Positions 1 to 33,492 of a stretch of 33,492 nucleotides of DNA are shown piece by piece. The position numbers and the translations under genes were made by a program. Source of the DNA: a virus (Duplodnaviria; Caudoviricetes); the IMG/VR virus record IMGVR_UViG_3300038379_000694, positions 1 through 33,492 of that record; one strand, given 5' to 3'. Below the pieces are notes generated by a model that was not told the origin of the DNA, searched no databases, and worked only from the letters and a program-made list of their open reading frames with translations. Numbering within the stretch: the first letter of the stretch is position 1; every line of letters starts with the position of its first letter.

Positions 1-180
1 TGTTGCCTCCTTCCGGTGGGGATGGACTGGGGTAAACTGGCGGCCAGGGGAACCTCCCCAAAATCAATTTTAAGGAGATTAAAATGAAACAGAATACTGC
101 ACTTCGGCTGGTTATTTCTCAGGGCCGCGAGGTCAAACCGGCCACCACAGAGATGGCTATTTCAATTCAGGAGTTTCTGG
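1..180 (+). repeat. Terminal direct repeat, copy 1 (circularisation overlap)
   Basis: Identical to 33313-33492 except C53 vs T33365. Confidence 0.97.
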
Positions 181-1112
181 TGGCGTTTAAGCAGGATGAT
201 AAAACTCCGGGGACGGTGGAGAAGTACGGCTGGCATTTGGAGCGGCTGGCGGAATGGCTGGCGGAGCGGCATGTAACCCGGCCGGGCCAGATGACGCGCT
301 TGCTTTTGCGGGAGTGGGGCGCGGGTCTTTTTGACCGGTGGGGGGCCTCGACGGTGAAGCAGGCTACCTGCGCGGCGCGAGCGTTTTTGAAGTATTTGCG
401 GGAGGAGAAGCTGCTGGATGAGCCGCTGGCGGATTGCCTGAAGTTGCCAAAGGTGGAAAGCGGGGAGCAACGGGTGTTGGATATTCAGGAGGTGCAGACG
501 GTGTTGGCCTCGTTTGCTCCTGACCGGGCGCTGGATGTGCGCGATTTGGCAATTATTTCGCTGTTGGTGGATAGCGGCCTGCGGGCTGCGGAATTATGCC
601 GGTTGAAGGAGAGCGATTTGCGGTTTGGGGTGCAGCTTTATGATCCGGAGACGAACCAGATTGTGACCGTGAATGTGTTGAGCGTGGTGCGAAAGGGGAA
701 GAAGCGGAAGCAGCCGGCCTATTTTGGGGAGGAGACGGCGGAGCGGATCAAGGCGTGGCTGAAGGTGAGGCCGCAGTTGGCCCGGCCGGAGGCGGAGGAA
801 TTGTTTGTGAGCCAAGGGGGGCTGAAGCCGGGGACGCATTTGACGCGGGATGGGCTGCGGGCGATTATCCGCACGGTGGCGCAGCGGGCGGGGGTGAAGC
901 ATTTTTCACCCCATGCGCTGCGGCGCTCGTTTGCCTGCCTGCTGGTTTTTGCGGGGGCTAACAGCCGGACGATTCAACTGTACGGCAATTGGTCCAATTT
1001 GAAGGAGGTGGAGACGTATACCCAGAGCTTGCAAGCCGGGGGGCAGTATCCGCGCTACAGCCCGATGAGGCTGGTGGAACGGCTGCGCCAGGCGGCTGAA
1101 CAGGGCGAATAA
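84..1112 (+). CDS. int: Tyrosine recombinase/integrase (XerC/D-like)
   Basis: SD AAGGAG; catalytic motifs GLRAAE (R), RKGKK (K), HALRR (HxxR), GNW (W), ETY (Y); N-terminal core-binding domain. Confidence 0.95.
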   Translation: MKQNTALRLVISQGREVKPATTEMAISIQEFLVAFKQDDKTPGTVEKYGWHLERLAEWLAERHVTRPGQMTRLLLREWGAGLFDRWGASTVKQATCAARAFLKYLREEKLLDEPLADCLKLPKVESGEQRVLDIQEVQTVLASFAPDRALDVRDLAIISLLVDSGLRAAELCRLKESDLRFGVQLYDPETNQIVTVNVLSVVRKGKKRKQPAYFGEETAERIKAWLKVRPQLARPEAEELFVSQGGLKPGTHLTRDGLRAIIRTVAQRAGVKHFSPHALRRSFACLLVFAGANSRTIQLYGNWSNLKEVETYTQSLQAGGQYPRYSPMRLVERLRQAAEQGE

Positions 1113-1123
1113 AGTTATCAACC

Positions 1124-1152
1124 AGACTCAGGAACGGGTTGTTTCTGAGTCT
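1124..1152 (+). other. Hairpin between the int stop and the att core
   Basis: AGACTCAG...CTGAGTCT inverted repeat. Confidence 0.55.
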
Positions 1153-1161
1153 GGGCCTGTT

Positions 1162-1197
1162 AGCAGTGGGTTCCAGGTTCGAGCCCTGGGCGGCTCA
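1162..1197 (+). other. attP core: 3' half of a tRNA gene (probably tRNA-Lys)
   Basis: 3' anticodon-stem strand GCAGT, variable loop GGGTT, T-arm CCAGG-TTCGAGC-CCTGG, acceptor strand GCGGCTC and discriminator A; no 5' half or D-arm; immediately downstream of int. Isotype is inferred from the acceptor/discriminator only. Confidence 0.82.
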
Positions 1198-1249
1198 TTA
1201 ACCAAGGTGCAGTATTCGGTTGGTAAGGTTCAGGTGGGCGCTTGGCCCG

Positions 1250-1275
1250 AAACCCGGCGCACGCCGGGTTTTTTG
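1250..1275 (+). terminator. Intrinsic terminator (replacement terminator for the host tRNA after integration)
   Basis: AACCCGGCG-CA-CGCCGGGTT followed by a T run. Confidence 0.85.
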
Positions 1276-1316
1276 TTTAAGGCACCTCTTGAGAGAGGCG
1301 GTGAAAGCGAGAGAAA

Positions 1317-1583
1317 ATGGAATTGACTCCTATTCAACAAACAGCCCTTGAGGATTTGATCAGAGAAGCAGAGAGTGAGCTGGTCCGGCTCAAGGACGCT
1401 TTGGCAGAACGGGAACGGGAACAGGCCAGGCTGGAAGTGCAAGAGATGTTGGGTGAACTGAACGATGGTCAGCTAGAGGTTTTGGACACGTATCCCGATA
1501 AAATCGCCGGCCTGCAAGAAGAAATTGATCTCGCCTCTAAGCGGCTGGCTGATCTGCGGGCGGCTCGTCCAATATCTGGCTGA
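1317..1583 (+). CDS. Hypothetical coiled-coil/helical protein, 88 aa
   Basis: ATG start, heptad-like L/E/R-rich sequence. Confidence 0.7.
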   Translation: MELTPIQQTALEDLIREAESELVRLKDALAEREREQARLEVQEMLGELNDGQLEVLDTYPDKIAGLQEEIDLASKRLADLRAARPISG

Positions 1584-1758
1584 GCCGGCTCAGAACGGCC
1601 TTTTCCAGTTGGAATATTTGCAGGTTGGCAATTTCCTGTTTGGTCCATTCTTCTTTGGTTACATGAATGTGGAGTTGGACGGGGCCAAAAATGGGGTCCC
1701 AGAGAATGGCCCGGTTAACTTCTTCGCGGATGATTTTGCGCAGTTCTTGCTTGTCCAT
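1537..1758 (-). CDS. Hypothetical protein, 73 aa
   Basis: ATG with upstream AGAAGGGA; protein-like composition; 3' end overlaps the convergent ORF. Confidence 0.6.
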   Translation of the reverse strand: MDKQELRKIIREEVNRAILWDPIFGPVQLHIHVTKEEWTKQEIANLQIFQLEKAVLSRLSQILDEPPADQPAA

Positions 1759-1861
1759 AAAACAGTAATCCCTTCTGGCCTAAAGGCCGGTGGTGACCCG
1801 CAGGGCTATACCGCAAGGGTACGCTTTAGCGTCAGTTTGTAAGCCTCTCAGGAGAGGCGCC

Positions 1862-2287
1862 ATGGGTTTTTTTTCGTCGTTATTCGGTAAAAAATCACCA
1901 GATGTCATAAATTTGCCTGGGCCGGGCACGTTTTCTGTGCCCATCGTCGGCGAGTCACATTATCAGCAAGCCCTGGAGTCTATTTGTGGCCGGCGAAAAG
2001 TAGATGGGGAAGAGAAGCTGGTTAAGGCCATGCTCATTCTCGATAATGCCAATCCCGTTGATAAGCTGGCCGTTCGGGTTGAGATCAATGGGCTGACCGT
2101 GGGCCACCTGAGCAAGAAGGATGCCCGCCAGTACCGCGCCCAGTTGAAGCAGGCGCGCCGGCCCAATGCGATTATCGCTTGTCAGGCTGAGATTAGAGGG
2201 GGCTGGGAGCGACCTAAAGGTAAGGGTCAAGTGGATCGCGGTCACTATGGCGTTTGGTTGGATTTGCCGACAGATGAAGATGATTGA
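1862..2287 (+). CDS. HIRAN-domain protein
   Basis: Start MGFFSSLFG after GGAGAGG; motifs IVGESHYQ and NPVDKLAVRVEINGLTVGHLS typical of HIRAN. Confidence 0.82.
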   Translation: MGFFSSLFGKKSPDVINLPGPGTFSVPIVGESHYQQALESICGRRKVDGEEKLVKAMLILDNANPVDKLAVRVEINGLTVGHLSKKDARQYRAQLKQARRPNAIIACQAEIRGGWERPKGKGQVDRGHYGVWLDLPTDEDD

Positions 2288-2409
2288 GTAATCCCTCCTG
2301 CCCGTAAGGGCGGGTGTGATAGCCCCCTCTCCGTTGACTTTGGCGAGCGGCGGGAGAGGCAGGGCGGTGAAGGTGGCCTGGTGACTTACTTAGCAAGGGG
2401 ACCTGGCCG

Positions 2410-2460
2410 AAACAAAAAAGCACTTTCGTTCCATTAGGGAGCGAGGGTGCTTTTTGTTTT
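2410..2460. terminator. Bidirectional intrinsic terminator between the HIRAN and repressor genes
   Basis: AAACAAAAAAGCAC...GTGCTTTTTGTTTT stem with A/T tails between convergent genes. Confidence 0.8.
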
Positions 2461-2758
2461 ACGATGGAGACAGTGTGACTTTCAAGCCAGTAGCATAGGA
2501 TGCCAGGGCTTCTACCATCTCGGCATCTCCGATTCTGTGGTAGTACTGAGCCATTTTTTGGAGATTGGGGACGCTCATATCGCGTTCTCCTTTCTCGGTG
2601 ATGTACTTGTAGAGCACAGAAGTTTTTAGACCCATTTCATGGGCATAATCCTCGAAAGATTTATCCCCACGTCTGGCGTTGACCATCTCCATCAAGATTG
2701 CCATGTCCAAGTCGCCTCCTTTCTGTAAGGTTACGGTGATTTCATTTGCTTCAAGCAT
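2459..2758 (-). CDS. XRE-like HTH repressor (alternative start ATG 2704 with SD AAGGAGG)
   Basis: HTH-like SFEDYAHEMGLKTSVLYKY; divergent from the lytic-type operon. Confidence 0.72.
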   Translation of the reverse strand: MLEANEITVTLQKGGDLDMAILMEMVNARRGDKSFEDYAHEMGLKTSVLYKYITEKGERDMSVPNLQKMAQYYHRIGDAEMVEALASYATGLKVTLSPS

Positions 2759-2764
2759 AAGCCT

Positions 2765-2793
2765 ATATTACACCAGATTTTTACAATTGTCAA
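2765..2793 (-). promoter_or_regulatory. Leftward sigma70-type promoter (repressor)
   Basis: TTGACA-17 bp-TAATAT on the minus strand. Confidence 0.75.
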
Positions 2794-2832
2794 GTGTCAA
2801 TATAATTTATCTTAATACTTGACAATTGTAAA
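2780..2832. promoter_or_regulatory. Paired operator-like inverted repeat overlapping both -35 boxes
   Basis: TTTACAATTGTCAAGT (2780-2795) and ACTTGACAATTGTAAA (2817-2832) are exact reverse complements; each is quasi-palindromic around CAATTG. Confidence 0.7.
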
Positions 2833-2847
2833 TAAATGTGATAGGAT
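2819..2847 (+). promoter_or_regulatory. Rightward sigma70-type promoter
   Basis: TTGACA-17 bp-TAGGAT with extended -10 TG. Confidence 0.78.
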
Positions 2848-2890
2848 AAAGCCATCGAATTAACTACCCTATTCAAACAGGAGCAACCTT

Positions 2891-3022
2891 ATGCAAATCT
2901 TCAATTTCTTTATCCACTTAGCGACCGAATGGTATTGCAGCAAGTGCGGCGCCCATCTGGGAACCACCCAGGGGGGCGAGGGCCGGGCCGAGGTGGTGTG
3001 CGCGGCGTGCAGCAAGAAGTAG
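2891..3022 (+). CDS. Small zinc-finger protein, 43 aa (not in the ORF track)
   Basis: SD AGGAG; MQIFNFFIHLATEWYCSKCGAHLGTTQGGEGRAEVVCAACSKK with two CxxC. Confidence 0.75.
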   Translation: MQIFNFFIHLATEWYCSKCGAHLGTTQGGEGRAEVVCAACSKK

Positions 3023-3025
3023 TCA

Positions 3026-3082
3026 GTAGCAGGTAGCAGGTAGCAGGTAGCAGGGTAGCAGGTAGCAGGTAGCAAGTAGCAG
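3026..3082 (+). repeat. Heptamer tandem repeat (GTAGCAG) x8
   Basis: Read directly; fills the intergenic gap and ends in the next SD. Confidence 0.95.
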
Positions 3083-3089
3083 GAGATAA

Positions 3090-3227
3090 ATGATGATGTG
3101 GACTTTGGTGATTGATGGGGAGGCGTTGAATTTGCGGCTTTCTTATGCGGAGGCGCTGGTGTGGCTGCGGGTGCTGCGGGCCAGTTTTCCGGGGGCGGTG
3201 ATTGGGCTGGCGGTGGGAGGGAATTAG
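3090..3227 (+). CDS. Small hypothetical protein, 45 aa (not in the ORF track)
   Basis: SD AGGAG; MMMWTLVIDGEALNLRLSYAEALVWLRVLRASFPGAVIGLAVGGN; stop 1 nt before the next ATG. Confidence 0.62.
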   Translation: MMMWTLVIDGEALNLRLSYAEALVWLRVLRASFPGAVIGLAVGGN

Positions 3228-3228
3228 G

Positions 3229-4845
3229 ATGACCACGAACTACTATGATCCCAACACTTTGATCTTCATCCAGAGCCGGGCGGAGAGTGACCCGGCTTTG
3301 GTGGAGGAATACGCCCGGATGATGGCTGAGGGGGTGGGCTTTGACCCGGCCAGCGCGGTGACGGATGGAACGCAGATTTTTGTGTGGGACGGCTATCACC
3401 GGGGGGCGGCGGCCAAACAGTCGGGCAAGCTGCTGTTTGTGAGCGTGAGGCCCGGCAGCCGGGAAGAGGCGGAGTGGTTAGCCCTGAGCGCCAACCAAAA
3501 GCACGGCTTGCGGCGGAGCAATGCCGACAAGCGGCGGGTGGTGGAATTGGCGTTGCAGCACCCGACCGGGGCGCAGATGAGTGACCGGCAGATTGGGGCG
3601 CATTGCGGGGTGAGTAATACCTTTGTGGGTAAAGTTCGGTCAGAATTAAGTGTGACTGTCAACGGTTTACAGTCAGAGACCCGGATCGGGGCGGATGGGC
3701 GCGTCATCAACACCGCCAATATCGGCGGGGTCCGCTATGTGGAGATGTGGCAGCTCGAGCGGGGTTTGCGGGCCTGGCTGGACAAAACCTACATTCACGG
3801 GCTGCAAACGCAGATTGACATGCTGGAAACGATCAAGCAAGGTAGCCCGAATGGGCTGGAAACCCTGGGGACGCTGCTGACACAAGAGATTCTGCCGGGA
3901 CCGCGGCGGAAGGTGGATGTGATCCAGGCGTGTCATAATGTGCTGGAGCAACTACGGCAACAGGCTATGATGGTTAATGAGGAGGAGAAAATCAGCTTGA
4001 TCCTGGCTGAGGCCCAGGCCAATGGGGTTAATATAGAGGGTTTGTTCTTTTGCCCCAATTGTACCAATTGGGATGTGGCTGTTTTTAAGAAGCCCTTCCA
4101 AATTTTTTGTTCGTATTGCAGCCGCAGATATAAAACCTCCGCTGAGGTTGAGGCGCTTTTGGATTACCAGGCCGAGGCGATGGCCAGGCTGAAGCAAATG
4201 GCGGCGGAGCTGGCGGAACGGCGGGCGCTGGCGTCTCTCCCCTCCACCGGGGAGGAGGTGAAAGCTCTTGGTCAAGAGCTGCCGACCGACGCCTTCAAAA
4301 TCCCCACCATTGGCGACTCATTCACCCCTCTCACCGATTGGAAGTGCCACAACTGCGGCCGGCGTATTCCGGCGGGGACGGCGGCCACGGTGGTGAAGGT
4401 CAATAGCCAGGATTGGCAGATTTGTCCGGCCTGTTTGCCGGATTTTAAGAAGCGGGCGGGGGTGAGGGGGGCAGGGGGGCAAGGTGACAAGGCGACAAGG
4501 TGGCAAGGTGACAAGGTGAATCTAAGTCACTCTGTCACCGTGTCACCCCCTCACCTTGTCACTTTCATCTGTCCACGTTGCGGGGGGCGGACGGGGCGGG
4601 TCAATGGGGGGGCGCTGTGTTTGAGTGAGGCGTGCGGGGCCAGTTGGCCAACGCGGGCGGAGTATGAGTCGGAACTCGACGCTTATCTGGATGACCTGGA
4701 TGCGCCGCCGCTGGAGGTTGAGCCGGAACGGGCCGAGGCGCTGCGGCGGATCAATATGCTCCTGGCCCGGCTGCCAACGGGGCGGTTGGGGGAGGTGGCC
4801 GTGAAGCTGCAAGCTTTGTTAAAGGATTTTGAGGGGGACTCTTAA
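3229..4845 (+). CDS. ParB/Srx-like N-terminal domain + HTH + three Cys-rich zinc-ribbon motifs
   Basis: VWDGYHR ParB-like motif, ANQKHGLRRSNADKRR, HTH MSDRQIGAHCGVSNTFVGKVR; CPNC/CSYC, CHNC/CPAC, CPRC/C-C; start MTTNYY after GGAGG. Confidence 0.8.
   Translation: MTTNYYDPNTLIFIQSRAESDPALVEEYARMMAEGVGFDPASAVTDGTQIFVWDGYHRGAAAKQSGKLLFVSVRPGSREEAEWLALSANQKHGLRRSNADKRRVVELALQHPTGAQMSDRQIGAHCGVSNTFVGKVRSELSVTVNGLQSETRIGADGRVINTANIGGVRYVEMWQLERGLRAWLDKTYIHGLQTQIDMLETIKQGSPNGLETLGTLLTQEILPGPRRKVDVIQACHNVLEQLRQQAMMVNEEEKISLILAEAQANGVNIEGLFFCPNCTNWDVAVFKKPFQIFCSYCSRRYKTSAEVEALLDYQAEAMARLKQMAAELAERRALASLPSTGEEVKALGQELPTDAFKIPTIGDSFTPLTDWKCHNCGRRIPAGTAATVVKVNSQDWQICPACLPDFKKRAGVRGAGGQGDKATRWQGDKVNLSHSVTVSPPHLVTFICPRCGGRTGRVNGGALCLSEACGASWPTRAEYESELDAYLDDLDAPPLEVEPERAEALRRINMLLARLPTGRLGEVAVKLQALLKDFEGDS
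4478..4561. repeat. Octamer (GGTGACAA-type) tandem repeat with inverted counterpart, in frame within the ParB-like gene
   Basis: GGCAAGGTGACAAGGCGACAAGGTGGCAAGGTGACAAGGTG followed by inverted GTCACC/CTTGTCAC units. Confidence 0.85.
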
Positions 4846-4918
4846 CCGGGCGCGGGAAATGTGATATTCTTTTTCCAAGTGCGAACCCTGCCCTGGAGAA
4901 CCCCCCTTTTATTTTTAA

Positions 4919-4961
4919 GTGAAGCCCCATCAGGCGAGACCGATGGGGCTTCACGCTTTTT
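4919..4961 (+). terminator. Intrinsic terminator after the ParB-like gene
   Basis: 13-bp perfect stem GTGAAGCCCCATC/GATGGGGCTTCAC then GCTTTTT. Confidence 0.7.
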
Positions 4962-4982
4962 GAGAGTAGGCCAGAGCGGGTA

Positions 4983-5011
4983 TTGTCAACACAGAATAAA
5001 TGTGCTATCAT
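4983..5011 (+). promoter_or_regulatory. Sigma70-type promoter
   Basis: TTGTCA-17 bp-TATCAT with extended -10 TG; shares AATAAATGTG spacer sequence with the 2819 promoter. Confidence 0.65.
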
Positions 5012-5017
5012 TATAGG

Positions 5018-5123
5018 CAATTGAATGGGGTGACAGCCTGGCCTGGGCGCCGGTCGTCACCCCCATCAAATCGGCTCCGGCAGGCTGTCACCTCCTCACA
5101 CCTGCGGAGCCGATTTTGATTTT
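5018..5123 (+). ncRNA. Structured leader / candidate attenuator or small RNA
   Basis: Hairpin 5025-5066, terminator-like stem 5068-5079/5105-5116 with a T-rich tail, and an alternative perfect 12-bp helix 5029-5040/5081-5092. Confidence 0.5.
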
Positions 5124-5188
5124 AAATGTCCTTTGCCAAATCTATGCCGAAGGCGGATACAAACGCAGTCGAGTTTTGATTCTCACCG

Positions 5189-5482
5189 GTGGATAGTCTG
5201 CCGGTTTTTTATTTGGTTTTGTTTGGACTGCTGCTGCTACTGAGCCACGTGGCCGGAGCGGTGATGGCAAATTGGTCTTTCCGGGATGCGGCCCGGTTTC
5301 AGGGGTCGCTGCTGGCAGATTGGGACCGGCTGAAGCAGGAAAATAAGCTGCTTCACGAGGAAGTTTTTCAGTTGCGGGGCGAGATTTTGGAACTGAAACA
5401 GCGGCTCAATGCGGCGGAGGATCACATTGCGCAGTATAGCAGCCAATTAACAACCGAGCGTGAAGCGAGTTTTACTGGTTGA
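5189..5482 (+). CDS. Membrane-anchored coiled-coil protein (holin-like candidate)
   Basis: N-terminal hydrophobic helix followed by a heptad coiled coil; GTG start. Confidence 0.68.
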   Translation: MDSLPVFYLVLFGLLLLLSHVAGAVMANWSFRDAARFQGSLLADWDRLKQENKLLHEEVFQLRGEILELKQRLNAAEDHIAQYSSQLTTEREASFTG

Positions 5483-6002
5483 GGATCAACTGCCGTTTAT
5501 GGTGCAGGGCATCATCGAGGCCCTGGGCGAGTTCGCGGTGGAGTACGTGAAGACGGGCGACGCGGCGGTGGGCCGCTTCCTGAAGGGGACTTATGACCTG
5601 GTGCTGCTGGATCTCAGGCTGCCGGGCCTGCCGGGCCTCGCGGTGCTGGACGGTCTGCGGCGGATTGACCCGGAGCTGCCGGTGGTGGTGGTGAGCGCCT
5701 TTGGCGACCGGCAGACGCGGGAGCAGGCCCTCAAGCTGGGGGCCTCGGATTATTTTGTGAAGCCGCCCAATTATCGCCGGCTGCACCGGCGCATGCTGGA
5801 ATTGTGCGCCCGGCGGGAACTGGAACAAGCCAAGGGACGGATGCAAACAGTGCAACTGGAGGGGCGGCAGGCAGAGCAAATGGCGCTGATGCGGCGGCTA
5901 CAGAAGCTGCGCGAGCAGGCGGCCAAAATGGGGATTAGCACACCGCCAGAGGTGTTAGTGGAGATTGAGGATATAGAGCAGGAGATGGGGGGGTGGGGTT
6001 AA
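5460..6002 (+). CDS. Response-regulator receiver (CheY-like) with C-terminal helical hairpin
   Basis: VLLVED acidic pocket, LVLLDLRLP phospho-acceptor Asp, VVVSA Ser, YFVKP Lys all intact. Confidence 0.92.
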   Translation: MKRVLLVEDQLPFMVQGIIEALGEFAVEYVKTGDAAVGRFLKGTYDLVLLDLRLPGLPGLAVLDGLRRIDPELPVVVVSAFGDRQTREQALKLGASDYFVKPPNYRRLHRRMLELCARRELEQAKGRMQTVQLEGRQAEQMALMRRLQKLREQAAKMGISTPPEVLVEIEDIEQEMGGWG

Positions 6003-6235
6003 TGAGCGATCAGGAACGGATGGATTTGGTGGCTGTGCGTTTGATGGAGTTGTACGATGCCTTTTATCGGATTATCGAGAGTTTGAAGCTCTTGAAATTT
6101 CCAGAGGATACGTACCGTTTTCAGGAATTGATTTTAGAATTGGAGTTTGACCTGAGCCGGTTGAACGACCGGATCACCTTGGCCAAAAATTGGCGCTTGC
6201 TGGCAGGACAGCATGACGAATCCGCGCAGCCCTGA
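6002..6235 (+). CDS. Hypothetical helical protein (start MSDQE)
   Basis: ATG overlaps the receiver stop (TAATG). Confidence 0.7.
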   Translation: MSDQERMDLVAVRLMELYDAFYRIIESLKLLKFPEDTYRFQELILELEFDLSRLNDRITLAKNWRLLAGQHDESAQP

Positions 6236-6683
6236 GCAAATGCCCTTTGTGAGGCAGGGTACACTTTATCAACCCGATGGGTCGGTGATTTGCGCGGTGG
6301 GTCCGCACACGGGGTTTGGGGATTGGCTGAGGTTGAATAAAGGTTTTCGGTATGAGAGCCTGGCCGGGGTGGAGATTAGTGTGCTGAAGGAGCGGCGGCA
6401 GGGGCGCTCCGGGGAGTATTTTGATTATTTTTACGCGCACCGGCGGGTGTTTGGGCAGTTGATGCGGGTGTATTTGGGCAAGGCGGAGAAGGTCACAGTT
6501 TCAGCCTTAGAGTACGCGGCGGGCCGGTTGGGTCAAATCGAGTTGGGCTTGGGGGTGAAAAAAGAGCGCCCAGTTGTGAGACGGCCAGAGGGTGTTGAGG
6601 AAAAAGGCCAGGGGCAGGTAAACGAAAACGCGCCGGCCCAAAGGGTGGCGCGTGGGGAATCACGTCAGTTGGAGTTGTTCTAA
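6213..6683 (+). CDS. Putative nucleic-acid-binding protein (DUF6788-like; resembles the N-terminal domain of Chloroflexota MalT/LuxR-type regulators)
   Basis: Pattern DWL...F.Y...KERR.G...YFYAHRR..GQL..VYLGK...VT..ALE.AA, recognised from memory. Confidence 0.65.
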   Translation: MTNPRSPEQMPFVRQGTLYQPDGSVICAVGPHTGFGDWLRLNKGFRYESLAGVEISVLKERRQGRSGEYFDYFYAHRRVFGQLMRVYLGKAEKVTVSALEYAAGRLGQIELGLGVKKERPVVRRPEGVEEKGQGQVNENAPAQRVARGESRQLELF

Positions 6684-6813
6684 ATTCGCCGTTGAATAGA
6701 TTCGGGTAGACATAGTGAGTACCTTTGCGCTCGACTCTATCACTAAACCTGGGAAGAGTCAAGGGGCAAATTTCGCCAGGGATGTCTCACAATGAGGCGA
6801 CGGAGGTCGGCGA

Positions 6814-7101
6814 GTGGAGCCAGAAATGATAGACCTTTTCAAGCAATTCTATGGCTGGCTGTATTACCAGTATCTACGGTTGCACTGGCGGCGGCTGTGG
6901 CGGATGTCGGTGGAGGAATACGTGAGGCAGTCAAGCGCGGTCGCTATGATGGCTCCCAGGAGCGCAAGGCGGGTGAGTGATGCCAGTCAGACCAGCGTCG
7001 CCGTGCTCGAAGCCTGGCTGCCCGCATCGGAAGCCGTGCCCCATCCACAAGGGGCAGCGGTCGCCCGATACACGGCCCAGCGCGGCGGCTCGCGGCTATG
7101 A
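6814..7101 (+). CDS. Possible hypothetical protein
   Basis: GGAGGT before GTG, aromatic-rich N-terminus; but 3' part overlaps HNH by about 120 nt. Confidence 0.35.
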   Translation: MEPEMIDLFKQFYGWLYYQYLRLHWRRLWRMSVEEYVRQSSAVAMMAPRSARRVSDASQTSVAVLEAWLPASEAVPHPQGAAVARYTAQRGGSRL

Positions 7102-7333
7102 CCAGAAGTGGCGGCGGATTCGGGCGGCGTTTTTGAAGCGACATCCTGAATGTGTGGTCTGCGGGCAGACGGCAACGGAGGTGGATCATATCCTGCCGCT
7201 TGAGGCTGGTGGCTCGAATGAGTGGAATAATCTACAGGCGTTGTGTAAAGGATGTCATAGTCGAAAGACGAATCGGTTTGACGGTGGGTTTGGGAATAGC
7301 AGGGTAGGGGGAGTCAAAAGTCTACAGGATTAG
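6980..7333 (+). CDS. HNH endonuclease (HK97 gp74-like terminase cofactor)
   Basis: RPSAAARGYDQKW, CVVC, EVDHILP, NLQALCKGCHSRKT; directly upstream of TerS. Confidence 0.95.
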   Translation: MPVRPASPCSKPGCPHRKPCPIHKGQRSPDTRPSAAARGYDQKWRRIRAAFLKRHPECVVCGQTATEVDHILPLEAGGSNEWNNLQALCKGCHSRKTNRFDGGFGNSRVGGVKSLQD

Positions 7334-7385
7334 CGGAGACCGGGTACGGCAACTTTATTCACACCGCCGCGAATTTCCATAAAAA
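7300..7385. other. Candidate cos (cohesive end) region
   Basis: Position between HNH and TerS as in HK97/P27-like phages; G-run...GACCG...CGCGAA context; exact cut site not determinable. Confidence 0.4.
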
Positions 7386-7410
7386 AGCTGGTGGGTAGGA
7401 TGGTACAATT

Positions 7411-7908
7411 ATGTCAACTAGAGGGCCGAAACCGAAGCCGACTGAGCTAAAAAAAATACAGGGGAATCCTGGGCATAGATCGCTCAACCAGGCGCAACCG
7501 AAGCCTGAATTGGCGACCAAAAAGCCGCGGGGCATGCAGCCGATAGCTCAAAAGCTGTGGGATGAGTACGCGCCGGAGTTAGAACGGCTGCAAGTGCTGA
7601 CCGGCGTCGATTCGGCGGCGTTTAGATTGATGGCGGAGCATTTTGGCTTTGCAGTGCAGGCGGCAAAGCTGCTTCAGGAAAAGGGATTGACGGTGGAGAC
7701 CAGCGAGGGCGTGAAGAAGAATCCTGTCGCCCAGGTTTTCAAAGATAATTCGCTGGTGTTTAAGGCGTATGCCAGCGAGTTTGGGTTGACGCCCAGCAGC
7801 CGCACGCGTCTGAAAATGCCGGCAGAAGCGGAGCAACTTAGCCTGGCGGAACAGTTGTTTGCGGCGGTGGCGCAGAGTGTAGAAGTGGTGGATTCTCCAC
7901 ATGATTGA
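7411..7908 (+). CDS. terS: Terminase small subunit, P27 family
   Basis: RGPKPKPTELKKIQGNPGHR, KKNPVAQV, EFGLTPSSRTRL. Confidence 0.95.
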   Translation: MSTRGPKPKPTELKKIQGNPGHRSLNQAQPKPELATKKPRGMQPIAQKLWDEYAPELERLQVLTGVDSAAFRLMAEHFGFAVQAAKLLQEKGLTVETSEGVKKNPVAQVFKDNSLVFKAYASEFGLTPSSRTRLKMPAEAEQLSLAEQLFAAVAQSVEVVDSPHD

Positions 7909-9628
7909 GGCCGGCCCTTCAGTTGCTAAGGCCGGGCCGAGACGCCTGAGCGCGGCGGAGCAGTATGTTGACGACGTGCTCTCCGGCCGGCAGGTGGCCT
8001 GCCGCTGGGTGCGCCTGGCCTGCGAGCGCCACCGGCGAGACCTGGAACATGGCCATGAGCGCGGGCTGTGGTTTGACGAGATGGCGGCGAAGGTGGCCAT
8101 CTCGTTCTTCAGCGTGCTGAGGCATTGGAAGGGTGAATGGGCCGGGAAGCCGGTCAGCCTGGAACCGGCGCAGCAGTTTTGGATTTGGTCTCTCTTCGGC
8201 TGGAAGCGGGCGGATGGATCAAGACGATTTCGCACGGCCTATTTGGAGGTAGCACGGAAAAACGGCAAGACCACTTTGGCGGCGGGGGTGGGGCTGTACC
8301 TGGCCTTTGTGGACGGCGAGCCGGGGGCGGAAGTATATAGCGCGGCCACGATGCGGGATCAGGCCCGGATTAGCCACCGGGATGCGACCCGAATGGTGAA
8401 ATCATCGCCGCAGTTGCGGCAGCTGATTGGCGTCTTCAGGGATAACCTGCACGAAGTCAAGAGCGGGTCAAAATTTGAGCCGCTTTCGGCGGATTACAAC
8501 TCCCTCGATGGGTTGAATGTTCACGGTGTGATTGCCGACGAGCTGCACGCCTGGCCCCAGCCAGAGCTGTGGGGGGTGCTGAAGACAGGCACGGGATCAC
8601 GCCGGCAGCCGCTGATGTTGGCCATTACTACGGCGGGCGTGGATCAGCAGGGGGTGTGTTACCGCCAACGGGAGTATATTACCCGCATCCTCAAGGGCAT
8701 CCTCGACGATGATGGTTATTGGGGGATGATTTACACGATTGACACCAAGCAGGACTGGTCTGATCTGGACCAGGATGACGATTGGCAGGATAAGGCGAAC
8801 TGGGTGAAGGCTAACCCCAACCTGGGGGTCAGTAAGAAATGGTACACGATGCGGGCGGATGCCCGCGAGGCAGCCCACAAACCGGCTGAGTTGAATCAGT
8901 TTTTGCGCTGGCATTTGAATGTGTGGACGCAGGCATTGACGCGCTGGGTTAATCCCATTCACTGGGCAGCCTGCGGCCAGCGGCCGGTTGATCCGGAGGA
9001 GCTGGCGGGCCGGGCCTGTTACGGCGGGTTGGACCTGTCGCAAATTTATGACATTACGGCGCTGGTGTTGGTTTTTCCGCCTGAAGACGCTGATGAGCCG
9101 TATCAGGCGCTCTGCCGCTTTTGGCTGCCGGCAGACAACATGCTGGAGCGGGTGCGTAAAGACCAGGTTCCCTACGAGGTATGGGTACGGCAGGGGTTTC
9201 TCAAGCTGACGCCGGGCAACGTGGTGGATTATGATTTTATCCTGGCGGAGATTGGGGAATTGGCGGAGCAGTTTGATCTGCGCGAGATTGGCTATGACCG
9301 CTACGGGGCGACCCTGGTGAGCCAGCAGCTTCAGGAGATGGGTGGTGAGGAATGGGTGGTGCCGATTGGTCAAGGATTTCTGAGCATGTCGCCGCCGCTG
9401 AAGGAGCTGGGCAAATTGATTGCCAGTGAAAAATTAGCCCACGGCGGCAACCCGGTGCTGACCTGGATGGCCGATAACCTGGTGGCAGTGGAGGATGCGG
9501 CGGGCAATATCAAGCCGGATAAGGCGAGATCGCGGGAAAAAATTGACGGGATGGTGGCCCTGGTGATGGCCCTGGATCGGGCGACGCGGCACGCAGAGCA
9601 GGGATCGCCGGGGATTTTGATTTTATGA
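7901..9628 (+). CDS. terL: Terminase large subunit
   Basis: Walker A VARKNGKT, Walker B VIADELH, ITTAG, nuclease GLDLS and KIDGMVA. Confidence 0.97.
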   Translation: MIEAGPSVAKAGPRRLSAAEQYVDDVLSGRQVACRWVRLACERHRRDLEHGHERGLWFDEMAAKVAISFFSVLRHWKGEWAGKPVSLEPAQQFWIWSLFGWKRADGSRRFRTAYLEVARKNGKTTLAAGVGLYLAFVDGEPGAEVYSAATMRDQARISHRDATRMVKSSPQLRQLIGVFRDNLHEVKSGSKFEPLSADYNSLDGLNVHGVIADELHAWPQPELWGVLKTGTGSRRQPLMLAITTAGVDQQGVCYRQREYITRILKGILDDDGYWGMIYTIDTKQDWSDLDQDDDWQDKANWVKANPNLGVSKKWYTMRADAREAAHKPAELNQFLRWHLNVWTQALTRWVNPIHWAACGQRPVDPEELAGRACYGGLDLSQIYDITALVLVFPPEDADEPYQALCRFWLPADNMLERVRKDQVPYEVWVRQGFLKLTPGNVVDYDFILAEIGELAEQFDLREIGYDRYGATLVSQQLQEMGGEEWVVPIGQGFLSMSPPLKELGKLIASEKLAHGGNPVLTWMADNLVAVEDAAGNIKPDKARSREKIDGMVALVMALDRATRHAEQGSPGILIL

Positions 9629-9774
9629 ACGATTTGATTGTAATGGTGGGGCTGGTTTGTCTGTTGGCAGGCGGATGGATGGTATCGCCAGCGGTGGCGT
9701 TAATGGTATTGGGGCTAATTTTGATAGTGACCGGATTAACCCGGATAAAGGGAGAGCAAAATGGCCCTCATTGA
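9625..9774 (+). CDS. Small two-TM membrane protein between TerL and portal, 49 aa (not in the ORF track)
   Basis: ATGA overlap with TerL; MNDLIVMVGLVCLLAGGWMVSPAVALMVLGLILIVTGLTRIKGEQNGPH. Confidence 0.75.
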   Translation: MNDLIVMVGLVCLLAGGWMVSPAVALMVLGLILIVTGLTRIKGEQNGPH

Positions 9775-11299
9775 AAAACTATTGAATTGGCAACCCGGTA
9801 TGGCGGCGCGGGCGGATAGCTGGATGCAAATGGCAGCCTGGCCGGGGTTTTTAGAGGGGAGCGTGGCCGGGGTGTCGGTGACGCCGGAGACGGCGCTGAA
9901 GATTAGCACGGTATATGCCTGTGTGGGGCTGCTCTCCGAGACGATTGCCAGCCTGCCGCTGGTCATTTTTCGTTACCTGGAGAATGAGAATGGTCGGGAG
10001 CGGGCGCGGAATCATCCGCTTTACCCGATTCTGCACGATCAGCCCAATCAAACCCAGACCGCTTTTGAATTTGTGCAAATGATGCAAACCCACGCGCTGA
10101 TGAGCCGGAATGGCTGCGGCGGCTGCGCCAAAATTATCGCCGGGCCGCGTGGATTTGTAGACCAATTGGAACCGCTGCACCCGGATAATGTCCGCAAAGA
10201 GAAATTAAAAAACGGAAAAATCAGATACCAGGTGACAGAGGATAACGGCCAGACCCGGCCGTATCTGGACGAGGATATTTTTGAGGTGCGCGGGCTGAGT
10301 TTGGATGGTTGGAATTCCCTTAGTGTGGTCAGCTATGCCCGTGATTCGTTTGGTTTGAGCCTGGCGGCGGAGCGTTATGGCAGCCGCTTCTTCCGCAACG
10401 ATAGCCGGCCTGGTGGGGTGTTGACGACCGAGGGGACGCTAAAAAAGGATGTAGCCCAGCGAATCAAGCAAAATTGGGAGGAACTGCATGCCGGCGCCAA
10501 TCAGCATCGGGTGGCCGTGCTGGAGCAGGGCCTAAAATGGCAGCAGGTGGGGATCAGCCCGGAAGAGGCGCAATTTTTGGAGACGCGGGAATTCCAGGCC
10601 GAGGATGTGTGTAGATGGTTCCGCGTGCCGCCGCACATGGTTGGCTTGACCTCCAAAGCGACTTCGTGGGGTAGCGGTATTGAGGAAATGAACATCGGAT
10701 TTTTGACCTACACCCTGCGGCCCTGGCTAACCCGGTGGCTGCAAGCCATTAAGCGAGATTTGATTTTGGCCCCGCAATCGTATTTTGCCGACTTTATTGT
10801 GGAGCATTTGCTTAAAGGCAATATTGAGGCGCGGTATAATGCCTACTCGATTGCCCGGCAGTGGGGTTGGATGTCGGTCAATGAGATCAGGCGATTGGAG
10901 AATTTGAACCCGATACCGGGCGGCGATGTGTATCTGACGCCGCTCAATATGGGGCCGGTGGCCGAGTGGCAAGGTGACAAGGTGACAGGGGGACAAGGTG
11001 AAGGGGTGACAGGAAATCATTACCGGCTGCTAGTGGAAGAAAGCGCGGCCCGGTTGGTGCGTAAGGAGATGGCAGCCATAGGGCGGCTGCCGACTGATGG
11101 CCAATGGATGGATAACGTGCGGCAATTTTACGACAATCACGCGGCGTTGGTTAGCCAGGCCATGCGCATTTCGCCGGAAAAGGCGCAACTTTTTTGCGCC
11201 CTGGGCCGGGATGAATGGCTACTCAATGGCCCATTCAGCGGCCCGGATTTTGAGACGCGGCGGGTCGCCGAATTAGTAAATCTGGTAATGGAGACGTGA
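9761..11299 (+). CDS. Portal protein, HK97 family, with C-terminal extension
   Basis: TVYACVGLLSETIASLPL, AQFLETR, FRVPPHMVG, NEIRRLENLNP. Confidence 0.96.
   Translation: MALIEKLLNWQPGMAARADSWMQMAAWPGFLEGSVAGVSVTPETALKISTVYACVGLLSETIASLPLVIFRYLENENGRERARNHPLYPILHDQPNQTQTAFEFVQMMQTHALMSRNGCGGCAKIIAGPRGFVDQLEPLHPDNVRKEKLKNGKIRYQVTEDNGQTRPYLDEDIFEVRGLSLDGWNSLSVVSYARDSFGLSLAAERYGSRFFRNDSRPGGVLTTEGTLKKDVAQRIKQNWEELHAGANQHRVAVLEQGLKWQQVGISPEEAQFLETREFQAEDVCRWFRVPPHMVGLTSKATSWGSGIEEMNIGFLTYTLRPWLTRWLQAIKRDLILAPQSYFADFIVEHLLKGNIEARYNAYSIARQWGWMSVNEIRRLENLNPIPGGDVYLTPLNMGPVAEWQGDKVTGGQGEGVTGNHYRLLVEESAARLVRKEMAAIGRLPTDGQWMDNVRQFYDNHAALVSQAMRISPEKAQLFCALGRDEWLLNGPFSGPDFETRRVAELVNLVMET
10966..11013 (+). 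repeat. Octamer (GGTGACAA-type) repeat in the portal linker
   Basis: 10966-10985 is identical to 4500-4519 (20 bp; both encode WQGDKV). Confidence 0.85.
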
Positions 11300-11300
11300 A

Positions 11301-12233
11301 ATGTACGAACATATAGTTCAAGCGGTGCAGGCGTTACCCTGGGCAATTTTGCCAGAAAAGTTAGCGGTAATCCGGGAGATTTTGATTTTGCGGACGCAGG
11401 GACGAGAGCTTTCGGCGGAGGAAATCAAAGAGCGAATTGAGGCAGCGCGGCCCGGTGAAAGAACCATGATCTCCGGGGGGACGCAGATCGCGGTGATCCC
11501 GGTGGTGGGGACGCTGCTTCCACGCGGGAATATGCTCCTGGAGGCGAGCGGGGCGGCCAGCGTGCAGCGGTTGACCGGCCAATTTCGGGCGGCGCTGGCT
11601 GACCCGGAGGTGGGCAGCATTGTGCTGGATATTGACTCGCCGGGCGGCCAGGTGGGGGGGATTGAGGAACTGGCTACTGAGATTTACCAGGCCAGAGGCC
11701 CTGCGGGAAAGCCCATCACGGCGGTGGCCAACACGCTGGCGGCCAGCGCCGCTTATTGGCTGGCCAGCGCGGCCGGGGAGTTGGTGGTGACGCCTTCAGG
11801 CGAAGTGGGCAGCATTGGGGTGTTTGCGGTACACCAGGATGTGAGCGTCGCTTTGGATAAGCTGGGGGTCAAAATGACCCTGATCAGCGCCGGCAAATAC
11901 AAAACCGAAGGCAACCCCTTTGAGCCGTTGGGCGAGGAGGCGCAGGGGGCTGTTCAGGCGCGGATAAATGATTATTACGATATGTTCACGGCGGCGGTGG
12001 CGCGGGGGCGCGGGGTCAGTCAAGCGGATGTCATTAATGGGTTTGGCGAGGGGCGCGTCGTCGGCGCAGAGCAGGCGGTGCGCCTGGGAATGGCTGACCG
12101 GGTGGCGACGATTGACCAGGTGTTAAGTGAGCTGGCCGGTAAGCGGCAGAACGGCCAGCGGGCGCGGGCAGAGATGGAGGATCGGGCGCGCCGGCTGCGG
12201 GCCTTTAGCCGTGGAAACGGTAAAGTAGCGTAA
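11301..12233 (+). CDS. Prohead protease, S49/SppA family
   Basis: LDIDSPGG, AASAAYWLAS, GSIGV, SAGKYK. Confidence 0.94.
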   Translation: MYEHIVQAVQALPWAILPEKLAVIREILILRTQGRELSAEEIKERIEAARPGERTMISGGTQIAVIPVVGTLLPRGNMLLEASGAASVQRLTGQFRAALADPEVGSIVLDIDSPGGQVGGIEELATEIYQARGPAGKPITAVANTLAASAAYWLASAAGELVVTPSGEVGSIGVFAVHQDVSVALDKLGVKMTLISAGKYKTEGNPFEPLGEEAQGAVQARINDYYDMFTAAVARGRGVSQADVINGFGEGRVVGAEQAVRLGMADRVATIDQVLSELAGKRQNGQRARAEMEDRARRLRAFSRGNGKVA

Positions 12234-12336
12234 ATGGCCGGGTCCGTTGATCCGGTTTGAATAGCTCCGTTGAGCGAATAAATTGCACCCTAGCGGTGTA
12301 GTCAATAGTCAATTATCAATTTGAGGAGCACATATC

Positions 12337-13575
12337 ATGACTAAGCGGTATCAATACCTGGTGCAGCAGCGGGCTGACCTGGTGAATGAAGCCAAGAAAC
12401 TTTTTGCCGGAGTGGGGGAGCGGGTGCTGACCCCGGAGGAGAAAGAGCGGGATGATCAGATTGTCGCCCAGATTCAGCAGCTTGATGCGGAGATCGAGCG
12501 GGAGGAACGGGTGCGAGCGCAGGAACGACACGCGCCGGCGGTGCTGAAGGGGCCGCGCGGGGATAATGAGATTGCAGCGATGGCCCATTTTGTGCGGACG
12601 GGTGACTCTGGCGGGGTGTCTCACCTGCTGGAGAAAGACGAGCAGGGGGTGAACCGGGTGACGTTGCACGTCCCTACGGCGTATGAATGGCGCAACACGC
12701 CCCAGGCGGCGGTGGTGGACAGCACGATGAATATCACCACGGCGGCGGATGGGGCTAACCTGGTGCCGACCGGATTCGTTAACCGGGTGGCGATGCGTAA
12801 GAATGAGCAGATGTTGGCAGAGAAACTGGGCTGCCAGCGGATTCCGGGCAAGGGCACCACGGTCAACCATCCGGTGGAGGCGGCTGACCCGGAGGAGTTT
12901 GCGACTACGGCCGAACAGGCGGACAACCATAGTGTGTCCTATGAACGGGATGCCGGCAATACCGGCCTGAAGGCGTTCACCCTGGTCAAAAAGACCCGCA
13001 AGATCGAATTGACCGAGGAGCTGCTGGAGGACAATGATGTAGACCTGATGGGCTACATCGGCGACCGCATGGGGCGGCAGATTGCGGGCACGCATAACGC
13101 CATGCTCATCACCGAGGCCGGGGCTAATGGGACGAAGTTTAAAACCTTCGCGGCGGCGGCGGCCATCGCCGCCGGGGAGCCGGAGGACATCATTTTTAAC
13201 GATACTTTGGCGTACTACCTGGAGGATGACGGCGGCTCGATTGGCTGGGTGATGCGGCCCTCTACCTTTGGGGATGTGGCCAGCCTGACCGGCAATCCGC
13301 GGCTGTATGCCCAGACGCCGGGGGGGTCTTTCCAGAAGGAGCTGCTGGGCTATCCGGTTAACTACAGCAACAAAGTGGCCGCTACGGCCGCCAGCGCCAA
13401 GGATATGTACTTTGGTAACTGGTACTTTATGGGCTACCGGGAAGCGCCGGAACTCAGGTTCATTATGGATCCCTACAGCGTGGATGGGATGGTGATTTTG
13501 AAGTATTCCTTCCGGGCGGTTTACGGCGTGCTTCAGGCCGGCGCGGTGGGATACGGACAGCATCCGAGCGCGTAG
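12337..13575 (+). CDS. Major capsid protein, HK97 fold
   Basis: SD GAGGAG; N-terminal coiled-coil delta domain, GANLVP, ELTEELLED, LLGYPV. Confidence 0.94.
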   Translation: MTKRYQYLVQQRADLVNEAKKLFAGVGERVLTPEEKERDDQIVAQIQQLDAEIEREERVRAQERHAPAVLKGPRGDNEIAAMAHFVRTGDSGGVSHLLEKDEQGVNRVTLHVPTAYEWRNTPQAAVVDSTMNITTAADGANLVPTGFVNRVAMRKNEQMLAEKLGCQRIPGKGTTVNHPVEAADPEEFATTAEQADNHSVSYERDAGNTGLKAFTLVKKTRKIELTEELLEDNDVDLMGYIGDRMGRQIAGTHNAMLITEAGANGTKFKTFAAAAAIAAGEPEDIIFNDTLAYYLEDDGGSIGWVMRPSTFGDVASLTGNPRLYAQTPGGSFQKELLGYPVNYSNKVAATAASAKDMYFGNWYFMGYREAPELRFIMDPYSVDGMVILKYSFRAVYGVLQAGAVGYGQHPSA

Positions 13576-13577
13576 GA

Positions 13578-13618
13578 CCTCACCCCCTGACCCCCTCTCC
13601 CCTCTTGGGAGAGGGGGG
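13578..13618 (+). repeat. BoxC/REP-like palindromic element after the capsid stop
   Basis: CCTCACCCCCTGA-CCCCCTCTCCC-CTCTT-GGGAGAGGGGG; related copies at 17967 and 20089. Confidence 0.75.
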
Positions 13619-13632
13619 AGAAAGTAGGCAGT

Positions 13633-14256
13633 ATGCTGGTGCAGGGGTTTACGCCATGTTATCGGTTGGAGCCAGAGACGGTGGAGGCGATTCATAGCCT
13701 GCGCTGCCCGGCGGGGGTGGAATCGTTGGGCTGGATGTTCCAATGGGATAATCCATTTGACGATGGGCGGCTGAACATTCTGCACCAGTATCAGACAGGA
13801 CGTGAGCGTTTTTTGGCGGGGGAGGGTGAGGCGCTGCTGGTTGTAGAGAGCGACATCATTCCTCCGCCAGAGATGCTGGAGAAGCTGGCGGCGCTGAAGG
13901 CTGATTGCGCTTATGGGGTGTATCGCTTCCGGGCCTCTAGCGTGGTCAATGTGTTTGAGCGATACGCCGGGCAGCCCCGGAATGAGGGCGAAAGTTTGAG
14001 CCTATATCCACATAAATTACGCCAGGCGGTGCGGGCCGGGCAGGTGGCGTGCAGCGGCGGCGGCCTGGGCTGCGTGCTAATACGGAGAAATGTTTTGGAG
14101 AGCATCAATTTTAGGCTGGAAGGGGACACCGGCCATTGTGATGGCTGCTTTAATCGGGATGTCATGCGGGCCGGGTTTAGCCAGATGGCCGATATGAGCG
14201 TGGTGTGCGGGCACAAAACGGAGTACGGAGAGATTTTATGGCCACGGCTTTTTTAG
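13633..14256 (+). CDS. Glycosyltransferase, GT-A/GT2-like
   Basis: LLVVESDIIPP (xxD motif), GLGCVLIRRNVLE, D..F....GF...D..V.CGH pattern. Confidence 0.75.
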   Translation: MLVQGFTPCYRLEPETVEAIHSLRCPAGVESLGWMFQWDNPFDDGRLNILHQYQTGRERFLAGEGEALLVVESDIIPPPEMLEKLAALKADCAYGVYRFRASSVVNVFERYAGQPRNEGESLSLYPHKLRQAVRAGQVACSGGGLGCVLIRRNVLESINFRLEGDTGHCDGCFNRDVMRAGFSQMADMSVVCGHKTEYGEILWPRLF

Positions 14257-14792
14257 AGGTGATTACCCGCTGCTATAAGCGGCCAAAAATGTTAAAGCGG
14301 AATCAGGCCAGTTTGCGAGCGCAAACGGACCCGGATTGGATTCAAACCTTGATTGTGGATGGGATTGGTATGGGCGTGGCCTGGGCCAACGAGAACCTGG
14401 CACTAAAGGCACAATATCTGGTGGGAGAATACATCTGGCTATTGGATGATGATGATGAGTGCATCTTGCCCTCGCTAGTGGCTGACCTGAAAAAAATTGC
14501 TCACCAGCATCATCCAGAAGTGATTATGCTAAAGATGGATCACGGCGAGCGGGGAATTTTGCCGGATAATGAGTGCTGGAAAAATGAGGAACTTGCGCCG
14601 GGGCACGTGGGGTGTAGCGCTTATGTGGTCAAACGCACGGTGTGGCAAGCCTACGCCTGGGCCTGGGTGCCAGGCGCGTATGATAGCGATTTTAATTTTT
14701 TTGCCTCCATTTGGGCGGATCAGCCTACGGTGTATTGGCATGATGTGATTGCCAGCCGGGTGCAGCGGATTTCTTTGGGGAGGCCGGAATAG
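14238..14792 (+). CDS. Glycosyltransferase, GT-A/GT2-like (start MATAFL)
   Basis: VITRCYKRP..L......SL.AQT..DW, GEYIWLLDDDD DxD motif, YDSDFNF. Confidence 0.8.
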   Translation: MATAFLEVITRCYKRPKMLKRNQASLRAQTDPDWIQTLIVDGIGMGVAWANENLALKAQYLVGEYIWLLDDDDECILPSLVADLKKIAHQHHPEVIMLKMDHGERGILPDNECWKNEELAPGHVGCSAYVVKRTVWQAYAWAWVPGAYDSDFNFFASIWADQPTVYWHDVIASRVQRISLGRPE

Positions 14793-14825
14793 GAAGTAGG
14801 AAGTAGGAAGTAGGGAGTAGGGAGT
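14790..14825 (+). repeat. Heptamer tandem repeat (TAGGAAG/TAGGGAG) x5
   Basis: Runs from the TAG stop to the next ATG. Confidence 0.95.
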
Positions 14826-15002
14826 ATGAAGGTCAAAGCACTTATTTCTTTTGTGGGATACGGGCCGGATAGAATCAAATACCGGTTAGTGGAGGGTGAG
14901 GAATTTGAGCTGCCGGCAGGGGTGGATTGGTTGGAGAAGGGGTTGGTGGTGGAAGTTAAGGCTAAGGCTAAGGCTAAGAAATCTCAAGAGAGGCTGCTAT
15001 AA
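14826..15002 (+). CDS. Small head-region protein, 58 aa (not in the ORF track)
   Basis: MKVKALISFVGYGPDRIKYRLVEGEEFELPAGVDWLEKGLVVEVKAKAKAKKSQERLL; stop abuts the next ATG. Confidence 0.75.
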   Translation: MKVKALISFVGYGPDRIKYRLVEGEEFELPAGVDWLEKGLVVEVKAKAKAKKSQERLL

Positions 15003-15578
15003 ATGGCGGCGAGGGGCTATTGTACGGCAGATGAGGTAGCCGCGTTCCTGGGATTGACCTTTACGGCGGGGCAGGAGGCGCAGGCTGAGGCGCTGATCGA
15101 GCGGGCTGAGGCAGAGATTGACGGGGCGACTGAGCGGGGCTGGCTGGTGGGTGAGCAGTCTGATGAGGTCCATTATCCGCTTGGCCGGCTGATTTTTTTG
15201 CGCTATGCGCCGGTGGAGAGCGTGGAGGAGATTACCGGAAGAATTAGCCTGGGCGGTGCAGAGACGGCGCTGACCGAAGAGGTTGATTATGAGGTGCGCG
15301 ACTTGGAGAGCGGCTTGATCCGGCTAGTGACATTGGGTTATGAGCGGCTGCTGGTGAGCTACACGCCGGTGGACAGTGTGCCAGGCGACATCAAACAGGC
15401 GACAATTGAACTGGTGGCTAACCGGATGCAGCCGAGTTTGCAGCCAAATTCTTATGGCCTGGATAGTTACAGCCTGCCGGATTTGACGGTGAATTTTGCC
15501 CGCAGCCACGTGCAGGCGGCGCTGCCGCCGGCGGTGCAGCAGGTGGTGGAGCGGTACCGCTACAGGGTGCAGGCGTGA
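15003..15578 (+). CDS. Head-tail connector (gp6/gp15-like)
   Basis: YCTADEVAAFLG, VPGDIKQATIELVA, LPPAVQQVVERYR; gene order. Confidence 0.85.
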   Translation: MAARGYCTADEVAAFLGLTFTAGQEAQAEALIERAEAEIDGATERGWLVGEQSDEVHYPLGRLIFLRYAPVESVEEITGRISLGGAETALTEEVDYEVRDLESGLIRLVTLGYERLLVSYTPVDSVPGDIKQATIELVANRMQPSLQPNSYGLDSYSLPDLTVNFARSHVQAALPPAVQQVVERYRYRVQA

Positions 15579-15582
15579 AGAA

Positions 15583-15644
15583 AGGAGTAAGGAGTAAGGA
15601 GTAAGGAATAGGGATTTACTCCCTACTTCGTACTTCCTACTCCC
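15583..15644. repeat. Heptamer repeat (AGGAGTA) with inverted (TACTCCC/TACTTCC) block
   Basis: Read directly; can fold back on itself. Confidence 0.9.
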
Positions 15645-15650
15645 TGGCTG

Positions 15651-15962
15651 ATGATTGGGTTGAATGTGTTGGCGAATGTTTATACGCCTGGCGCCAATGG
15701 GGATTTTACCGTTTTGGCCAAAGCCAACTTACTGTGCCGGCTGGCCTACATCCAACAGGGCGGGTCGGATATTGGCGGCCAGCGAGAAGATATTGGCAGC
15801 CGGCGGAGGCTGTTGTGGGCGGAAGTTTACACCATGCCGGAGACGGCCCAGGTGGAGGTGAGCGGCGAGCGGTGGAATGTGCTGGCCGGGACGGTTGGGG
15901 CGATGACCGGCCCAGATGGCAGCGTGGTCTACCGGCGCTGTGAGGTGGTGAGGGCATTGTGA
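15651..15962 (+). CDS. Head closure/head-tail adaptor (putative)
   Basis: Size, beta-rich pattern and position. Confidence 0.7.
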   Translation: MIGLNVLANVYTPGANGDFTVLAKANLLCRLAYIQQGGSDIGGQREDIGSRRRLLWAEVYTMPETAQVEVSGERWNVLAGTVGAMTGPDGSVVYRRCEVVRAL

Positions 15963-15963
15963 G

Positions 15964-16015
15964 GTGTCAGGTGTCAAGTGTCAAGTGATTATGCTTGACA
16001 CGTGATACGTGACAC
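15964..16015. repeat. Heptamer repeat (GTGTCAR) x3 with inverted block
   Basis: GTGTCAGGTGTCAAGTGTCAAG...CTTGACACGTGATACGTGACAC. Confidence 0.9.
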
Positions 16016-16059
16016 TTCGGAGGCACGCTTTGCGCGCCTTCGGCGGGAGCAGGGGAGCG

Positions 16060-16470
16060 ATGAGTGAGCCAGGTTTGAAGGTAAGCCTCCAGGGGATGGA
16101 GGATGCGCAGAAACAGATGGCGCGGATCGAGCGGGGGCTGAAGGCATTGCAAAACTATACCGGGGTGGTGTTTAGCCGGCTGCCCTATGCCTATGGGATT
16201 GAGTTTGGCCGCCATCGGGTGAGTGGCAAGCTGGCCCGGCAAGCGGGCGGGTCGTTTTATATCCGGCGGGCGATTGATACGGTACTCTCCGGCGCGGATC
16301 ACGATTTGAGCGAGGGACTCTCTAAAGTGACGGCGCCGGGGGTGTGGGTGGTCAGGCGATTGGCGCTGTGGGCGCGCCGGCTGGCCCGGCAGAACGCACC
16401 GCGCGGATCAAAGAAGGCGAGGAGTTATCGCCTGTATCGGTCAATTCAGTATCAGGTGCGGAAGAAGTGA
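16060..16470 (+). CDS. Neck/tail-completion protein, HK97 gp10-like (start MSEPG)
   Basis: YAYGIEFG, FYIRRAID and LYRSI motifs; position. Confidence 0.72.
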   Translation: MSEPGLKVSLQGMEDAQKQMARIERGLKALQNYTGVVFSRLPYAYGIEFGRHRVSGKLARQAGGSFYIRRAIDTVLSGADHDLSEGLSKVTAPGVWVVRRLALWARRLARQNAPRGSKKARSYRLYRSIQYQVRKK

Positions 16471-16493
16471 GTCAATTGTCAATTGTCAATTGT
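16471..16493 (+). repeat. Heptamer repeat (GTCAATT) x3
   Basis: Read directly; a degenerate copy lies at 12301-12321. Confidence 0.9.
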
Positions 16494-16506
16494 TTAGGAG
16501 GCGGCA

Positions 16507-16941
16507 GTGGCTTTTAACAGTGTGGCAGTAGCAAATGCTTTGGTGGTGGTCCTATCCGGGCTGGCCGGAATGGGCGCGGTGCAGATTGGGGCACCGGAGA
16601 GCGTGGGGCCGCGGGTGAGCGCCTATGTGGCCATGGGCAGCCAGACCAGCAGCCGCAAGGTGACGGGGATAATGCAGCGGGAGAGCCGCTTTTTTTGTAT
16701 GCTGGCCTACCGGGTGGATGGGGCGGAGGCGACGGCGGAGACCACCCTGATGAGCCTGGTGGACGGGTTTTTGAACGCGCTGCACGTGGATTTGACCCTG
16801 GGCGGGACGGTGGCCAGCCTGGAGGCCAACAGCCAGGCGGCGGATGAGCCGGATTACCAACTGCGGGCGGGGAAGGAGTACCGGGAGTATCCGGTGATGG
16901 TGACGGTGGTGCAGCGGGATAGTTACACGGTAAATCCGTGA
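16507..16941 (+). CDS. Tail terminator (putative)
   Basis: SD AGGAGG; DLTLGGTV motif; directly upstream of the tail tube. Confidence 0.75.
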   Translation: MAFNSVAVANALVVVLSGLAGMGAVQIGAPESVGPRVSAYVAMGSQTSSRKVTGIMQRESRFFCMLAYRVDGAEATAETTLMSLVDGFLNALHVDLTLGGTVASLEANSQAADEPDYQLRAGKEYREYPVMVTVVQRDSYTVNP

Positions 16942-16970
16942 GTAGATAGTAGTCAGTAGTCAGTAGTCAG
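16942..16970 (+). repeat. Heptamer repeat (GTAGTCA) x3
   Basis: Read directly; related units at 3019 and 21146-21178. Confidence 0.9.
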
Positions 16971-16985
16971 AAAAAAGGAGGTTGT

Positions 16986-17966
16986 ATGGCAGGCGAATTG
17001 TGGAGAAGTACCTTCCAGATCGGGAAGGAGACGACGCCGGGGACGACGGTGGCGGCGACGCGGCGGATGTATTTTGAGCCCGATTCTAAATTGAGCCGGG
17101 AGCGGGCGGCCAGGCCACACCGCTTTGCGACGGGGACGCGGGATAATGTGCGGGCGTTCACCCTGGGGCCAACGACGGTGGGTGGATCGCTGAAGTTGCC
17201 TCTTTCGGCGAGCGAGATCATTGAGCTGCTGTTGATGGGGGTCAAGGGCGGGGTGACGCCGACGGGGGCGGGGACGCCGAAACTGTGGACGTTTACGCCG
17301 GGGACCAGTTTGGACCCGGCCACCATCGAGTGGAACGATGGGGCCAGGGTGTGGGAGGCGGGCGGCTGCTATGTGAACAAGCTGAAGATTGCCGGCAATG
17401 TGAAGGAAGAAACCAGCGTTGAGGCGGAATTGTTTGGGATCAACCTGGCCTCTTCTGCCTTGACGGGCAGCCTGACCGAGCGGACGCCGGATTTTATTGA
17501 GGGCTGGGAGACCAGGCTCTTTGTAGATGACCTGGGGGATACGCCGGGAACGACCCAGGTGACGGGGACGCTGCTCAATTGGGAAGTCGAGATTGATAAT
17601 CAGTTGGGCCGGAAATATTTTGCTGCCAACACCCTGAACGTGGGGGCGATTACCAGCGGGGAATTAGGGATCAAAGCTAAATTGACTTTTGAGGCCAGCG
17701 CGGCCGCGGCGGCGACGGAGTTTAGTAATTGGGATGGGGCGACGGAGCGGCTGGTGCGGCTGGATTTTGGCAACAATGAGGTGATTGACGGCAGCGATTT
17801 GAAGTTTGTGACGGTGGATGTGCCGGGGGCCTGGGATGCGTTTGATTTGGGTGGCAGCGATGAAGGCACTCGAACCTATGAGCTGGGGCTGCAATATGTG
17901 TATGACCCCACCAATGCCTTTGGGCTGCAAATTCGGGCGCAAAATGCGCGGGCGACGGCGTGGTGA
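16986..17966 (+). CDS. Tail tube protein
   Basis: SD AAGGAGG; IGKETTPGT N-terminus, EIDNQL; 326 aa; position. Confidence 0.88.
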   Translation: MAGELWRSTFQIGKETTPGTTVAATRRMYFEPDSKLSRERAARPHRFATGTRDNVRAFTLGPTTVGGSLKLPLSASEIIELLLMGVKGGVTPTGAGTPKLWTFTPGTSLDPATIEWNDGARVWEAGGCYVNKLKIAGNVKEETSVEAELFGINLASSALTGSLTERTPDFIEGWETRLFVDDLGDTPGTTQVTGTLLNWEVEIDNQLGRKYFAANTLNVGAITSGELGIKAKLTFEASAAAAATEFSNWDGATERLVRLDFGNNEVIDGSDLKFVTVDVPGAWDAFDLGGSDEGTRTYELGLQYVYDPTNAFGLQIRAQNARATAW

Positions 17967-18002
17967 CCTCACCCCCAACCCCTCTCCTAAGAGGAGAGGG
18001 GA
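17967..18002 (+). repeat. BoxC/REP-like palindromic element after the tail tube stop
   Basis: CCTCACCCCCAA-CCCCTCTCCT-AAG-AGGAGAGGGG. Confidence 0.75.
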
Positions 18003-18022
18003 GGAAGAATGGAGATTGATTT

Positions 18023-18403
18023 ATGGCTGAAACGAATGGGCACGCCTCTTCCGGGCGTCCTGGGGATGGCCCGCAGGTGAAGCGGCGGGAGGCGTGGGTG
18101 GAGCTGCCGACGGAGTATGAGGGGTTTAAGTTCCGGGTGTGGCTGAACGCGCCTTCGCGCTTGTGGACAGAGTTAACCGGTGAGAGTGAGGCCGCGAGTC
18201 TCACGGCGCTGCGCAGCCTGGTGCTGGAGCATAATGGCTGGCGGGATGAAGAGGGGCAGCCGTATCCACCGGCGAGCGAGGCCAGGTTTTGGGAGGAGAT
18301 CCCGACCGAATTGGCGGCGTGTGTGCTGGTGGCGACGCAGGTGGAGATGCAGAAGCTCCCAAACTCGATGGCGCCGCAGAGACGGCGCTCCAAACGTGGC
18401 TAA
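18023..18403 (+). CDS. Tail assembly chaperone (gpG-like)
   Basis: Between tail tube and TMP; slippery site near the 3' end. Confidence 0.8.
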   Translation: MAETNGHASSGRPGDGPQVKRREAWVELPTEYEGFKFRVWLNAPSRLWTELTGESEAASLTALRSLVLEHNGWRDEEGQPYPPASEARFWEEIPTELAACVLVATQVEMQKLPNSMAPQRRRSKRG

Positions 18404-18582
18404 AGGCGACGAATAAGGACGGGTTGGATGTGCCCTGGGTGTATGTGCGACGGGCGGTGGCGCGGCAATGGAATGTGCCGCCGTGGATGGTGGATGAGGC
18501 GCCGGTGGATGAGGTGTTGATGGAGCTGAGGATTTTGGAGTTGGAGGGCGAAGCGCAGCGGCGCAGGGGCGCAGGGCGCTAA
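18358..18582 (+). CDS. -1 frameshift extension (gpGT-like) of the tail chaperone
   Basis: In-frame C-CCA-AAC heptamer (18358-18364), hairpin GCGCCG-CAGAGA-CGGCGC 6 nt downstream, open -1 frame PKLDG...W.VPPWMVDE. Confidence 0.82.
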   Translation, partial: PKLDGAAETALQTWLKATNKDGLDVPWVYVRRAVARQWNVPPWMVDEAPVDEVLMELRILELEGEAQRRRGAGR

Positions 18583-18665
18583 AGTGTACCCTTGCGGTAT
18601 AGCAGGGGAGCAGGGGAGCACACCCCTTCGGGCTTCCTTGAAGGACTGAAGGGCGGGAGTAGCAA

Positions 18666-20291
18666 ATGGCGAATTTGAACATTGCGATTCAAATAGCGGC
18701 GAAAGATGCAGCCAGTGGGGTGATTGGTCGGATTAAGGGCGCCCTGGGGGGGCTGGGTAATGCGGCCGGCACGGTAGCGACCATTGCCGGGGGCGGTTTA
18801 TTAACCGGGATCGGGGCCACGGTGGCCGGGCTGGGCGCGGGCGCGGTGGCCGGGCTGGATTTTAATAATTCGATGCAGCAAGTAACTGCTCAGCTCAACG
18901 CTTTTACCAAAGACGGAGAGAAAAGCGCCCAAATTTTGGATATGATCAAAACGCGGGCGGCGGCCACGCCGTTTGCCTTTGAAGATATGGCGCGGGCCAC
19001 TACCTCGCTTTTGCCGGCAGCCAATGCCAGTGGGCTGGCGCTGGAAGATTTGGTGGCCCAGGCCGAAATTTTGGCGGCCAGTAATCCAGCCCAGGGGCTG
19101 GAAGGGGCGGCTTTTGCGCTGAAGGAGGCAGTGGGGGGTGATTTTACCAGTATTATCGAGCGGTTTAATTTACCCAGGGCGTACCTGAACCAGTTGAAAG
19201 CAGAGGGCGTGCCGGCTGCGCAAGCGGTCTCCATGGCGATGCAGCAACTGGGGCTAGATTCTAGCCTGGTGACGAATTTGGCGGAAACAGCCCAGGGCAG
19301 ATGGTCCACGCTAAAAGACACATTTGTAAATTTGGCGGCGACGGTGACGCAGCCCATTTTTAACGCTTTTAGCGGCTCTTTGGGACAATTAAACCAATAT
19401 TTAGCCGATAATGAACCGTTGCTGACGGCAATGGCCGAGGGCCTGGCCGGCCAGGTGCAGGGGGCTATTACCTGGATTGTTCAAACTGGAATTCCGGGGA
19501 TGATGGCGGCCTGGGGCTGGATCACGGGCACGGCGATTCCCACTTTGCAAGCCTGGGGACAAACAATCGGTGATTTTCTACAGCCGAAGTTTGAGGCGTT
19601 GAAGTTAATCCTGGATGGATTTATGGCGGAAGTATTGCCGCCGCTGCAATTGGCCTGGGAGACATTGGGGCAGGTATGGCAGGCGGAGATCGGGCCGGCC
19701 CTGGCGGAGTTGTGGGGCAGTTTGAATGAATTGTTTATAGCCCTGGGCCTGGGTACGGAAAAAACTGATTTTTGGGGCGCGGTATTGGGGACCTTGAAGG
19801 TTTTTTTGGATGGCGTGGTGGTGGCCGTTATTGCGCTGACGCCCATTATCCGGGGATTGGCGGCCGGCATCAACTTTGCCATTGACCAGGTGCGGACATT
19901 TGTGGATGGTATTACCAGCCTGAAGCGGGCGGCGGAGCAGATTATTGCTCCCCTGCAGGCGGTAGCGGATAAGATTGCGGATTTGATTGCCAGCGCGCTG
20001 GAGATGCCGGATTGGCTGATTCCGGGCAGCCCGACGCCGTTTGAGGTGGGGCTGCGGGGGATTGGGGCGGCGGCGCGGAGTATGCCGGCCCTCACCCTGC
20101 CCTCTCCCAGCGGGAGAGGGGAAATGGGTCTTTCCCTGCCCTCTTCCAGAGGATTGGGGCCAAATTTTGCCGGCGTAACGTTTGGGCCGGGGGCGATTGT
20201 GATCAATGCGCCGGGCGGTGAACCGGGCACGGTGAAGCAGGCGACTGAAGAGGGGATGTTGGCGGCGTTTCGGGCGGTGGGACTACGATGA
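18666..20291 (+). CDS. Tape measure protein, 541 aa
   Basis: IAAKDAASG N-terminus, AAATPFAFEDM, T..GRWSTLKD, periodic W/F in Ala/Gly-rich helices, SPTPF C-terminus. Confidence 0.92.
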   Translation: MANLNIAIQIAAKDAASGVIGRIKGALGGLGNAAGTVATIAGGGLLTGIGATVAGLGAGAVAGLDFNNSMQQVTAQLNAFTKDGEKSAQILDMIKTRAAATPFAFEDMARATTSLLPAANASGLALEDLVAQAEILAASNPAQGLEGAAFALKEAVGGDFTSIIERFNLPRAYLNQLKAEGVPAAQAVSMAMQQLGLDSSLVTNLAETAQGRWSTLKDTFVNLAATVTQPIFNAFSGSLGQLNQYLADNEPLLTAMAEGLAGQVQGAITWIVQTGIPGMMAAWGWITGTAIPTLQAWGQTIGDFLQPKFEALKLILDGFMAEVLPPLQLAWETLGQVWQAEIGPALAELWGSLNELFIALGLGTEKTDFWGAVLGTLKVFLDGVVVAVIALTPIIRGLAAGINFAIDQVRTFVDGITSLKRAAEQIIAPLQAVADKIADLIASALEMPDWLIPGSPTPFEVGLRGIGAAARSMPALTLPSPSGRGEMGLSLPSSRGLGPNFAGVTFGPGAIVINAPGGEPGTVKQATEEGMLAAFRAVGLR

Positions 20292-20354
20292 ATCAAGCGG
20301 GGGAGCAGAGGTGCAGAGGTGCAGGGGTGAATTTTTTCTCCTGCTGATTAAGCT

Positions 20355-21134
20355 ATGTATTACTTTGACGAATTCGATGGGCTGGCCTTGACCTGCCTGG
20401 AATTGGATAGCGGCGGCCAGGCGGCCGGGGATTATATGGCGCTTTCGGCGGGCCAGTTTGACGCCAATGGGGCTGAGGTGACCTATCACCGCGGCCTGAC
20501 GGTGGGGGCGAAGCTGCTGCTGTTGGGCAGTACGCCGGGCAACCTGGCTACGGCGGGGCGGGCGCTACAGGCCAAAATTGGGACGCGGGGCAAACTTTAC
20601 CGGCAGTGGTGGGATGGCCAGCGGGAATGGGTGTATGCCCGGCTGGTGGAGGTCAAGGGGAGTACCAGCGGCCAGAATATCACCGATCAGGAGGTGAGCG
20701 CCCGCTGGCAGGTGGAATCGCCGCTGTGGTCTGGGGCCAACCTGGTTACGGTGAACGCGACGATCACCACTGCACCGCAGAATGTGACGCTGGCCAATGG
20801 CGGCAATGCGCGGGTGCGCGCTGCGGTAATCACGGTAACGGGCACGGCTACGCCGGTGACCAGTGTGAAGATTGGGATTAGCGGGGTGTGCGAGTTCAAT
20901 TGGAGCGGTAGCCTGGGCAGCGGCCACAGCCTGGTGATTGACACGGGGGCGCGAAGCGTGAAGAAGGATGGGGCGGATGATTACGCCAATTTTGGGCTGA
21001 CCGCTAATCACAAAATCGCTGAGTGGCTGCGGCTGGGGCCCGGTAACAATACGGTGGTGGTGACCATAACGCCGGGCGGGGCGCTGTCCCCAGGGACGGC
21101 GGTGAAGTTTGAATATTATGACTCCTGGAGATGA
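20355..21134 (+). CDS. Distal tail protein (Dit-like)
   Basis: NGGNA, LVIDTGARSV, WLRLGPGNNTV motifs; follows TMP. Confidence 0.82.
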   Translation: MYYFDEFDGLALTCLELDSGGQAAGDYMALSAGQFDANGAEVTYHRGLTVGAKLLLLGSTPGNLATAGRALQAKIGTRGKLYRQWWDGQREWVYARLVEVKGSTSGQNITDQEVSARWQVESPLWSGANLVTVNATITTAPQNVTLANGGNARVRAAVITVTGTATPVTSVKIGISGVCEFNWSGSLGSGHSLVIDTGARSVKKDGADDYANFGLTANHKIAEWLRLGPGNNTVVVTITPGGALSPGTAVKFEYYDSWR

Positions 21135-21222
21135 GATGAAGGGATGTCAGTAGTCAGAAAATTCTCTGATCTGACTACACCCCTTCCGGGTGTCCTGGGG
21201 ACTGGCTACTAAAGGACTGATT

Positions 21223-24200
21223 ATGGAATTCTGGATTGACATTCAAGCGAGCGATGGGACCAAGTATGGTTCCGGGCCGATTACGACGGCGACGGGATGG
21301 GAGACGACGGCCCGGCTGGATAGAGCCGGACGTTTTTCTTTTGAGCTGCCGGCCGGGGATGCGCAGGCGGCTTTGTGCCAGGCTAAACGGGAAGCCTGGT
21401 GTTACACCATCATTGAGGGGGTGGTGAACCTGGTGGGGGCCGGGATTATTGATGAGTTAGAGACGAAGCTGAACCCGGCCGGCGCGCCGGTATTGCGGGT
21501 GGCCGGGGATGACCTGCTGCGGGAACTGACCTACCGGAGCGTGGGCTTTTTGGAGGTGGTAACGCCGGCGGGCCAGGCCAGCCCGGACGCGCTGAGCGAG
21601 ATTATGGCTGAAGCGCCGGGGGATTGGGAGCTGGATACAATTTATGGCCACGCGGCGACCGAAAATGAGGTGTATGCCAAATTTGCCGGGGAGACAGTGC
21701 TGGCGGCGCTGAACAAGGTGGGCGAGCATACCGGCGAACATTTCCGCCTGGGCAGCGGCAAGAAGCTGATCTGGCTGCAAGATGATTTGACTGACAGTGG
21801 GATGCGAGCCATTGGCCAGGCCGATCCCAGCGCGGTCGGTGAGAATGATGAGGTTTGTCTCATCACCGAACTGGCGGAGAGCCAGGGTAGCTATGATTTA
21901 TGTACCCGGCTGTTTGCTTTTGGGGCGGGCAATGGGCAGGCGCGGGTGAGCCTGGCGGATACGAGCGTATCAGCGCACGCGGGTTACGTGATTGATAAGA
22001 GTAATCCGAAGGGGGCTAACCTGACCCATTCCGCGGCCTTTGGCGAGTATGGGCAGATTGAGCGGTTTTTGAGCTGGAAGGAGATTAGCCCCATTTCTAA
22101 CACGGATGCGGATATTGAGAGCGCGGCCAACGAGTTGTATGCGGCGGCCTACCAGTATTTGGCCCGTTACAGCCAGGTGCAGCAGAGTTATCGCCTGGCG
22201 GTGACGAAGCTCTCGAAGCCGGTCTGGCCGGGGCAGAAAATTAGGGTGATCTGGCGGGAAATTGTTGATGGCTACGCCGCGGTGGATATTGACGCCGATT
22301 TGACGGTGCTGGAGACGACGACCAAGTTGGATGCGGCGGGGATGAGCACCACGGCGCTCCAGGTGAGCACCATTGACGCCTGGCCGCTGACGATTGGGGA
22401 GATCATCGCCGGGCAGTTGGAAGAGGCCCGGCTGATGGACGGCCATCCGCAGACGTTTGCCGGGTACTACTCTGAGGGGCTGGGGAATTTTAATATCAGC
22501 CCCACCTATAGCGCCATCGCCCGGTTTAAGTTTGATGACCGGATTACGCGGCTGGTGAGCGCCAAGCTGCGCTTCCAAACGGCGGCATTTGAGGCCACGG
22601 CGACGGCGGCGGCCAGCGGTGGGGGCAGCAGCCAGACCTCTTCGAGCGGCGGGGGCAGCAGCCAGTCCAGCAGTTCCCAGGGCAGCCATACCCACACGGT
22701 GGGAATTACGTTATATGGCGGATACCGGCTCAACTCGACCAAAGTGCATTGGGATTACCAGAATAACGAGTTTCATCTGCCGGATGTGGGCAGTGGTTCG
22801 GACGAGTCGCTCAATCGAACCTCATCGTCGGGGGGCAGCCATAGCCACAATGTGTCTATTCCCAACCACAGCCACAGCGTGACCATCCCGGATCACACCC
22901 ATCCGCTGCAATATGGCATTACCCGCAGCGGGACCTATCCGGGCGGGGTGACGATCTGGGTGAATGGGGTCAATCGCACCTTTGAGTTGACCGGCTCGAC
23001 CAGCCTGGGATCGGCTGGCGGCTCGACCGGGATGGTGGAGGTGGAGCTGGCTAATATTTTGAACCTGGATTTTAGAAGGGAGCACACGATTGAGTTGAAA
23101 TGTTCAAGCGGGATGGGCCAGATTTTGAATGCGGCGCTGCGCTGTTTTGTGATTGTGCAGGCCATTTTGGCGCTGCCGGAAGGTCCCACTTCTGCCCCCA
23201 CGCCAGGCGAGCCAACGGTGGCGGTGGCGGCCACGGCGGAGGGCTGGCGGGTGACCTGGTTGGCGGTGAGTGGGGCGGAGAGCTACCGGCTGTACGGCAA
23301 CACGAGCGGCGTTGACGCGGGGGCGGAGGAGATCACCCTGACGACCAGCCGGGAGGTGGTGGTTCCGTATGCGAGCGGTTTCACCTGGTTTGCAGCGACG
23401 GCCATCGCCGGGACGAATGAGAGCGATATTGGCCCCTGGGCGACGGATACCAGCCCACCGGCCAACCCGCGCTGGGTAAGCCATCTCTATCAACCGGCCG
23501 GGCATTTTGTGCAGTGGTATCATGCCGATCTGTCGCGGGTGGAAAATTTTGTGCTTTACCGCAACACCTCACCGGCGGAGGCCGGGGCGACGCTGGTGGA
23601 TACGGTGGACGGGACCAACACCAGCGGGGTGATTGGGTATGGGGCCGGGGGCGATTATTTTGGTATCCAGGCGGTGAGCTACGCCGGGATCAGCTCGGCT
23701 ATTGTGTGGACCGGCCAGTATGATCCGACACCGGGGACGCCGCTGGTACAGGCGAATCTGACCGAATTGGGTTTTGTGGTGAGCTGGGGGGCGGTGGCCA
23801 ACGCGGCTCGGTATGAGGTGGAGGGGGCCACGGATGACCAGGGCACAGGGGCGACGCAGCGCTGGAGCGGCCAGACCTTATTCACCCCGCCGCTCCTGGG
23901 GTCAAGCTGGTTCCGGGTACGGGCAATCGGGCTGGATGAGAGCGCGGGAGATTGGTCGGGCTGGGTGACGGACAGCAACCCGCCGCCGCAGCCGCTGATC
24001 ACCACCACGCCGGGGATAAAAACGGTGAGCATAGCCCTGGCCGCGGCTGATACTAGCCACAGCTCTATTGGCTTTAGCCATTATGTGCTGGAGCGGGCCG
24101 ATGGCAGCAGTGGGACGGGGGCGACCACGTTGGACAGCCAGGCGTTGTACTCATCATTTCCGCGGGTGTTGAGCCAGGTAACCGGGGTGACGAAATATTA

Positions 24201-26226
24201 CCGGCTGACGCCCTATGATTGGGCCGGGAATGCGGGCACGCCCAGCGCCTGGACGGCGGCCACGCCGCTGCTGGAGGGGGCGACGGTGCAGGATAAGTTT
24301 GATGGCTATGGAGGCTCTAACCTTAGCCCTTTGGAGACGTTGTACTGGTTGCAGGCTTTAACCGGTGATGAGCCGCTTAATCCTGGCGGTAGCCAAAATT
24401 GGATTGACTTTGGTTTTACGGGGACCTTATCGCAAGTTAGTCTGGTGCAGGGAGCAAAAGGGGTTAAATGCACACCTCGAAGTAGTAATCCGGGGCAGGG
24501 GCAAATTATTTTTGCGTACCAGTGGGCCAGTGCGATTGATTTATCCGGTGAGCAGCGTTTCAACGATGATGACTATTTGGTTGTCACCCTGTACGTGAGT
24601 TCCAATTTGCTTGGCCGTTTACCCGCGGCAGCCGTGGTGGGAAACATCGGTTTTGCTACTTCCGGTTATGGTCAACGGATTGATTATTATTTATCAACTC
24701 CACCCGCAGGGGGCTGGCAGTTAAATACTGGCTACAATCATATTTTTATTAAAAAGAGTACTGCGGCTAATTATGGAACATTTGATTGGGCGCATGTGGT
24801 CTATTTTTCAGTTTCTGTGGGAGTGGATGGTTATCCGCTACAAGCCGGCGATTATGTGATTGTGGATGATATTAGGATGGTCAAGGCGGATCCAGATGAC
24901 TCAGCGACCTATAACGATACTGGCCTGGCCTGGGATCAGGCCGTTAGCACCGGCAGTGAAACGGGGACTTGGCACGTCTACGCCGGAAACGTGGTGAGCG
25001 AACCGGCCAAACCGTTCAGTTACGGCCAAATCAAAACGAGCGCCAGTCCCGACCGCTGGTATCTGAGCCATAAGCCGGTGGGGTTGGAGATTGCGGTGGG
25101 AGCCATCCAGGCCGGGCTTTTCCACAAGGAAAATGGCAAAAGCGGGTTGGCCTTTTTTGCGCAGGATGTTAGTCCGGATCATTGGACGATGTACGCTATT
25201 GAAGCGGACAATGTGGGGGATACCATCAAGCTGGTTAAATGGGTGGATGGAACGCGGACTGAATTGGGCAGCGCCAGTTTCCCCTTTATTTCGGCGGCCG
25301 GGGGCGTGGCCGGCCAGACGGTGTGGGTGGGGGCTGATTTTAGCCAGTATGATAGCGACGCCGGGCGGATCAAGGTGTACGCCTCGACGAGCGAGGGCAA
25401 TTTGATCCAGGCCGGGAATTTGAAGCTGTCGGTGCAGGACACGGAGGTTGGTTCGGGGGGCACGGTGGGGGTGCTGAGTAATCAGGCCAATGTGAGGTTT
25501 ATGAATTTTACAGCCGGCAGCCCGGCCCATGCGGAGGTGGCCGACGTGGCCAAGGCTTTGGACGGGCCGATCATCGCCGGGGAGACGCGGCGGGTCCGGT
25601 TTAATTCCGATCAGTTGAATTTTGAATTTAGTGATAATGGGGAGACGTGGAAAAGTCTGGGCCTGATTGGGGAGATCAAGCTGTGGGTGACCAATACGGC
25701 GCCGGCGGGTTGGCTGTTATGCTATGGCCAGGCCATCAGCCGGACGACCTATGCGATTTTGTATAATGTAATCGGGACGACCTTTGGTACCGGTGATGGT
25801 TCAACCACGTTTAATTTGCCGGATTTCCGGGGCCGGATGGCGCTCGGCCAGGACAACATGGGCGGATCAAGCGCCAATCGGGTCACGGCGGCGGCGGCGG
25901 ATTCGATTGGGGGCAGCGGCGGGGCGGAAACACATACGCTGACCAGCTCAGAAATGCCTTCTCACACGCACGTTCAGAATAGCCACAATCACACCCAGGA
26001 CGCTCACGTTCATACCCAAACAGTTTTATCTTCTGGCGCGGGAACAGAAACTCATATTACTGTTGACACATCATCTACCGGGACAGCAGTACGAGATAAC
26101 ACTGGCAGCACTACGGCCACGAATCAGGCCGCTACCGCAACAAACCAGAATACCGGAGGTGGCGCCGCGCACAATAACATGCCGCCCTATCTGGCGTTGA
26201 ATTTTATTATTTATGCCGGGGTGTGA
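21223..26226 (+). CDS. Large tail tip protein: hub (Tal-like) + HxH stretch + FN3-like repeats + putative sugar-binding modules + tail-collar domain (start MEFWID)
   Basis: LDRAGRFSF, CTRLFAFGAG, PGQKIRV; SHTH/HSH/DHTH; VTW..V.GA..Y repeats and YDWAGN; collar GEIKLW..APAGWLLC.G...FNLPDFRGR; HNNMPPY.ALNFII terminus. Confidence 0.88.
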   Translation: MEFWIDIQASDGTKYGSGPITTATGWETTARLDRAGRFSFELPAGDAQAALCQAKREAWCYTIIEGVVNLVGAGIIDELETKLNPAGAPVLRVAGDDLLRELTYRSVGFLEVVTPAGQASPDALSEIMAEAPGDWELDTIYGHAATENEVYAKFAGETVLAALNKVGEHTGEHFRLGSGKKLIWLQDDLTDSGMRAIGQADPSAVGENDEVCLITELAESQGSYDLCTRLFAFGAGNGQARVSLADTSVSAHAGYVIDKSNPKGANLTHSAAFGEYGQIERFLSWKEISPISNTDADIESAANELYAAAYQYLARYSQVQQSYRLAVTKLSKPVWPGQKIRVIWREIVDGYAAVDIDADLTVLETTTKLDAAGMSTTALQVSTIDAWPLTIGEIIAGQLEEARLMDGHPQTFAGYYSEGLGNFNISPTYSAIARFKFDDRITRLVSAKLRFQTAAFEATATAAASGGGSSQTSSSGGGSSQSSSSQGSHTHTVGITLYGGYRLNSTKVHWDYQNNEFHLPDVGSGSDESLNRTSSSGGSHSHNVSIPNHSHSVTIPDHTHPLQYGITRSGTYPGGVTIWVNGVNRTFELTGSTSLGSAGGSTGMVEVELANILNLDFRREHTIELKCSSGMGQILNAALRCFVIVQAILALPEGPTSAPTPGEPTVAVAATAEGWRVTWLAVSGAESYRLYGNTSGVDAGAEEITLTTSREVVVPYASGFTWFAATAIAGTNESDIGPWATDTSPPANPRWVSHLYQPAGHFVQWYHADLSRVENFVLYRNTSPAEAGATLVDTVDGTNTSGVIGYGAGGDYFGIQAVSYAGISSAIVWTGQYDPTPGTPLVQANLTELGFVVSWGAVANAARYEVEGATDDQGTGATQRWSGQTLFTPPLLGSSWFRVRAIGLDESAGDWSGWVTDSNPPPQPLITTTPGIKTVSIALAAADTSHSSIGFSHYVLERADGSSGTGATTLDSQALYSSFPRVLSQVTGVTKYYRLTPYDWAGNAGTPSAWTAATPLLEGATVQDKFDGYGGSNLSPLETLYWLQALTGDEPLNPGGSQNWIDFGFTGTLSQVSLVQGAKGVKCTPRSSNPGQGQIIFAYQWASAIDLSGEQRFNDDDYLVVTLYVSSNLLGRLPAAAVVGNIGFATSGYGQRIDYYLSTPPAGGWQLNTGYNHIFIKKSTAANYGTFDWAHVVYFSVSVGVDGYPLQAGDYVIVDDIRMVKADPDDSATYNDTGLAWDQAVSTGSETGTWHVYAGNVVSEPAKPFSYGQIKTSASPDRWYLSHKPVGLEIAVGAIQAGLFHKENGKSGLAFFAQDVSPDHWTMYAIEADNVGDTIKLVKWVDGTRTELGSASFPFISAAGGVAGQTVWVGADFSQYDSDAGRIKVYASTSEGNLIQAGNLKLSVQDTEVGSGGTVGVLSNQANVRFMNFTAGSPAHAEVADVAKALDGPIIAGETRRVRFNSDQLNFEFSDNGETWKSLGLIGEIKLWVTNTAPAGWLLCYGQAISRTTYAILYNVIGTTFGTGDGSTTFNLPDFRGRMALGQDNMGGSSANRVTAAAADSIGGSGGAETHTLTSSEMPSHTHVQNSHNHTQDAHVHTQTVLSSGAGTETHITVDTSSTGTAVRDNTGSTTATNQAATATNQNTGGGAAHNNMPPYLALNFIIYAGV

Positions 26227-26232
26227 AAGAGC

Positions 26233-26268
26233 AAAAAGGCCGGTCCTTGAGGGACCGGCCTTTTTTTT
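26233..26268. terminator. Bidirectional intrinsic terminator between late and early operons
   Basis: AAAAAGGCCGGTCC-TTGAG-GGACCGGCCTTTTTTTT. Confidence 0.92.
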
Positions 26269-26322
26269 GAAGGGGTGTTTTTGTTTAGGGGGTGTTGGGA
26301 GGGTGTTACAGTTTTGGCTAAG

Positions 26323-26475
26323 TTATTGGGTTGGCAGGGTTGAACAGTCTGTTTCTCCGTCTGTTTGGTTTAACTGTATTTCGCCAGAAATGAAGGTGAT
26401 CTTGAGGCCATCATCTCATTCGTAGAAGCCTTCGGTGAGCGTGGTTTTTAGTATGTTTTCGGTTTCGCATTTCAT
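26323..26475 (-). pseudogene. Small ORF interrupted by an in-frame TGA (26416-26418)
   Basis: SD AAAGGAG; MKCETENILKTTLTEGFYE*DDGLKITFISGEIQLNQTDGETDCSTLPTQ. Confidence 0.3.
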
Positions 26476-26640
26476 TTTTTAAGGTTGCTCCTTTCCGGTT
26501 TTCACTAGTAGAAACGATTAATAAAGGGGGATTCTATTCTCCGCTTTCTTCGTCCAGTCCATCCCCCTGCACTATATCAAAAGCCGAATTCCAGCCCATT
26601 TCAATGTAGGGCCGTAATTCCTCGGCCCCGGTCGCGGCTA

Positions 26641-26868
26641 TCACGGCCATGGCTCTGGCTCGAAGCCGGGCGGTCCGTCGCCAAAATCCTGGTCCGGTCC
26701 ATCGTAATAGGGCGGCATTGGTCCCCACGACTTGTACAGGCTGGCAATGGAGTGGGTGAGCTGGTCTTGTTTCCAAAAGGTCGGGTGCCGGCAGGCGTTG
26801 AGGGCGTCGTAAAGGTACGGCGTTAAGCCTTCATCCAGGATTTGGGGGGTAGGTTTAGGTGTGATCAT
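26641..26868 (-). CDS. Hypothetical protein, 75 aa
   Basis: SD AAGGAG; overlaps the upstream stop. Confidence 0.7.
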   Translation of the reverse strand: MITPKPTPQILDEGLTPYLYDALNACRHPTFWKQDQLTHSIASLYKSWGPMPPYYDGPDQDFGDGPPGFEPEPWP

Positions 26869-27157
26869 GGCTGTTCTCCTTTTGATTTAACGCATAGACA
26901 GACTCGGACGTGATAAATTTTCCGTGCTGGTAAACTGGATTGTGTTCGGTTCGCCTGATTAGCCCGGCTTTGGTAAGCTGATTGAGCATTTTTCTGGTTA
27001 CTATTGCCGAACAGTTCCGGCGGTCGGATTCGTTCCAAGTTAGTTCATACCAGCTTTTCTCTCGAAAGGCGTCACGATGCTCCTGGATGTAGGCTCCGTG
27101 CTTGGTCATTTTTTGGATAATCCATTTCATGCGGCGGGTAGGGGTAGGTTCAGGCAT
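26855..27157 (-). CDS. Hypothetical protein, possibly winged-helix-like (start MPEPT)
   Basis: Coupled start (ATGCCTGA); TRKMLNQLTKAGLIRR. Confidence 0.65.
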   Translation of the reverse strand: MPEPTPTRRMKWIIQKMTKHGAYIQEHRDAFREKSWYELTWNESDRRNCSAIVTRKMLNQLTKAGLIRRTEHNPVYQHGKFITSESVYALNQKENSHDHT

Positions 27158-27485
27158 GGGCGGGTTCCTCGCTTCCCGTCCCCAGGACACCCGTCCCCAG
27201 GACACCCGGCCCACTTGGGCGCAGAGCGAGGGGTGAGGCGGGGAGAGAGGAATTATCTTCCGGGGCGACGAGGCGAATGTAGCCGGGGCGGGTTTCGGGA
27301 TGGAGGCGCACGGGCAGGTCGTCAATCTGGGTGGGCGGGCTGGGGTGGCTGGGGTGAAGCTGGTATTCAGTAGGGGGGTGGGCGGGGTAGACTTGTTGGA
27401 AGACGAGGCGGGCGCGGCGGGCGGTGGCGACCAGGTTGCCGCGAGTGATGGGTTCCAGGTGGGCGATATAATTGTGGTTTAGCAT
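27150..27485 (-). CDS. Hypothetical protein (start MLNHNY)
   Basis: Start overlaps the upstream stop; contains a 15-bp tandem duplication near the 3' end. Confidence 0.55.
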   Translation of the reverse strand: MLNHNYIAHLEPITRGNLVATARRARLVFQQVYPAHPPTEYQLHPSHPSPPTQIDDLPVRLHPETRPGYIRLVAPEDNSSLPASPLALRPSGPGVLGTGVLGTGSEEPAHA

Positions 27486-27913
27486 GATAGGGCGCTCTTT
27501 TTCTGAGGCCGCTGGGGGCACTCCTTACAGCAATACTTTTGGCGGGGGTGGTGGGGGACAAACCAAACCAGGCAGGCGCATTGGCGGCGGTGGCCGGAGA
27601 TGAAGTCGCCGGGTTTGAGGTTGCCGTTGACCGAAAAAACGTGCTTTACTTTGACCATGCGGGCCAGCAGGGGGTGGGCGTCATCGCGGCGGGTGATGAT
27701 GATGTTGATGGCTTGCTCCAGTTCCGGGGTAATGCGGAAGTTGAACTTGTCGGTGAGCAGATTGTAGATGTAGCCGGGCGTCCAGGGTTTTTCTCTATTG
27801 GCCACCGCGTTCAGGGTGGCGGTTAGTTCTTCGATGCGTTTCATTTTGCCGGGGGCTTCCACCGGGCAACGATAAATATCCTCGTAGAGAGTTCGTAAAA
27901 TTTGATTTTCCAT
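27479..27913 (-). CDS. Hypothetical protein with C-terminal zinc finger (C.C..WF.P....QKYC..EC)
   Basis: SD AAGGAG; Cys motif; HTH-like WTPGYIYNLL. Confidence 0.75.
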   Translation of the reverse strand: MENQILRTLYEDIYRCPVEAPGKMKRIEELTATLNAVANREKPWTPGYIYNLLTDKFNFRITPELEQAINIIITRRDDAHPLLARMVKVKHVFSVNGNLKPGDFISGHRRQCACLVWFVPHHPRQKYCCKECPQRPQKKSALSC

Positions 27914-28069
27914 CCGCGTTGCTCCTTGCTACTTTAGATGCAGTCTGATTTAAATGGGGCGGGCCGAGGTAATTTCTATCACGGCTTTGATTTTAGTTGA
28001 AATTTGGCGTTATAGAACCGTTATAGAAGCCCTGATTGGAACAATCCCGGCCCGCGCTGCTGGGTTGGG

Positions 28070-28336
28070 TTAGTTTTTGCGGGCCACCGGAATGAATCGC
28101 CGCCGCCGCCATTTACTAATGGCCCGTTTGGGTTCATTCTTTTTTGCCAGGCGCGCAGCCTGGTCAGGATAGTGGGCGATGATTCTGAGCCGGTCGCTGC
28201 CAGGCTCGGGACTGACCTCCAGCGCGGACGGGCGATGATCGCCGGGCTGCCCCTGGGTGAGCAGTTTGAGAATCAGGGCGGCGGCGTAGCCAATCTGGTT
28301 ATCGCCAGGTTCGAGGAAAAAGGTTATCTTGTTCAT
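28070..28336 (-). CDS. Hypothetical protein, 88 aa
   Basis: ATG start with upstream AAGGA; operon context. Confidence 0.6.
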   Translation of the reverse strand: MNKITFFLEPGDNQIGYAAALILKLLTQGQPGDHRPSALEVSPEPGSDRLRIIAHYPDQAARLAKKNEPKRAISKWRRRRFIPVARKN

Positions 28337-28427
28337 CCGAAGGACTATCCTTGTAGTTCAAAACCATTTCTGCGGGTTATAGACTGTGACTACACAATCC
28401 TCATTCAGAATAGTGACGCAGAAATCT

Positions 28428-28766
28428 TTAGCCATTTGTTGCTCCATCCTGGGCCATTGCTGCGGCCCAATGCTGCGGTAGTTCCTCGATTTTTTCACGC
28501 GCTCCCACGACCATATCGGCGATGAGTTCGCTTTCGTAGAAATTGATCCAGGCGAATTCGCCGGCGTCATAGACTTCAGTGGCTCGGATTCTTGACCAAA
28601 AGTCGTCCCGGTAGTGGTCAAGCGGGTTCCAGCCGATCTGGCGGCACAGTTCGGCGACGGCGGCCTGGATGGAGTCGGCGTCTTCGCAGGCGATTTTTAA
28701 TTTTAACTCGCCGTCCATGAGGGCGACCAGGTAGGGGAAGTCCTGAGTAGATTCTGGGGGGTTCAT
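28428..28766 (-). CDS. Hypothetical protein, 112 aa
   Basis: SD GAGGTG; ATGA coupling. Confidence 0.75.
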   Translation of the reverse strand: MNPPESTQDFPYLVALMDGELKLKIACEDADSIQAAVAELCRQIGWNPLDHYRDDFWSRIRATEVYDAGEFAWINFYESELIADMVVGAREKIEELPQHWAAAMAQDGATNG

Positions 28767-29188
28767 TGGACACCTCGGCTGTGGATACGGATGGCGTGGA
28801 GGGCGAGTTCAAAGTGCCAGTCGTCGAGGAGGCGGAGGTTGGTGAGGCCGCCGGTGGGAAGTTTGTAATGATCGTTGAAGAGGTGGAGGGCCAGGGTGGA
28901 TAGAACGTATTCGCCGGAGGAGAGGTTATCTAACCGGCCCATAACCTGGCCGGTGAGTTCTAGCCGGGTGAAGTTGATATTTTGGAGCAGCCAGTCGAGG
29001 TTGCTGTTGGCGCAGATGAGGATGAGGGGCAGCCAGTGGGGGTCACGCTGAAGCTTTTCCGGCAGGAGGGCCTGGGCGTGGGCCAGGGCGGCGGCGGGAT
29101 CGTAGGGCCGGGGCCGCAAGAGGGCTTCGATGGCGGCGCGGCCGGCGGCGTCGTCTTCAAATATGGGGGTGGCTACGGGTGTAAGCAT
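28763..29188 (-). CDS. Hypothetical protein (start MLTPV), C-terminal LSSGE..L..LALHLFN motif
   Basis: SD AAAGGA; coupled to the next gene. Confidence 0.75.
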   Translation of the reverse strand: MLTPVATPIFEDDAAGRAAIEALLRPRPYDPAAALAHAQALLPEKLQRDPHWLPLILICANSNLDWLLQNINFTRLELTGQVMGRLDNLSSGEYVLSTLALHLFNDHYKLPTGGLTNLRLLDDWHFELALHAIRIHSRGVQ

Positions 29189-29212
29189 TATTAGGGGTCC
29201 TTTCTGGTTTTG

Positions 29213-29241
29213 GTAGGGACAGAACATTGTTCTGTCCCTAC
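29213..29241. repeat. GTAG-family REP palindrome
   Basis: Perfect 14-bp arms GTAGGGACAGAACA-T-TGTTCTGTCCCTAC; intergenic. Confidence 0.8.
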
Positions 29242-29248
29242 GGTTTAT

Positions 29249-29605
29249 TTATAAACGTTCCAGCAGCGTAGGCAGGGCGCGGCTGAAGGATTCCAGGCTG
29301 ACGTGGCAGATGGTGAAGCCGTCGGCGTCGGTGTCGATAACCAGTCTGCCGCCCACAATGATCTGCCACAGTTTTTGCAGTTGCTCCGGGGTGAGGGGGA
29401 TGGTTTCACCCCCCCCTGGGGTAGTTTTGGTCTTACGCAGTTTTTTGCCGTTTTCGGTTGTTGTATCGGGTAACATTGTTTTTGGCTCCTTTAGTTTGGC
29501 TTTGAGCTGATCGAGTAATAGGTTGGCTTCGGCGCGCCGGCCGGTTTGGGCGACGCGGATGTATTTGGTAAAGATGGCCCGGAAGCCGGGGGGTGATTTG
29601 TTCAT
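29249..29605 (-). CDS. Hypothetical protein, 118 aa
   Basis: SD GAAAGGA. Confidence 0.65.
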   Translation of the reverse strand: MNKSPPGFRAIFTKYIRVAQTGRRAEANLLLDQLKAKLKEPKTMLPDTTTENGKKLRKTKTTPGGGETIPLTPEQLQKLWQIIVGGRLVIDTDADGFTICHVSLESFSRALPTLLERL

Positions 29606-29656
29606 GGTGGTGGTTCCTTTCGTTTTTTGGGTTTATTTAATTTCTTCTTCTACGCT

Positions 29657-30328
29657 CTACGCGGCTTCGCTCTGGATTTTTTCAGCAGAAATTAGCGAGG
29701 GCGGCGCGTCTGTAGAGGTAGAAGAAGAAGAAGAAAGCGCGCCGGCCACGGCCTGAACCCGGCTCCAGCCGCTGCCACCGGTGGGCAGCCCCAACCCCCT
29801 GGCGATTTCGCTTTTGTTGATTTTGCCGCCGGCGGTGATTTTATCCAGGTAAGGTCGGATGGTTGAGAGGTCCAGTTCTAATTGGGAGGGGACGCGGGGG
29901 GAGATAGCTTTCCCGGCGGCGGGCCAGGTTTTACCCAGGGCGGCGCGCACGTCGGCGGCAACGGGGTGCAGCATGGGGCTTTGCTCAACGTAGGCGATGA
30001 CCATTTCGGGGGTTAGCCAGTCCCAATCGGTGGCGCCGGGATTCATGCGCGCCCCTGGCGTGCGTCCAAGTGGGCCGGGCGGCGTGGTGATCACGGCCTG
30101 GCCCTCATCAACCTCCGCCAGGGGGTTTTGGCCGGCGGAGATGGCCTGGGCCTGGGCGAGTAGGTTTTGCAGCAGCGCGGCCATCTCCTGGATAGGGGCG
30201 CTGTAGGAGTGCCAGGGTTGGTGGTTGGCGGCGTGGATGACCAGGTGGGTGACGCCCGCGCCGGGGACCAGGTAGGCAGTGACGGGGGTTTGTTGCTTGA
30301 AATTTTGGAAGTATAAGGGATATTGCAT
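29657..30328 (-). CDS. Hypothetical protein with C-terminal HTH-like segment (start MQYPLY)
   Basis: SD GAAGGA; KINKSEIARGLGLPTGGSGWSRV. Confidence 0.7.
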   Translation of the reverse strand: MQYPLYFQNFKQQTPVTAYLVPGAGVTHLVIHAANHQPWHSYSAPIQEMAALLQNLLAQAQAISAGQNPLAEVDEGQAVITTPPGPLGRTPGARMNPGATDWDWLTPEMVIAYVEQSPMLHPVAADVRAALGKTWPAAGKAISPRVPSQLELDLSTIRPYLDKITAGGKINKSEIARGLGLPTGGSGWSRVQAVAGALSSSSSTSTDAPPSLISAEKIQSEAA

Positions 30329-30365
30329 GGTGATTTCCTTCAAAAAGATAGCCCTGCGGGTCAGT

Positions 30366-30659
30366 TCAGCCGGCGGCGTAAGGGAGACGCAAGCCAAAGA
30401 TGAGTTGGTAGAGATCGCCGTGCAGGGCGGGTTCGATATCGGTGAGCCAGCGGATTATTCCCCTCCAGCCTCTCTCCCCTATTTGGCCGCCCCAGTGGGG
30501 GGAAGGCCAAGAGGAGACGAGGTTATAAAGCCAGGCAGGGAGGTGAAGGAAGAGGAGGATGAGGGGGCAGATGAGGGCGCGGACAGGCTGGCCGTGGTCA
30601 TCGAGGATGACCAGGTTGAGGGCGCAGGCCACATTGACGGTGTGGCGTAATTGGCTCAT
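30366..30659 (-). CDS. Hypothetical protein, 97 aa, with a hydrophobic segment
   Basis: SD AAGGAG; ATGA coupling. Confidence 0.65.
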   Translation of the reverse strand: MSQLRHTVNVACALNLVILDDHGQPVRALICPLILLFLHLPAWLYNLVSSWPSPHWGGQIGERGWRGIIRWLTDIEPALHGDLYQLIFGLRLPYAAG

Positions 30660-31237
30660 CGGTAGCTCCTTTCCGGGGCGGCGATTAAAAAGCCGAGAAT
30701 TTTGGCGGTGAGGAGGGGGGGATGGGGAAAAATACGGTAATCCAGTTCCAGGAGGCGATAGCCGGCGCGCTCCAATTTGCGCAGGCGGTGCATGTCGAGG
30801 TCGCGCCTGGTTTGTTCATAGTTGGGGTGATCGAAGCGGGGATCAAAGTGGACGCGGCCCAGGACTTCGATGATGGCGTCGTTGCAATCGGGGAGGTAGA
30901 AGTCTACGGCGAGCGGAATTTTATCCCCCAGCACCATGGCTTCGCGCTGGTAGGTGAAGCCGAGGTCATCGAGGAGGGCGGCGACCTGGCGCTCGTGACG
31001 GGAGGGGTTATCCAGCCGCCAGGCGCGCCAGAAATGAAAGAATTTGAGGTAGCCATATTTGCGGATGAAGGCTTTGGCTCCCAAGTGGCCCAGGACGGCC
31101 ATATCATTGACGGCGGCGCTGCACTTGCCGGCGTGGGATTGGTGCTGACGAAAGCTGGGTTGGGCGGCGCGGGCCTGGCCGCCTTTGCGGCCGATGGCTT
31201 GATAATATTCGCGGGTGCCGGGTTGCAGATCTGTCAT
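30656..31237 (-). CDS. DUF559/Vsr-like PD-(D/E)xK endonuclease-domain protein with N-terminal KGG-like repeats
   Basis: PSRHERQVAALL, VDFYLP, IIEVLGRVH, RD...L...GYRLLEL; AIGRKGGQA. Confidence 0.75.
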   Translation of the reverse strand: MTDLQPGTREYYQAIGRKGGQARAAQPSFRQHQSHAGKCSAAVNDMAVLGHLGAKAFIRKYGYLKFFHFWRAWRLDNPSRHERQVAALLDDLGFTYQREAMVLGDKIPLAVDFYLPDCNDAIIEVLGRVHFDPRFDHPNYEQTRRDLDMHRLRKLERAGYRLLELDYRIFPHPPLLTAKILGFLIAAPERSYR

Positions 31238-31452
31238 GGTCGGCCCGCCTCAATTTTAGCCGGTTCGGTGGGGGGGTGAGGCTGGCGTCCCAGTTCGATG
31301 ATGGTGCGGCCCGCCGTAGGTGGCTGGGCCAGCTCAGCCAGAATCAGGGCGGCGAGGGCGAGGGGGTCATTGGTTTGAATGAACGTACCCCTGTCGCCCG
31401 TGCGGGAGGAATTTGACGGAGTATCCGGGTGGGATAGAATTTGGTCAGCCAT
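31234..31452 (-). CDS. Hypothetical protein, 72 aa
   Basis: SD AAGGAG; ATGA coupling. Confidence 0.65.
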   Translation of the reverse strand: MADQILSHPDTPSNSSRTGDRGTFIQTNDPLALAALILAELAQPPTAGRTIIELGRQPHPPTEPAKIEAGRP

Positions 31453-31589
31453 AAAGTATCTCCTTGTCAGATGCTTTGGGTTAGGGCCGGCTCTGCGTGG
31501 ATGGTGCAGGGCCGGCCCGACTATTTAGGCGTGATAATGATTTTTTCCAACAGCAGGCAGATAACTGGCCTGGACGGGGTTATCAGGCT

Positions 31590-31910
31590 TCAGGTCCATT
31601 TGGTGATCTGCCAGCCGTTGATAATCTGAAAATCCGGTTCTATTTCAGGCGGTACGCCAAACGCCTGAGTCAACTCTGCCCGGCGTGGCGTGGGCCAATG
31701 GCGGCCGTAATTGGTGGTGAGGAGTTGCCGTAGGCCGCCTGGCGCGGGCCTGAGAATTAGGGTGTAGATGGTATCATGATCCAGGCCGTTGTAATCCGGG
31801 GCCAGGATGACCGGGCGCTCCTCGGCCAGACCGGTTTGTGTTTGGCGCTGAATCATCTGGGCGGCCAACTGCGTTATTTCGGCGGGGCTGGTTATTAAGT
31901 GGGTCATCAT
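31590..31910 (-). CDS. Hypothetical protein, 106 aa
   Basis: SD GAGGTG; abuts the upstream stop. Confidence 0.7.
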   Translation of the reverse strand: MMTHLITSPAEITQLAAQMIQRQTQTGLAEERPVILAPDYNGLDHDTIYTLILRPAPGGLRQLLTTNYGRHWPTPRRAELTQAFGVPPEIEPDFQIINGWQITKWT

Positions 31911-32126
31911 TCACCTCAATACAAAGTTGATTTCACCGGGCCGCAGGTCAGCATGCTGGCGGATAACGGGCAAGCCGTCCGGGCTGGTATGCAGGGTGAG
32001 GCCCCCATTGCCGCTGGGCTGGATCAGATGGCCATAGTCGGTCCGCAGCAGGGTTTGGTGGGGGGCCAGGCTAAAATGTCGGACGGGGGGGCCTGAGTAT
32101 TCGTCTCTTTTCTTTTTGGCGGGCAT
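31911..32126 (-). CDS. Hypothetical protein, 71 aa
   Basis: SD GAAAGGA. Confidence 0.65.
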   Translation of the reverse strand: MPAKKKRDEYSGPPVRHFSLAPHQTLLRTDYGHLIQPSGNGGLTLHTSPDGLPVIRQHADLRPGEINFVLR

Positions 32127-32215
32127 GGTCTGGTTTCCTTTCGTTTTTAACTAACGTTGAATTAATGCGGCTTCTTCAGCCGCGCTTTGCGCCACGACTT
32201 TCCTTAGTGGTGTCT

Positions 32216-32956
32216 TTATCTCCATAATCCGTCTTCCCCCAGGGTAAAGCCGGTTTGAGCGGCCGGGTGCTGGCTCTCGATTTCCTGGCGGGTTTGGCCG
32301 CGGGATTGAAAGTCGCTCAAATCCAGGCTGCCGCCGGGCAGCGGCATTTGAAGGGGGGGCGGCCACTTCTGGTCTTTTAACTGGTTGTTGATCCAGCCGG
32401 CGGGGTTGGTGAAGCCGAGCCCGGTCCAGAGTTCGTTTTGGTCGCGGAACTCTTTGAGGTCACGCCAGGCTTGAACGAGTTCGAGTGAGCATGCGGTGGC
32501 GCGGTGGCTGCGCTCCGGTTCGTTGAGAAAATCGAGTAAAAACCAATTTTTTCTTTCAATTTCACCATGCAGCATGCATGAATCATGCATGGGGGACTCC
32601 AGGAGTCCCATCACCGGGTGATGGGACTCTATATGGCCCATCACCCGCCCTGATGGGACTCTATATGGCCCATCACTTGGGGGGTGATGGGACTCTATAT
32701 GGCCCATCACCCCTGGGGCAACCGGATTCCTGGAGTTCGGTTGCCCCAGGATGAAATAGCGATTTTTGGTTTTACCGAGCCGGAAATTACGATAACGCTC
32801 TGTTCGGATCAAGCCCAACTCGTCAAGTTCTTGCAGGATTCGTTGCAGGTGACGCCGGGAAACGCCGGCCAACTGCATAATCTGGCGCTGGTTGGCATCG
32901 CAGACGCCCTCTTTGGAAAGGGCGACGATGGCCTGGTAGACGGGGCGCAGTTTCAT
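32216..32956 (-). CDS. Replication initiator-like protein (N-terminal winged HTH, internal iteron-encoded linker, NPAGWI C-terminal motif)
   Basis: NQRQIMQLAGVSRRHLQRILQELDELGLI...NRYFI; repeated VMGHIESHHP; lambda-O-like layout. Confidence 0.78.
   Translation of the reverse strand: MKLRPVYQAIVALSKEGVCDANQRQIMQLAGVSRRHLQRILQELDELGLIRTERYRNFRLGKTKNRYFILGQPNSRNPVAPGVMGHIESHHPPSDGPYRVPSGRVMGHIESHHPVMGLLESPMHDSCMLHGEIERKNWFLLDFLNEPERSHRATACSLELVQAWRDLKEFRDQNELWTGLGFTNPAGWINNQLKDQKWPPPLQMPLPGGSLDLSDFQSRGQTRQEIESQHPAAQTGFTLGEDGLWR
32590..32710. repeat. Iteron array / candidate replication origin
   Basis: TGATGGGACTCTATATGGCCCATCAC (26 bp) exact at 32619, 32651 and 32685, plus a variant at about 32590; AT-rich tract at about 32537-32563. 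Confidence 0.8.
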
Positions 32957-33048
32957 GCGGCGGCCTCTGCGGCCGGGTGCTGGCCCAGATAATTGACCAG
33001 GGCCGGAAAATAGGCGCCCGGTTGAGGATGGGGCAAATGGTTAGACAT
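32953..33048 (-). CDS. 31-aa leader ORF translationally coupled to rep (not in the ORF track)
   Basis: SD AGGAGG; MSNHLPHPQPGAYFPALVNYLGQHPAAEAAA; ATGA overlap with the rep start. Confidence 0.68.
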   Translation of the reverse strand: MSNHLPHPQPGAYFPALVNYLGQHPAAEAAA

Positions 33049-33071
33049 AGAACCTCCTGTGGGGGTATAAT
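33042..33071 (+). promoter_or_regulatory. Promoter counter-oriented to the rep operon, overlapping the leader ORF SD/start
   Basis: TAGACA-18 bp-TATAAT. Confidence 0.55.
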
Positions 33072-33134
33072 AGGAGGGTAAGATTTTGGTTGGGAGGCCA
33101 AGCCTTACCCTCATTTCGTTTTTACCTTCAAGCG

Positions 33135-33168
33135 AAGAGCAGTCGGCGCCAACCGGTTGCTCTTTTTT
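33135..33168 (+). terminator. Intrinsic terminator 1 (end of candidate antisense RNA)
   Basis: 12-bp stem with two G-U pairs valid only on + strand, followed by T6. Confidence 0.75.
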
Positions 33169-33213
33169 ATCTTATCCGCAGGACGCACTGCGAGGACACC
33201 TTTACGGTGTCGT

Positions 33214-33262
33214 GAGGCCGGGCGGGCGGCGGGGCGACATCCCTGCCCGCCCGGTCTCTTTT
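33214..33262 (+). terminator. Intrinsic terminator 2
   Basis: GAGGCCGGGCGGGCGG/CTGCCCGCCCGGTCTC then TTTT. Confidence 0.65.
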
Positions 33263-33281
33263 GCCTTACGCGGTGGGGCGT

Positions 33282-33313
33282 AGCGGCCAGGTTTGATTCC
33301 TGGCCGCTTTTTT
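33282..33313 (+). terminator. Intrinsic terminator 3, upstream of int
   Basis: AGCGGCCAGG-TTTGATT-CCTGGCCGCT then a T run. Confidence 0.75.
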
Positions 33314-33492
33314 GTTGCCTCCTTCCGGTGGGGATGGACTGGGGTAAACTGGCGGCCAGGGGAATCTCCCCAAAATCAATTTTAAGGAGATTAAAATGAA
33401 ACAGAATACTGCACTTCGGCTGGTTATTTCTCAGGGCCGCGAGGTCAAACCGGCCACCACAGAGATGGCTATTTCAATTCAGGAGTTTCTGG
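33313..33492 (+). repeat. Terminal direct repeat, copy 2 (includes the repeated integrase 5' end from 33396)
   Basis: 179/180 identical to 1-180. Confidence 0.97.

Follow-up and report, generated by a model that had tools for sequence, protein, structure and literature searches.

The predicted tRNA trailer beside a phage attachment site is complementary to the start of the phage's own integrase gene

How is a phage integrase quieted after insertion at a tRNA gene? In the available text of PMC2951348 the question is answered where Int binds its own promoter, and not for the layout in which int precedes the tRNA; this layout is described there as rare and expected to lack autoregulation, so that an RNA brake is conceivable. 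The phage analysed here was studied as a single window, the whole stretch of 33,492 nucleotides, and its plus strand reads int, a 14-bp hairpin, a tRNA fragment, a trailer of ~50 nt and a terminator-like hairpin. This is the attP layout of a free phage. If integration follows the standard course at tRNA sites, the trailer would afterwards lie behind an intact host tRNA and int at the far end of the prophage.

The whole contig is a circle of ~33.3 kb: positions 33313–33492 repeat positions 1–180, and this 180-nt overlap contains one difference, at position 53, which is variable in contigs of run X1. Contigs from 8 of the 14 listed runs show no variants in the pairing segments where they cover them, and no joints. 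By profile search the phage codes for terminase, portal, capsid and tail proteins. The int gene (84–1112, plus strand) encodes a tyrosine integrase of 342 residues whose Pfam matches are PF00589 (E 1.5e-27) and a weak PF02899 only, with no arm-binding domain. Its named homologues are from Chloroflexota, including Anaerolineae, and it is an integrase of the Chloroflexota (Anaerolineae) type. The translation start region (68–114, plus strand), delimited from the sequence, folds and a co-fold, has a weak hairpin at 68–84 with the Shine–Dalgarno bases in its loop, and the ATG is at 84–86. Between the int stop codon and the att core lies the 14-bp hairpin (1122–1154), found in the inverted-repeat list and by folding; the fold of 1112–1200 has a z of −4.46, and none of 200 shuffles was as stable.

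Upstream of int, across the circular junction, a strong sigma70-like promoter (33042–33071, plus strand, 11/12; within 33042–33308) is followed on the same strand by terminator-like hairpins at 33134–33165 and 33282–33308. From a promoter with such hairpins ahead of int we infer that int mRNA is probably scarce and that a tRNA-driven trailer would be in excess. A third terminator-like hairpin can be seen by eye near 33216–33262. Beyond int in the circle, a leftward gene block opens with a replication-initiator gene (32216–32956, minus strand; PHROG 270, E 3.9e-8).

The attP core (1164–1197, plus strand), defined by host-genome matches, corresponds to the 3′ portion of tRNA-Lys(CTT), beginning at the anticodon stem and ending with the discriminator A. 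Allowing up to three mismatches, it is matched in 26 of 151 Anaerolineae genomes; all five attP-core loci scanned are tRNA-Lys(CTT), and tRNA-like contigs align over 1164–1197. An earlier sequence-only reading of this DNA had noted a tRNA fragment beside attP, which is indeed present and can now be named and delimited as above. Adjoining it is the predicted tRNA trailer RNA of ~80 nt (1198–1277, plus strand), recognized from the sequence and presumably expressed. A terminator search places an intrinsic-terminator-like hairpin at its end (1249–1277, plus strand), bearing out the terminator proposed downstream of the core at 1250–1275. Among related elements a terminator-like site occurs within 150 nt after the conserved trailer motif in 35 of 69 cases, against none of 69 control windows. 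Rfam 15 gave no match at gathering score in the window.

The trailer is antisense to the start of int. Positions 1207–1217 are the exact reverse complement of int 92–102, an 11-bp core covering codons 3–7. On one side the helix extends through G1206–U103 and A1205–U104, then a 4-nt bulge (105–108) and pairing of 1199–1204 with 109–114; on the other a G1218/A91 mismatch is followed by 1219–1221 with 88–90. The extended helix of ~22 bp joins trailer segment 1199–1221 to int codons 2–11 (88–114), and the sequence confirms the core, G-U pair, mismatch and bulge described in the sequence-only reading. The pair is the top-listed inverted repeat within 1–2400, and apart from the int core neither strand of the circular phage holds a perfect complement of at least 9 nt to the 24-nt seed. 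Five of the 11 core bases (1213–1217) are shared with a boxA-like motif found throughout the family.

Whether this pairing is stronger than shuffled sequence would give depends on the measure. Co-folding the trailer with 60–130 gains −16.8 kcal/mol, which none of 500 shuffles reaches, and by this gain the int start is second among 43 candidate gene starts, one of which was misplaced by one base. The plain duplex energy of the 51-nt trailer is unremarkable, however: 121 of 500 shuffles equal it, and on this measure alone the int start is exceeded at four other sites in the phage. The core had also been placed in the loop of a small hairpin; this hairpin is only partly formed, with unpaired probabilities of 0.26–0.91 over 1207–1217. 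By eye, a second match can be seen between ~1222–1247 of the trailer and the leader near 33095–33108. As a general feature this second pairing was rejected, a family test giving 4 of 71 best ranks against 4.4 expected. Circle closure used 33310 and not 33312, which shifts only leader coordinates beyond −84, by two bases.

Relatives were collected as integrase homologues from viral, metagenome and genome collections and by a pattern scan. Their common layout is int, the 3′ fragment of one of many different tRNAs, and a trailer with a conserved 19-nt motif, and 21 of 23 pattern matches have an integrase frame within 1.8 kb. Among 156 loci with an int frame (window included) a T-arm was found in 55, and 31 elements were kept after removal of six duplicates and of rows lacking the motif; L019 was retained by eye at motif score 11, the T-arm of L149 was corrected by hand, and the detector missed L007, L016–L018 and L022. 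Later sets supplied 16 of 80 and 27 of 164 elements. Because the pool was selected for the motif, no motif frequency can be derived from it. Start codons were assigned by a single rule, and those of L030, L136 and L155, among others, are probably wrong. Scans of viral contigs with P0001 and the five closest proteins, and a scan with a 20-nt trailer pattern, found no DNA of close relatives.

Perfect antisense cores of 8–13 nt to the element's own int start occur in 12 of 74 elements (window included) against 1.36 expected from swapped pairs, counted over a target range of −60 to +40 that was widened post hoc. Cores of at least 9 nt occur in 8 of 74 (0.32 expected), none of 2162 swapped pairs reaches 11 nt, and same-strand matches remain at background (1 of 74; 1.03 expected). 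The letters of the core differ in each pairing element. Its targets cover the Shine–Dalgarno region in L001 and L002, the spacer in L209, an upstream site at −42 in L195, and early codons in the window and in L009, L010, L013, L019, L020, L021 and L026. Target positions thus run from −42 to +27 relative to the start, and the core end is fixed at motif positions 0 to +7. A positional scan of 47 elements from −630 to +970 gave a single peak at −30 to +20 (10 of 47; 0.48 expected). In an own-versus-swapped seed test of the 31 elements, several of which had been inspected by eye before the rule was fixed, the element's own int start took first rank in 6 and one of the first three ranks in 10 (permutation 1/100,000; three control windows null). 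Chance 8-mers do occur, one of them in an unrelated pair.

Two preset replications failed. With the rule unchanged, 16 new metagenome elements gave no best rank (0/16, permutation p 0.76), and the next set had a perfect core of at least 8 nt in 0 of 27 elements. Pairing was found in 0 of 13 elements of the pattern-found set, and motif-anchored helices with G-U pairs allowed show no excess outside the first set. By set, pairing occurs in 9 of the 17 first-fetched elements (0.27 expected), in 2 of 56 later ones and in the window. The two later cores measure 9 and 12 nt (0.25 expected at 9 nt or more, p 0.026), and one of them appears only after the post hoc widening of the range. The pairing rows are spread over four separate parts of a FastTree integrase tree, from which the clade counts are taken: four of seven rows pair in the window's clade, 1 of 30 in the largest clade, many of whose spacers are very short, and none of nine in the most distant. 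Clade and spacer length explain the gap between 9/17 and 2/56 only in part.

Further properties of the helices vary among the pairing elements. With accessibility included, 3 of the 12 (window, L001 and L002) rank first among 21 and the other nine do not. The raw flanks hold 15 G-U against 3 A-C oppositions, an excess that vanishes once base composition is allowed for: 18 G-U against 16.4 expected and 3 A-C against 6.1 on a quick tree, with p 0.13 for the difference. This result is not significant, so the acting strand is not settled by it. The closest relative with DNA, L189 (Int 73% identical), has another tRNA and another trailer, yet the same 11-nt core, which is known from the trailer side alone as its int start lies off the contig. 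L141 and L155 have a common trailer and belong to different integrase clades; matches could be lost if phages trade att arms. The N-terminal int codons are conserved in P0002–P0005 (83–85% identical proteins). An LRLV-like N-terminal peptide is, however, kept in relatives whose pairing is upstream of the start or absent, and this codon conservation is hence no argument for RNA pairing.

Could the complementarity be a chance match or a relic, a neutral inverted copy in which the boxA tail supplies five of the eleven bases and boxA alone is functional? Such a reading would account for the absence of pairing from 62 of the 74 elements, the frequent disagreement of sister rows on the tree, the two failed replications and a peptide that is conserved regardless of codon pairing. 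We consider it unlikely in view of the 9 of 17 pairing elements in the first set, the 0 of 2162 swapped pairs at 11 nt, the single peak at the start region and the four of seven rows in the window's own clade. The sequence-only reading had looked to related phages for complementarity; it is present there with changed letters, but as a minority trait that neither replication recovered. With that qualification, selection seems to have acted on the pairing in the lineage of this phage and in several others.

The conserved trailer motif is, by prediction, boxA read backwards. In the window its single match is a host rRNA-type boxA-like element (1213–1231, minus strand, 18/19) directed leftward toward attP and int. 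The 3′ end of this element overlaps the antisense core, the last five bases of the motif being the complement of five core bases. This overlap was absent from the sequence-only reading. The same motif stands in sense 19–107 nt before 16S or 23S rRNA at 13 of 20 host loci scanned (scores 18–19/19) and upstream of rRNA in L160 and L165, and at six host loci a degenerate boxA complement follows 16S (12–16/19). According to the available text of PMC13753749, boxA precedes the 16S and 23S genes in E. coli and B. subtilis and is the NusB–S10 loading signal. In the family of elements the boxA-like motif is far commoner than the pairing.

A leftward early transcript is inferred to cross attP and int in antisense and would reach the replication genes only in the circle. 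Of 61 elements, 40 have leftward promoter-like sites 250–780 nt to the right of the motif, against 19 with rightward ones and 11.8 in shuffled sequence, in a band chosen after the data were seen; within 250 nt of the motif they are not enriched (3/41 against 4/41). We scanned 24 of 28 promoter-linked small minus-strand frames, of which 8 match Cro/C1-type HTH_26, 11 match HTH_17 and are presumably excisionase-like, 1 matches HicB and 4 have no match. Upstream of int, 21 of 27 elements have their largest frame on the minus strand, and in this region promoter-like sites lie predominantly on the plus strand (17 against 3, of 44 elements). This picture is less clear in the window than in its relatives. 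Here the clear leftward sigma70-like promoter (2765–2793, minus strand, 10/12), one of a divergent pair, lies 1.5 kb from the motif, with a terminator-like hairpin near 2410–2455 between them. It directly precedes an ORF (2758–2459, 99 aa) without a Pfam or PHROG match; the window's other minus-strand frame has none either.

The pairing might instead belong to the minus strand: in a leftward boxA-loaded RNA, the boxA 3′ end and the bases after it could pair with the antisense int start 1.1 kb on, forming a stalk from which the antisense-int stretch is excised or in which it is stabilised. The core always overlaps the boxA 3′ end, the leftward promoters (40 of 61, in the band chosen afterwards) would supply the transcript, the degenerate boxA complement after host 16S at six loci recalls the stalk around rRNA precursors, and in the window the two strands differ little in duplex energy (−26.3 against −26.1). 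Yet the partner lies exactly at the int start instead of in the less constrained leader farther on, and no peak of partners is seen for the boxA core itself. Moreover, the second leader site was null (4 against 4.4 expected), and A-C oppositions, which would be G-U pairs on the minus strand, fall below expectation (3 against 6.1, not significant). This stalk seems to us rather improbable. A target restricted to the translation start fits repression of int mRNA by a plus-strand trailer better.

The locus joins an att core, a trailer complementary to the int start and a terminator-like end, and in a subset of relatives the pairing is matched to the element's own integrase. We give roughly even odds to the reading that these comparisons suggest, namely that the trailer is an integration-activated antisense RNA repressing int translation in trans in the lysogen. 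With insertion, transcription from the host tRNA promoter would extend into the trailer and yield an RNA of ~80 nt. By pairing in trans with the start of int, this RNA would prevent its translation. The trailer of the circle would have no tRNA promoter ahead of it, so that Int would be available for integration; in the lysogen, excess trailer would keep Int low and stabilise the prophage.

Host genomes contain the arrangement that this lysogen model needs. A tRNA followed by the motif was found in 5 of 401 Anaerolineae genomes, with seven matches. Three of these follow an intact tRNA, as expected of attL, and come from host genomes, not from this phage's own lysogen; of the other four, three follow an integrase. 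The int-linked fragments in host contigs L057, L058 and L060 have trailers without the motif. Given this absence and the rarity of a tRNA followed by the motif in host genomes, the motif belongs to the element and not to the host; a host origin of the trailer motif was rejected on the figure of 5 in 401. The host genomes yielded no lysogen in which both ends of a pairing element could be seen: in G001 and G002 the int-linked fragment has an intact tRNA partner without the motif, the int frame of the G001 element is broken, and G003 has a fragment only. In G061 the trailer of an intact tRNA (L279) matches int L285 over 5 nt only, which is no pairing, and L490 is not att-linked. The trans-acting trailer RNA advanced in the sequence-only reading is partly supported: it gains from the recurrence of pairing and from the host tRNA–motif loci, and is held back by the minority status of the trait and by a wobble test that was not significant.

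The same RNA segment might instead act in cis. The int mRNA of the circle would read through attP to the terminator and fold its 3′ end back onto its own start, which would keep Int low while the phage is unintegrated or lytic, and integration would lift the brake in the manner of sib. The collinearity of int, att, trailer and terminator on the plus strand suits such a fold-back, and lambda sib lowers Int from a read-through transcript in the available text of PMC2951348. In a fold of 1–1280, however, the core pairs with a probability of 0.05 at equilibrium, which speaks against the cis pairing proposed earlier for the circle, and the 14-bp hairpin after the int stop codon may be where the mRNA is terminated or processed, ahead of the trailer. 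We regard the cis reading, too, as rather improbable. That the segments are inverted DNA sites for Int, Xis or a repressor, beside attP and over the int start, through which int is autorepressed, is very improbable: autorepression is documented for the tRNA-linked intS and not predicted for the int-before-tRNA layout (both in the available text of PMC2951348), and perfect cores without a significant wobble excess would suit DNA repeats, but the matches are antisense with same-strand ones at background only (1/74 against 1.03), their letters differ wholly between elements, several helices are bulged, and the lack of an arm-binding domain match in Int tells against the arm-type sites that had been offered as the alternative.

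If the trailer is an integration-activated antisense RNA, the overlapping minus-strand boxA may have a separate and more widespread role. It may protect the leftward early transcript, which would cross attP and int and get to the replication genes only in the circle; this part is less firm. At induction the leftward transcript, fully antisense to the trailer, could release int. Tentatively, the parts can be joined into a three-state RNA switch at attP, which we think possible but doubtful. By wiring its anti-int RNA to a host tRNA promoter the prophage would sense its own insertion, and the trailer would lock int. The induced, boxA-loaded cro/xis transcript would soak up the trailer RNA and free Int together with Xis, and after excision that transcript would again run on into the replication genes beyond int. 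With the boxA scaffold held constant, the guide part would re-adapt to each integrase start.

If this is true, a trailer RNA confined to the integrated state would feed insertion back directly onto integrase level, by way of a promoter that is not the phage's own. From the overlapping boxA it would seem that these Chloroflexota-type phages also borrow the host rRNA antitermination complex and so couple replication to circularity. Either mechanism would be relevant to the prediction of prophage stability and to integrase tools.

Several known systems share parts of this design. IS10 RNA-OUT and IS200 art200 are antisense RNAs that block translation of the element's own recombinase; they are encoded opposite their targets and fully complementary to them, whereas the trailer lies 1.1 kb from its target in the circle and ~33 kb in the lysogen and pairs through a short seed. 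In lambda, sib is separated from int by att recombination and works through RNase III. The predicted trailer would likewise alter Int output from an element distal to int, but sib acts in cis on a read-through transcript (PMC2951348, available text), whereas the trailer, with its complementarity to the int start, would work in trans in the lysogen. The layout fits the sib type, an element beyond att that integration parts from int, and the trailers of L057, L058 and L060 are motif-less. KplE1 intS, too, codes for a tyrosine integrase that targets a tRNA gene, and its expression is kept low in the prophage, as predicted here; there, in the accessible portion of PMC2951348, Int and the directionality factor bind the promoter at attL. 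The ncRv12659 RNA of prophage PhiRv2 is also a phage–tRNA–host chimera created by integration into a tRNA gene, but it runs from a phage promoter into host DNA, where here a host promoter would run into phage DNA, and the available text of PMC3861185 describes no pairing with int mRNA.

For Tn916, promoters flanking attTn on one side are predicted to transcribe the genes across it only once the element is circular, much as proposed for the leftward transcript; it is a conjugative element, and the accessible text of PMC9632896 describes no boxA or tRNA trailer. The phage motif equals, by its letters, the boxA-like element before 16S and 23S in Anaerolineae, which differs from the E. coli and B. 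subtilis consensus in the available text of PMC13753749. Unlike the rRNA-operon boxA treated there, it lies in a phage att arm, antisense to the tRNA, and is a prediction only. A literature search that took in few subscription papers returned no phage tRNA trailer pairing with an int start and no boxA in an attP arm. In E. coli, 3′ETS-leuZ is an RNA from the 3′ spacer of a tRNA precursor that regulates by base pairing, the mode of action predicted for the trailer (bioRxiv 10.1101/2021.04.25.441314, in the part available). It is host-encoded, sponges RyhB and RybB with Hfq and is independent of integration, whereas the phage trailer is phage DNA, would gain its promoter by integration and has an mRNA start as its predicted target. 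Three host loci, directly 3′ of an intact tRNA, and the terminator-like site in 35 of 69 elements correspond to such a trailer spacer. Overall, the predicted element most resembles a trans-acting antisense RNA born as a tRNA trailer, one that would serve the purpose that sib and intS autorepression serve elsewhere.

The int-att modules of related elements were compared at L141 and L155, two phage loci whose trailers, the predicted RNAs lying 3' of the tRNA, are near-identical past the conserved 19-nt boxA-like motif. The predicted upstream partner of the trailer is identical in the two, whereas their integrases belong to distant clades and their tRNA ends differ. On this pattern, int-att modules appear to have been swapped between phages. 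In two further int-att loci a whole tRNA gene, rather than a fragment, follows int and is itself followed by the motif (L014, 2778–2852; L205, 2362–2434). The boxA-like motif also heads a repeated element, neither rRNA nor tRNA, that is present in several copies in host genome G002 (L168, L173 and L178); searches of these three loci against Rfam returned no matches.

The trailer was also found joined to other sequence. A 57-nt contig from sequencing run X1 (record 4) consists of 30 nt of trailer (window 1227–1256) and 27 other letters, the latter resembling a CRISPR repeat, possibly I-E-like in type. The trailer may be targeted by a CRISPR spacer in the host of the X1 sample.

Upstream of int, the stretch 33042–33312 together with 1–60 carries a strong plus-strand promoter. 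Near 33048 this promoter overlaps the beginning of a small frame on the minus strand. Between this promoter and int, a 5' hairpin precedes two or three terminator-like hairpins, one of which (33282–33308) has a T-loop-like loop. Together, the promoter and hairpins could be a source of short RNAs antisense to the leftward early leader. A second, split complementarity of 6 + 8 nt was noted by eye between the trailer (1222–1247) and the leader past the plus-strand promoter (33095–33108); it was null in a family-wide test.

Elsewhere in the window, two 33-nt copies that are 79% alike (1764–1796 and 2287–2319) each comprise a hairpin and then a Shine-Dalgarno-like run on the minus strand, the first standing ahead of an ORF at 1758–1537. 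Units of 7 nt run in tandem at 3030–3080, between divergent promoters and a ParB-like gene, and a response-regulator receiver domain gene (PF00072; 5460–6002) lies directly ahead of the HNH and terminase genes. Repeated units of ~20 nt inside the replication-initiator gene (32600–32715) are probably origin iterons.

Finally, a short LRLV-like peptide (window 84–120) is conserved within the otherwise variable N-terminal extension of the integrase. Its bearers are the integrase relatives P0002–P0005, P0009, P0011, P0013, P0019, P0020 and P0022 and the loci L001, L002, L191 and L195, and it is retained even where the RNA pairing sits upstream of the int start or is missing. The peptide may serve as a signal for a protease or an adaptor, with a possible likeness to ClpX signals.
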